From Mobula birostris (Eukaryota), in the NCBI RefSeq assembly GCF_030028105.1, contig NC_092370.1, positions 186,416,005-186,480,004 on the forward strand: 64,000 nt of DNA, in the 5' to 3' direction. The translations under genes and the position numbers were made by a program. The notes under the pieces are model-generated. The model was not told where the DNA came from and did no database searches. It saw only the letters and a list, made by a program, of their open reading frames with translations. Below, piece by piece: positions 1-64,000 of this stretch (positions are counted from its first letter, which is position 1; every line of letters begins with the position of its first letter).

Positions 1-112
1 TTCTTGGTGGGGAAATAGGGTGGAGAGAGAAAAATAAATCAGCCATGATCCAATAGTGGAGCAAACTTGTTGGGCTTAATGGCCTAATTCTGCTGTTCTG
101 TCTTATGGTCTT
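1..112 (+). mobile_element. CR1/HER1-type LINE 3' tail fragment
   Basis: ATCAGCCATGAT...AATGGCCTAATTCTGCT...TCTTATGGTCTT is the same tail as the CR1 copies ending near 32535 and 55266. Confidence 0.8.
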
Positions 113-884
113 AATGTGATAGGTTCCTCTGTGTTTCCTCATAATAGTTTATATGGTTTAATTGATTGTGTTTTTTCCATATCTCAACTATCAAAGGAGA
201 AGTAGTTGTTTGTCTGCTAATTGTGGTATATAATTTCTTTCTCTACACCTTCTCAACTTTCTATAATATTCAATCAAGTGTTTCAGGAAGTTTTTGAACC
301 TGATCCCTTGCACCTTAGCTATGGTGCTTGGCTAGCCCATTGTCCCTTTCCTCCAGATCAATAAATTCATTAGTACAAGAGGCCTGCCCTTCCTTGTTGT
401 CTGTTCCATGACAATCTTACCCCATCTTGATGCTATTTTGATATGAACCATCACTATCTCTAATCCAAATTGACTGAGGCTGATCATTGAGATGCTTCTT
501 TTATATGGTTGCTTTGATTGATTGTGTGTGTGTGTATGTTCCCAACCTGAATGTGTTCTGCTAGTTTGACTAGTTGCAGCAGTGGTGTGTTTTAACAGGG
601 AGCCTTTGAGGAATGAGTCAGAGGTCACAGCTGTGTGATTAAATGTGGAACATTGTATTTGTTGTCTTTTGGAGAGAACATTGATTCCCATATAAGGAAG
701 GGATGAAAGAAAACAAGTTTTCTGTATGGAGATCACAAAGGAAGATTGTGAACCTCTTGCAATTTCTTAAAACAATGTTACCAGTTTTATTTTATCATAA
801 TCTGAGCAGGAAAAGTTCTAGGCCATTATGTACTCATGATGTTTCCAAGTATTTGATTTATTGACAGGAGCTTCATAAGGAATG

Positions 885-2000
885 GAAACATGAACAACAT
901 AGAACAGTACAGCACAATACAAGCCCTTTGCACAAGATGTGGTGCTGACCTATTAAGCTTCCTCCATAATCAATCTAACCCGTCCCTCCTACTTAGCCCA
1001 CAAACCGCACCTCCCCCATTTACTTACAACTATTTGTTTATATAAGAGTCTCTTATACTTTCCTATTATATCAGCTGTACTACCACCCCTGGCAGTGCAT
1101 TCTGTTTAAAAAGCCTACACTGACAACTCATCTAAACTTTCCTCCACTCATTTTATAAAAATGTCCTTTGGTACTGGCTGTTACTGCTCAGGGAAAAAAG
1201 GTGCAGGTTGTTCACTCTATCTGTGCTTTTCATAAAATTATGCACCACCGTGTCGCCTCTCATCATTCTTCGCTGCAAAGAGAAAAGACCTAGCTCGCTC
1301 AACCTTTCCTATACTCTCTAAAGCTTCCACATCCTTACTATAAAGACATAACCAGAACTGAATACAGTGTTCCAAGTGTGATCTAACCAAAATTTTCTAG
1401 ATCTGCAACATTACCTTTTGGCCTTGAACTCAATTCCCTGACAAATGAAGGCCAGAACACCACTTGCCTTGTTAAGCACCATATCAACTTGTGTGACAAC
1501 TTGGAGGATCAATGGATTTGGATGCCAAGAACCCTCTGTTCCTTCACAGTGCTAAGAATTTTTCCATAACCTTGTACTCTGCCTTCAAGTTTGATCTTCC
1601 AAAGTGTATAACTTCACACTTTTCTGGATTGAACTCTATCCGCCAGTTCTTCATCCAGCTCTACATCCCACCTATATCTTGTTGTAACCTCCAACAACTT
1701 TTTGAGCTATCCACAGCATCATCAATGTTCATGTCATCTGCAAACTTACTAACACATCCTTACACTTCCTCATCCAAGTTATTGATAAAAATCACAAGTA
1801 TAGGGATCCCAGAACAGATCTCTTTAGAAATCCACTAGTCATCAATATCCAGGCAGAATATGCTCCATCTACAACCACTCTTTGCCTTCTGAGGGCAAGC
1901 CAATCCTGAATCCATGCAGCCAAATTTCAACGGATCACTTGCCTCATGACTTTCTGGGGGTGAGCTTAGCCCAAGGAGCTTTGTCAAATAGAACCTTCCC
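885..2000 (-). mobile_element. CR1 LINE 3' fragment (RT C-terminal region and tail), degraded
   Basis: Starts with the reverse-complemented tail AACATAGAACAGTACAGCACAA. The minus strand contains RT remnants (GTCATCTGCAAACTT = KFADD antisense). Confidence 0.85.
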
Positions 2001-2078
2001 ATGAAGTGTATGATATTTTTTCTTGGGTTATCTTTACTAAAGGAATCACTTTCTTTGTGCTTGGCACATGCCATAATA

Positions 2079-3346
2079 CAGAGGTCCCCAACCACCGGGC
2101 TGTGGACCGGTACTGGGCCGCAAAGCATGTGCTACCGGGCCGCAGAGCATGTGCTACTGGGCCACGAGGAAACGATATGATTTGGTGATATAAGTCAGCT
2201 GCACCTTTCCTGATTCCCTGTCAAGCCCACTGTTGAGCCATTATGCATGCGAGGTCATTACCCGCGTGTCATCCATGTCAGCGCGGGAAGGAGATCAACT
2301 CCTCGAGCTTGCAAATGACGGCGGGCAGAAAAATATGTTTGACATAATATTTCTGCCAGCATTCTGGATCAAAGTCAAGGCTAAAAATCCTGAGATAGCC
2401 ACTAAAGCACTGAAAGCGTTCCTTCCATTTCCAACATTTTTCTGCGAAGCGAAAAATTTTCTGCAATGAATGCAATGAAAACTAAATTGCGGAATAGGCT
2501 GGACATAAGGAACCCCCTTCGAGTATTGTTGTCTCCCATCACCCCTCGAAAGGACCGTCTTGTTGCAGGAAAACAAGCCCAGGGCTCCCACTGATTCAGC
2601 GATATTGGTGTGTTGCAATGATTTTATATGTTCATACGAGGAAAATATGCACAGTGTGTTTAATATCCAAACGTTACTTAAAATGTTATGATGCTATTGA
2701 CTTACTTATATAACCATATAACAATTACAGCACGGAAACAGGCCATCTCGGCCCTTCTAGTCCGTGCCGAAAGCTACTCTCACCTAGTCCCACCGACCTG
2801 CACTCAGCCCATAACCCTCCATTCCTTTCCTGTCCGTATAGCTATCCAATTTAACTTTAAGTGACAACATCGAGCCTGCCTCTACCACTTCTACTGGAAG
2901 TTCATTCAACACTTACTTCAAACTCCCTTGTCCTCCCCTGATAATTGACTTATCACTATATTCATGCGAGGTAAATATGCGCTGTGTGTTTAATATTAAA
3001 TTCGTTAGATAAACACACTTTTAGAAAGGAAATTGAGTGTATTAGCCACTTATATTCCGGTCGTGATTAACAACCCCCCCCCCCCCCGAACAGAATCGCC
3101 GAAAACGATTTGCTTGGAAAAACATCGTCAGGTACACGCATGCGCAGGTAACGCATGCGCACTGGTGCCTGCGCAAGGCTTCAGGGTCATTGTAGTCTTT
3201 TCTGGGTAAACACAACGTATTTGACTGCTACTCTTGTCCGTTGGCAACCCTACGCACCCCCCCCCCCCCGCCCCCGGTCGGCCGGTCTGCAAGAACATTG
3301 TCAATATTAAACCGGTCCGCAGTGCAAAAAAGATTGGGGACCCCTG
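2079..3346 (+). mobile_element. Non-autonomous hAT DNA transposon (Buster/Charlie type) with transposase C-terminal remnant
   Basis: TIRs CAGAGGTCCCCAA...TTGGGGACCCCTG. Perfect 8-bp TSD CCATAATA at 2071-2078 and 3347-3354, matching the Buster nnnTAnnn target. hATC-like peptides FWIKVKAKNPEIATKALKAFLPFPT and KTKLRNRLDI...QAQGSH*. Confidence 0.93.
2708..2910 (-). mobile_element. Short 5'-truncated CR1 3' end nested in the hAT element
   Basis: Reverse CR1 tail (ACAGCACGGAAACAGGCCATCTCGGCCC...). 8-bp TSD ACTTACTT at 2700-2707 and 2911-2918. Confidence 0.85.
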
Positions 3347-3461
3347 CCATAATAGATAAAACACCTGTTTGCAAACTGAAAACCCTAACTTTAGGCCCAA
3401 ACAATGCCTGTTTCAGAGGACTGAGAGAAGTCAGTTTTGTCCCTTTAAAGGCGATACTTAA

Positions 3462-5870
3462 CGTAGAACATACAAGATGGAACAGTACAGCACAGTGCAG
3501 GCCCTTCGGCCCACAATGCTGTGACTACCCTTTAACTTACTCCAAGATCAATCTAACCTTTCCCTTCAACAAAGCCCTGACTTTTCCTTTCATCAGGGTA
3601 CCTATTTAAGTGTCTCTTAAATGTTCCTAATGCATCTGCCTCTACCATCAAACCTAGCAGTGCCTTCCACGCACCTACAACCCTCTGTGCAAAAAAAAAA
3701 CTACCTCTGACATCCCTCCTATGCTTTCCTCCAAGCAGCTTAAAGTTATGCCCCTTGTATTAGCTATTTCCGCCCGGGGAAAAAGTCTCTGGCTGTTCTC
3801 ACTATTTTATGCCTCTTATCATCTTGTACATCTCTGTAATGTCACCTTTCATCTTCCTTCTCTCCAAAGAGAAAAACTCTAGCTCACGCAATCTATCCTA
3901 ATAAGACATGCTATCTAATCCAGGCAGCATCCTGGCAAATTTCCTCTGTACCCTCTCTGAAGCCTCCAGATCTTTCATATATTGAGGCCTCTAGAACTGA
4001 ACGCAATGCTCCTGGTGTGGTCTAACCAGAGTTTCATAGAGCTGCAACATTACCTCATGGCTTTTGAACTCAATCCCCAACTAATGAAGGGCAACAAACT
4101 GTACACCTTCTTAACCGCCCTATCAACTTGTGCTGCAACTTTGAGGGATCTTCCCCCAAAATCCTTCTGTTCCTTCACACTGTTAAGAATTCTGCTATTA
4201 ACATTCTGCCTTCAAGTTTGACCTTTCAAAGTGAATCACTTCACACTTTTCTGGATTGAACTCCATTTGCCACTTCTCAGCCCAGCTCAACATCCTATCA
4301 GTGTTCCTTTGTAACCTATGGCAAACTTCTATACTATCCATAACACCACCAAACTTCACGTCAGCAACAAACTTACTAACTCATCCTTCAACTTCCTCAT
4401 GCAAGTTATATATAAAAATCACAGAGAGCAGGGGTCCCAGAGCAGATCCTTTGGAACACCACTAGTCACAGACCCCCAAGCAGAATACACTCCTTTGCCT
4501 AATTCTGAACCCACACAACCAAGCTTCCCTGCATCCCATGTTTCCTGACTTTCTGAATGAGCCTATCATGTGGATCACCATTTCCACTACTCTGCCTTCA
4601 TCAGCATGTTTGTTGCTTCCTCAAAGAATTCAGTCAGATTCATGACACATGATCTGTCCTTTACAAAGCCGTGCTGACTACTCCTAATGAGGTTATGCTT
4701 CTCCAGTGCTCATATATCCTGTCTATAGAAATCCTCTCTAGAGGTTGGCCACCACTGACGTAAAACTCACTGGCCTGTAATTTCCAGAGTTATCCCTGTT
4801 AACTTTTCTGAATAAAAGAATAACATTTGCCACCTTCCAATCCCCTGACACTATTCCTTTGGCCAGTGAGGATGCAAAGGTAAATGCCAAAGGCACAGAT
4901 ATCTCTTCTCCCATATTTTCTGTAGTAAAGTAATCTGGGGGATATCCCGTACAGCCCCAGATTCTTATTTATCCTAATGTTTATCAAAGTTACAGCATTT
5001 TCTCTTTCTTAACCTTGACATTGTTCCAGCATATCAGCCTGTTCCATCTGGTCTCAAATTTGTTGGTCTCTCTCATTGGTGAATACTGAAGTAAAGTAAT
5101 AATTAAGGACCTCCCCTACCTCCTCCGACTCCAAGCAAGTTTCCTCTTTTATCTCTGATTGGTCCTACACACACTGTAGTCTTCCCTCTGTTCTACACAT
5201 ACTGTGTAGAATGCTTTGGGGTTTTCCTTAGCCCTTCTCGCCAATGCCTTCTGGTGTCCACTTCTACTCTCTTAAGTCCTTTGTTAAACTGTCAAGAGCC
5301 CTGTCTGATCTTTGCTTTCTAAACCTTAAGTATGCTGTCTTCCTCTTGACTAGATGTTCCACATATCTTGTCAACCATGTTTCCTTCATCCTACCATCAT
5401 TCCTCTGCCTCAGTGGAATAAATTTATCCAACACTTGATGCAGGTTCTCCATAAACAACCATTGTGCATTTCCCTGAGTAAGTATGTTCCTATTTTACAC
5501 TCTCAAGTTCCTACCTGATAGCATCATAATTCTCCTTTCCTCAATTCCATACCATTGGCTCCTATCCCTGTTCAAGGTTATCGTAAAGGTCGTGGAATTG
5601 TGGTCACTGTCTTTGAAATGATCACCCAGTGCGAGATCTGTTACCTCTGCAGGTTCATTGCTTAGTACCAGATCTAGTATGGCATCTTCCCTAGTCAGCT
5701 TTTCTGCATACTGGATCAGGAATCCTTCCTGAATACACCTAACAAATTCCATCTAAGACTTCTGCACTGAGGAGGTGCCAATCAATATTAGGGAAATTGA
5801 AGTCACCCATGACAACAACCCAGTTATTTTTGCATCTTTCTTAAATCTGACTCCCCCGCTGCACCTCATT
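3462..5870 (-). mobile_element. CR1 LINE ORF2 remnant (endonuclease C-terminus to 3' tail, internally deleted)
   Basis: ORF 5495-5752 (AILDLVLSNEP...GDHFKDSDHN) carries the APE endonuclease SDH motif. ORF 5264-5458 is the CR1 linker, and the reverse tail lies at about 3465-3525. Confidence 0.92.
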
Positions 5871-7617
5871 GTCTTTGTTGCTGTTGTATATACTATTGGA
5901 AGTGGATTTGGTTCAAATCCTCATATCCATTTGCTTACATAAGGCTGTTAATGTAATGAAGGGAAAAAGAAGCTGGGAGCTAAAGCAAAAGTCTCTTCAG
6001 CTAGAAAAATGTTACAGGTTTATTAAAATCAAATTGTACAGTAAAGCCATTGTACACATCGTTGCAGACTGATTTGTGGACATTAGTTCTGTTCAGTATT
6101 GCAAAACATTTTGACACATTAAGACATTTTAAATAAGATGTACTTAAGAGTATATGCTCTTTTATAGTCAGACATGCACTAAAATTATGCCATTTTGTTT
6201 TGTTCACAGATTTACAAAATACTGACTGCTGTGCATTAGGAGTGCTTTGCACTAGAAGGATTCTCCATAGGATAACATTGTAAATTGGGTGCCACCTCAG
6301 CTGCAAGAGAACTGGATGCAGGCCCAAGATACCCAAGAAATGCCTTTAGAAGACTTGAGTCCTGAATAACAGCATCCTAAAATGGTTGCTAGTTTTACAC
6401 CAGTTTGGTAAATAGATTGACTGGACAGCTAATCTGTTCTACCAACTGTACTAAGCCTAATTACATAGTAATTTATAAGGCATGTGTCAGCCTGTATCTG
6501 GCTGTTCCCTGACAATACACTGGCATGAACTTTGTTACTACCTTTATTAATCGAAGTATTCTCCTACAGAAAAAAGTCTGTAGGGTTCTTGTGCCTGTGT
6601 GGAAGGGACAGTATCTTATCTCTTCCAGCTGATGCATACCCCAGTTGGTTTTGCAGGCTTCTAGCTTGTTTGTATACACTACAGAGGTCATATGGAGAGC
6701 TTGATGGCAGATGAATTGTATTCCCATTGTTTATAAATACAATGTAGACTTTGTTCTCTGGGTGGCGTGCAATGATGGTGTCTAGCCCAAGAACTTGATG
6801 TGCCTGGTCACAGCCCACTGCAATGGTTGCAGCCACAGAAATGGATGTAGTAGATCTAAATGAAGACGGCATCTTTTATGAATGAAGCACACTAATTCCT
6901 TAATTTCGTTGGACGACAAATGCTTTGGAAATTTAGGAAAATGCTGAAGTGGTGGAGAAAACGAATGTGTTCAGTTCATATGCACCTAAGGAATGTGATT
7001 ACAGAACATTTTTATGAACTTCATAATTAACATGCAGACTTTTAAACCAATGAAGAGCAATGTTATGAACATTATAAGCTAGTTATTAGTGTAAAGCTGG
7101 TTCAAAAATGTACTGAAAAAGTGACATTTAATCTATTTTAAACTGCTGAGGTTTTGGGATGCTTGGTTCAATGTAGCCTAACAAACAGTTTTTTTTTATC
7201 ATGACTTTGTGAAAGAGTGTTGGTGCCTCTGAGTTTTCATAATGTGCTTGTTCTTTGCCAATCAGTTAAGGCTTTTTCTAGAAGGTTATTTCACCTGCAA
7301 AGATCTAGAATATTGGCGGGTAACTATTAGAAAAATATGGAGTAGAAATTTGCTGGTAAAAAGGACTCCAGCTCCTATGGTGTGCTAGATATTCATACTT
7401 TACACATTTTTTTTTACATATGCTAAACATGAAAGGTCTGAAATAAGCTCTGCAAGCAGTGTGTCACACAGTAAAATAAAAAATGGAACAAGACTGCGTG
7501 TTGTGTCTGGGATCGTGATTGTAACAGTTCTCATCCTTCTAGTGTTATTTCCTAGCAACTATTACTTGGCCCATGTTTCCAATATTGCTTGATCTTGGTG
7601 CTTGTGCTCCTCTCCAG

Positions 7618-7626
7618 CATTCGGAT
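7618..7626 (+). CDS. Candidate 9-nt microexon (CATTCGGAT) of an unidentified host gene
   Basis: Acceptor TGCTCCTCTCCAG, donor GTGAGT, 60-nt AG-free zone, three upstream TGC motifs, frame-preserving length, no internal stop in any phase, and no recognisable repeats nearby. Confidence 0.5.
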
Positions 7627-8919
7627 GTGAGTGTGATGTTGTTCCAACTAGTTATTATAATTTTACCAGACACATAAGACTTGGATTTAATGAGCAAAGT
7701 TTTTGACATGTTGTAAAGGTAATCAAGAACTGGTAAAATTAACAGCAATGGCAATGAAAAATAGAGTCAAAGATGGACCTAAAAGTGATCGTACGGTTTG
7801 AAACTTTCTAGTCCAGCACCTTTAGGATCTGACTGATGCCAGACCGCAGAAATTGTCCCATAATCATCTTCCTCTGAGTAGGAAAACTTTTTTTAAAGTA
7901 TAGACACTCTCTGAGTTGTGTAATGGTTCCAAGGACTGTCCATAACCTGAACTTTCGGCAGAGCCAAAATGCTGTTGGCCAAGACCACAAAAGTTGCAGT
8001 GGTAGATTAATTAATTATGGGTTAATACAGATCATAGCTAATTAAACCTTAGTTTGACCTTAGAAGTAGTCAATTAGTACAGATCCCTACTATAAATTTC
8101 AAACCATGCTGGACCAGAGAGTTTCAACCTGTATTTGGAAGGTAAAATTCAGAATTAATCACATATCTTAAAGAAACATATTTTAAAGGTGGTGTGGAGT
8201 TGATACATTAATCTTGTAAAAATTATTTTTGGTGGCTTAAGTGAGAAAATTGAATGATGAAACTGGGTCCAGGAAGGGTTAAGTAATGTTGTTTAAATAT
8301 TATCTAGATTAAGTTCAAACAAATATATAATTTATAAGTAAATGACTATTTACTATTGCCATGAAATAAGGACATATTGTGTATGACATTCGACATGGTT
8401 GAACTTATGACAAACAACACATGTTCAGAGCAGAATGTTCTGGTTCCAAACGCACTCATATTGAAATTTCAAACACAGCACCATCTGCAGGCCTTATCTA
8501 CTCAATGATATAATTTTACATTTCAATCATATAATTTTACCTCTTCTATTGCATCCACATCCCCATGAGCATGGATCCATATTACAGCTGGACTATGTCA
8601 AGGTTTTTGACCATTCCAGAAGCACTGTCATATTTGACCAATGGGATTAATCAGAACTTGTGGATACAACCCAATTGAAGAGTCTAATCAGATTTTATTT
8701 TTAATTCATTCTTAGATTATGCTACTTTTTTTTACCTGCTGCGTAGGCAAACATTTATTACCCATTTTGGAGGGTTGTCTTAAATGTTGCTTGGTACTAC
8801 TGAATATTAGATGAGACAACTTCCATAAATCATGATATTGTGATCCTGAATCATATGAAAGCCAATCCAAAACTTGTCTTCCCTAAAGTGCAGTACTGGA
8901 GCTCAATGATTAGTATTTC

Positions 8920-9030
8920 CACAAGGCCCTGTCTGCCCTCTGGGTAGGACCTAAAATATCCCGATATATCAACATATCTTACTGGATGTGAATCACTGTC
9001 ATGAAGGCTCCTTACAGAAGTGCATGCTTA
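8920..9030 (+). mobile_element. Degraded Deu-domain (SacSINE1/AmnSINE-like) SINE fragment
   Basis: AGGCCCTGTCTGCCCTCTGGGTAGGACCTAAAATATCCC resembles the Deu-SINE body as I recall it. Confidence 0.45.
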
Positions 9031-9424
9031 AAGCACCATATTTATTGCAATGGATGAAGGAATGGAGATTCCGAAGTTCTACAACTTTGAAATTTGGGAA
9101 CAGCTATTGCCTTTGAAAATCTGCTTTCAACAGTATTGTCCAGATATAGTTATGTATGCAACAGTTGTGTTTTTCATTTTACTAATGTTGAAGAAGTATA
9201 ATTTTGTATGATTATCAAGCTTTTATTTGTTAATTTTACATGCCTCAAAGGTGTCAATATTATTCACTTATAATCTGATCTACAAAAATATGAATTTGAC
9301 TGTAAATACACTTGACCCATTTCTTAGGTTACATAATTCCTACTGCTAACAATTAATGTGGAAGTTTGAATTTTTTTAATCAAAAAAGTGTTTTGAAAAG
9401 CAGTGTAGACCTGGAAACCTAAAT

Positions 9425-9605
9425 AAAACAAAAGAAAATGCTGGAGGTATTCAGCAGATCAGGCAGCATCTGTGGAGATGGAAACGAAGTTAAAATTTCA
9501 GGGTGACTTTTCATCAGGCGTTGATCTGAAACTTCAACTTTGTTTCTCTGTCTACAGATGCAGACCTTTCTGTAGAGTATCTTCAATATTTTCTGTTTCT
9601 ATTTG
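9425..9605. mobile_element. Penelope pLTR-derived fold-back (inverted repeat) fragment
   Basis: The arm AAATGCTGGAGGTATTCAGCAGATCAGGCAGCATCTGTGGAGA and its degenerate reverse complement match the pLTR ends of the Penelope copies at 49135 and 51730. Confidence 0.75.
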
Positions 9606-10427
9606 AAGGGAACCTGAAGAAGAATTCAGCAGGATATAGGAATATTCTCAGTTGAGGGAAGCGCTCACGCAGAACTTGGTGTGTTTGGATAGAGTATAAT
9701 AAGGTTGTGTCAGAACAATTTTGTGTATCTTTTCTCAGTTCTCAAATTCTAATATTTTTCACCATTAGGCTGATGTTCTAGGACATGGCATCTAATAATC
9801 TAAACATTAGGAAAAATGCAAATATTCTGATGGAGCTATAAATATTCTATTTATATTATAAAATTTTCTGTGCACTAGTGTAATAATAAATAATAGCATA
9901 AATAACATGGATAATCATATAATCATGTAATATAAATGTTAACCATACTTAATTCTCTGAGTTTATTGATATCTAATTGTAAAATAATAGAGTAATTTGT
10001 TTGTTTATAATGCAAACAATGCCACAGAGTAATTAAAAACAGGTATTATTCATAACGTCTTGCCATGACATCTTTTAGAGTTATAATAATTATTCTGAAG
10101 GCTATTTTAGATTCGAATGTAAAGAAGCCTAGCTATAGATGTAAATGAGAACCATGATAATTGCTACATAATATCAGATGCAATTTCATCAGTAAAGTTA
10201 TGAAATACATATTAATTCCATATAGAATAATAAGTTAAATGTTAGATTATTTAGGGACCATTACATATGTTGATGGCGAAGCTGCAAGAAGTTTAGTCAA
10301 AACCTAAGCAGATAATTAATGACTTCATTGTTTTGTTAAATAGTCAGAAAAGTCAATTTGGGGATTTATCAATATGTACAACAGCAGAATACTTAAATGC
10401 AAGATTCTGAAGATGTTGGAACTCTTG

Positions 10428-10572
10428 AGCAACACACACATAATGCTTAAGGAATTAAGCAAGTCAGGCAGCACCTATGGAGGGAAAACAGTTGCCGTTT
10501 CAGGTCTCAGCCTGAAATGTTGGCTGTTTATTCCCCTCCACAGATGATGTCTGACACACTTACTTCCTCCAG
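10428..10572. mobile_element. Penelope pLTR-derived fold-back fragment
   Basis: GCAACACACACATAATGCT...CAGGCAGCACCTATGGAGGGAA and the inverted TTCCCCTCCACAGATGATGTCTGAC. Confidence 0.75.
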
Positions 10573-10754
10573 GTAGCATACTATTAATCCTGGATGCAGT
10601 TATGGCATTGTTGGTGTTCTTTAAAATTGTGTTTACTAGTCCTGTATTTATTTTTAACTCTTAGTGACCAAAATGTTGCCAAGTAAAAATTTATGTTTTT
10701 ACATTTGTTATTACATTTTTATTAACTACATGCCAACTAATTAATATTCATTAA

Positions 10755-11250
10755 CAGAGAACATAGAGATCTACAGTATATTACAGACCCTTCGGCTTAC
10801 AATGTTGTGCTGACCATGTACAACCTACTCTAGAAACTGCCTAGAATTACGCTACTGTGTAGCCCTCTATTTTTCTAAGCTCCTTGTACCTATCTAAGAG
10901 ATTCTTCAAAGACCTTATTGTATCCGCCTCCACCAAAGTCACCGGCAGTGCATTCCACATACCCATCACTTTCTGTGTGAAAAACTTACCCCTGACATCC
11001 CCTCTGTACCTACTTCCAAACACCTTAAAACTATGCCCCCTCTTGGTAGCTATTTCAGCCCTGAGAAAAAACCTCTGGCTATCCACATGATCAGTGCCTC
11101 TCATCTTACATATCTCTATCAGGTCACGTCTCATCCTCCATTGCTCCAAGGAGAAAAGGCCAAGTTCACTCAACCTATTCTCATAAGGCATACTCTCCAA
11201 TCCAGGCAACATCCTTGTAAATCTCTTCCACATTCTTTCTATAGTATCCA
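10755..11250 (-). mobile_element. CR1 LINE 3' fragment
   Basis: ORF 10847-11275 (RFTRMLPGLESMPYENRLSELGLFSLE...RGHSFKV...FFTQKVMGMWNALP) is the CR1 ORF2 C-terminus. Confidence 0.92.
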
Positions 11251-11704
11251 CAAGATTTTCTTTTACATTATTCATCGTTTACAGCCTGTTTAACACTGAA
11301 ATCTCTTAAACTCTGTCATATGCAGGGATAACCTGTTGATATTTCATGTCATTAGCTGATGTGCTTTCTTCTGTTTGTTGGCTTTATTTCTACCAAGTTA
11401 CTTACGTCTCTGTCAGGTTAATTTTTTAAGATTATCAATAACCTTTGCTTTTTATTGTTAAGCCATTGGGTTAAAGCATTGTTCTTCAAATCTGCTATTG
11501 TTCAGTCATTTCCCAGAAAGTCCATTCCAGACTAATGCAGATCTAGATACCTGGGTTGAGCTACGTGATAGGTCTGATACATTTTTGATTCCATACTGTC
11601 ACTTGTCTCCATTGGCAGAGCCCGAATATGCTGGGATGGCCTAGCATTATGATGGAAGAATCCACTAATGAATTCCTAACTTTGATTATGTGTGAGTCTG
11701 TGTG

Positions 11705-11800
11705 TGTCATTTGTGAATGCTTGCAGGAAAATGAATTTCAGGGTAGTATATGGTGACATATACATACTTTGATAATTTATTTCCTTTGAATTTCAAACTT
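11705..11800 (+). mobile_element. Rex1/Babar-type LINE 3' tail fragment
   Basis: GCAGGAAAATGAATTTCAGGGTAGTATATGGTGACATATACATACTTTGATAAT is the sense version of the tails at 33000, 43600 and 56403. Confidence 0.7.
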
Positions 11801-13699
11801 AAACTGATCGTATCTGGCTCAGGATTAGAATACTCTTTTCCTTCAGTGAAGATACATGTTCTGAAAACTGGGAATTAAAAATTAATAATTAGTCTTAGGA
11901 ATACCTTGACTGAGGCCTCACAGTCTGACTCCTTGTGCTGGAGAGTTGGCTCCTTGACCCACTGTATCAGGTTCAGGTAGGTCCGGGGGGAAGCTGCAGG
12001 TATCAAGAGTGGGCCAAATTCTGGTTGTTTCCACTTATTCTTTATCTTTCCTCGGTTGGTTTATTCTGTTCATTGTATACCAATTTGTATTTTGCAATAA
12101 TATTTAGTTATATATTTCATTATTTTTGATAACAAATCATTCAATAGAAAATGCAGCAGTTTGATGTTGAGGCACAAAGGGATGATATTTAGTCTTTGCT
12201 ACTTAGATCTGATCTTAGAATTTGACTGATTTTTCATGGATCAGAATCTTGGAAACTAAGTTTATATGTAAATTATTAAATATGAGCTAGCTCAGTCTGT
12301 CAGATTTGTTCCATAAAATTGCGGAAATAAAGCTAAACAAGTGTGTATATAAAATTAATACAGATTAATCTTCATTATATTTGTTATTCACCCTGACTTA
12401 CTATTTGAAGGAAGTTTTGTATAAATTGTACCAATCGTACATTACTAATTTTATTGTACATATTTCACATAAATCATGAATTTACCTATTAATATATTTG
12501 ATAATATTAGGGATGATTTAAATAAATCAGTTGCTTATAAGTATTTTGATACATTTTCAATACTGGCATCTTGTTAAATTGGTGCTTTGTGACTTTATCA
12601 GAATATTTGCAAAATTTCATTTCCATTGTCTTGGGCATTTCTTAATACAACCCACAAAAAAAAAAGAAATTTTATGCATATTATGGTTGTCTCAGTACCC
12701 AATGGAAAATTCAACTGCTAACGTTGGGGCAGGATTTTTGGTTAACCTTGCTGTTTTTCTCCAGCACTAAATTCTCCCAAATTACATCCCAATTTTCAGT
12801 GAAATTTTCACTTTTACTTGTATGACAACAACTGTTATTATTCTTAGAGTCTGGCTTATTTGGAAAGTTAATGCAAAGTGAAGACAATCATAAACTGCCC
12901 TCTCATGCATACTCCTCCTGCATTTACCAGCCTGTCTAAGAACCTTGCAACCGCTAAACCCACACTCTTCCATTCATGCAACATCTACAGTATTTATTTA
13001 GTTCCAAAATTCTCATATGGCTAGAAGAATATTGTTTGTGTTACGATGTGTCACTTTAAAAGTTACCTGCAGCAATCACATGTGCTGGGTTATCCCCTGA
13101 GAACCATGATAACTTGTAACACATCAGTAGAAGCATTGTGCTGAAATTGACACTGCCGCAGGGAAATCTGAGAAATTCTGTTTTATGAACCTTGCTGATG
13201 AAGTTCTTTCTGTGTATTCAGACAGTGTTAGGGTGACCTACAATGCTATTTTAATACTATAAAGATGTAGTAAAACAGTTTCTGGCTCATAAGTCTTCCA
13301 GAATTCTCATGTGAATATTCTACAAAATGTCCTTGTAAGTTACTACCATGTTGCTTTTTCAAATGCACATTCATCTGTCTTTTTGTTTAAATTTCTTCAA
13401 TTTAATTTTGATCCCTCCTACATCAAAATAGGTCTACCCAAACTCACAAATAATAACCTTAGTAACTGACTAGATGAATAGATGAATGATCTAATTCATC
13501 CACATTGATCTCTTTGTTGACTTTGAAACAATTGACAGCAGCATTTCTCCTCCAATGTTCTCACAAATCTGCTCAGCTATCCAATTGTAACTAGTCTATT
13601 TCCATTGCACCTGAATGTTAATCTGCCGGTGTTATTTGAGATGCAGTATGCATCAGCTGATCATTGGTAAGGTTGATGTCTTCATTCTTAACAACAAAT

Positions 13700-14250
13700 C
13701 CCATGCTTTCAGAACTGGTTTATTTCCCCCTCCTGACTAATAACATTGAGATGGACTAGATTCTTGCAGCTTCAATACCTGAGTCAACAATGTTTTGATA
13801 TTCAGATAGAATATCACAGTCTTTACTGACACTTACTTGATCCTAAGTGCATTCTGACCTCCATTCCATATCTATTCCTGAAACCTTCATTGCACCCATT
13901 CTCATCTATTGTAATGGTCTGCCATTTTGTGTGCATCTCACATTAATTCAGTGAAAGAACTGCTATCCATGTGTTACCTTTATACCAAGTCCTGGTCATT
14001 TGTCCTGGTTAATGAAGTTACTGATCACTTCAAGTTTAACATCCTTATCCTGAAATTTTTATTTGTGCACATTTGTTTCTCTCTTTTATAACCGTCCACT
14101 CATGTTTACACTGCTCTTGCGTGTCATCCCTTCTTTAATCCTAGCTTTATTGGTTAGACCTTTACCCAGCTAAATCTTGCCATTCCAAACCAAATGCTTT
14201 TCTTTTTCCATCATTCTCTCTATTAAGAATTCCCTTTCCTGAAATTAAAC
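13700..14250 (+). mobile_element. Highly degraded L2-like LINE 3' region
   Basis: Weak resemblance to the L2 ETLIHAF..SRLDYCN region near 13875-13925. Confidence 0.4.
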
Positions 14251-14689
14251 TCAGTGGCTAACCTTTTAGTCACTCTTGTTAATAATTCTAATTTCTGGCA
14301 TGCTTTTTTTTCCCATAGTACTCATTAGTGAAAAACTAGTGACATTTGCTTTCAAATGCTGACCATTGTTTTAATAATTCTATTCTCAGGATTTTATTTA
14401 TATTGGTGGTAGAGAGTGCTGATTTGGAAGTGCATTTTGTACATAGCACACATCTCTGCTGTGAACAGCTGATGGAGAGAATGAATCATCAGGGTTGTGA
14501 AAAGGGTGCCACTTTGATGGGATGCTTTATCTTAGATGAGCTTATTATGGAAGAAAGAAAGTCATTAGTAAAGCATCTAAAGGGCTTGGACATGGCTCCT
14601 GTAATGATCTCCTATGGCTAAGATGACTGGTTTCCACTGAGCACAACCACAACCACAACCAATAGTCTGAAGGCCGAAGGTGGAATCTG

Positions 14690-14835
14690 AGACAAAAATT
14701 AAATATCTGGAATAACTCAGCGAGTCAAGTAGTGGGTCTGTGAAGGGTACTGATTCAATTTTTGACTTGAAGTGTCCTCTTACACTTTTTGCCATCTAAG
14801 ATGCTACCTGCTGAGCTCTTCCTACATTCTTTTTC
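14690..14835. mobile_element. Degraded Penelope pLTR fold-back
   Basis: AAATATCTGGAATAACTCAGCGAGTCA ... AGATGCTACCTGCTGAGCTCTTCCTACATT. Confidence 0.55.
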
Positions 14836-15109
14836 TATATCTACCACAACCAGCTTCCTCTATATGAGCTTTGACTCCAAATATTTCAATTTGATGCCCA
14901 TTTACTTCCACTTTGGCTCTAAGTAAGTGCTTTTTGATTGCATCAGCACCAAAACCTTCCACCATTTTGCTGGTGCTTGAAATAGACTGATCATATACTA
15001 ATTAACCAATTTGTATTTGTCACACTTAACTGTGATTGAAATAGAATTATATGATCCTATGAATAGAATATACACAGGCTTCCTTCTGCATTGTCAGCTA
15101 GATGCCAGT

Positions 15110-15386
15110 AGGCATCCGTTAGTCTTGCGAGACCATGGATCTGCGCCTGGAAAGTCTTCACTCTCCAGGGTGCAGGCCTGGGCAAGGTTGTATGGAAGAC
15201 CAGCAGTTGCCCATGCTGCAAGTCTCCCCTCTCCATGACGCCAATGGGTACAGCTTGGCACCAGTGTCGTTGCAGAGCAATGTGTGATTAAGTGCCTTGC
15301 TCAACACTTTACCTCGGCTGGGGCTCGAACTCATGACCTTCAGGTCGCCAGTCCAATGCCTTAACCACTTGGCCACAAGCCGACAC
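15110..15386 (-). mobile_element. tRNA-derived CORE-like SINE with RTE-type tail
   Basis: The minus strand has box A TGGCCAAGTGG, box B GTTCGAGCC and tail CCATGGTCTCGCAAGACTAACGGATGCCT. TSD TGCCAGT at 15103-15109 and 15388-15394. Same family as 29545-29855. Confidence 0.85.
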
Positions 15387-16424
15387 GTGCCAGTGTTGTA
15401 ACTATATCTGGATTAGCATAGTTGGAGGTTTGGCTAATTCTAGAGTGCATGTATTCAGTATTATGACTAGGATGCAGACTTGTTCCATTGTTTTTGCTTT
15501 ATCCAGCTATTTCTTGATAACCACTTAGAGTGAATGAAATTGGCTGAAGATATAACAGGCAGAAATCAATATGGATTATCCACTTGGCCCTTCTAGCTGA
15601 ACATAGTTGTGAATGCTTCAGTCATGTTCTTTCACAGTCATCTGATGGGCTCAATTATAATGGATGATTGTTTTTGTTCTACCAGTTAGCTCATTAATTG
15701 TCAGCTACCATTCATATGTATTTAACCCATTTGCTCAGCAGGACATCCTTAAAGCTGTTCTACCCATTTAATTTAGATATTAATTGAGTATTCTTTCCAA
15801 AACCATTTGCCTTATTTATTTCTTAATTTCTAGAAATTTGACTTTTGAGTGTTGGTACCAGGTTCATGGTCCTCATAACTGATGATTCACAGGGATTTTA
15901 TAATTTCTACCTATGTACCTTGCCTGGGTCATTATAAAGATGACAACTCAGGATGAATGTTACCTTTCATGATTTTCTTTATACATCCAGAGGCACTTAG
16001 ATTTTTGTTTCAGTTAGTATTTAGTCAATTGAAGTCCACATTAAGATTCTGTTAGATACCTTTGTGCCTGCTAAGTTATTCCTCAGGCTGCCACAGTCAT
16101 CTGTAGCACATCGATCACTCAACAAATCTGAAGTACTTCTACCTTTAGATTTGCATTCAAATTGGTGTAGGTCACTCAGTCCCATATGTCTGTTCTCCCA
16201 TTCATTTAGATCACAATTTATTTGTATCGTAATTCCAGTTAGCTATTTTCATCCCACGCATCTTAATATCCTATATCTAAAAATATATCAGTCTTGATAC
16301 TGAAATTTTAAATTAGCATAGGTTTGGTAGGTTTAGTTTAGATGAAATAGTTCCAACTTTCTTTTAACCTATGTGAGCTAAATGGCCAAGTCAACATTCT
16401 TACATTTTGGGAACTCTTATCAAA

Positions 16425-16525
16425 GGAACAGTGGAAGCAGATACAATTTTGATATTCAATGGACATAGATAGGCACAGGAATATGCAGGGAATTGAGGGA
16501 TATAGATCAAGGCAGAATAGGTTAG
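16425..16525 (+). mobile_element. CR1 3' end, first part (split by the Rex1-type insertion; continues at 18590-18668)
   Basis: GTGGAAGCAGATACAATT...GAGGGATATAGATC, with the tail GGCACAGACATATTGGGCTGATGAGCCTATTCCTGTGCTGTACTGTTCT resuming near 18600. Confidence 0.65.
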
Positions 16526-18590
16526 TTCAAGTTTATTGTCATACCCAAGGTATAAATGCCACAAAAATTAGAATATGTTATAAACATGACAAACGTGCAA
16601 CACATAAACTTAATTAACATAAATTATTCATGATCTACAGAACAAAATTTAAAAAAAAAACACGCTGGCATTAGTGAAAGCTGAGGGAAATATTGTCCAA
16701 GGAAAAGTTGGGATTTTGTGGGGTAGTACTGATGGCAGTGGGGGAAAAATCTGTTTTTGAACCTTAAGATAAGGGTATTGAGAGTCCTAAACATCCTATC
16801 TGATGGCAACAATGAGAAGAGGGCGTGGCCCAGCTAGTAGGGGTCCTTAATGATGGATGTTGTCTTCCTGGGATATCACCTAATATACATGTCCTCAGTG
16901 GTAGGCAGAGCTATAACCATGATGGAACTGACTGAGTCCCCATTCTCTGTAGCCCCTTGCATTTCTCTGCATTGGAATTTCTATATCAGACTACAATGCA
17001 ACAAGTCAGAGTGCTTTTCTCTATACATCCATAGAGGTTTGTCCATATACGATGATACACTAAACCTTCTTATACTGGTGCACTTTCTTTGTGGTTGAAT
17101 CCATGATCTTGGCCCAGGATGTTGATACCCAACAACATGAAGCTGATTCTGCCAACAACAGTGGTGTCATTGGCAATTTTGTGGATGGCATTGGAAGTAT
17201 ACTTAGCCACTCAGTTGTAGGTATAGAGTAGAACAGGGGTCGAAGCACAGAGCCCTAGGAGGTTCGCCTGTGTTGATGGTTAGTGAGGAGGAGGTGAGGG
17301 TTCTGATGCATGCTGACTGCGGTCTCCCAGTGAGGAAATCAGCAATCCAATTGCAGAGGGAGGTATATGGACCCAGGACTTGGAGCTTGATTATAAATTG
17401 TGTGGAGATGATGGTGTTGAACGCTGAACAGTAGTCAATGAACAGTGACCTGATGTATGTATTCTGGTTGTCAAGGTCTAGTTATAGATCTATTGTGATT
17501 GGCGAATTGAAACAGTCCAGGTTGTTGCTGAGGCAGGAGTTGATCAGAGCCATAGCCAAACACTCGAAGCACTCTTGTTGCAATAGACTTAAGGACTACT
17601 GTTTAGTGGTCATTAAAGAAGGTCACTCTGCTCTTTTTGGACACCAGTACAATTGATGCCATCTTGAAGCAGTATCCAGTGTATGCTCTTTCTCCACCTT
17701 TGTCCATACCTTCATCATGCTCTCTTCTGGCGCTTCACTCTTCAGTCTCTGCAGAAAGCAGAAGTACAGCCAGGTGGCCAGATTTCCCAAAGTGCAGTTA
17801 TGAGATTGCTCAATAAGCACATTTGGTGATGGTTTAATAGTGGTCGAGTATCTTGGGCCCTATGGTATTGCAGGTGAACTGCTGGTAGTAGTTTGACAGA
17901 GGTTTCTGTAAGCTCACATGATGTTTGTTTCTTCTGCTTGCAATGATGGGGAAAGCATCAGACTGTGCTGTTTTGTGCATGTTAATCACAACACTCAATT
18001 CTTCCATTGCCACCTTAATGTCTGCCTGGTGTGGGATGTAGACTGCAACCAGCATAATGGTGGATGGTATGGATGACACTTGACTGCTAGGTGTTCCAGA
18101 TCAGGAGAGAGAGAACTGCCACATTGAAAGACTACAATAAACACCATTGAAAATGCCTTTTCAGATGCCATCATCCAATCCATACAATGGATGGTGAAAC
18201 ACTTTGGCTGGAGTACCATTTTCAGAGAGCAGGGAGTGAGCTATGTGAAATAAACCTCACAATAGTCTCTTTTGTCTCTCTGATAGTGGAGTCTTGCAGG
18301 AGGTCCTCCATCTAATTTCTGACAACTTCTAGGAGGATGCTAGGGAGATAGTGTTTCAAGCCCTGATGATTTATTCCTACTTGAAATCCTCCCCAGCATC
18401 TATGTTCTCACACAGCGGAAGTCTCTCCAGTACTTCCAGGTCTGAACTCGCTTGTGTCTTTTCTGTTGAGTTTGTTGGGTAAGTCCAGTGTTCTAAGATC
18501 AGTAATGCATTTTGTTCATTATGCATTCTTTATTGCCACAGAATTCAGCTTTACACATTTCCACAAAGTTTCCATGCTCCAGCGACATCA
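16526..18590 (-). mobile_element. Rex1/Babar-clade LINE, near full span with internal deletions
   Basis: Endonuclease remnant ORF 17834-18079 (VAVYIPHQAD...TCNTIGPKILDHY), RT remnant near 17060-17500, and C-terminus LPSDRMFRTL...RFKNRFFP (ORF 16624-16812). Confidence 0.85.
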
Positions 18591-19607
18591 TTTGGCATTA
18601 TGCTTGGCACAGACATATTGGGCTGATGAGCCTATTCCTGTGCTGTACTGTTCTGTGCTTTATGTTTGATGTATAATTTCTCTCAAATTAACCTAACAAA
18701 TTCTTGAATTGCCTAAAAAGTTTGAATGATGTTATTTTTTAATATTAAAGTCAATACAAGCTCAGTTAATGAAATCTTCAGTTCAATTTAATCTAACTTT
18801 TCATCCAATTATCATTCTTGTTAATTTAAGCTGTACTCATCTAAGATTAATAATGTTCCTGAGCTAAAGGTCCCCAGTTCTTAGTGTGGTATTTAAGTTG
18901 GGGTCCATGAAGAGATTTGAAAAGAATTACTTTATGCTTTGTTTCATTTAATTTGCAACCCCTGTTTATTATTATAAAAGTAGCATTGGCTTTAATACTT
19001 ATCTGTAGGAAACAGCACCTTTTACTGCCACCACTGCTTTCTTTTAGATACTGGTTAGTTTGGTATTAATTCTGACTCTCCTATAAATTCCCCACACCTA
19101 GTATTGCCTTTAAATATATCATGCAATATTTTGTTGAATAGCACTGAAACTCAAATTATATCAATTCCACCATTCATACTATATATATTGATTGAGTTAC
19201 TCAAATAAATGCCTTTAAGAAATCATGCTTTCATTTGTTAGAATGAGAGACTTTTCTAAATGCAATTAATTTTGTTAATGTCTCTCAAAGTTTTCTCTAA
19301 TTCTGACAATACATTGACTTTCTTGTCACTGCAAGGTTCATCCTTCCAATTTTTAATCGATCCGTCCCACTGGACTATACTCCTGCAATAATTCTGATCT
19401 CCCAACTGCCACCAACCCAATGATTAGCTTTTGCGATTCCTTCCTCCTTTGATGTTGCTTCTGATCCTTCGTCATGCCTGTCTCATAACACCTACTTCTC
19501 CGATTTCTTCCTTCTTCCAATGGTCCTCCAGATCTTGGTTTTAAACCATCCACCACAAGCTGACTTTCATTTCTGTAAATTCCCTTCCCCTTCCATTCTT
19601 TCAACTT

Positions 19608-19671
19608 AACAACCACAGGTCCAAGTTGCTCTGTGGCTGGCCAACTTTGTTAGTCTTTTGAGGAGTGTGCT
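19608..19671 (+). repeat. 64-bp direct repeat, left copy (flanks ERV remnant)
   Basis: 58/64 ungapped identity to 21276-21339. Confidence 0.95.
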
Positions 19672-20660
19672 TATAACTCCCTTATGCTAACATCATTTGG
19701 CTCCTGGTTCTTTGGAAAACAACTTAACCTTAGCAGTGGAATTGTTCAGATGGCCCCAACATCCCCAGATCATCTAAGAAATAATGAGGAGAAGCAAATG
19801 AAGGGATCACTGAATGATATTGGGGGCCTAATTCTACATGGAATAAGTGTTTCATGGGTTGGTGGTTCCCTGAATATAATTTGATAAAAGTGAGACCCCC
19901 TGCATTGTATTTATCCCACAGCCATTTAATCAGTACTGGTGTAAGAGGGAAGATGGAAGTCAGTTCATGGGCCAGAGTAAGTGTGGTAACCGAAGTACTG
20001 AATGAACGGCTGGTAAAAGTGCTTTGCAACGGGTGCCTTGGGCATTAAATGGCACATACTAGCTATGCAGCGACTGAACTTATCTATGGCTTCCTTGGAG
20101 TTGGAAGAGCAGTTATTTTTCGAATATGTGGTACCCTTCATGCATCATAATATGTGATTTGAGACATGAACAACATCATATAAACAGCACATCACTGAAG
20201 TTGAAAGGTTCTCTCAATATGGGACAGGAAAAGCTGCTCGAGAATTGACTTTCATCCTTTCACCCTTGAGAAATTGTTAAATGACACAGCTGACTCCATG
20301 GATGAGGCACAACAGGCAATTTCTGAAATATTTGGCAGAGTTAGTGGCAGTACGACCAGTAGCTCTGAAAAACCAAATGGCCCTAGACTTTATATGAGTT
20401 GAAAAAGGGTGTACATGTGCTGTAATTGAGCAAGAATGTTGCACCTGTATACGAATCTGAAAATATAACTCACTTGACGAATCATATCTGCGAGGCTGCA
20501 GATAGAATTAGGGGAGAGCAGTTCCACAATTATAATCCCCTGCTCCCCCAGGAATCCTGAGGCCATTTAGAATGCTGGAAGGATGGTGGGCTACTGTTTT
20601 ATGTTATGAAATAAACATTGGGGTAATAATAATGACAAATAGCCCAATTAATTCTGGTGC
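19672..20660 (+). pseudogene. env: Endogenous retrovirus env remnant (gamma-type SU C-terminus and TM), multiply disrupted
   Basis: 20335-20451 reads AELVAVRPVALKNQMALDFI*VEKGCTCAVIEQECCTCI, which is an immunosuppressive-domain-like L(Q/K)NxxALD plus CX6CC. Upstream are the heptad-like LEKLLNDTADSMDEAQQAISEI and the SU-like ALNGTY*LC...YLWLPWSW. Confidence 0.9.
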
Positions 20661-20841
20661 TTAGTAGCGCGTCCGAGAAGGAGGGAATATTAGGATTTTG
20701 CGTACTCTTTGGTAATGGATGGGGTAAATGGTAAAAGAAAGCCCTGAAATCTGAATCATTATAGCCTTAAAGACATAATTTGCTTTGTAAATCCTTATAA
20801 TACTGAATGTATGTTGTTATGGGATGACAAAAAGGAGGGAA

Positions 20842-21276
20842 TGTGGAAATATGTATTGAACTTTGTATTTTTTTGTAACCAGTTGATGTGACAAATTGGG
20901 GTAGAGAATCCAAGAGTGCTAAGCTAACATGTTGCACGTGACTACAAGAAATGTGCTTATCAAGGAGTATGTGACTGCAAGTATCCAATGTACAGAGCAT
21001 TTGCAAGAATAAGGAAGTAGCAGAGATGAGAACTGCAGAAAGCAGACTATAACAAATGTATCTGAAGGACTGAGCTTGCTGGAAATGGTAACCTTGTCTC
21101 GTTCTTATGTATAAAAGAAACGCTTTGTAAATGGTGTGTTGGAAGGCCCCTATCATCCCTGCTGGGAGTGGAGGTGAACTTTCCCCTCGCAATTAATAAA
21201 GAATAAAGGCACATGATGAAGATCTACTCAGTGTTGGTATTGTGTTTTGAGAGACTTAGTGGAGAGATACTCGACA
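20842..21276 (+). mobile_element. ERV 3' LTR (about 435 bp)
   Basis: Preceded by PPT AAAAAGGAGGGAA (20829-20841). TGT...ACA termini, TATAAAA at 21110-21116, AATAAA at 21195 and 21202. Confidence 0.8.
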
Positions 21277-21339
21277 ACAACCACAGGTCCAAGTTGCTCT
21301 TTGGCTGACCAACCATGTTAGCCTTTTGAGGAATGTGCT
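21276..21339 (+). repeat. 64-bp direct repeat, right copy
   Basis: 58/64 ungapped identity to 19608-19671; begins at the LTR terminal A. Confidence 0.95.
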
Positions 21340-21702
21340 AGGTGGCACAGTTTTGATAATTAAAGTGCACGAGGTCTCAGGCTATGCACACAAATATACC
21401 CATTTTCAATGAAGGGAGAGCCCGGCATAAAATGCAGAAGAAAAAGCTGAAACATTTGCACGAACTTTTAACCAAAAATGCCTTGTGACTGATCCATTTC
21501 AACCTCCTCTAGCAGTGGCCGATGTGGTAGATGCCTGTCTTCAATCAATTTAATCTACTCCATATGATAATAAATAATGGCTAAAGCCACTGGATGCAAC
21601 CAAGATTCAGGGCCCTGACAACATTCTGGCAATAATACTTAAGACTTGTGCTCCAGAACTTGCTATGCCCTTGGCCAAGCTGTTTCAGTAGACCTACAAG
21701 AC

Positions 21703-22950
21703 TCAAAGTTGAAAGTACTTTTTATTATCAAATTATGTATGCTATATATAACCTTGAAACATAGAAAACATACAGCACAATACAGGCCCTTCGGCCCACA
21801 ATGCTGTGCCGAACATGTACATACTTAGAAATTACCTAAGTTTACCCATAGTCCTCTATTTTTCTAAGCTCCATGTGCTTATCCAGGAGTCTCTTAAAAG
21901 ACCCTATCATATCTGCCTCCACCACCGTCGCTGGCAGCCCATTCCATGCATTCACCACTCTCTGCGTAAAAAAAATTACCGCTGATATCTCCTCTGTACC
22001 TACTTCCAAGCAGTTTAAAACTGTGCCCTCTTGTGTTAGCCATTTCAGCCCTGGGAAAAAACCTCTGACTATCCACACGATCAGTGCCTCTCATCATTTT
22101 GTACACTTGAGATTCATCTTCTTGTAGACAGCCATAAAACAAAGAAACACAATAGAACTCATTAAAATTCTCATACAACAAGGACCGTCAAACATCCAAT
22201 GTGCAAAAAGAAGTCATACAAACAATAAAAAGTTAACAACACACAGCACATGAACTGCAGTATCCCCAAAAGTGAGTTCACAGCCACAGAGCTAGTTCAG
22301 CTTTGCAGGGCACAGTCATGGAGGTAGTCAGTGCTGAGGTGAGTGAAGCTGGCCCAGGAGCCTGATAGCTGCAGGGCTAAGCCATGGGGCCAGTTTAATA
22401 CTGAGGCGAGTGCTGATGGTTGTGGGCTTCAGGTGCAGAGTCAATTCAGTGTTGAGGTTAGTAAACCTCGCAAAGTAGTGAACTGAAGACCAGTTCATCC
22501 TTCACCCTCGGCTATGATTCCTTGGTCTTTGTAATCTGGCACAGTACATAAAATGGCTAATCGTTGGTTTATTTTTCTCTTTTGGGTTCTGGGCCCAGGC
22601 CCACTGCTTTGATCCTGCCCCAAGTCCACTCCAGCAATAGCCAAACATAGGTTCATTTTTTGCTCTTGGGCCATGGCTCCAACCACTCCAATCCAGCCCC
22701 AAATCCACTCCAGCAATTGCCGCTGCAGCCGTACCTGCCTTCTCGAGAGTCCAGTTTGATGAATCCTTCAGAATACTGCAAAGATGCCTGTTTGTACAGA
22801 CAGCTGAAAAGCACAACTCCCAAAGAGAAATTACAGGCTGTGGATTGCAGTGGTTGTAGTCCAGAAAAAGTGTAATTGATAGAATAATTAGTAGTTTAGT
22901 TTACTGCCTGTAAGGCATCGCCATGTCTCGCCAGCTCCAGCTTCATTCCA
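21703..22950 (-). mobile_element. Non-autonomous Rex1/Babar-tail element (no coding remnant seen), nested in the LINE above
   Basis: Reverse tail CAAAGTTGAAAGTACTTTTTATTATCAAA...GAGATTCATCTTCTTG, shared with 33000, 43600 and 56403. The body contains degenerate internal repeats. Confidence 0.65.
21758..22105 (-). mobile_element. CR1 3' fragment nested in the Rex1-tail element
   Basis: ORFs 21842-22078 and 21894-22181 (FFTQRVVNAWNGLP; TRGHSFKL). CTTGA is duplicated at 21753-21757 and 22106-22110. Confidence 0.9.
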
Positions 22951-23489
22951 GGTGTCAGGTTCACTTCTGGCATCTAATTGACAATATAGAATGTTGACGA
23001 AGTATGTTATGTACAAAAACAGGACAAATCTAAACCAGTCATATTTGTGTAATCTTAATCATCAGGGATAATAGTGCTATCAAGTGGTACTTGCTTCACA
23101 ACAGCCTGCTCATTCAACTCCTTCCTCATTATAGCCTCGGTTTAAACATAGACAAAAGAACTGAATTATAGAGATGAAGTGAGAGTAACTGCCCTTGACA
23201 GTAAGGCAGCATTTGATTGAGTATGGATCAAGGAGCTGTAGCTAAACAAGTCTGTGGGAATCGGGGTGGAAAACCTTCTGCTTGTTGGAATTATACCAAG
23301 CATAAAGAAAAATAGTTGTGGTGGTTGGAAATCAATCACCTGGGTCACAGGACATCTTTGCAGGAATTCCTCAGGGTAGTGTCCGAAGCAAAACCAACAT
23401 CAGCTTTTTCATCAACAGTTTTTCTTCAAATTTAAAGTCAGTGGTAAGATTGTTTGCTGGTGATTGCGTAATGTTCAGCACCATGCGTG

Positions 23490-23815
23490 ACTTACAGAGC
23501 TATACTGATAGAAAACAGGCTATTTGGTCCAATGTCCGTGCCCACCAAGTTACCTCACTGAGCTAGCCCCACTTGCCTGTGTTTGACCCTTATTCCTCTG
23601 AACCTTACCTATCCACGTACCTGCCCAATATCTTTTAAATATTATAGTTGTACTTGCGACTATCACTTTCGCTGGAAGCTTGTTCCATAAGCTCAACACC
23701 GTCTGTGTGAAAAAGTTGCACCTCATTCCTTTTTAAAATGTCTCCTTTCTCACTTTAAACCTATGCCCTTTCATATTGGACTTCCCATTCTGGGGAAACA
23801 TTGTGGCTATTTACC
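23490..23815 (-). mobile_element. CR1 3' fragment
   Basis: Reverse tail AGAAAACAGGCTATTTGGTCCA...; CTGTGTGAAAAAG is the antisense of FFTQ, and TTAAACCTATGCCC the antisense of GHRF. Confidence 0.75.
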
Positions 23816-25094
23816 TAAACTTCACCACTGATGTACAGCAGCAGCAGTTTGTACCACCCACAGGATCCACTGCAGAGTACAGATGTATTAACATAACTGT
23901 CGTGCTCCAAACCCACGACCTCTACCAGTTAGAGGTACATGGGCAAAATAGCATGGGAACACCAGCAGCTGGAAATTGCCCTCTAAGCTGCACACCATCT
24001 TGACTTGGAAACATATCATCTTCCTTCATTGTTGCTAGGCCAAATTCCTGGAACTCTATCCGTAACAACTTTGCGGGTGTTTTGATCTCAAAGACTGCAG
24101 CAGTTTAAGATGGCCGCTCACTATCGCCTTCTCAAGGGCAACAAAGGATGGGCAAATAACTGTAATCTCAGCCTGTGAAGCCCACATCCCTTGAATGAAT
24201 AAAACAAAAGTTGTTTTCATATGCAGTACATTTTAAGTTTAGGATTTCCAAGTATTCTTCCAAGTAGTTTACTAGGAATGGAGAATGATTTAATGTTGTG
24301 TACAGATAACCAATTTAGAATACTAGTAGACAAAAAAATCTCACTGACTTCCAGTTGATTAATTACTGCAATTTTGAGCTTAATGAAACAGGAATGATTG
24401 AAATCACAGTCTGCAGTCTAATTTAAAAAGAGAAAGAAGTGTGTATTTGTACCTTATGATTCAATGCCTATGCTGCAACCATATAGTAATGATGGTCTGA
24501 ATGTGGTCACCACCGCATACCTAAAAGAAAATACTTGAAATAAAAATCAAATAATTTCTGTCATATGGAATTCTCCTACAAGGCTGGTTGTTGCAACAGG
24601 GCTTAGCACTAAGGGAGGATTTCTGGGTTTTCTGCAATGATGTCATCAAGCTGGCTCAGTAGCCCAAACCATTGAAAAATTCTCGCAAATAACATATCAG
24701 GAAAATACAGTAGAGCTCACCTTTTAACTGATATTTTCAAGATTGCAATGTAAAGATTAGATTGCATATATGAGATTAAGATACAAGATGAAATATCAAG
24801 TATGGACATTTAAATTTTAAAAAATTAACATCTATTGGCCTCAGAAATATTTTGTGCAGCCTAATATTTTAATCTGTTAAGAAAATCAATAATGATTGAA
24901 TCCTTCCTGTGCGTGTTGCATAGTGAAAAAATATTCTAGTCCTATGAGAGCATGAGACAACTTAGATTGAGATTTGACATCAAATGATGTGCAATGCACG
25001 TTTTGATGTCACTATTAATGTTGTAGGCACTCAAGCAGACGACTGAATTAATTGGAGCTTTTTGCCCACTTTTGCACTTTAGGATATTACCTGA

Positions 25095-25492
25095 TAATTT
25101 CTCCCTTCCTCCTTCCCTCTTCCCTCTTCTTCTATTCCTCACCCTAGCCGCTTACCTCTTCTCCTCATCTGCCTATCACCTCCTCCTCTTTCCCTTTCTC
25201 CCATGGTCCACTTTCCTCTCCTTTCAGATTCCTTCTTCTCCAGCCATTTTCCTTTTCCCAGCTTCTTATGTAATTTCCCACAAACTTGGCTTCACTTATC
25301 GCTTTTTAGCTTGTCCCCCCTTCCCCTAGAACCAACTTCTTAATCTGGCATCTTCTCCATTCATTTCCAGACCTGATGATGAGTCGAAGCCTGAAACATT
25401 GATTGTTTATTCATTTCCATTGATGCTGCCTGACCTGTATTTTGTTTGTGTTCTTCTGGATTTCCAGCATTTCAGAATCTCTTGTGTTTATG
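25095..25492 (+). mobile_element. Penelope (Neptune-type) 3' UTR/pLTR fragment with degenerate hammerhead
   Basis: Pyrimidine-rich UTR, then CAGAC-CTGATGA...GAAAC (25368-25397) and the tail GATGCTGCCTGACCTG...TTTCCAGCAT. Confidence 0.8.
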
Positions 25493-25926
25493 TTCTGCAT
25501 TATAGGCAATAATTTTACCAGGCCTATGTGACAGTGATCTCTGGAAGGTAGGTCTTCTTAAAGAATATTCGTCAGGTTTGTTCAAGCCCCCATATACCCC
25601 CTTTACTGCCCCTTTACATCTGCTGATGTTACTGGGACATCCTGATTGTGTGCCTCTTTCTCCTTCTTCAATGAAGAGCCACCATTTGATTGCCTGTCTG
25701 CCTCTGACCCCTTCTATTAATGTCCTGATTCTTGAACATCAGATCCAATCCTTCCAGACTCTTACCCTAATCTGCCTTGAATGATTTCCTCTTTGATTTC
25801 ATTATTTTAATGTGCAAGGCATGATGCCTTGGATATTATGGGTGATTGAATGCTGCATTTGGAGAGTAAGGAATCTCAAAGCCAGAATATAGTCCCCGCA
25901 CAGCACTGGTTTAATATGCCCTCTTT

Positions 25927-26039
25927 ACCATTTCTTTACGAGGCTGAGTTGCTAGCTTGATGCTCAATGCAGCATGGATGGAAGGAGTGTAGGGAGCCAA
26001 CTGAATTTGAACCCCGAAATCCGGTGTGAATCTGGCTAG
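25927..26039 (-). mobile_element. Truncated tRNA-derived SINE (same family as 26810-27018)
   Basis: Antisense similarity to 26850-26970. 16-bp TSD TTAAYATGCCCTCTTT at 25911-25926 and 26040-26055 with one mismatch. Confidence 0.7.
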
Positions 26040-26809
26040 TTAACATGCCCTCTTTGGCACTGAAGAATTTGTGGGTCATTATGATTTGAAATATTTATCT
26101 GAGAAAATTACAGTGCACAAAGATAAAATTAACCTCCTTAGAGCCAGAGAATTTGCTTACACTTTATTCAACAAGTATCTCGAAGTTATTTTACCGTAAG
26201 AAGTGTTCATGAATACCCAAAGTTATCATCAGATACTAATTTCTCAAGCTTATACTGGAGAAAGCAACAGGAGCTGGGAATCATTGATGCCAACTTCTTG
26301 AATTTAATAAATTACAAATGTGCATCTCTTTAAGGTTACTGTCAGTTTCATGGTACAGTATAAATAAAAGCTATCATAGATAAGTAAGTTGTTATTACAA
26401 ATAATATTATGATATCATTGAATACAAGAAAGGCAAAAACCAAATACATTTGGATATCAAAATCATAAATCTAATGATTATTTCTAAAGTTGTATAATAA
26501 ATAAAATTGGTTATCATGTAGTAGTTTACTACTGAATGTAAATGTTGCATTATCCTTAAAATAAATTGTATACAATTAGTGCACAAATGAAGTAAATGAG
26601 TGAGGTTTACTTAATCCACCCCACTACGTGCATCATCCATGTGGCTGCACCAACCCATTGCAGACCAACTAGTAGAATTCAGCTGGAACACTGGCCAGTT
26701 AATATGCCCTCAGGTTACAGCCAGAGGAGCTGGCCATGAGCAACAATTTGCCCTCAGAACAGACAAGCTGAAGTTCAAGTTTAATTGTCTTTCAACCATA
26801 CACATGAAT

Positions 26810-27018
26810 CTGCCAGGCCAGTGTTGTAGTAGCATCCGCACTGGACTGTGAGGTGAATGGTTCCGGATTTGAACTGGCTGGCCCCTTGCACACTTCCCAT
26901 CCGTACTGGGTTAAGCATCAAGCCAGCAATTCAGCCTCATAAAAATAGGCAAAATTGCTAAAGAAATGGCGAGGTTGCCGTCCGATGCACCACAAGGTGC
27001 AGAAAGGAACACCAATGT
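26810..27018 (+). mobile_element. tRNA-derived SINE inserted in a Rex1-type tail fragment (26770-27170, minus strand)
   Basis: tRNA-like head GGCCAGTGTTGTAGTAGCATCCGCACTGGACTGTGAGG...GGATTTGAACT. ACATGAAT is duplicated at 26802-26809 and 27019-27026. Confidence 0.65.
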
Positions 27019-27730
27019 ACATGAATACAGCTAAACGAAACGGTGTTCCTCTGGGGTCAAGATGCAAAACATAGTACAAACAGTTACATACAGTGCACAG
27101 CATATAGCACATTTTTACATAAAGTTATGATAGCAGAAAGGCATAGTCACTGAAAAATATATAGCCTAATTTCCTGGAAATCAGATGTCAGCACAACTAA
27201 CCACCCATTCCATTACTGGGGTCTTGTCAGGCTATTTGATCCTCTGCCAATATCCATATGTAACATACAAATTTCTTTAATGATAGCTCTGTCTGTTATG
27301 TTTCTTTTTAAAAATAGGAAGTATTTTTCTTTGTAAGCACTTTAAATTTACCCTTTGGGGAACTAAAGTATCAAAGAGAGGAAGAGTTAGCACCTACGTG
27401 ATGTAAATAAGCAGAATTTCATTCTTTGAAGTTTTGCATTATTGAAATTTCAAATACTTTAAGTTAGATAGACATAATATTGGCCGGTATAGACTTTCTT
27501 TGCGCAGAATGCCCAAACTTGTGTGAAATGGATTTGAGTTAGATCTTTGCCCAGAGGATCTCTGTGACTGACGAACAATTACCTACATAGAATATGTTTA
27601 CCAAGAGATATTGCTGTAAAGTTGAGAAAGAAATTTGGGTGAATATATTCAGTGACTAATGGTATTCACCTGCATTTATATTCGAGTTCCTAGATAATTA
27701 GGGCTAATATTTCTACATGGTGTTTTACAG

Positions 27731-27784
27731 ATTTGAAAGATTAGTGCTTTGTTTCTTGGAAGAGAAGGGGCTCTTGCCAGTTTG
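27731..27784 (+). CDS. Candidate 54-nt symmetric phase-2 cassette exon (xFERLVLCFLEEKGLLPVx)
   Basis: Branch point CTAAT at about 27704, acceptor TGTTTTACAG, donor TTG|GTGAGT, length a multiple of 3, only one phase open, no recognisable repeats nearby. Confidence 0.35.
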
Positions 27785-29259
27785 GTGAGTGATCACAGGT
27801 GCCCAATTTTCTTATGGGCATGAAATTTGAAGTGTATTCATCAGAGTTAACAATTCAGGTCCTTGCATGGATATCCGTGTAGAAACTGCGCACATTTTCT
27901 ACCTGGAAACAAAAACAACCAGGAGGAATATGGTGGAGAACAGATTGTGAGGGGAGAATAGCAAGTGTACCAAAGTTTGTGGAGAGTGATGAAAGGATTG
28001 GAGGATTGGTGGGGCTACAAGGAGATATCTGGAGACTCGTTGCCACATGAATTTGATTTTGGGTATGTAGGATTGGGTTGGTGGCAGTTTTAATGTTTCC
28101 ACACTGAGAATGTTAATAAAGAGCAGTAAGTATGTCCTTTCATTGAAGTGTATTTGAATGACAGACTTCCTGACAGCAATCCAGGTAGAGATGAACCATT
28201 TTATGTAATGTTTGATCAGATGTTAACTCTCTGACTAAAGATTTATTCCTATGTACAATGATCATAAAGTTCATAAATCATATATATGCTTTGGAAAATA
28301 TATGTTGAATATGTAATAGATGCCTCTATTACGTGTTCAACATCAATGGATATCAGTATGCATGGCTGGTGACCTCTGTGTAATGTAGAACTGTAGTAAT
28401 ACAAATGATTTTCTGTTGTTTACACATAACCTTTCCTTTGCAGTCTCAACCTTCACACAATAGATAAAACTGCTAGGAAAACAAATAGAGTAGCTAAAAT
28501 CTGCATTACGTATTAAAAGTAATGACAGTGCAATTGAGTGGACTAGGAACATGGTTGATAATTGCAGGCTTGTTTGTTGTGTCCAAGTGTTAGATTGGTT
28601 AAAAAGAAGATGATTAGCCCAAATACAGCTGCCTCTGGATTATAATCGGGTTCCATTTTGGCAGACAGCCATAAGTCTATTTTGTACTTAACACAGAAGA
28701 AGCTTAAAAACATTTGATAGGGCAACTTCATGGTATTGTAATGAATAGTGTTAATGAGACCCAAATAACAGAAACATTATTTATTGTCTTCTACCCAATT
28801 ACAATGGTGCGGGATTATAATGTCCCACTGACTGGTTTTGATGGGGTTGAGATATCAGAGGCTGTTTCATTGTTTAATAAAGTATCATTACACTATTATC
28901 AACAGAAGCAATTGGTTGTCCATTTCTAAAGCATCGCTGTTAAGTGGTCTCCCAATTTGAAACTGGCAGCCTGCGTTCTTAAAGACAATGGTGTCTGGTT
29001 GCTGCAGGAAGATTATACGTGCAGTTTTTTTCAGGATTGGTTTTTATTTGGATTTGAGATTATGTGTGGGAGCTCATCTGTATGTGCCGGGTGTCCAATG
29101 TCATACATTGATATCCCTGGAAGGGCCTGTATAACCACATACTGTAAAATGTGGTGAACATACTGAAATAAGTTGTGAAATTCAGCTTGTACCAAATGGA
29201 TAATACCAACTATGTCCTAAAAGTTCTAGCCAACAAGTTTACAAGTTTGCAATGGCAGG

Positions 29260-32200
29260 TTTACAAGTAGATGATGGGCGTAACATGAACGTAAGGAAGG
29301 ACAAGCCAAAGATTGGGTACAAATGCAGACAGGGCAAAGAGTTAAATTGTACTACAGAGGCAAAATTCAAAAGGCCGAAGAATGCAGGACTGAAGGTGCT
29401 GTAGTTAAATACGTGTAGCATTCAGAATAAGGTGGACGAACTCGTGGCACAATTAGAGACTGGTCGGTCACTGAATCGTGGCTGAAAGAAGGCCATAGTT
29501 GGGAGCTTAACATCAAAGGATATGCTTTGTATCAAAAGGACAGGATGTGTTGGTGTGTGGCCAAGTTGTTAAGGCGTTGGCCCAGTGATCTGAAGGTCGC
29601 TAGTTCGAGGCTCAGCTGAGGCAGCATGTTGTGTCCTTGAGCAAGGCACTTAACCACACATTGTTCTGCGGCGACACCAGTGCTAAGCTGTATCGGCTCT
29701 AGTGTACTTCCCTTGGACAACATCGGTGGCGTGGAGAGGGGAGACATGCAGCATGGACAACTGCTGGTCTTCCATACAACCTTGCCCAGGCCTACGACCT
29801 GGAAACCTTCCAAGGTGCAAATCCATGGTCTCACGAGACTAATGGATGCCTTATATATCAAAAGGACAGGCAGAAAGATATAGGTGGTGGTGTGTTTCTG
29901 TTGGTAAGAGGTGGAATTACATCTTTAGAAAGAGGTGACATAGGGTCAGAGAATGCTGAATCATTGTGGGTAAAGTTAAGAAACTGCAAGGGTTAAAAAA
30001 CCATTATGGGAATCATATATAGACCTCAAAATAGTAGCCAAGATGTGGAGTTGAGATTGCAAAGGGAGCTGGAAAAGGCATGTAATAAGGTTAACAACAC
30101 AATTGGAATCGGGGTCTTCAATATGGAAGGGGATTGGGAAAATCAGGTTGGTGTCGGATCGCAAGAGAGAGAATTTGTTGAATGCCTTTGAGATGGCTTT
30201 TTAGAGCATCTTGTGCTTGAGCCTACTCGGGGGAAGGCTATCTTAGATTGGATGTTGTGTCATAACCCAGATCTTATTAGGGAACTTAATGTAAGGGAAC
30301 CTTTAGGAGGCAGTGATCATAATATGATTGCATTTATGCTGCAATTTGAGAGGGAGAAGCATAAGCCACAGGTATCAGTATCGCAATGGAATAAAGGGAA
30401 TAACAGAGGGATGAGAGAGGAGCTTGCCGGGTGGATTGGAGGAAGATACTGGCAGGGATGATGGCAGAGCAGAGATGGCTGGAGTTTCTGGGTATAGTTC
30501 ACAAGGCACAGGATAGATATGTCCCACAGAAGAAGTTGTTCTCAAATGGTAGGGATAGGCAATCTTGGCTGATAAGGGAAGTTAAGGACTGCATAAAAGC
30601 CAAGAAAAGGGCATATAAGTGAGTGGGAAGTTGGATAATTGGGAAGCTTTTAAAATTCAACAAAAGGCAATTGAAAAAGCTATTTGCAGGGAAAAGATGA
30701 AATATGGGGGCAAACAAGTCAATAATATAAAGGAGATACCAGAAGTTTTTTTCAGTTATATAAAGAGTAGAAGGGAAGTGAGAGTTGATATTGGACCACT
30801 GAAAAATGATGCTGGTGTGGTAGTAATGGGGGACAAAGAAATGGCAGATGAACTTAATAGGTACTTTGCATCAGTCTACACTGTGGAAGACACTAGCAGT
30901 GTGCCAAAAGTATGTGAGTGTCAGGGTGCAGGAGTGAGTGCCATTGCAATTACAAAGGAAAAGGTCCTAGGTAAACTCAAAGGTCTTAAGGTGGATAAAT
31001 CACCTGGACCAGATGGACTACATCCCAGAGTCCTGAGAGAGGTTGCTGAAGAGATAATGGATGCATTGGTCATGATCTTTCAAGAATCACTTGATTCTAA
31101 CATGGTCTTGGAGGACTGGAAAAGTGCAAATGTCACTCCACTCTTTAAGAAAGGAGGAAGGCAAAAGAAAAGAAATTATAGGCCAGTTAACCTAACCTCA
31201 GTGGTTGGAAAAGTATTGGAGTCTATTATTAAGGTTGAGGTTTCGGGGTACTTGGAGACTAATGATAAAGTAAGTCAAAGTCAGCATGGTTTCTGTAAAG
31301 GGAAATCTTGCCTGACAAATCTGTTAGAGTTCTTCGAGGAAGTAACAAGCAGGGTGGACAAAGGCGAGGCAGTGGATATCATTTACTTGGATTTTCAGAA
31401 GGCATTTGATAAGGTGCCACATGTGAGACTGCTTAACAAGATAAAATCCTTTGGCATTACAGGAAAGATACTGGCATGGATAGAGGAATGGCTGACAGGC
31501 AGGAGGCAGCGAGTGGGAATAAAATGGGCCTTTTCTGGTTGGCTGCTTGTGACTAGTGGTGTTCCTCAGGGGTCAGTATTGGGACTGTTACTTTTCACAT
31601 TGTTTGTCAGCGATTTGGATAATGGAATTGATGGCTTTGTGGCAAAGTTTGTGTATGATACAAAGACAGGTAGTGCTGAGGAAGCAATGCATTTGCAGGT
31701 AGACTTAGACATCTTGAAAAATGGACAAAAAAGTGGCAGATGGAATACACTTTAAGGAAATGTACGATAATGCATTTTGATAAAAGGAACAATAGTAGAG
31801 ACTATTACCTAAATGGAGAGAAGGTTCAAACATCAGAGATGCAGAGGGATTTAGGAGTTCTCGTGCAAGCCTCCCAGAAGGTTAATTTACAGGTTGAGTC
31901 TGTGGTAAGGAAGGCAAATGCAAGGGAAATAGAATATAAAGGCAAGGAGATAATGCTGAGCCTTTATAAAACACTAGTCAGGCTGCACTTGGAGAATTGT
32001 CAACAGTTTTGGGCCCCATATCTCAGAAGGGATGTGCTGTTATTGAAGAAAGTCCAGAGGAGGTTCATGAGGGTGATTCCAGGAATGAAGGGGTTAACAT
32101 ATGAGGAGTGTTTGGCAACTTTGGGCCCAGACTTACTGGAATTTAGAAGTATGAGGGGGAATGTCATTGAAACTTACTGAGATAGGTGGTTATGGAGGGG

Positions 32201-32535
32201 ATGTTTCCTGTGGTGGGGGCATGCAGAACTAGAGGGCACAGCCTCAAAATTGAGGGGCAACCTTTTAGAACAGAGTTAAGGAGGAATTTTTTTTAGCCAG
32301 AGAGTAGTGAATCTGTGCAATGCTCTGCCATATTCTGTGGGGGATGCAAAGTCCGTGGGTATATTTAAGGTGGAAATTGACAGTTTCCTGATTGGTCAGG
32401 GCATCAAAGGATATGGTGAAAAGGCAGGTGTATGGGGTTGAGTGGGATCCAGGATCAGCCATGATGGAATGGTGGAGCAGACTCAATGGGTTGAATGGCC
32501 TAATTCTGCTCCTATGTCTTATGGTCTTATGGTCT
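29260..32535 (+). mobile_element. CR1 LINE, nearly complete ORF2 (APE endonuclease and RT) plus 3' tail, disrupted
   Basis: Endonuclease motifs GIIYRP and GGSDHNMI. RT ORF 30619-31755 (KSPGPDGLHP, NYRPVNLTS, YLDFQKAFDKV, GVPQGSVLG; catalytic motif decayed to FVYD). Tail CTTATGGTCTTATGGTCT. Confidence 0.96.
29545..29855 (+). mobile_element. tRNA-derived CORE-like SINE with RTE-type tail, inserted in the CR1 endonuclease region
   Basis: Boxes TGGCCAAGTTG and GTTCGAGGC, core-like GTGTCCTTGAGCAAGGCACTTAACC. Perfect 15-bp TSD TATCAAAAGGACAGG at 29530-29544 and 29856-29870. Confidence 0.92.
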
Positions 32536-33239
32536 AACTCCGTGGGGAGCCACCCGAATTCAACCTCGTTATAGTTGCTGGCTTGTTATTATTTGAATAA
32601 GATCCAATCGTGAAAATTGTTGATGTTACTAATTAATTATTACAGGAGCTGAGTAGTATAGTAGTGGTCCTTACATCCTATCTGTTGCCATCTTATGAAT
32701 GAAAAATTATCTCATAAAAAAGCTGAGTTTTGAATACCTGACCAATATATATCAAGGAAGCAACAGAATCTCTAACATTTATCTTTGACTCCTCACTATG
32801 GACATTAGTAATGTTAATTCAAGGTTAGTAGCAAATTATTATATTTAAAAATTTTAGATGAAAATAATTCTTTTATTAACCTTCATTAATTTACCCTCAA
32901 GCTGCTGTGTGTACTCTTCCTTGCTGGAAGAAGCTGGACCGCAAGCCATGTACAAAGTGCAAAGGATTTATACTGCTTATCTCAACAAATCCACAGAAGA
33001 GTTTAAAGTAACTTTATTCTCAAAGTACATATACGTCACCGTACACAATCTTGAGATTCATTTTCTTGCAGGCATTCCCAGTAAGTACTAAAAACACAAT
33101 AGAATCAATGAAAGGCTGCTTCCAACAGGACAGACAAACAACCAATGTGCAAAAAACAACAAACTGTGCAAGTAATAAAAGAAAATAAGAAATAATAATA
33201 ATAATGATTTTAGTAGAAAATAATATTATTAATAACAAT

Positions 33240-34225
33240 AATTTTATTCATGGATGATTTGAAATTATATGCTTCTTCATCAGTAAAGCTAAAGCAATTC
33301 AAATAATGAAACTAATTTTGAAAGATATGAACATGTACTTTGACTGGATAAATGCAGAACATTAAACATAAAGAAAGGTGCTGTAGAGTTAATAGAATAC
33401 AAAACAGAGCAGCAGGATACAATACAACTGATGGATGAATATGAAACATATTAGTCTAAGGGATATCAACAAGCAAACAAAATAGATCATAGTGTGATAA
33501 AAGAAAAAATTTTGACAGAATTAGCTCAAGAAAATCTGTGAAACAGAGCTCAACAGTAAAAATATAATTTAGGCAATAAACAATTTTGATATACCTATAT
33601 TATTTTAGCATAATATCTTGTTCTGAAACTGATCTGGAATACTTAAAAAGAAAAATAAGAAATCAAATGAAAAATTTTAGAAAATTTTATGTTCACTCAA
33701 ATATACTTAGGTTAACACTACCTAGGGCAGAAGGAGGAAGTGGAACAACAGACATAAAAAATTTACACAACAGTCAGATAAAATTTCTAAGAATATATTT
33801 TCATCAACGAAAACATGATTCAGTGCTCCACACGGGCATATGCAATTCTGATAAGAAGTATGCACCACTAAACTCAAATGAAACCACAAGGCAGAAAAAT
33901 GAAGAAATTATCGCTGCAGAAGTAAAAGTTAACCAGTGAAAGAGCATGACCCGCCATGGAAGACATTCCCACGATCTGAACAGACTAGGTGTCAACAACA
34001 AAGTGTTGAATGTTTGGCGCAGAGTTGGAGACCTCCTCCCAGAAACAGGGTTTGCTTGTGGCAATACAGACCCATGTGTTTAACACAAAAAACACATAAT
34101 AAATGACCAACAAATTCAAGACAATAAATGTAGAAAATGCCAAGAGAAACCAGAAATGAGTGTGCTTCTCTATGCTTGTAGATCTGGGTTTACCAGCCTG
34201 AGTTGAGAAAAATTAAAAATACAGC
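33240..34225 (+). mobile_element. R4/Dong-clade non-LTR retrotransposon remnant (5'-truncated, RLE region deleted)
   Basis: LFMDDLKLYA at 33244-33273, ORF 33586-33939 with HSNILRLTLPRAEGGSG, then HGRH...W..VGDLLPETGF and KCRKCQEKPE. Ends in (AAT)n. Confidence 0.8.
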
Positions 34226-34290
34226 AATAATAATAATAATAATAATAAATAAATAAATACATACATACATACATACATACACACATACAT
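34226..34290. repeat. Compound microsatellite (AAT)n(AAAT)n(ACAT)n
   Basis: Directly visible. Confidence 0.95.
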
Positions 34291-37149
34291 ATATTGAGAA
34301 CATGAGACATCATTTTCAAGGACTCTTCATGAGTCTATAGGTTGTGGAATCAGTTCAGTGATGGGATAAGTGAAGTTGAGTGAAGTTATATCCTCTGGTT
34401 CAAGAACCTGATGGTTTAGGGGTAATAACTGTTTCTCAACCTGGTGGTGTGTATCCTGAGGTTCCTGTACCTTCTTCCTGATGGCAGCAGCGAACAGAGA
34501 GCATAGCCTGGATGGTGGGCATACTTGATGATGGATGACACTTTCCTGTGATAGTGCCCTGTGTAGATGTGCTCAGAGGTGGAGAGAGCTTTACCAATGG
34601 TAGACCGGGCCATATCCACTATATTTTGTAGGCTAATTCCATTCAAGGGCATTGATATTTCCATACCAAGCTGTGATGCAACCAGTCAATATGCTCTACA
34701 CCACACAAACATGTCAGAATTTCAGATGAGATACTGAATTTTTGCAAACTTTTAAGAAAATAGAGGCACTGCCATGCTTTCTTTGCAATGGCACATAAGT
34801 GCTGGTCTCAGGATAGATCCTCTGAAGTGATAACACTGACGAATTTAATGTTGCTGACCTTCTCCACCTTCGATTCCCTGATGAGAACTGGCTCTGGTTT
34901 CCTCCTGGTGAAATCAATAATCATCTCCGCATCACCACTCATGATTCAAGGAAGTTAGCAGTAAATGTTTATCAGGCTGTACAGTATATCATTGTAAATT
35001 GGCTCTAAAGGATGATAAACAGTGATGAAAGCAGTGACAAGAGTCTGAACTTATGAACTGATTATTTCTAACTTTGATCTTCTGACCCTAAAGGCACCCT
35101 GTAATAATAGGTATCATTTCTTCCTGAATAACAGAGGAAATAAAAATGTTCTGTTTAACACAAAAAGGGTAGTTTTTAAAAAAATTTCTAGCAAAGAGAA
35201 AATGAACCCTTTTTATTGAACTATGTTCCCTATTTTTGTTGATATTGCCCAACAAGTCAGTCAGTACGGTAGCATGGATTTCCAGAGCAGACTATGATAT
35301 GTTATCTGTTAGTTTACAACTTGTTATAAAGGAATATGAACAATATGAGTGGTTTGCCTTGTTTAAGATTTACTAAGTCCTTTTAGTATAGCCTGCCTGA
35401 TTTTAGATATTATATTTGCAGCATTGTTCAGCAACTTAATGCGTTTGATGGACATCTTTAGACAGCTTAAAGAACACTTTTTTTGAACAGTTCTATGAGG
35501 TGAACCTTAGACATGTTTGCAGTATTGCAATTAGAACCTTTCTTTTCAGCATATTGTAGCAACTTTTTTTTGAAGAAAAGTCACTTGATACATTTTAGCA
35601 GATAAACTGAATATTAGATTTGACTAAGTGAGCGAACCAGACAGAAACAACTTAAGACATGACAAACCTGAGCTGACTGCATACTTTGCCTAGTTTTATT
35701 ATTAAATTTGAATCTATTATTTATTTCTCAGTACAAACTGTATTTTATTCCATTGTGTATTTTAAAAATGACATGAATACAGTTTAAATGTTCAACATAA
35801 GTTCTTTGATTGAAACTTTAAATAAAATAACCATTTATACTTGTTTTAGAATTTCATTCCATTGGAGATAGGTGAAATAAAATTTAAATACAAATAGCAT
35901 AGGAAATATTAAATTCAAATGATTAGTTTATAATTCTGATATTTATATATATATTTGATTGCAAAATAAGAAAAAATTCCAGTGCACCACTTAATAAAGT
36001 CATAGCTTGAATTATTAAGCAACAGACCTTTCACAAAATAAATATAAAGCTGGATTTCAAAAATCCCCAGAGGAATTATTAATATTATTGAGAAACTATC
36101 TAGTGAATAAAATTATTCTTCTGGGACATGATTGAGATGTTTATATTAATGATTTCGGGATATAAACCAGTATAGACTTTTAGGTGTGATGCAGGGAAAC
36201 TGAAAAGGGAAACGTATATATTGGTAAAGAACTATATTAAAGGCAGGGTTTAAATGGCTTTTAATGAAAATGTTATGTTACAGGATTGTCTCCCTCAGTA
36301 TGGTTATTGGAAGAAGCATCTTAGATCTCATCAAGATTAGGTTGAACAGGTTTCAGCTGTAGGATTGTAGGAAGACAGACTGAGGGGCTCATTATTTTCT
36401 TTAACTGAAAGATTGTTCACATTTAATTTGCCCAATGTCTTTAATTCCAGATTTAATCCTTTATACTAGATGATTTGTCATCTGTAAAAATGGACAAGTC
36501 ATAACTGCTGAGGTATCATTTGCTCTTCTGTAATTAGCTATTGGCAAGCTACCACTCCATATAAATGGGAATTGATGACTAAGTGACTAAACTGTACTAA
36601 ATACTTAACTGAAAATCATCAAAGCATAAGTTGCCAACATTCTGAAATTTATACCAGAAATTTTAAAAAATGAAATTTATGTAGTCTTCTAGAACTAAAG
36701 TGATGTGATGAAACCTGTTTTAAAGTTGAAATAATACAGGTTACTATTACCCTGCTACCACAGAATTCTCCTGTAGTGGCCTTGCCATGATTATGAATTA
36801 TAATTACAAACCTAAATTATACGTTCCTGGAAAGCAAAGTGAAACAATAGTTAGTTTCACAGGAAACTATTTCAAGAGCTTCGCATGAACTTGTCCTTGA
36901 GATTATCTTTGGAATTTTAATTTGTCCAATCTATCTGAAGATCAAAATCACTTCTGATCATTGCTTGTAATTGTCACAAGCTCCCTTTATGGCCTGTTTT
37001 GCTGCAAAACTACTTTTGGAGGGATAGAGTGTTTTGGAGGAGGCAGGAGGTTTATGTAAGTCCATTTACATTGATAGTTTCTTTGTTACTTCTTAACTCC
37101 ACCGAAACTGATTCTATTTGTAGTCTTTCTTAAGTAAGATCATCTCTAG

Positions 37150-38065
37150 TATCAGAATCAGAATTAGAATCAGGTTTATTATCACCAGCATATGTGAAAT
37201 TTGTTAACTTAGCAGCAACAGTTCAATGCAATACATAATCTAGCAGAGACAGAAAAAAGAATCAAAAATAATAATAAATAAACAAGTAAATCATTTACGT
37301 ATATTGAATAGATTTTAAAAATGTGCAAAGACAGAAATACTGTATATTAAAAAAGAAGTGAGGTAGTGTCCAAAGATTCAATGTCTATTTAAGAATCAGG
37401 TGGCAGAGGGGAAGGAGCTGTTCCTGAATCGCTAAGTGTTTGCCTTCAGGCTACCTGATGGTACCAGCAAGAAAAGGTCATGCCCTGGGTGCTGGAGGTC
37501 CTTAATAATGGACTCTCACTTTCTAAGAAACTGCTCACCTAAAGATGTCCCTGGGTACTTTGTAGGCTAGTACCCAATATGGAACTGACTAGATTTACAA
37601 CCTTCTGCAGCTTTTTTTTGGTCCTGTGCAGTAGTCCCTCCATACCAGACAGTGATGCAGCCTGTCAGAATGCGCTCCACGGTACAACTATAGAAGCCTT
37701 TAAGTGTATTTGTTGACATGTCAAATCTCTTCAAACTCCTAATAAAGTATAGCCACTGTTTTGCCTTCTTTATAACTGTATCGATATGTTGGGACCAGGT
37801 TAGATCCTCAGAGATCTTGACACCCAGGAACTTGAAGCTGCTCACTCTCTCCACTTTGGATCCCTCTGTGAGGATTGGTATGTATTCCTTCATCTTACCC
37901 TTCCTGAAGTCCACAATCAGCTCTTTTGTCTTACTGACGTTGAGTGGCAGGTTGTTGCTGCAGCACCATTCCACTAGTTGGCATATCTCACTCCTGTACG
38001 CCGTCTCGTCACCACCTGAGATTCTACCAACAATGGTTGTATCCTCAACAAATTTATAGATGGTA
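37150..38065 (-). mobile_element. Rex1/Babar-clade LINE 3' fragment with (GATTCT)n tail
   Basis: ORF 37567-37974 (WCCSNNLPLNVSKTKELIVDFRK...FKFLGV...LTGCITVWYG). AGAATC repeats at about 37151-37172. Confidence 0.92.
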
Positions 38066-38149
38066 TATTATCCTAATAATCATCCTTTATTATTAGAGTT
38101 GCCCCACCACCTTTTCCATTCAGCCAGTCATTCCAATGGTTAAGCATCT

Positions 38150-38355
38150 TGGTTCTGATGCAGGGTTTTGATCCAAAATGTTTAAATTTCTTTCCTCCTA
38201 CAGAAGGTGCTGCTCCAGCAGATACTTTGTTGCTCCAGTTTCCAGCATTTGCAGTTTCTTATGTCCTCATATCCCCATAAGAGACTAGTTGGAAGGTAAT
38301 AAGTGAAGCCAGGTGGGTGGGAACAGTCAGGGGCTAGAGGAGAAAGAATCTGATT
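38150..38355. mobile_element. Degraded Penelope pLTR pieces in both orientations
   Basis: TTCTGATGCAGGGTTTTGATCC...TTTCCAGCATTTGCAG, followed by the inverted UTR piece GGGGCTAGAGGAGAAAGAATCTGAT. Confidence 0.55.
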
Positions 38356-38374
38356 CCGCAATCCGAGCTTTCAC

Positions 38375-39110
38375 AGCTGGAAATATAGACTGAAAAATGA
38401 CAGATGGCATTTAATGCAGAGAAGCGTGAGGTGTTGTACTTTGGGGGGACAAAACAGGGTAGGACTTACACTGTGAACAGTAGAGTACTGAGGAGTAGAG
38501 TATAACAGAGGGATCTGAGAATAGAGATCCATAATTCCCTGAAAGTGGTATCACAGGTAGATAGGGCTGTAAAGAAAGCTTTAACAGTGGCCTTCGTAAA
38601 AGAAAGTACTGAGTACAGGACTTGGGATGTTATGTTGAAGTGGTAAAGATGTTGGTGAGGCCTAATTTGGAGTATTGTGTGTAGTTTTGGTCATCTGCCT
38701 GTGGAAAAAATGTCAATAAGATTGAAAGAGCGCAGAGAAAATTTACAAGGATGTTGCCGGGACTTGAGGACCTGAGCTATAGGGAAAGGTTGAATAGGTT
38801 ATGACTTTATTCCTTGGATCATTGAAGATTAAGGGAAGATTTGATCGAGGTATATAAAATTATGAGGGGTATAGATAAGGTAAATGCAAGCAGACTTTTT
38901 CCACTAAGGTTGGGTGAGACTACAGTAGAGGTCATGGGTTAAATGGTGAAATGTTTAAGGGGAGCATGAGGGGGATTTTGTTTACTGAGAGAGTGGTGAG
39001 AGTGCAAAATGAGCTGCCAGCTAAGTGGTCAATTTCAATATTTAAGAGCAATTTAGATAGGCATATGGATGGGTGGGGTATGGAGTGCTACTGTGTTCTA
39101 TGACTCTATA
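38375..39110 (+). mobile_element. CR1 LINE 3' fragment
   Basis: QMAFNAEK, LVRPNLEYCV and QRKFTRMLPGL motifs can be read; tail TGTTCTATGACTCTAT. Confidence 0.88.
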
Positions 39111-39181
39111 AACCATCATTATGTATTGGACGCACTGAGCACTGCCACTTCCTCCTTCTAATATCCATACTTAACAAATTT

Positions 39182-40205
39182 CTAAATTCAAGTTCATTGT
39201 CATTCAGCCGTATATTGTCAAACAAAACAACGTTCTTCTGGACTGAAGTGCACAACACAGTACATATAACTAACCACATAACACATTAAGTAATATTACC
39301 ACAAATAATAAGATGCATATACAATACAAGTTAAAAAGTAAACCGTATAACACTACTGGCACTTCATATGTGATGAATCCTGGGTGATGGCAGGGAGTTC
39401 AGTAGTCTGATAGCCTGGGGGAAGAAGCACTTTCTCATCCTGACAATTTTTGTCCTAAGACTGTGGTACCTCCTGCCTGATGGTAGCGAGTGAAAGAGAT
39501 TGTTGGATGGATGAGAGGGAACGCAGCATATGCAGTGCTCCCGATAAATATCTCTAATGGGTGGAAAAGAGACCCCCATGATCCTCTCAGCAATCCTCGC
39601 AATACTTTGTAGTGACTTGTGGCCAGATACCTTGCGATTCTTGTAGTAGATGGTGATGCAGCTGGTCAGGACACCTTCAATGGTGCTCCTATAAAAATTG
39701 GTCAAACTGGAGTGGTGGGGGAATGCCTCACTCACCTCAATCTCTTCAGGAAGTGGAGATGCTGCTGTGTTCTTTTGACAGAGAAGTGGTGTAAGAAATT
39801 GTCTATTTTGTGCACTCTCAGAAACTTGGTGTTCTTAACTCTCTATGGAGGAGCTGTGTATCTGCAGTGAAATGTTGTCCTTCCTAAAGTCCACAATCAT
39901 CTCTTTGGTCTTGTCCATGTTGAGTCTAAAGTTGTTGTGCTCTCATCATTCTACCACTGCACTACTTCCTCTCTGTGGTGCATCTTACCATTGTTGTAGA
40001 TTAGACCAACCAATATTGTGTCATCAGCAAACTTTATGATTCTGTTTGAACTGGATCTAGCAATGCAGTCATGCGTCAGCAGGCTGAGCACGCAGCCATG
40101 GTGAGCACCGGTGCTCAGTGTGAAGCTAGTGATGTTTCTGCCAACACAGACTGACTGTGGCCTTTCTGTCAAGAGGTCCAGGATCCAGAGAGAGAGAGAG
40201 ATGTT
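39182..40205 (-). mobile_element. Rex1/Babar-clade LINE (RT and C-terminus)
   Basis: ORF 39951-40172 (IIKFADDT) and ORF 39364-39735 (NFYRSTIEGVLTSCIT...LPSGRRYHSLRT...FFPQAIRLLN). Confidence 0.92.
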
Positions 40206-40559
40206 GAGACGAAGGAGATTTTGTACCCCCTTGAAGCTACACTTTTTTGTAATCTTCTCTTCTTCTTCTGCTTTCCAATTCTCCCCTTTGATTTACTTGT
40301 TTCTTAGAACCTATTTATTTTTATATTTTCCACTTTTGATAAAAGAACATTGACTTTATTTCTCTCATCACAGTTGTTGCCTGTCAGAATGTTTTACTTT
40401 AATTTTACTGTTGATCACCAGACTTCCACAGTTATTCTGTTCTGTCAAACTGACAGCCTATAAATGTAGAATTATTATATGTGGCTTTCTGTTGGAAGAA
40501 CACTTAAAAATTGCAGCTTACGAATAGCCCCAGAGCCAGGGAAAGATTGGTAATAGAGT

Positions 40560-41745
40560 CACCAATCTTCCTGTTTAAGGCATCATTTAATACCAATGAA
40601 TGCTATATCTTAATTCAGATATCTAATTTCCATTTGCATCCACCTTGATCACAGGCAAGCTGGATACCTGTGAAAATAAAATGGATTCCCATTGAGGCTG
40701 CCTTTGATCTTTCTCTTCTCAACACCCAAATAACACCAGGCAAATTCATGTATACCAATGGCATAAAATAACATGGCAAGTACAAACGTTTGTAATTACC
40801 ATTGCCTTAGCCAGTGCTGCACTGAGAAAAGACCTTGACTGATTGGAGTAATACTTCTATCACTGAAAATTCTGTCTATTTTATCCAAAGCCAATTAACA
40901 GTGTTCAACCAAGTCAATAATGCTCACAAGTCGATGTTGGACTTAATTTTCTGCAGGGAGAGGAAAGATCATGTAAACTCTGCAGCAATTGTATAACTAG
41001 AGAATTTCCTCACCTTCAAGCAGTATTTATTGAAACTTGAGAAAAAATGAATACAAACAAGCCTTTTGCAGAAAATCATAGGGGCCATATTGAGTACAGG
41101 AGAAATTTTTCCCCAAACTTCACTCTGCTGTAGTTTTGTACTATGATATGCAGTGACAGTTGCTGTGCCATGATGATGCATTTGCAACTTAACATGACCA
41201 TGCTAACATTAACAACAATTGAAACAATGGGTGTTGGCTGGTTTCTCAAATCAGTGAACAATGTTCCCCAGACGGTAGATGGAAAGCCTTTATCACCCAT
41301 TGAACACATCATGCCTCATTTACTAAAGGATACAAACAAATCAAGATTTGGCTCAAGGAAGCAACCATGGGGGGAATTCCAGTGAAACTTTGTTTAATAG
41401 CAAGGAACAGTGAAGTTCTCAATGACATAATAGCAAAATTCTGTTTGAAGATTTTATTCCAATAGAACCAGTTTCAGGACTGCACCTTCCATGCCAAATA
41501 CAGATAGACCTGAATCAGATAAGGAAGACAAAGTCAACATTTTATTGGTGAAACTCAAATCAGGGCCTAATTGTAACTGCAGAAATGGAAGTCAAATAAT
41601 GGAACATATCATCAAAGACTGATCAATCTTTTCCAGGACAGATGGTCAACATTCACATGATTATACCAGATGCCACAACCTCTCCATTAAACTGGGATAT
41701 CAAAATTAAATTGCATCTACTACCTCATGATAAGAGGTAGAAAAG
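40560..41745 (+). mobile_element. Ancient degraded Vingi/Ingi-clade LINE 3' half
   Basis: Colinear decayed motifs: KFMYTNGI (for KFxYADDI), QLNMTM...GWF...NNVP, PVSGLHLP...LNQIRK, and the zinc knuckle PNCNCRNGSQIMEHIIKD. Confidence 0.6.
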
Positions 41746-42349
41746 TGTTTCCAAATTTAGGAATGGCATGTAACAAAAAAATTATATGCTTCGTTAATGA
41801 TGCCTTTAATCTGGCAGATTATAAAAGTATCCTAATATGAGAAAGCAATCATGCTTGAAGGTTTTGGAGCTGAAACAACTATACATCTCCTCCCAAACTT
41901 TAACTTTCTTTTATTAAAATTTCTTGTTTCATTAACCACATCAAGGTATTATAATTATTAACTCCTATGAGTTTCTTGGAAGTTACTGGAAGGAGGTATG
42001 CAATAATACACATTTGCACTCTGTCTTTACAGGTAACGACAAGGGCGGAAACACAAATGCGTTCATGGTAGTATATGAAAATGAGGGTGAATAATAAAAT
42101 GCTACAGGTATAAAGCCCTGAATGGAAGTCCAAAAAAGGCATTTATGTTGTTCACCTAATGGCTGACCAAATTGAAAATTGTATAAAACAAGGTGTTCCA
42201 GGAACAGCTACTGTTTGTCTGATAACTTTAGCTGATAAACATCTTGTAAGTTTCTAATCAGGCAGTTAAAATTTGCACCATTATCTCAATAGCCTCAACC
42301 TTACACTTGTCATAATTTTTCCTGAATTCCATAGATTCACGAATGTTTC

Positions 42350-43545
42350 CATAATTTGGAATAGTAAATACAATCATAATATGTGAGAAAGGAAAGAAAG
42401 AGAGGGAACTATGGAGCAGTAGTGAAATTATTGGAATGTTTTATTACAGAAGTGGAAAAGGGATATGGAGAATAAAAATAGGATTGGCCATTGTGGATAT
42501 AAGAAAGGGAAATCATGCTTGCGAAAGTTTCAGAATTTTTAGAGCTTATGACCAGCAGAATACATAAGAGCCAACCACTAATGTGGCGTATTTAGACTTT
42601 TGGAAGACCTCGTTAGTGTGGTACACCGAGATTATTAGACAAACTTGCATTAGTCATATACAGGTGTAGATTGACGATTGGTTAATGGGGCAAAGGGTTG
42701 TGTTAGAGGGAAGGGGTGAGGTTATACTGGGACCAGTGGGACACCACAAGGGTCAATATAGAGACCTCATTTGTACTCTATCATTGATTGGAATGAAGGG
42801 ATCAAGTGTAATATCTCAAATATAGCTAACAAAACAAAGCTCGACAGCAATGTGTGCTCTGAGAAAGAGGCAGAGAGGTTTTAAAGGGATAAACACAGAT
42901 GAACTGAATGGGCAATGTCATGGCAGATGGAGGGCAGCAGGGTGGTGCAACATTTAGTGCTGCTGGTCAAAGCTCTGGTGATCCAGATTCAATCCTGACC
43001 TTTGATGCTGTCTCTGGAATGTTTTCTCCATGACCACATTAGTTTTCCCAAGTGCTCTGATTTTCTTCCACATCACAAAAATGTCTTAGTAGGATAATTG
43101 ACTGTGGTAAATTAAAGTGAGTGTAGTTATATTGCAAATTGAATCCAAAGAGAGTATGAGTATGTGAGAAAGAATGTTACAGAGTTACAAGGAAAGGGAC
43201 TGTAGAATTGCTCTGCTGTGAATCACTTGAGAGGCTGTGGACTTCTGTGCAGTAATAAGAAAATATAGTGTGGAAAAATATAAGATCTTTGGTCGGGGAA
43301 ATAGAGAGGTGGACCATTTTTTTAAATTTCAGAAATTAAAATGATTTGAATTTCAATACTAGTCCTTATTGTGAAAGAATTTATCTCAAGAGTATCGATA
43401 TTTTGCTCTATTTGTCTGGAGTACTGCATACAGAGCGGATCGCCCTATCTATTTGCAATAAAGGTCCACCAGATTGATTCCTGGGATGGCAGGCCTGTTA
43501 TTTGAAATAAATTAAGCTGACTAAATAGGGACTGTCTTGAGGTGT
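42350..43545 (+). mobile_element. Degraded CR1 RT fragment split by a V-SINE
   Basis: RKGKSCL, VAYLDF and EWAMSWQM remnants; resumes near 43262. Confidence 0.7.
42932..43255 (+). mobile_element. HE1-like V-SINE (degraded)
   Basis: Head GGGCAGCAGGGTGGTGCA...GATTCAATCCTGACC and a V-domain-like GTTTTCTCCATGACC...TTTTCTTCCACATC. Confidence 0.75.
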
Positions 43546-43599
43546 GAAAGAAGTACTCTTGTCTGTTGTGAAGCACTTTGAAATGTGCTGAAGCCAGAA

Positions 43600-44945
43600 A
43601 GTTCAAAGTAAATTTATGATCAACGTACAAATATGTCACCATATACAACCCTGAGATTCGTTTTCTTGTGGGCACACTCAGTAAATCCAAGAAACATAAT
43701 CGAATCAATGAAAGACCACACCCAACAGAGCGAACAAACAACCAAAGTGCAAAAGACAACAAACTGTGCAAACACTAAAGAAAAAAAGAAATGATAATAA
43801 TAATAATAATAAATAATCAGTAAATATGGAGAACATGAAATGAAGAATCCTTGAAAGTGATTCATTTGGTTGTGGGTCCAGTTCATTGTTGGGCCACTCA
43901 TCTTCCTCCTGGCAGTTATCTTTGCAAGAAGAACAAATGCTATAACTACCCCTACACTCCTCCCTCACTACCATTCAGGGCCAGAAAGAGTCCTTCCAGG
44001 TGAGGTGGCACTTCACCTGTAAGTCTGTTGGGGTCATATATTGTGTCTGGTGCTCCCGGTGTGGCCTCCTGTATATCGGTGAGACCCGACATAATTTGGG
44101 AGACCATTTCATCGAGCACCTACCCTCCATCTGCCAGAAGAAGTAGGACTGCCTGTGGCCACCCATTTTAATTCCACTTCCCATTCCAATTTCGATATGT
44201 CAATCCATGGCCTCCTCTATTGTTGCAATGAGGTCACACTTAGGTTGGAGGAACAACACCTTATATTCTGTCTGGGTAGAATACAACCTGATGGCATGAA
44301 CATCAATTTCTCAAACTTCTGGTCATAATGCCCCCCCTTCACCATTCCCCATCGCCCTTCCCCTCTCTCACCTTACCTCCTTGCCTGCCCATCGCCTCCC
44401 TCTGGTGGTCCTCCCCCTTTTTCTTTCTTCCATGGCCTCTGTTCTCTCCTATCTGACTCCCCCTTACCTTGTCCAGCCCTGTATCTCTTTCACCAATCAA
44501 CTTCCCAGCTCTTTACTTCATACGTCCCCCTCATTTTTTCACCTATCACCTTGTGTTACTCTCTCCCTCCCTCACCTTTTATTACCTACTCATCTTTTTT
44601 TCTCCAATCCTGTTGAAGGGCCTTGGCCCGAAACATCGACTCTACTTTTTTCCATAGATGCTGCCTGGCCTGATGAGTTCCTCCAGTATTTTGTGTGTAT
44701 TGCTTAGATATGAAGCATCTGCAGATTTTCTCTTGTTTGTGAAATGAAGTTGAGTGAAGTTATGCCCACTGGTTCAAGAGTCTGATGGTTAAGAGGTAAT
44801 AATTGTCCCTGAACCTGGTGGTGCGAGTCCTGAGACTCCTGTACCTTCTTCCTGATGGCAGCAGTGAGAAGAGAGCATGGCCTGGGTGGTGGGGGTCCCT
44901 GATGATGGATGCTTTTTCCGACAATAGCACGCGGTGTAGATATGC
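43600..44945 (-). mobile_element. Rex1/Babar LINE 3' end, interrupted by a Penelope element
   Basis: Reverse tail AAGTTCAAAGTAAATTTAT... at 43600-43895. The C-terminal coding part (LPSGRRYRSL antisense) lies at 44745-44945. Confidence 0.88.
43898..44741 (+). mobile_element. Penelope-like element (Neptune type): Cys-rich linker, GIY-YIG endonuclease remnant and pLTR
   Basis: FQVRWHFTCKSVGVIYCVWCSRCGLLYIGET...EH...LEEQHLIFCLG; degenerate hammerhead at 44605-44641. Confidence 0.92.
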
Positions 44946-47549
44946 TCAATAGATATAGATATAAATATTGTACAATAGCAAATTCTTTATTAAAACACAT
45001 GGAAGAAATTATTACATAAAGGAACCTAACCTACATTCGATTTCTATAAATCTGTTGTAGTTTTTTAGTTGTCGCTCTCCCTTTGTTAAATTTCTGTGAA
45101 GAAGATCAAGTTTAATCTATTCAGTTTTACAATCTATACTGTATGTTGTACATATTTTTCTCTAATGTTCCTCCAAAGAATCTGTTGTTTATTGCAGTTT
45201 GACCATTTTTGCTGAATTTTGCTGAATAATTTTTGACTGAGGTAGTTGAATTGCAGTGAAGGCTGACAAAGTGAAACCAAACATTTTCGTCAAATTTTTC
45301 ATTTAGACTGAAAGTAAACTGAAATATATTTTATCAGAGTGCAATAGGTAAGATTTAGTCCAATTGAGTTTAATGATTCCTTACTCAAGTAATTGTTCAG
45401 CTCCCAAGTGATGGCTTATATGCCTTTAATAGTGGCTGTCCCGTACTGAATGTGCCAAATGCTTAGCTGGGGATTGCTACTAATTTCAGAGCTAATATTG
45501 AGTTGTTCTGCATCAGTGATTTCAGCAGGTGGCTTGATCTGACAATGAAAAGTGGAGTAAATTATCTTGTACTATAGAACAGCTCTGATTAAAATGACTT
45601 AATATACAGATTGAGGTATTTTGGGAAAATGATGATAGAACCTTATCTTTTCATGATGTCAATAAAACCTGGATGTAACTGATTATTCTGCAGTTACCTG
45701 GATGTAACTGTAGAATTGTGAGTAAATGTAGTTTTTCCTGAGACACATGGATTTTTAAAAATTTAATTCTTTAAGCATAAACTATAACTCTTTATGGAAA
45801 TAGGAAAATGCATAATAAATCACAGTGGTTATTCATAATACATGCTACAGTAATAATTTTTGGACCAGTCAAAAACGTATTTTGGAATGCAGAGTACATT
45901 AAGTAATTTATAGATAGAAATCATTTAAATAGAAGTATCTCAATTGTGCTGGGATTACAGTTAACATGAAAATGTATATACTAAAATAACCTGTTAATGT
46001 CTAACATTCAGAATGTCCAAAGTCCAACAGCAGGAACTGTTTCCTTAGGCATTTTCTTGAGATTGTCTAAAGAGGCATCAGTTGTAGGTATTCAGGGTTA
46101 TTCTGTATTAGGAAAATTATAGTTTGGAAAAGAATATTTAACTTTACAGATTTCTTAATGTACAATAAAATAATTTTGTATGTGATTTTTAATTCATTCT
46201 TACGATGTATTAGTAGCCAACATAGCAGTTGCTTTTTTGGTTACTTGTTCTGCTTGCCTGTTAACCTGCTTGTGTGTTCACAAGCCTGGTGGAAATCAAA
46301 TGAACTTACAATAACTGTATCCCTTTTGACTGTATTTATTTATTCAGAGAATAAGAATTGAAAACAAACTATTGAATTATTTCCATCATTGGCTGAATTT
46401 TAAAGTTTAAAGGAACTCAGAAGATTAACTCTACATTCGTACTATACTGTTATGTAAATGCTGCACACTGTTATTAATGTGCAAATCAGTTAGCAATGTG
46501 GTGGGGATGAGATATCCGTGAACCAAAAATCACCGCAAGTCACAAAACGACATACTACCTTTCGCTTCCTTATGATTTTCAGGAAGATGCTGTATTTGCA
46601 CATTAATCGCTCTCATTAAAGTCACACTGAAAATTAAGTCAAGTAATTAATTGTATAAGTGCCTTTTAACAATGTTATAATCATTAATGATGGCTAATCA
46701 ACCAAAAAGTGAACAATTAAAAATATTAAGTCTCATTCATGCAGGTAGCAAATTAGTTTCCCTTTTCAATTCCCTTAAATCTTTTCTGTACCCACTTTGA
46801 CATTGAATTTATTCACTTTATTTAATTCACTGTCTTTTCTGTTCCTTTCTTGTTCTTCTCATTATATTGTTTCAAAATATACTCGGTTTATCTGATAGTT
46901 TAACATGTCCCAGATGTTGCAATGCCGTCAATGTTGCTGGATTCTGGTGTTTAAATCCAAGGTTCAGGAACAAGACATAAAACGTGTTGCTTCACAATCA
47001 TTTTTTCAAGAGTTGATAGAACAAAGAGAACAAGAACAGAACGGTGACAAGAGTCTGCTACTTGAGGAAGATAGAAACTAAAGATGGCACCTAGCAAAAA
47101 ACAGATACTTTTATCCCAAAGATAAGTAAAGTTCCATTCATAAGAGACAACAATTTAGAAAATATTTACTCATTTAATGAAGTACAGAGAAGCTTTCAGA
47201 ATTATACTATGTATAGCTACTAGAGGCATAGCAAACTTATGCATACAAAGCCTAGTTAAAATACAAGCAGATAATTAATTGTTAAACTGCAAAGAAAATT
47301 ACAATTAAAATTCAAGTCGGATCCAACAATGTGACCAAACTGGTGTTTACTCTTAATAATCAGGAGTGCAAAATATGATTGAATGGAAAGGCACAAAAAC
47401 AAAGTGGATCTAGCTGGCCATGCATGATGTGCTCTATTTCAGTAAATTCTGGGTCAGTAGATTTGGCAATAAGATATATTTGCATTAGCTTGCTGATTTA
47501 ACTATTCCCATTGAATTTAATTTCCTACTGATTTAGAATAAAATATTCT

Positions 47550-48600
47550 AAATGATGGATGTTACGTAAATGCTATGAATGAAATTCTTGAAAGCTATCA
47601 AATTGAACTTAGATGAAAGGTGAAATCAATAAAGTAGCACAAGAGTCTAACTATTAGGGAGTTGGATCAGAAGGTAGTGGCTAAGCTTTTACTCTTGTTT
47701 CAGAAACAAATGTTGTAGATACTGGTATACCTAATAGTGCATACAATGAAGAATAGCTTCAGCAATGGGGTAATTAGAAATCACAGAAATCTAAGGAAAT
47801 CACTATGTGCGCATGCCATCTGAAATAACAACAGTAAACAAACAGTATAACTACAATGAGGATCTTGAACTAAGGCTTAACTGGGCATAAAAGCCTAATC
47901 AATAAAGAAAGATAACTGGGCTTCTGAAACCATCTGGCACATTGTACATAAAGATTGAAGTGAACATAGGGTCTAAATTAAATCGTATCTATGATCTGCT
48001 TGAGGAAGAAACAGAAATGTTCTAGCTGCATTTGGCTAATATTATTATACTTATTTCTAAAGAGGATCTTCTAGAGCTTCTATTCCAGATTAACATCTTC
48101 TTTTTAGACTATCTACATAGAATAATGGAATTTAATGCAGCAAGTGAACAAAATCTATCATAAATATTGAGATGAGAGCTATGATTTTACAATGTGGATC
48201 AATTTTGTCATTATATTTATTAAATATTACATGGCAGTTGTTCTGAAAAAATGTTTAAATACTACTAGAATCAATGAAAATTATGCTTTTCATTTGCTAT
48301 TCTTTCTCATTCCGAACTAGGAGGGTGATAATTAATAGCACAAAGGGATCAAAAATAATCAACTTTAGCATTCAAGGATTGGGAGATACAATTTAAAGGG
48401 CATCCAAAGAATTTTGAAAGTGAAAGCTATGATTTTTATGTTATGGGAATAATAACATTGTAAAACAAAAATTTCACTAGCTTGCTGTAATGGAAAACTA
48501 TTGCAGAAATTTTAAAAAAACTTTTGAATGAATGCCTATTGCAAAAGGGATAAAGGAATATTAGGACCGTATGTAACATGCTTTCTTATTATTCTGCTTT
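47550..48600 (+). mobile_element. Very degraded CR1-like remnant
   Basis: Scattered resemblance only (LFQ...DTGIP; MEFNAA). Confidence 0.35.
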
Positions 48601-49195
48601 GGGATTTAAAGTTTTTACATGTAGGCTCATACTAGGTTTGGAGGATGTTTCCAGTGTTGCCCTCTTAGAAGTTCATGCATTACTCTCCTTAATATCTATA
48701 AATCTCTTGGAAGATGTAATAAGAACCATGATTCTCTGCCAACCAATATGTTTCAAGTACTTGCAATATCACTTAGAGTCGGTAAAAGCTTGTCAGCTGA
48801 ACATGTTAACTTCCATAGGTATTAACTGTTTCTTGTAAATATATCCTTGTAAGTATATGGCCCTTATGTAAGTATAACAATGGCATAGCGACACAGCAAG
48901 TTGAGCACTGCCTCATAGCATCAGAGACTCAAAGTTCAATTCTGACCTCTGGTTGTGTCTGTATGAAGTTTGCATGTTTTGCGTGTAGTCACATAGAGTT
49001 CTTATAGCAAAAAGGTGTGCAGAATGCTAGGTTAATTGGCCACTATAAGTTGCCCCGAGTGTGTAAGTGATTGGAAGAATCTGGGAGGCGTTAATGCAAA
49101 TGTGTGGAGAACAAAAAAAGTGAGGTTAATGTAGCAACACACATAAAAGTTGCTGGTGAACACAGCAGGCCAGGCAGCATCTCTAGAAAGAGGTA

Positions 49196-49233
49196 CAGTC
49201 GATGTTTCAGGCCGAGACCCTTCGTCAGGATTA
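49196..49233 (-). ncRNA. Hammerhead ribozyme motif, inverted pLTR copy (partly decayed)
   Basis: The minus strand reads TAATC-CTGACGA-AGGGTCTCGGCCT-GAAA-CATC-GACTG. Confidence 0.7.
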
Positions 49234-49876
49234 ACTGAAAGAAGAACTAGTAAGAGATTTGAAAGTGGGAGGGGGAGATCCGAAATGATAGGAGACTCCC
49301 GGCACTCCCGATGCGGCCTTCTATATATTGGTGAGACCCAACGCAGACTGGGAGACTGATTCGCTGAACACCTACGCTCTGTCCACCAGAGAAAGCAGGA
49401 TCTCCCAGTGGCCACACATTTTAATTCCACGTCCCATTCCCATTCTGATATGTCTATCCAAGGCCTCCTCTACTGTCAAGATGAAGCCACACTCAGGTTG
49501 GAGGAACAACACCTTATATTCTGTCTGGGTAGCCTCCAAACTGATGGCATGAACATTGACTTCTCAAACTTCTGCTAATGCCCCTCCTCCCCCTCGTACC
49601 CCATCCATTATTTATTTATTTATATACACACATTCTTTTTCTCTCTCTCTTTTTTCTCCCTCTGCCCCCCTCACTATACCCCTTGCCCATCCTCTGGGTT
49701 CCCCCCCCCCACTTTCTTTCTCCCTAGGCCTCCTGTCCCATGATACTCTCATATCCCTTTTGCCAATCACCTGTCCAGCTCTTGGCTCCATCCCTCCCCC
49801 TCCTGTCTTCTCCTATCATTTTGGATCTCCCCCTCCCCCTCCCACTTTCAAATCTCTTACTGACTCTTCTTTCAGT

Positions 49877-49914
49877 TAGTCCTGACGAAGGGTCTCGGCC
49901 TGAAACGTCGACTG
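49877..49914 (+). ncRNA. Minimal type I hammerhead ribozyme motif in Penelope pLTR
   Basis: TAGTC-CTGACGA-AGGGTCTCGGCCT-GAAA-CGTC-GACTG: stem I TAGTC/GACTG, intact core, palindromic ACGT stem III, GUC cleavage triplet. Confidence 0.85.
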
Positions 49915-50559
49915 TACCTCCTCCTAGAGATGCTGCATGGCCTGCTGTGTTCACCAGCAACTTTTATGTGTGTTGCTTGAAATTCTAGCACCTGCAGATT
50001 TCCTCGCGTTTGCGAGGTTTATGTAGGATTAGTGTAAATAGGTGATTGATGGTCATGGAGGATTCATTGGGTTGAAGGACATGTTTCCATGTATTATTTC
50101 TCTATGACTCTGTACCCTAGTCTCTTGTACATTAAATATGTGTATTAAATTTAAAAAAACATCTTTTATTTTTATTTCAGAATCCCAGCATTTGTAGTTT
50201 CTTTTTATTTTCATTTAGTGTTAAGTTTTGTATGAAAATATCAATTACTATTGTTGGCGCTGGGCTGAGAACTATCCTAAATTTTCTTTTAAAGAAAGAG
50301 TATTGAAAAAGTGAAAGTGATAGGATTGGGAAGGTAAGAGTGATGGTTTTGTAGAGGATTTAGTATGGAACATTGATTTAATTATTTACTGTACTTCTAG
50401 CGTGGTTGCATTTAATGTGAAGGACAGATTTTTCTTTTGACCCAACATTAAGCTGTTGAGGAGCCTGGGAATTATGACACAGTCATTAATACATTGTTCA
50501 CAAAGGTACAATACATGTTCAATACAAGTATTGCAACTTACAGATCATCTTTCAAGTGT

Positions 50560-51140
50560 TCAACATAAAGGGCACTGACTCATCAGGTATTGAATAACGT
50601 AGAGGATCAGAGAGAGAATGGCCTTTTTAAGTTAGCAGAAGAAACCAGTTAAAAGCTTAAAAAGAAATACAGAATGCTAGTTTAGCCACAGTTCTGGTTA
50701 CCATATTATGGGAATGATGTGTATACTCTGGAGAGGTTGCAGAGGGGATTTACAAAGGTATCGCTATGATGGAAAATTGTGATTGTGGGAAAAGATTGGA
50801 TGGACTAGGATTGTTTTCTTTTGGAGCTGAGAAGCTGAGAGAGATTTAATTTTGGTGTCAAAAATTATGATAGACTCAAAAGGACCAACTTCCCTTCAAA
50901 GAAACTAGGAGGCATGGATTTAAATTAATTTGTAGAAATATCAGAGAGGAAGTATGAAAGTAATCTTTTAACTACAAGACATTGAATTGACAGTGTAAAA
51001 GAGTAATAGAGACAGAAACCCTCAACACAGTACTTAGATCTACCTCATAAAACCTATGAATCACTAATGCTTGTGGATCAAGTAATGATTTTGGGGTAGT
51101 TCTTGTTCGATTAGGTCAAATGGCCTCCTTCTGTGATGAA
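50560..51140 (+). mobile_element. Degraded CR1 3' fragment
   Basis: LERLQRGFTK and RLDGLGLFS remnants; tail GGTCAAATGGCCTCCTTCTGTG. Confidence 0.7.
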
Positions 51141-51729
51141 AAAGTGTGCAATTTTTTTGGTTAAGGGAGGTCAAAGATTGCAGCTGTCCTTGCTGATGTT
51201 AGACCTTAGGCAACAAAATGTCATTGGATGCATGGTCAATATTGAAAACTTGTAAGGCTTTTTCCCCCAACCCGTATGCCTCAGCATTTGATCTCTTCTG
51301 TCAGTGTTCAAGGTCATACCCAGAGACTCTGAAGGAAGAAAAACGCATTTTGCCTGTAAGAATAGTTCTGTGAACATACTATGATAGTGCTAGATGGGTG
51401 GACAGTTGTTCCGATATAGACACCAGTCTCCAGATATATGTGTTGATAAATTTTAAAAGTTGATTTGCCTGAGATTGATTTTGGTATGTTTGAAATTAGT
51501 TACTGTACTAGACTTTTTGAGAGTCGAAGTCTGGTTTTATACTTTCTGTGTTTTTACATAGTAATTGCAACAAAAATAAGTGACATTAAATGTCATTCGT
51601 GCTAGAAAGCTGCGAGACTTTTAGTTTCTCCTGGCAATACTGCCACATATCTTTGCACTGTGGAGGTAGATGTGGATTTAAATTTGAGTCAAGTGAATTC
51701 CAGCCTGGTGGCATTCAAAATAGATAGTA

Positions 51730-52467
51730 GCAACACACACGGAATGCTGGAGGAACTCAGCAGGCCAGGCAGCCTCTATGGAAAAGAGTAAACAGTCGAT
51801 GTTTCAGGCCGAAACCCTTCATCAAAACTCAGGCCGAAACGTCAACTGTTTGCTCTTTTCCATAGATGCCTCCTGTATATTGGTGAGACACAACGTAGGT
51901 TGGGAGACTGCTTCACCGAGCACCTATGCTCCGTCTGCCAGAGAAATTGGGATCTCCCAGTGGCTACCCATTTTAATTCCACTTCCCATTCTCATTCTGA
52001 CATGTCAGTCCATGGCCTCCCCTACTGTCATGATAAGGCCACACTCAGGTTGGAAGAGCAACACTTTATATTCCTTCTGGGTAGCCTTCAGACTGATGGT
52101 ATGAACATTGATTTCTTGAACTTCTGATAATGCCTCCCCCCTCTCTTTCACCATTCTCCATTTGCATTTTCCTCTCTCATCTTAGCTCCTTACCCATCAC
52201 CTCCCCTGTGGTGCTCCTCCCCTCTTTTCTTTCTTCCATGGTCTTTTATCCTCCCTTATCAGATTCCCCCTTCTCCAGTTCTGTATCTCCTTCACTAATC
52301 AACTTCCCACCTCTTTACTTCACCCCTCCCAGTTTCTTCTTCCCCTCCCCTCACCTTCTAATTCTGACTCCTCATCTTTTCTTCGCCAGCCCTGCTGTAG
52401 GGTCTTGGCCTGAAATGTTGACTGTACTTTTTTCCGTAGATGTTGCCTGGCCTTCTGAGTTCCTCCA
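51730..52467 (+). mobile_element. Penelope (Neptune-type): fold-back 5' pLTR, GIY-YIG C-terminus and 3' pLTR
   Basis: ORF 51900-52127 (FTEHLCSV...PVATHFNSTSHSHSDM...LEEQH); inverted pLTR at 51730-51868. Confidence 0.92.
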
Positions 52468-52484
52468 AAAGGGGAGGTAATGTG

Positions 52485-52680
52485 TGTTATTTCAAACAGC
52501 AGGGGCTTTATCTGCATTGTCCTGGGCAATATTCATCTCTCAATTAACTTGGCTGAAACTTGATTATATGATTATTATCATATTGCATTTTGTGAAAGCC
52601 GTCTTTGCATAAGTAAGCTGCCATGATCCATATAATATGAGTAATTTAAAAAATATACTGTATACTTTGGAGGAGCAGAG
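52485..52680 (+). mobile_element. Deu-domain SINE (SacSINE1/AmnSINE1-like) remnant
   Basis: CAGGGG...TGTCCTGGGCAATATTCATCTCTCAA...GATTATATGATTATTATCATATTGC...GCTGCC resembles the Deu domain as I recall it. Confidence 0.65.
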
Positions 52681-52854
52681 ACATTTGTTGTTAATGTTTT
52701 CAAGTGAATGTATACATGCATCAGTGACCTGGACTTTTTTTTAATCTTAAAGATGATTATTGAAAGTGCCTATTCCCCTGCCTGCTTTCTTATCTGTATC
52801 CTCTTGAGTAGAATACATAAAAATAAATATGAAAAGATTTTGAAAAGAAATAAT

Positions 52855-55266
52855 AAAGAAATTGTAGAATGTCTAAGGGATGGCTTTTTAGAATAGCTTG
52901 TTGTTGAGCCCACTAGGGGATCGACTGTGCTGGATTGGGTGTTGTGCAATGATCCAGAGGTGATAAGAGAGCTGAAGCAACTCTTAAGGAACAATGATCA
53001 CAATATGATCGAGTGCACTTTGAAATTTGAGAAAGATTAACTAAATTCCAATGTGTCAGTATTTCAGTGGAATAAAGGAAACTACAATGGCATGAGAGAG
53101 GAATCTGCCAAAGTTGACTGGAAGGAAACCCTAGTAGGAAGGACAGCAGAGCAGCAAAGGCTGGAGTTTCTGTGAAAAATGAGGGAAATGCCAGACAGAT
53201 ATATTCCAAATAAGAAGAAATTTTCGAATGGAGAAAGGACACTACTGTGGATGACAAGTGAAGTTAGAGCCAAAGTGAAAGCAAAAGAGAGGACATACAA
53301 GGAAGTCAAAGCTGGTGGGAAGCTAGAGGATTGGAAAGCTTTTAAAAACCTGCAGAAGGAAACTAAGAAGGTCATTAGGAAAGAAAAGATGAATTACGAA
53401 AGGAAGCTGGTGACTAGTATCAAAGATACTAAAAGCCTTTTTAAGTATATAAAGAGTAAAAGAGAGTTGAGGGTAGATATAGGACCAATAGAAAATGACA
53501 CTGGAGATATTGTAATGAGAGATGCAGAGATGGCATTGGAACTGAATGAGTATTTTGTATCAGTCTTGACAGTGAAAGACTTCTGCAGTATACCGGACAT
53601 TCAAGAGTGCCAGGGAAGTGAAATATGTGCAGTGAAAATTAGGACTGAGAAGGTGCTCAGGAAGCCTTATGGTCTGAGGGTGGATAAATCTTCTGGACTT
53701 GATGGAATGCACTCTCGGGTTCTGAAGGAAGTAGCTGGAGAGATTGTGGAAGCATTAACAATGATCTTTCAAGAATCGATAGATTCTGGCATTGTACTGG
53801 ATAACTGGAAAATTGTAAATGTTACTCCTCTATTTAAGAAGGGTGGGAGGTAGCAGAAAGGAAACTGTAGACCTGTTAGCCCAACATCAGTGGTTAGGAG
53901 GTTGTTGGAATCGATTGTTAGGGATGAGATTACAGAATACTTGGAGGCACATGACAAGATAGGCCAAAGCCAGCATGGTGTTCTGAAAGGAAAATCCAAC
54001 CTGACAAACCTACTGCAATTTTTTTGAGGAAATTACAAGTAGGGTAGACAAAGGAGATGCAGTAGATGTGGTGTACTTGGATTTTCAGAAGGCCTTTGAC
54101 AAGGTGCTGCACATGAGGCTGCTTAGCAAGATAAGAGCCCATGGAATTACAGGGAAGTTACTAGCATGGGTGGAGCACTGGCTGATTGGTAGAAAACAGA
54201 GAGTAGGAATAAAGGGATCCTATTCTGGCTGGCTGCTGGTTACCAGTGGAGTTCTAGAGGGTTTAGTGTTGGGACCACTGCTTTTTACGATGTATGCCAA
54301 TAATTTAGACTGTGGGATTAATGGATTTGTGGCTAAATTTGCCGATGATACAAAGATAGGTGGAGGAGCAGGTAGTGTTGAGGAAACAGAGAGCCTGCAG
54401 AGAGACCTAGATAGTTTAGGGGAATGGGCAAAGAAGTGGCAAGTGAAATACAATATTGGAAAGTGTATGGTCGTGCACTTTGGTGGAAGAAATAAATGGG
54501 AAGACTATTATTTAGATGTGGAGAGAATTCAAAATGCAGAGATGCAAAGGGACTTGGGAATCCTTGTGCAGGATACCCTAAAGGTTAACTTCCAGGTTGA
54601 GTTGGTGGTGCAGAAGGTGAATGCAATGTTGGCATTCATTTCTAGAGGTATAAAATATTAGAGCAGGGATGTGACATTGAGGCTGTATAAAGCACTCATG
54701 AGACCACACTTGGAGTATTGTGTGCAGTTTTGGGCTCCTTATTTTAGAAAGGATATACTGACATTGGAGAGGGTTCAGAGAAGATTCATGAGAATGATTC
54801 GAGGAATGAAAGGGTTACCGTATGAGGAACATCTGGCAGCTCTTGGGCTGTATTCCCTGGAGTTCAGGAGAATGAGGGGGATCTCATTAGAAACATTCCA
54901 AATGTTAAATGGCCTGAACAGATTAGATGTCGCAAAGTGATTTCCCGTGGTAGGGGAGTCCAGGACAAGAGGACATGTCTTCAGGATTGAAGGATGTCCA
55001 TTTAGAACAGAGATGTCGAGAAATTACTTTAGTCAGAGGGTGGTTAATCTGTGGAATTTGTTGCCACAAGCGGCTGTGGAGGCCAAGTCATTGGGTGTAT
55101 TTAAGGCAGAGATGGATGGGTTCTTGATTAGCCAGGGCATCAAAGGGTATGGGAGAAGGCAGGGGAGTGGGGATGACTGGAAGAATTGGCTTAGCCCATG
55201 ACTGAATGGCAAAGCAGACTCGGTGGGCCAAATGGCCTACTTCTGCTCCTATATCTTATGGTCTTA
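52855..55266 (+). mobile_element. CR1 LINE ORF2 (endonuclease C-terminus, RT, 3' tail), disrupted
   Basis: ORFs 53179-53853, 54068-54661 (YLDFQKAFDKV...KFADDTK), 54671-54940 and 54947-55201; tail CTTATGGTCTT. Confidence 0.96.
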
Positions 55267-55921
55267 ATAATAAACGGATTTTAGATATGTGTGAGTGATT
55301 CACATCACCATACCATTGAGAGAGGAGTCTAACTGTAGAATATTGAGAAAAAATATTAATTTGATAGCTGGTTCAGTTTTTACAAACAAAATGGAAGTAA
55401 AGTTAGAATTTATCAGAGAAGAATATCGATTAATTGTTAAAGATTATTAGAGATTTGTTTCTGAAAAATGTACGGCTATGCTGAAATTGCATGAACCTCT
55501 GGAACTTACCAGCATCTACAATCCGATATTTTACATCCTTTTCATGTCCCCCATCACCTGTGAATCAGTAACAATGATGAGGCCTCCCTACCATCTTAAT
55601 CTACAGTATCTTTTACTCCATCCTCAAATATCTTGTCCAGCTTTGACTTTTCATTGCCATCATTCAACATGTTAGGTATCATCCTACTCCATCTCCAACC
55701 ACTCTCCTCCAAATCTGGGCAATGAGATTAGGTGCCTCCTAGCTATATTTTAATAGAATTTGTCTGATTTATATTGTAAACAGAATATACTTCCACTTAT
55801 TTTCTATTTAAATAAAAGCATAAATTGTACTTTCGTAATACTTTTTGAATCTGGTCTTTATCTTTAATCAAGTAATATTAAAAAAATTAATTCAGCAAGT
55901 CCCACCTGAGTTCAATAGTTA

Positions 55922-56402
55922 ATAGTCATTGTCACAGTCATACTTTATTGATCCCAGGGGAAATTGGTTTTCGTTACAGTTGCACCATAAATAATTAAAT
56001 AGTAATAGAAATTATTTATTATTTATTACTTGTTTACTATGTAAATTATGCCAGGAAATAAGTCCAGGACCAGCCTATTGGCTCAGGGTGTCTGACTCTC
56101 CAAGGGAGGAGTTTGTAAAGTTTGATGGCCACAAGCAGGAATGACTTCCTATGATCTGTGTTGCATCTCGGTGGAATGAGTCTCTGGCTCAATGTACTCC
56201 TGTGCCCAACCAGTACATTATGTAGTGGATGGGAGACATTGTCCAAGATGGCATGCAACTTGGACAGCATCCTCTTTTCAGACACCACCGTGAGAGAGTC
56301 CAGTTCCATCCCCAGAACGTCACTGGCCTTACGAATGAGTTTGTTGATTCTGTTGGTGTCTGCTACCCTCAGCCTGCTGCCCCGGCATACAACAGCAAAC
56401 AT
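55922..56402 (-). mobile_element. Rex1 LINE 3' fragment (subfamily distinct from the LPSGRRY type)
   Basis: ORF 56046-56405 (NKLIRKASDVLG...RMLSKLHAILDNVSHPLH...RKSFL..AIKLY). Confidence 0.88.
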
Positions 56403-56765
56403 CAAAGTTCAAAGTAAATTTATTATCAACTACTGTACATATATGTTACCATATACTACCTTGAGATTCATTGCCTTGCAGGAATTTACAGAAAAAAAAG
56501 AAATATAATAGAATTTTATGAAAAACTATATATAATCAGAGACTGACAAACAACCAATGTGCAAGAGAAAGCAAACTGTGCAAATAAAAAGAATACTGAG
56601 AACATAAGTTATAAAAGAGTCCTTGGAAGTGAGTTTGTAGGTTGTAGAATCAGCCCAGACTAGTGGTGAATTAAGTTATCCACAGTGGTTCGGGAGTCTG
56701 ATAGTTGAAGGGTAATTTATGTTCTTGAACCTAGTGATGTATGACCTAAAGCTTCTATACCTCTT
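56403..56765 (-). mobile_element. Rex1/Babar-type 3' UTR/tail fragment
   Basis: CAAAGTTCAAAGTAAATTTATTATCAA..., the same tail family as 33000 and 43600. Confidence 0.85.
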
Positions 56766-57599
56766 GTTTTTCCAGTTGGCTGAATTATTCTGACCATACT
56801 TAGGAAGTAAAGTATGCGGTAACGTTTCAAATTCACAACTCTGGCCAGTTACAAAAAAAATCAGAAATAAGTGCCAAAGGGAAGGCTGGGCAGCACCAGC
56901 CTCCTATACATAATGATTTGCTAACCTGACTGAAGTGCTGACAAGACTAAGAGGGAAGTGAAACAGGATGTAGTAGATAGTTTTAAATGATCTCAAAACT
57001 GATGGACCAGAATCTATTTCAGCAGCTCTGGAGCATCAAGTGTGAATAGTAGTGGATAACTAGACATCAAACCAGAGGAGGCTCTAAGAATATGTCAGTT
57101 CTCAGCAATGGAGGGGTCCAACATCTAAATGCTAAAGACAAGACTGAAACATTTATAACCATGTGTAGTTGGAAATCTTATGCTTCTCTAAGAGTGGGGA
57201 TCTCAGGAAGGTATCTCTTCCTGAGTTCCCTCTATCATAGAAGGATTTTAGGTGCAATCCACTGCCTGTAAACAACCTTTCAAGTTTGTTTAAAATGTGT
57301 GGTACAGATCCTGTCCTCTATGTTATCTTTTATCACGCTCCTAAACCCAATGCCTGCTTTCTCTCAGAATTCTTATCCTTCAATATATTGAACTATGACA
57401 GGATTGTCATTGCCGATAATTTCAATATTCGTATTAAGGATCTCTCAAATGTGAACTCGATCGCAACTGAATTCATGAACTTACTAGACAATCTAGCTCT
57501 TACCCAGCATGTCACTGAGCCCACCCATTGACTAATAAATCCACTTGACTTTGTAGTGACAAAAGGGTTAAACATTATTAATGTCTGAAATGTTGGCTG

Positions 57600-58282
57600 C
57601 TTGTTTGTAGGATTGTTTATCAAGTCTGGATGTTAGGTAGCAAACGTTTCATCACCTGTTGAGGTGACATAATCAGTACACAACTGAGTGTTGTTTCTGC
57701 TGAGTGCTCATGTTTATATTGGTTGAACTCGTCCTTATGGCCGCTAAGTCTCCACTGGATCCTAGACAATTGGGAGAAAACTATCCTTGAGACTGCATGA
57801 ACATCAGCTTGTCATTAGAAAACACGATCCTCTGTCAGTCATCTCAGTACATGAAGACCAAGAAGGACACAAGTTCGTCCGGGAACCTACAGAGGTCTTG
57901 GCAGAAGTACAAAACAAAAAGATCACGGAAATTCTTAGAAGCTGGATTCTCAATGGAAGATTCTAGTAATACTGTACATATGTCGAACTGGATGCAATTT
58001 ATGACCCTGTGTGTGTGGGATTGGGGCTGAGGAGTGAGCTGCAGACATCTGAGGAACCAACACTCACTACGACCGATAACCAGGGATACGGGCCAGCAGA
58101 GATCACTCAGCTATCTGGTTGGCTGCGATCAGCCGAGACTAGTGGCCAGGGCAACAGCCAACCAATCAGAATAAGTCGGACCAATATAAACATGAGCACT
58201 CAGCACTGATGATATCACCTCGATTGATGATGAAACATTTGCAACCTAACTTCCAGGCTCAGCAAACAACCCTACAAACAAA
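57600..58282 (+). mobile_element. Penelope-like element, second family: inverted pLTR, GIY-YIG remnant and pLTR
   Basis: 57600-57723 is the inverted copy of 58180-58282. Peptide GRKLSLRLHEHQLVIRKHDPLSVISVHEDQEGHKF...RKFLEAGFS. Confidence 0.88.
58203..58242 (+). ncRNA. Hammerhead ribozyme motif (decayed), second Penelope family; inverted partner at 57640-57679
   Basis: GCA-CTGATGA-TATCACCTCGATTGATGAT-GAAA-CATT-TGC. The partner reads GTA-CTGATTA-TGTCACCTCAACAGGTGAT-GAAA-CGTT-TGC on the minus strand. Confidence 0.7.
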
Positions 58283-58942
58283 GTTATTAATGACTCTCTA
58301 TCTGATATCACTATTTTCGATAATTTTTGAGTAAATTTTGATAACCTCCTGCTTGTAAACAAGACCATGGAATTACAGTGAAAAATTGGTTTCTCAATGA
58401 GGCAACAAAAGTTAACTTCTCTGAGTTTGCTTGTTTATCTGTCTCCTGTGACCTAAGCTGCTCAGTAAATGAAATGGTTGATTCTTTCAACAAATATATT
58501 AAACACAGTGTCCCACTTAGGGTTGAAAAGTAAAACATTGTCATGGTTAAACAATTATGTCTCCAAACTCAAGAGATCATACAGAATAGCAGAGAGAAAA
58601 TGGAGGAAAACTGGGCTTGAAGTCCACTGTAACATTTTCAAGGAAAAACTAGCCTCCTTTAATGCTACGATACGCTGTGCAAGAAAAGGCTATTTTTCCA
58701 AGATTATTATAGAGAATAGCAACAATTCAAGAATATTATTCTCAACTATAAACCAACAGTTGAACCCTGCCCCAACCTATAATGTCCTCAGTCAAGCATC
58801 TGCCACAATATGTGAGGAGTTCACAATATTTTTATCAACAAAATTACTTCTATTAGGGAGAGTATAGCTAATGATACTGGTAACCTTCATAGCCGACCTC
58901 ATAAAAAGATTGACAACCATGTCAAACTTTACAAGTATTTCT

Positions 58943-59322
58943 TTCTTACTTTTTTTTTTGTTTTTTCAAATGTTTTTATTGTGAAGCAACAACAGCTTAA
59001 CCACAACCGACAATATCCTAAAGTTCAATGCTTTTTTTTTCTTTTCTTTCTTATAACAACATAATGAAAGTCAAATGAATGTATGTATAGTAAACAAGCA
59101 AAAAGCAAAGGAAACCCTACCACCCTGTCTCCTTTCCCCTTCCCAGCCCTCCCCTCCCCTCAGCTCTCCTGTATGTATTGTTTAGGTCCCCCCCCCCCCC
59201 GACACTTAGTTCAGCTGTCAGTCTCTTCGAAATACAACAGTAATGGTTGCCAGATTTTTTCAAATTCCTTGAGTCTGTCCTTGATAATGTATCTTATTCT
59301 CTCTAGATGCAGAGTATCCACC
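58943..59322 (-). mobile_element. L1 LINE 3' end (5'-truncated) with poly(A)
   Basis: The minus strand reads VDTLHLERIRYIIKDRLKEFEKIWQPLLLYFEETDS*, followed by AATAAA and an A-rich tail. Perfect 14-bp TSD TTACAAGTATTTCT at 58929-58942 and 59323-59336. Confidence 0.92.
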
Positions 59323-59817
59323 TTACAAGTATTTCTGATTCAGAACTCTATAAAATTGTAACGAAGAGTAAACCATTTATTTGCTGTCTCGACCCGATTG
59401 CTACCACACTTTTTAAGGATTCTTTTAAGTGTTCTCAGTTCTGTTAGGAAAATTATTAACCATCCCTTGAAACTGGAGTTTTTTTCAGATGCCTTCAAAA
59501 TTGCAGCTGTCTAACAGAACAGAGACAGCCCTTGACAAAATTGTCAGCAATCTTAGGCTCAACCCTGATGCCAACAGATTCTCGGTTCTAATTTTTCTAG
59601 ATCTAAATGCTGCCTTCGACACAATTGACCACAACACTCTCCTAGATATTCCTGACAATTGTGTTGGCCTCTCTGTTAGTGCTCTTAATTGTTTTTGCTC
59701 ATCCATCTTGGAGAGAAAATATTTTGTCCATTTTGGAGACCAATTTTCTCAGAGATACAATGTATTTTTTGGTGTTGCCCAAGGAAGCTGTTTTGGTCCC
59801 CTACTCTTCTCCTTATA

Positions 59818-60950
59818 CAGTGCCTTGTAAAAGTATTCAGCCCCCAACCCTTTGAGCATTACAACCAGAGAGTTTGATCAATTTAAATAAGAATTTTTAT
59901 TTGTGAATCACATACTTCTTTTTCACAGTAGAGCCCCAAAACAATGAAAATTGTAAAACACGAAAAGCACAAAATTCAAAAACTGGAATGTCAGCATTTC
60001 AAAAGTATTCATCTCCCTTTGCTCAGTACTTTGTTGAACCATCTCTCACAGCTATTACAGCCAGTAGTCTTTTTGAATCTGCCTCTATTAACTTTGCACA
60101 ATGCGATGGAGCAGAATTTGTCCATTCCCTTTGAACAATTGCTCAAAGTGGGCCAGGTTAGTTGGGGAGCAGTGGTGGGCAGCAATCTTAAGGTATTGCC
60201 AGAGGATATACTTTTTCTTAGCCAGAGCTTCTTCCTTGCCACTCTTCCATAAATACCTTTTTTATGCAGGACCTCAGAGATTGTGGAGCCATGGACTTCA
60301 ACTCCAATTGTAGCCATTGACTTCAGCAGTTCACTTAAAGTGACTGTTGGCATTACAGTAGCCTCTCTTACATGTGGTATTCTTCTATGTCAAAAGTTTA
60401 GAGGGTCGGTCTAAACTAGGCAGCACAGCTGTAGTTTCATATTTTTTCCACTATTTTACGACGGACTGCTCTGAGATCTAAGTTATGTTGTTATGCCTTT
60501 GAAGTGGTCTTATACTGTTCCCCAGATTTATGATTCTCTATCATCATATCCCTTACTTTCCTTGAATTCTCTTTTGTCTTCATTTTGATTTGGTCTATTG
60601 AAAATCTACCACGCTGTTGGACCTTACAGAGAGAGTGGGTATTTACTCAGGTGATACTCCAATTTTCTACATCAACAAATTGGGTGAGTTGTTAAGGTAA
60701 TATTGAGTATTGCACCTGAGGAAAGTTAGCATAGTAATTGCAAAGGGGATGAATACTTTTTCAGCCTCACAATGTTTGTTTTTAATTTTTAGTAAATTGT
60801 TGACAGATTTTGTAATTTTTTTTTTGATTTGACATGCTTCATGATGTTTTATAGATTAGCTCAAAAATTCTACAATATATTTCAAATTTAGAAAGTGAGA
60901 GAGTAAAATGTGAAAAATAGTTGTGGTGGCTGAATACTGTTTCAAGGCCG
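59818..60950 (-). mobile_element. Tc1-family IR/DR DNA transposon, internally deleted (DDE domain missing)
   Basis: TA TSDs at 59816-59817 and 60951-60952. Ends CAGTGCCTTGTAAAAGTATTCAGCC / GGCTGAATACTGTTTCAAGGCCG, inner DRs near 60001 and 60745. ORF 60009-60353 carries the HTH region STISEVLHKKGIYGRVARKK. Confidence 0.93.
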
Positions 60951-61426
60951 TATGAGACATCATTAAAGAGCATAAACTTGATTTCCGTAGTTATGCAGAT
61001 GGCACACAAGTGCATGTTTCTGCTGAGCTTGATGATGCTAACACCCTATCTTCTCTAACTTCTGGCATGACTGTAATAAAGAAATGGATGAGCAATAATT
61101 TACTAAAACAAAATGAAGATAAAACTGATATGCTTTTGGTTGGTCTCAAAGCCAAAAGAGATAAACTTCTTAATAAATTTGGGAAGTAACAAATCTGGTT
61201 GTTATCCTTGATTCAGATTTGAATTTTACATTCCACATAAAGAAAGCGACCAGAGCAGCATTTCTACATTTAAGAAATATTGCAGTTACATATGTTTCTA
61301 TCATGTATTGATGCTAAAGAATTCATACCTTTATATCGAACAGACTAAATTACTGCAATGCACTTTCTACTGGCCTTTCAAAGCAATATATTGACATATT
61401 TCAACTCCAGACTTTTAACTAAAATG

Positions 61427-62012
61427 CAGACATCCCACCTCTCCCGGAAGTTCTGGGAGTCTCCCGCATATGAATAGTGGCTCCCTGATGCCCGCAAATT
61501 ATATACAATATCATGGAAATCAAATTTTTTGAGAGCACGAGAGAGAAAGCAAGCGAGAGCGCGAGAGAAAGAAAGCAAGCGAGAGAGAGAGCGTGAGAGA
61601 ACAAGAGAGAAAGCAACCAAGAGAGAGCACGAGAGCAAGCAAGCGAGAGCGCGAGAGAGAGCGAGAGCGCGCCATGGCAGAGTGTTCCAAAAAAATATAA
61701 AACGTACATCGCCCCAGACTACACTAAAGTGTATCCCTGCCTAATAGGGGTCAAAAATAATGACAGTATTGCTCGCTGCACTGTTTGCAACAGTGACTTT
61801 TCTATTGCCCATGGTGGGTTAAGACTGTAGAAGACATGTTGAGGTGAGTTTAACAGGTGTCATTCGTTCATTAGCATAGCTAACATTATTTAAACTAGCT
61901 GGCTAGCTGCTAAGGAGCTACTCTATTGCAGACATCCCACCTCTCCCGGAAGTCTCCCGCAAATTGATGGTGCTACCTCCCTGAAGTGAGTTTTTGCAGG
62001 GTGGGATGTCTG
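61427..62012 (+). mobile_element. Non-autonomous hAT-like DNA transposon with BED-finger exon remnant
   Basis: TIR CAGACATCCCACC...GGTGGGATGTCTG, 6-bp TSD AAAATG (61421-61426, 62013-62018), and peptide ARCTVCNSDFSIAHGG..DCRRHVE followed by GTGAGT. Confidence 0.85.
61530..61672. repeat. GA/GAGC-rich simple repeat inside the hAT-like element
   Basis: Directly visible; it produces the spurious SL/RE-rich ORFs. Confidence 0.95.
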
Positions 62013-62494
62013 AAAATGAGAAGGAGCTTCTAGCTACCTCATCCTGTCCTCCCATCTTAGCTACTTTGCATTGGCTTTCTGTGTCTTTTAGAATTGATTT
62101 TGAAGTTCTCTTACTTGTTTTTAATGCTCTTGATGGTACATCATAGTATCACATTTGTTTTATGATCCTGCTCAAGCTCTCAGGTCTTCTTCCACCAGTT
62201 TCTTAAATTTAAACAATCTCCCTTGAAAGATAATTGGCTGGTCAGTTTTTTTGAACTATGCTCCTAAACCGTAGAATTCAGTGCCTAAAACTATAAAAGA
62301 TGCAGACTCAATTGACTCTTTTAAACATAAGCTCAGTACCTACATATTGATGTTGCTTTTAACTAACGTTGTATTATCTCTTATTTTCATGTTTATTTTC
62401 ACATTTGCTCATTTTCCCATTGTAAAGCACTTTGATTTGCAAATCTGTATGTGAAGTGTTCTATAAATAGGCTATGATAATTAGTTTTCAGCTG

Positions 62495-62650
62495 CTTTGA
62501 TTCACTCCAGACAACATCCCAAAACTAGGTGAGCCTCTAGTGAAGTTCTTCCAGTATGATTACTACATGGACATCTATCTGATAATGTGAAAATATACCC
62601 AGGTACATCTTATTTGCGGAAGGCAACAAATATGCAATCCTACTAGTTAA
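62495..62650 (+). mobile_element. Short degraded fragment of the CR1-group family seen at 21380-24205
   Basis: PDNIP...EPLVKFFQY...IYLIM*KYTQV. Confidence 0.55.
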
Positions 62651-63214
62651 TACTCATTAACGGAGTGAGGAAACGTAGTCTCTAAGCAGGTACTACTGTA
62701 CTGCAAGGTTGGAAATCCATCAGCCCAGTCCCAGGACATCACAACAGGGGCAACCCAACTATATTCAAGTGCTTCATCAATGCCCATCTTTCTGTAGAAG
62801 AGAGCATTAATGATTGGAGTGCTCACATCCACAGGAGTAATTAGAGGCACCAATAGCAGTAGAAATCTTTAACTTTGTAGGAGTATTAGAAGACTGCATA
62901 TTTTGGAAATTAGTGAACAGTAGTTCAAGTGCAACACCTAGTATAAAGCTTTGGTCCATCTGATTGACCTTGTTTTTATAAAGCCACCCACTCCAATCAT
63001 TCCTGAGTAAATGAATTAATTTTCAAAGGTATACAGAAATTTCCACCTTTGATTGAAGTAGGCTTTCAAAAGTTGAAACTGAACTTTCAAAGTAGATAAG
63101 TATTATTTTTTTAAGAGGATGAAATTTCATGAATGTTGATTGGTCATCATATGGCCACAATGCAGTTTTTACCTGGATTAAAGATGTCTTTTATAAAGAA
63201 CAATCTGCTATTCG

Positions 63215-63820
63215 ATATGGTGTTTGGCATCTGTCTGTCTTGAAGGACAATGGGTGATAAGCATCATCCTGACAAGCTTGGGCAGAAAGTATGGAGCTCC
63301 TGCGATGCTCAGTCATCAAGATCCCCCTCTCGGCCTCACCCAGTGTAGTCCAAAGGAAAGCTTATGAAACAATACGTTTGATACCAGCTTGGCTGCAGGA
63401 GCTGCTGAAAGGATGTTCAATGACTTCCTGCCTCTTTGGATTTGCTGCCTGGGGTTACTCCCAGAGCCTTCATCTCTCCCGAAGCTGTCCACAAGGCAAT
63501 GGGGCTATTTACTGATAGCTGGGGATCCGGTTCATGAGCACCAGGGCATGTCCACACACCGGTTGGCCTGCATGCTACGTGTGCAGGGACCAGACCTCCA
63601 TCCCTGCCTCTGTAGTTCAGCCTGCGTCCAAAAAGAGTTCAGTTTCCTTGTGTTGCCAGTGAAGAAGCACTACATGAGGCTTGCTGTTGGAGAAGTTATG
63701 TACTGGCAGGGAGAGACTTAAACATTCAGCGCTCTTTTTAGCAAGACTACTAGCCAGCGGTCAAAGCTGAAAGTGAGAGCGACAAGCACTACTCACTCCA
63801 TTACCACGCTAGACGCATCA
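63215..63820 (-). mobile_element. Probable RTE-related non-autonomous retroelement
   Basis: GC-rich block. Its minus-strand end CATTGTCCTTCAAGACAGACAGATGCCA resembles RTE-type tails, including the SINE tails in this window. Confidence 0.5.
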
Positions 63821-64000
63821 CAACATCCATTTTGACACCAGCTATTTGATATATTTTAGATTAAAACATACAGGTCATATAATTTATAAACAATTCACCT
63901 TGTAATTTATAAAGTAACAATGCTAAGATAAATCAGATTGTAAATTATTAAAATACAAAAGCAACTGAAAAATTATTAAATATGTAACAGATTTAATTTT

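Follow-up and report, generated by a model that had tools for sequence, protein, structure and literature searches.

Organization of the locus

Between positions 19608 and 21339 of the window, by which we mean the whole 64-kb stretch of DNA analysed, lies a fragment of an endogenous retrovirus (ERV) that consists of part of an env gene, a polypurine tract (PPT) and a single LTR, and that is bounded on either side by one copy of a long direct repeat. The features of the region, all on the plus strand, are:

19609..19671, +, left 63-bp copy of the direct repeat, likely host target DNA (sequence; bin 19540–19624 with a single contig in each of organisms A and B)
19669..19671, +, GCT, a 3-nt overlap of the virus with the last bases of the left repeat, read as microhomology at the cut end (contig starts)
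19672..20828, +, decayed 3′ part of a gamma-type env and the stretch up to the PPT, with many stops and frame changes
20365..20442, +, ISD-like stretch and CX6CC motif (the latter at 20416–20442) of the env TM subunit (PDB and Pfam searches)
20829..20841, +, polypurine tract, directly 5′ of the LTR start (sequence)
20842..21276, +, whole 3′ LTR of 435 bp, TG...CA, with its U5-like part retained (ends of family copies)
21277..21339, +, right 63-bp copy of the direct repeat, from the base after the LTR CA (sequence and contig alignment)
21390..21700, +, old LINE ORF2 fragment in the right flank, outside the insert (best E=2.7e-22)

The env assignment rests on a 44-codon frame (20329–20460) that holds the ISD-like stretch, with one stop inside it, and then the CX6CC motif. 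This frame matches syncytin-1 (E=1.5e-4) and MLV p15E (E=0.004) in the PDB, and more weakly positions 450–483 of the 560 in the Pfam TLV_coat profile (E=0.014; 14.6 bits, below the cut-off of 22.5). The break in env is about 220 codons upstream of the TLV_coat match, and would therefore fall roughly in the middle of the gene if this was of the usual length. A Pfam scan of whole frames returned nothing in 15 of 15 frames, env included, a scan of 12 upstream frames gave two weak and unrelated matches only, and word-index searches found no protein relatives of env. No gag or pol families were detected in the six frames of 11400–19680, which is a weak test as the same scan missed env too.

The insert shares with gamma-type-env ERVs an ISD followed by CX6CC, and a PPT followed by a TG...CA LTR that is common to many copies with unrelated flanks. 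Retroviral integrase normally duplicates 4–6 bp of target DNA, and a normal provirus or solo LTR has two integrase-joined ends and a duplication of this size; here the left end lies inside env and the repeat is 63 bp long.

The LTR and its family

Public contigs of four runs (X1; X5, from organism B; X14, from organism E; and X9, from organism C) were aligned to positions 19200–21749 at 80% identity, and the results below draw on listings that gave 24 of the 383 loose-end rows, 15 of the 64 joints, 32 of the 766 pieces and 40 of the 342 differences. Other copies of the family match the env part with 82–86% identity. Among the loose ends listed, copies lose their match before 20842 in 16 contigs of X1, 16 of X5 and one of X14, and behind 21276 in 13 contigs of X1, 10 of X5 and one of X9; agreement with the flanks beyond the LTR ends is only 0.38–0.44, i.e. 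the flanks are unrelated. Because the copies end at these two positions with unrelated flanks, the family LTR spans 20842–21276 and is 435 bp long, and the end at 21276 that a first-pass annotation of this DNA had assigned to it is confirmed by contigs of X1, X5 and X9.

Within the LTR the expected signals are readily recognized, with TG at 20842, TATAAA at 21110, AATAAA at 21195 and 21202, and CA at 21275–21276. The distance from the two AATAAA hexamers to the CA end of the family is 69–76 nt, in keeping with the earlier estimate of about 70 nt, and there is likewise no poly(A). Because U5-like sequence and the terminal CA are retained and poly(A) is absent, the substrate of the insertion was DNA. 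There is no second copy of the LTR within the 64-kb window, as expected from the earlier description of a fragment that lacks a 5′ LTR.

Some further features of the family may be mentioned. A second PPT-like tract is present at 20675–20691, about 155 nt before the working PPT, with 13 purines ending GGAGGGAA and then TATT; it may be left over from an earlier PPT and LTR start, which would point to a past exchange of LTRs in the family. At 20808–20850, each of the four runs has contigs whose match is limited to the PPT plus 9 nt of the LTR start and is lost thereafter; related ERV families thus appear to share the PPT and LTR start and to differ in their LTRs. An 18-nt pattern built on the LTR end was also found at 22 metagenome loci, and all 22 are chance matches of at most 22 nt.

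The direct repeats

The first-pass annotation described the env-PPT-LTR fragment as lying between two ungapped 64-nt repeats, and the sequence bears this out: 19608–19671 and 21276–21339, spaced by 1668, are identical at 58 of 64 positions, and the pair is recovered in a self-BLAST of the window with E=4e-18. The duplication had, however, been taken to start at the terminal CA of the LTR and to measure 64 bp, and this part requires revision. Base 21276 is the last base of the LTR, as judged from the ends of family copies in public contigs; since it is viral, and the repeat begins on the first base after the CA, the duplicated part is 63 bp rather than 64 (19609–19671 and 21277–21339, 57 of 63 identical, six differences). 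The A at 19608 that matches 21276 is best read as a chance agreement.

In both large runs, from organisms A and B, depth is a single contig to the left of 19625 (19200–19624) and in 21325–21579. The repeat is therefore found there on no other copy of the family at 80% identity or more in the public contigs, a search that older or seedless copies could escape. The 63-bp repeat is neither viral nor a young dispersed repeat, the latter holding at 80% identity or more. The first-pass annotation had named a viral or dispersed 64-mer, or a family LTR that does not end at 21276, as grounds for refuting it; all three were checked and none of them applies. It is best called anonymous host DNA, and we infer that it is a target duplication that was single before the insertion.

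Other identities for the repeat were also considered. Contig alignment rules out env coding sequence and a viral leader, and the TGG expected at the start of a primer-binding site is absent from the sequence after the LTR. No tandem array was found at the locus, and an Rfam search gave 0 matches.

The truncated end

At the left side of the insert, two different env contigs of X1 and one of X5 start to match at 19669, three nucleotides inside the left repeat; for one of these (X1 record 3) the start follows from a joint at 19721 that has a side of 53 letters. Another (X1 record 2) extends a further 1,144 nt, which match neither the repeat nor the left flank. Because the env contigs start at 19669 and record 2 continues beyond, the virus has other sequence upstream of this point and shares GCT with the repeat. 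The observed bin depths are reproduced only by a start at 19669 (10.40 expected and 10.4 seen; 18.7 and 18.8). A 3-nt match would arise by chance with a probability of about 0.012–0.018, and the overlap, which is placed by where alignments of about 83% identity begin, is modest evidence; microhomology at the cut end supports joining by host repair. The insert has the two kinds of end seen in aberrant integrants, one exactly at the CA, and the other truncated with a short homology to the host (19669–19671).

Neighbouring LINEs and other repeats

A LINE fragment on the same strand as the insert begins 50 nt after the right repeat (21390–21700), and we take it to be CR1-like. It has 114 protein relatives in a full HMMER search; a word-index protein search found none. 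Of four of the closest relatives that were looked up, three could be assigned to an organism, each of them a shark, so that the host is probably a cartilaginous fish. A resemblance of four residues, RSKL, to LINE ORF2 is present inside the repeat. The possibility that this LINE includes the repeat as its 5′ part is not supported, as anchored extension gave a score of 0 with four of four proteins, and LINE homology within the repeat was at the level of shuffled sequence in nine of nine local tests (in each, 26 or more of the 150 shuffles reached the same score). The same LINE family is represented by a second fragment, in a more advanced state of decay, on the minus strand at 15410–15750, which aligns only loosely across the repeat.

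Elsewhere in the window are two long LINE copies (30170–32529 and 52857–55266) that are about 69% identical and have open RT-like frames of 166–378 codons, along with many shorter LINE tails. An inverted 169-nt pair (49133–49295 and 49809–49977), 91% identical and about 500 nt apart, is situated amid repeat fragments.

Carriers and age of the insertion

The same insertion is present in organism B, where contigs cross both junctions and 37 of 2,600 positions differ (1.4%). The two copies of the repeat differ at 6 of 63 positions in organism A (9.5%; 95% interval 3.6–19.6%) and at 9 of 63 in organism B (14%; 6.7–25.4%; for one B contig 7 of its 10 differences were listed, for the other 9 of its 12), and four of these differences are common to both organisms. 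Because the divergence between the repeats is 9.5–14% and that between the organisms 1.4%, the event is older than the separation of A and B, and is thus several times as old. Eight family pieces, from the 32 of 766 listed, show a divergence of 13–18%, a range biased by the 80% floor; the divergence of the repeats overlaps it, so that both may date from the same period.

For finer dating the repeats are too noisy, and the proposal in the first-pass annotation that their divergence of roughly 9% provides an internal clock is not well supported, given the breadth of the interval on 6 of 63 and the count of 9 of 63 in organism B. In the 508-nt orthologous contig of organism B (X5), six of the 12 differences fall within 21313–21333, in the right repeat, and include two doublets. 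The probability of such a cluster is about 0.0003 for a window chosen after the fact, and it represents either a local cluster of mutations or a small conversion, which inflates the repeat clock.

No empty site was seen: organisms A and B carry the insert, and none of the 15 of 64 joints listed skips it. This check rests on cover of the flanks in A and B; the flanks are uncovered in X14 and X9, which is not evidence of emptiness there. Neither A nor B shows a longer allele of the locus. In X14, a small run from organism E, there are near-identical pieces without flanks at 19932–20638 (15 differences and six gaps in 713 nt) and at 20726–21153 (six differences in 428 nt). Organism E is a third carrier of this copy; transcription may occur there, although the run was chosen for holding the sequence. 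X9, from organism C, contains a 236-nt contig at 20052–20287 that is identical to the window.

Comparison with described insertions

The closest counterparts are among the HERV-K(HML-2) elements of primates, which as described in PMC5488345 include a truncated provirus at 6p25.2 with a 111-bp duplication, a known empty site, and presence in related species. Other long HML-2 duplications are given in PMC5488345 and PMC4422153, such as 450 bp at 21q21.1, 206 bp at 4q32.1, and 61–250 bp at solo LTRs; PMC5488345 lists eight in the range of 13–450 bp, compared with an estimated 451 duplications, and PMC4422153 ascribes the long repeats to inefficient integration finished by host enzymes. These elements resemble the present one as germ-line ERVs in which long direct repeats enclose one LTR and a truncated internal part. 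They differ in being betaretrovirus-like, whereas the insert here has a gamma-type env and resides in a likely cartilaginous fish; their repeats have 0–3 mismatches and those here are 9.5–14% diverged; and at 6p25.2 it is the empty site that is known, while here microhomology has been mapped at the locus.

Aberrant integrations of ASLV/RSV and HIV-1, whose mechanism is set out in PMC5041404, likewise have one integrase-joined end and another that is often truncated, with short homology and an over-long host duplication, but were provoked in cell culture through mutant ends, through drugs or through a weak integrase, whereas the present example is natural, old and in the germ line. HTLV-1 proviruses without a 5′ LTR, as reported in PMC6950816, also have a 3′ LTR joined to internal pol or env sequence, the 5′ part having been lost before integration; they have a normal 6-bp repeat, with both ends joined by integrase, in contrast to the 63 bp seen here. 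ERVs with gamma-type env are common in cartilaginous fish, being reported from six of them, three with more than 500 copies, and those of fish and amphibians have an env with ISD and CX6CC, as does the insert here, which carries no pol by which to place it among them (bioRxiv 10.1101/2021.11.23.469661). We found no fish case of the one-ended architecture in the literature searched, which included few subscription papers and no supplements and is weak evidence on this point.

Origin of the insertion

We think it probable that the env-PPT-LTR remnant is a one-ended germ-line integration, with integrase responsible for the joint at the U5 end, and host polymerase and recombination for that at the truncated end. 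Integrase would have joined the CA end of U5 to host DNA at 21276/21277, leaving the other viral end unjoined and cut back into env. The free 3′ end would then have paired through three nucleotides with host sequence lying 63 bp past the joint, and host polymerase would have copied back over the site, with recombination or replication sealing the product and 63 bp becoming duplicated. All of these steps would have occurred at the time of integration, the repeat having been single beforehand. The geometry is consistent with the model in PMC5041404, with one normal and one truncated end, a short homology and a long host duplication. The structure also fits a later switch to an empty allele, and a further point against one-ended integration is that some 5–7 kb of provirus must be lost at the free end.

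The later event, the main alternative, would begin with a normal heterozygous provirus, in which a break or stalled fork near the 5′ end was mended with the empty allele as template; synthesis would run 63 bp past the integration site and then switch into env through the 3-nt homology, with removal of the 5′ LTR, gag and pol. This route, which we derive from standard repair pathways, predicts all the features observed, namely the exact U5 end, a left repeat that corresponds to what follows the LTR, and the 3-nt overlap, and it accounts for so much viral sequence being lost with no need for a free end to be trimmed at length. We nevertheless consider it a rather unlikely course of events, since it requires two of them, the second within the polymorphic period, while one-step formation of such structures has been demonstrated experimentally (PMC5041404); moreover, organisms A and B show no longer allele of the locus, and no paper describing the route was found in the literature searched. 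The two are inseparable at this locus because they yield the same product. The first-pass annotation had proposed aberrant integration or capture of cDNA at a staggered break, and the exact CA end and 3-nt microhomology support it in part, but it did not consider that the template might have been switched to the empty allele at a later time.

Capture of viral cDNA, older duplication of the repeat and copying by LINEs all fit less well, because the CA end is exact, the repeat starts on the very next base and U5 is kept. Integrase-independent capture at a staggered double-strand break would explain why the left end is plainly no integrase joint, and a long duplication with microhomology is typical of host repair; the right end, however, stands exactly at the CA of the family with no base lost or added, as integrase processing leaves it, where end joining would be expected either to retain terminal bases in unprocessed form or to trim beyond them, and a stagger of 63 nt is unusual, so that this origin is improbable. 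Slightly less credence can be given to a pseudo-duplication, modelled in PMC5488345, in which the 63-mer was already double, the provirus inserted normally, and a deletion moved the other copy beside env. The authors of that report raise the same possibility for HML-2 6p25.2, and here too it draws on the empty site being unseen; yet it needs an integration site that coincides with the first base of an existing repeat, there is no tandem array at the locus, and the divergence of the repeats is not above that among the family copies. The least probable origin is copying of viral RNA by LINE machinery, either as a processed ERV or by a template switch with the neighbouring LINE. The same-strand LINE fragment 50 nt past the right repeat and the RSKL resemblance would favour it, but LINE homology stops short of the repeat (by both the anchored extensions and the local tests), U5-like sequence and the CA end are retained, and a LINE-processed ERV copy is largely refuted by the 69–76 nt that follow AATAAA with no A tail.

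Implications

The architecture is already known from germ-line insertions of HERV-K(HML-2) and from experiments with HIV, and this locus is a clean and well-defined further example. It displays the junction pattern predicted for a half-finished retroviral integration, including the short priming homology, and suggests that rescue by the host is a route found beyond mammals and beyond drug-treated HIV. Scans for ERVs that require duplications of 4–6 bp overlook such insertions. One locus of a kind already described alters no model, but a count across the family could. It is also conceivable, if doubtful, that the locus represents a form of provirus loss other than solo-LTR formation, with a new and still heterozygous provirus shortened when a template switch to the empty allele took place at a microhomology. 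If so, long 'target duplications' beside truncated ERVs, those in humans included, would be scars of inter-allelic repair rather than of failed integration, and such scars would be countable genome-wide in the slowly changing genomes of sharks and rays.
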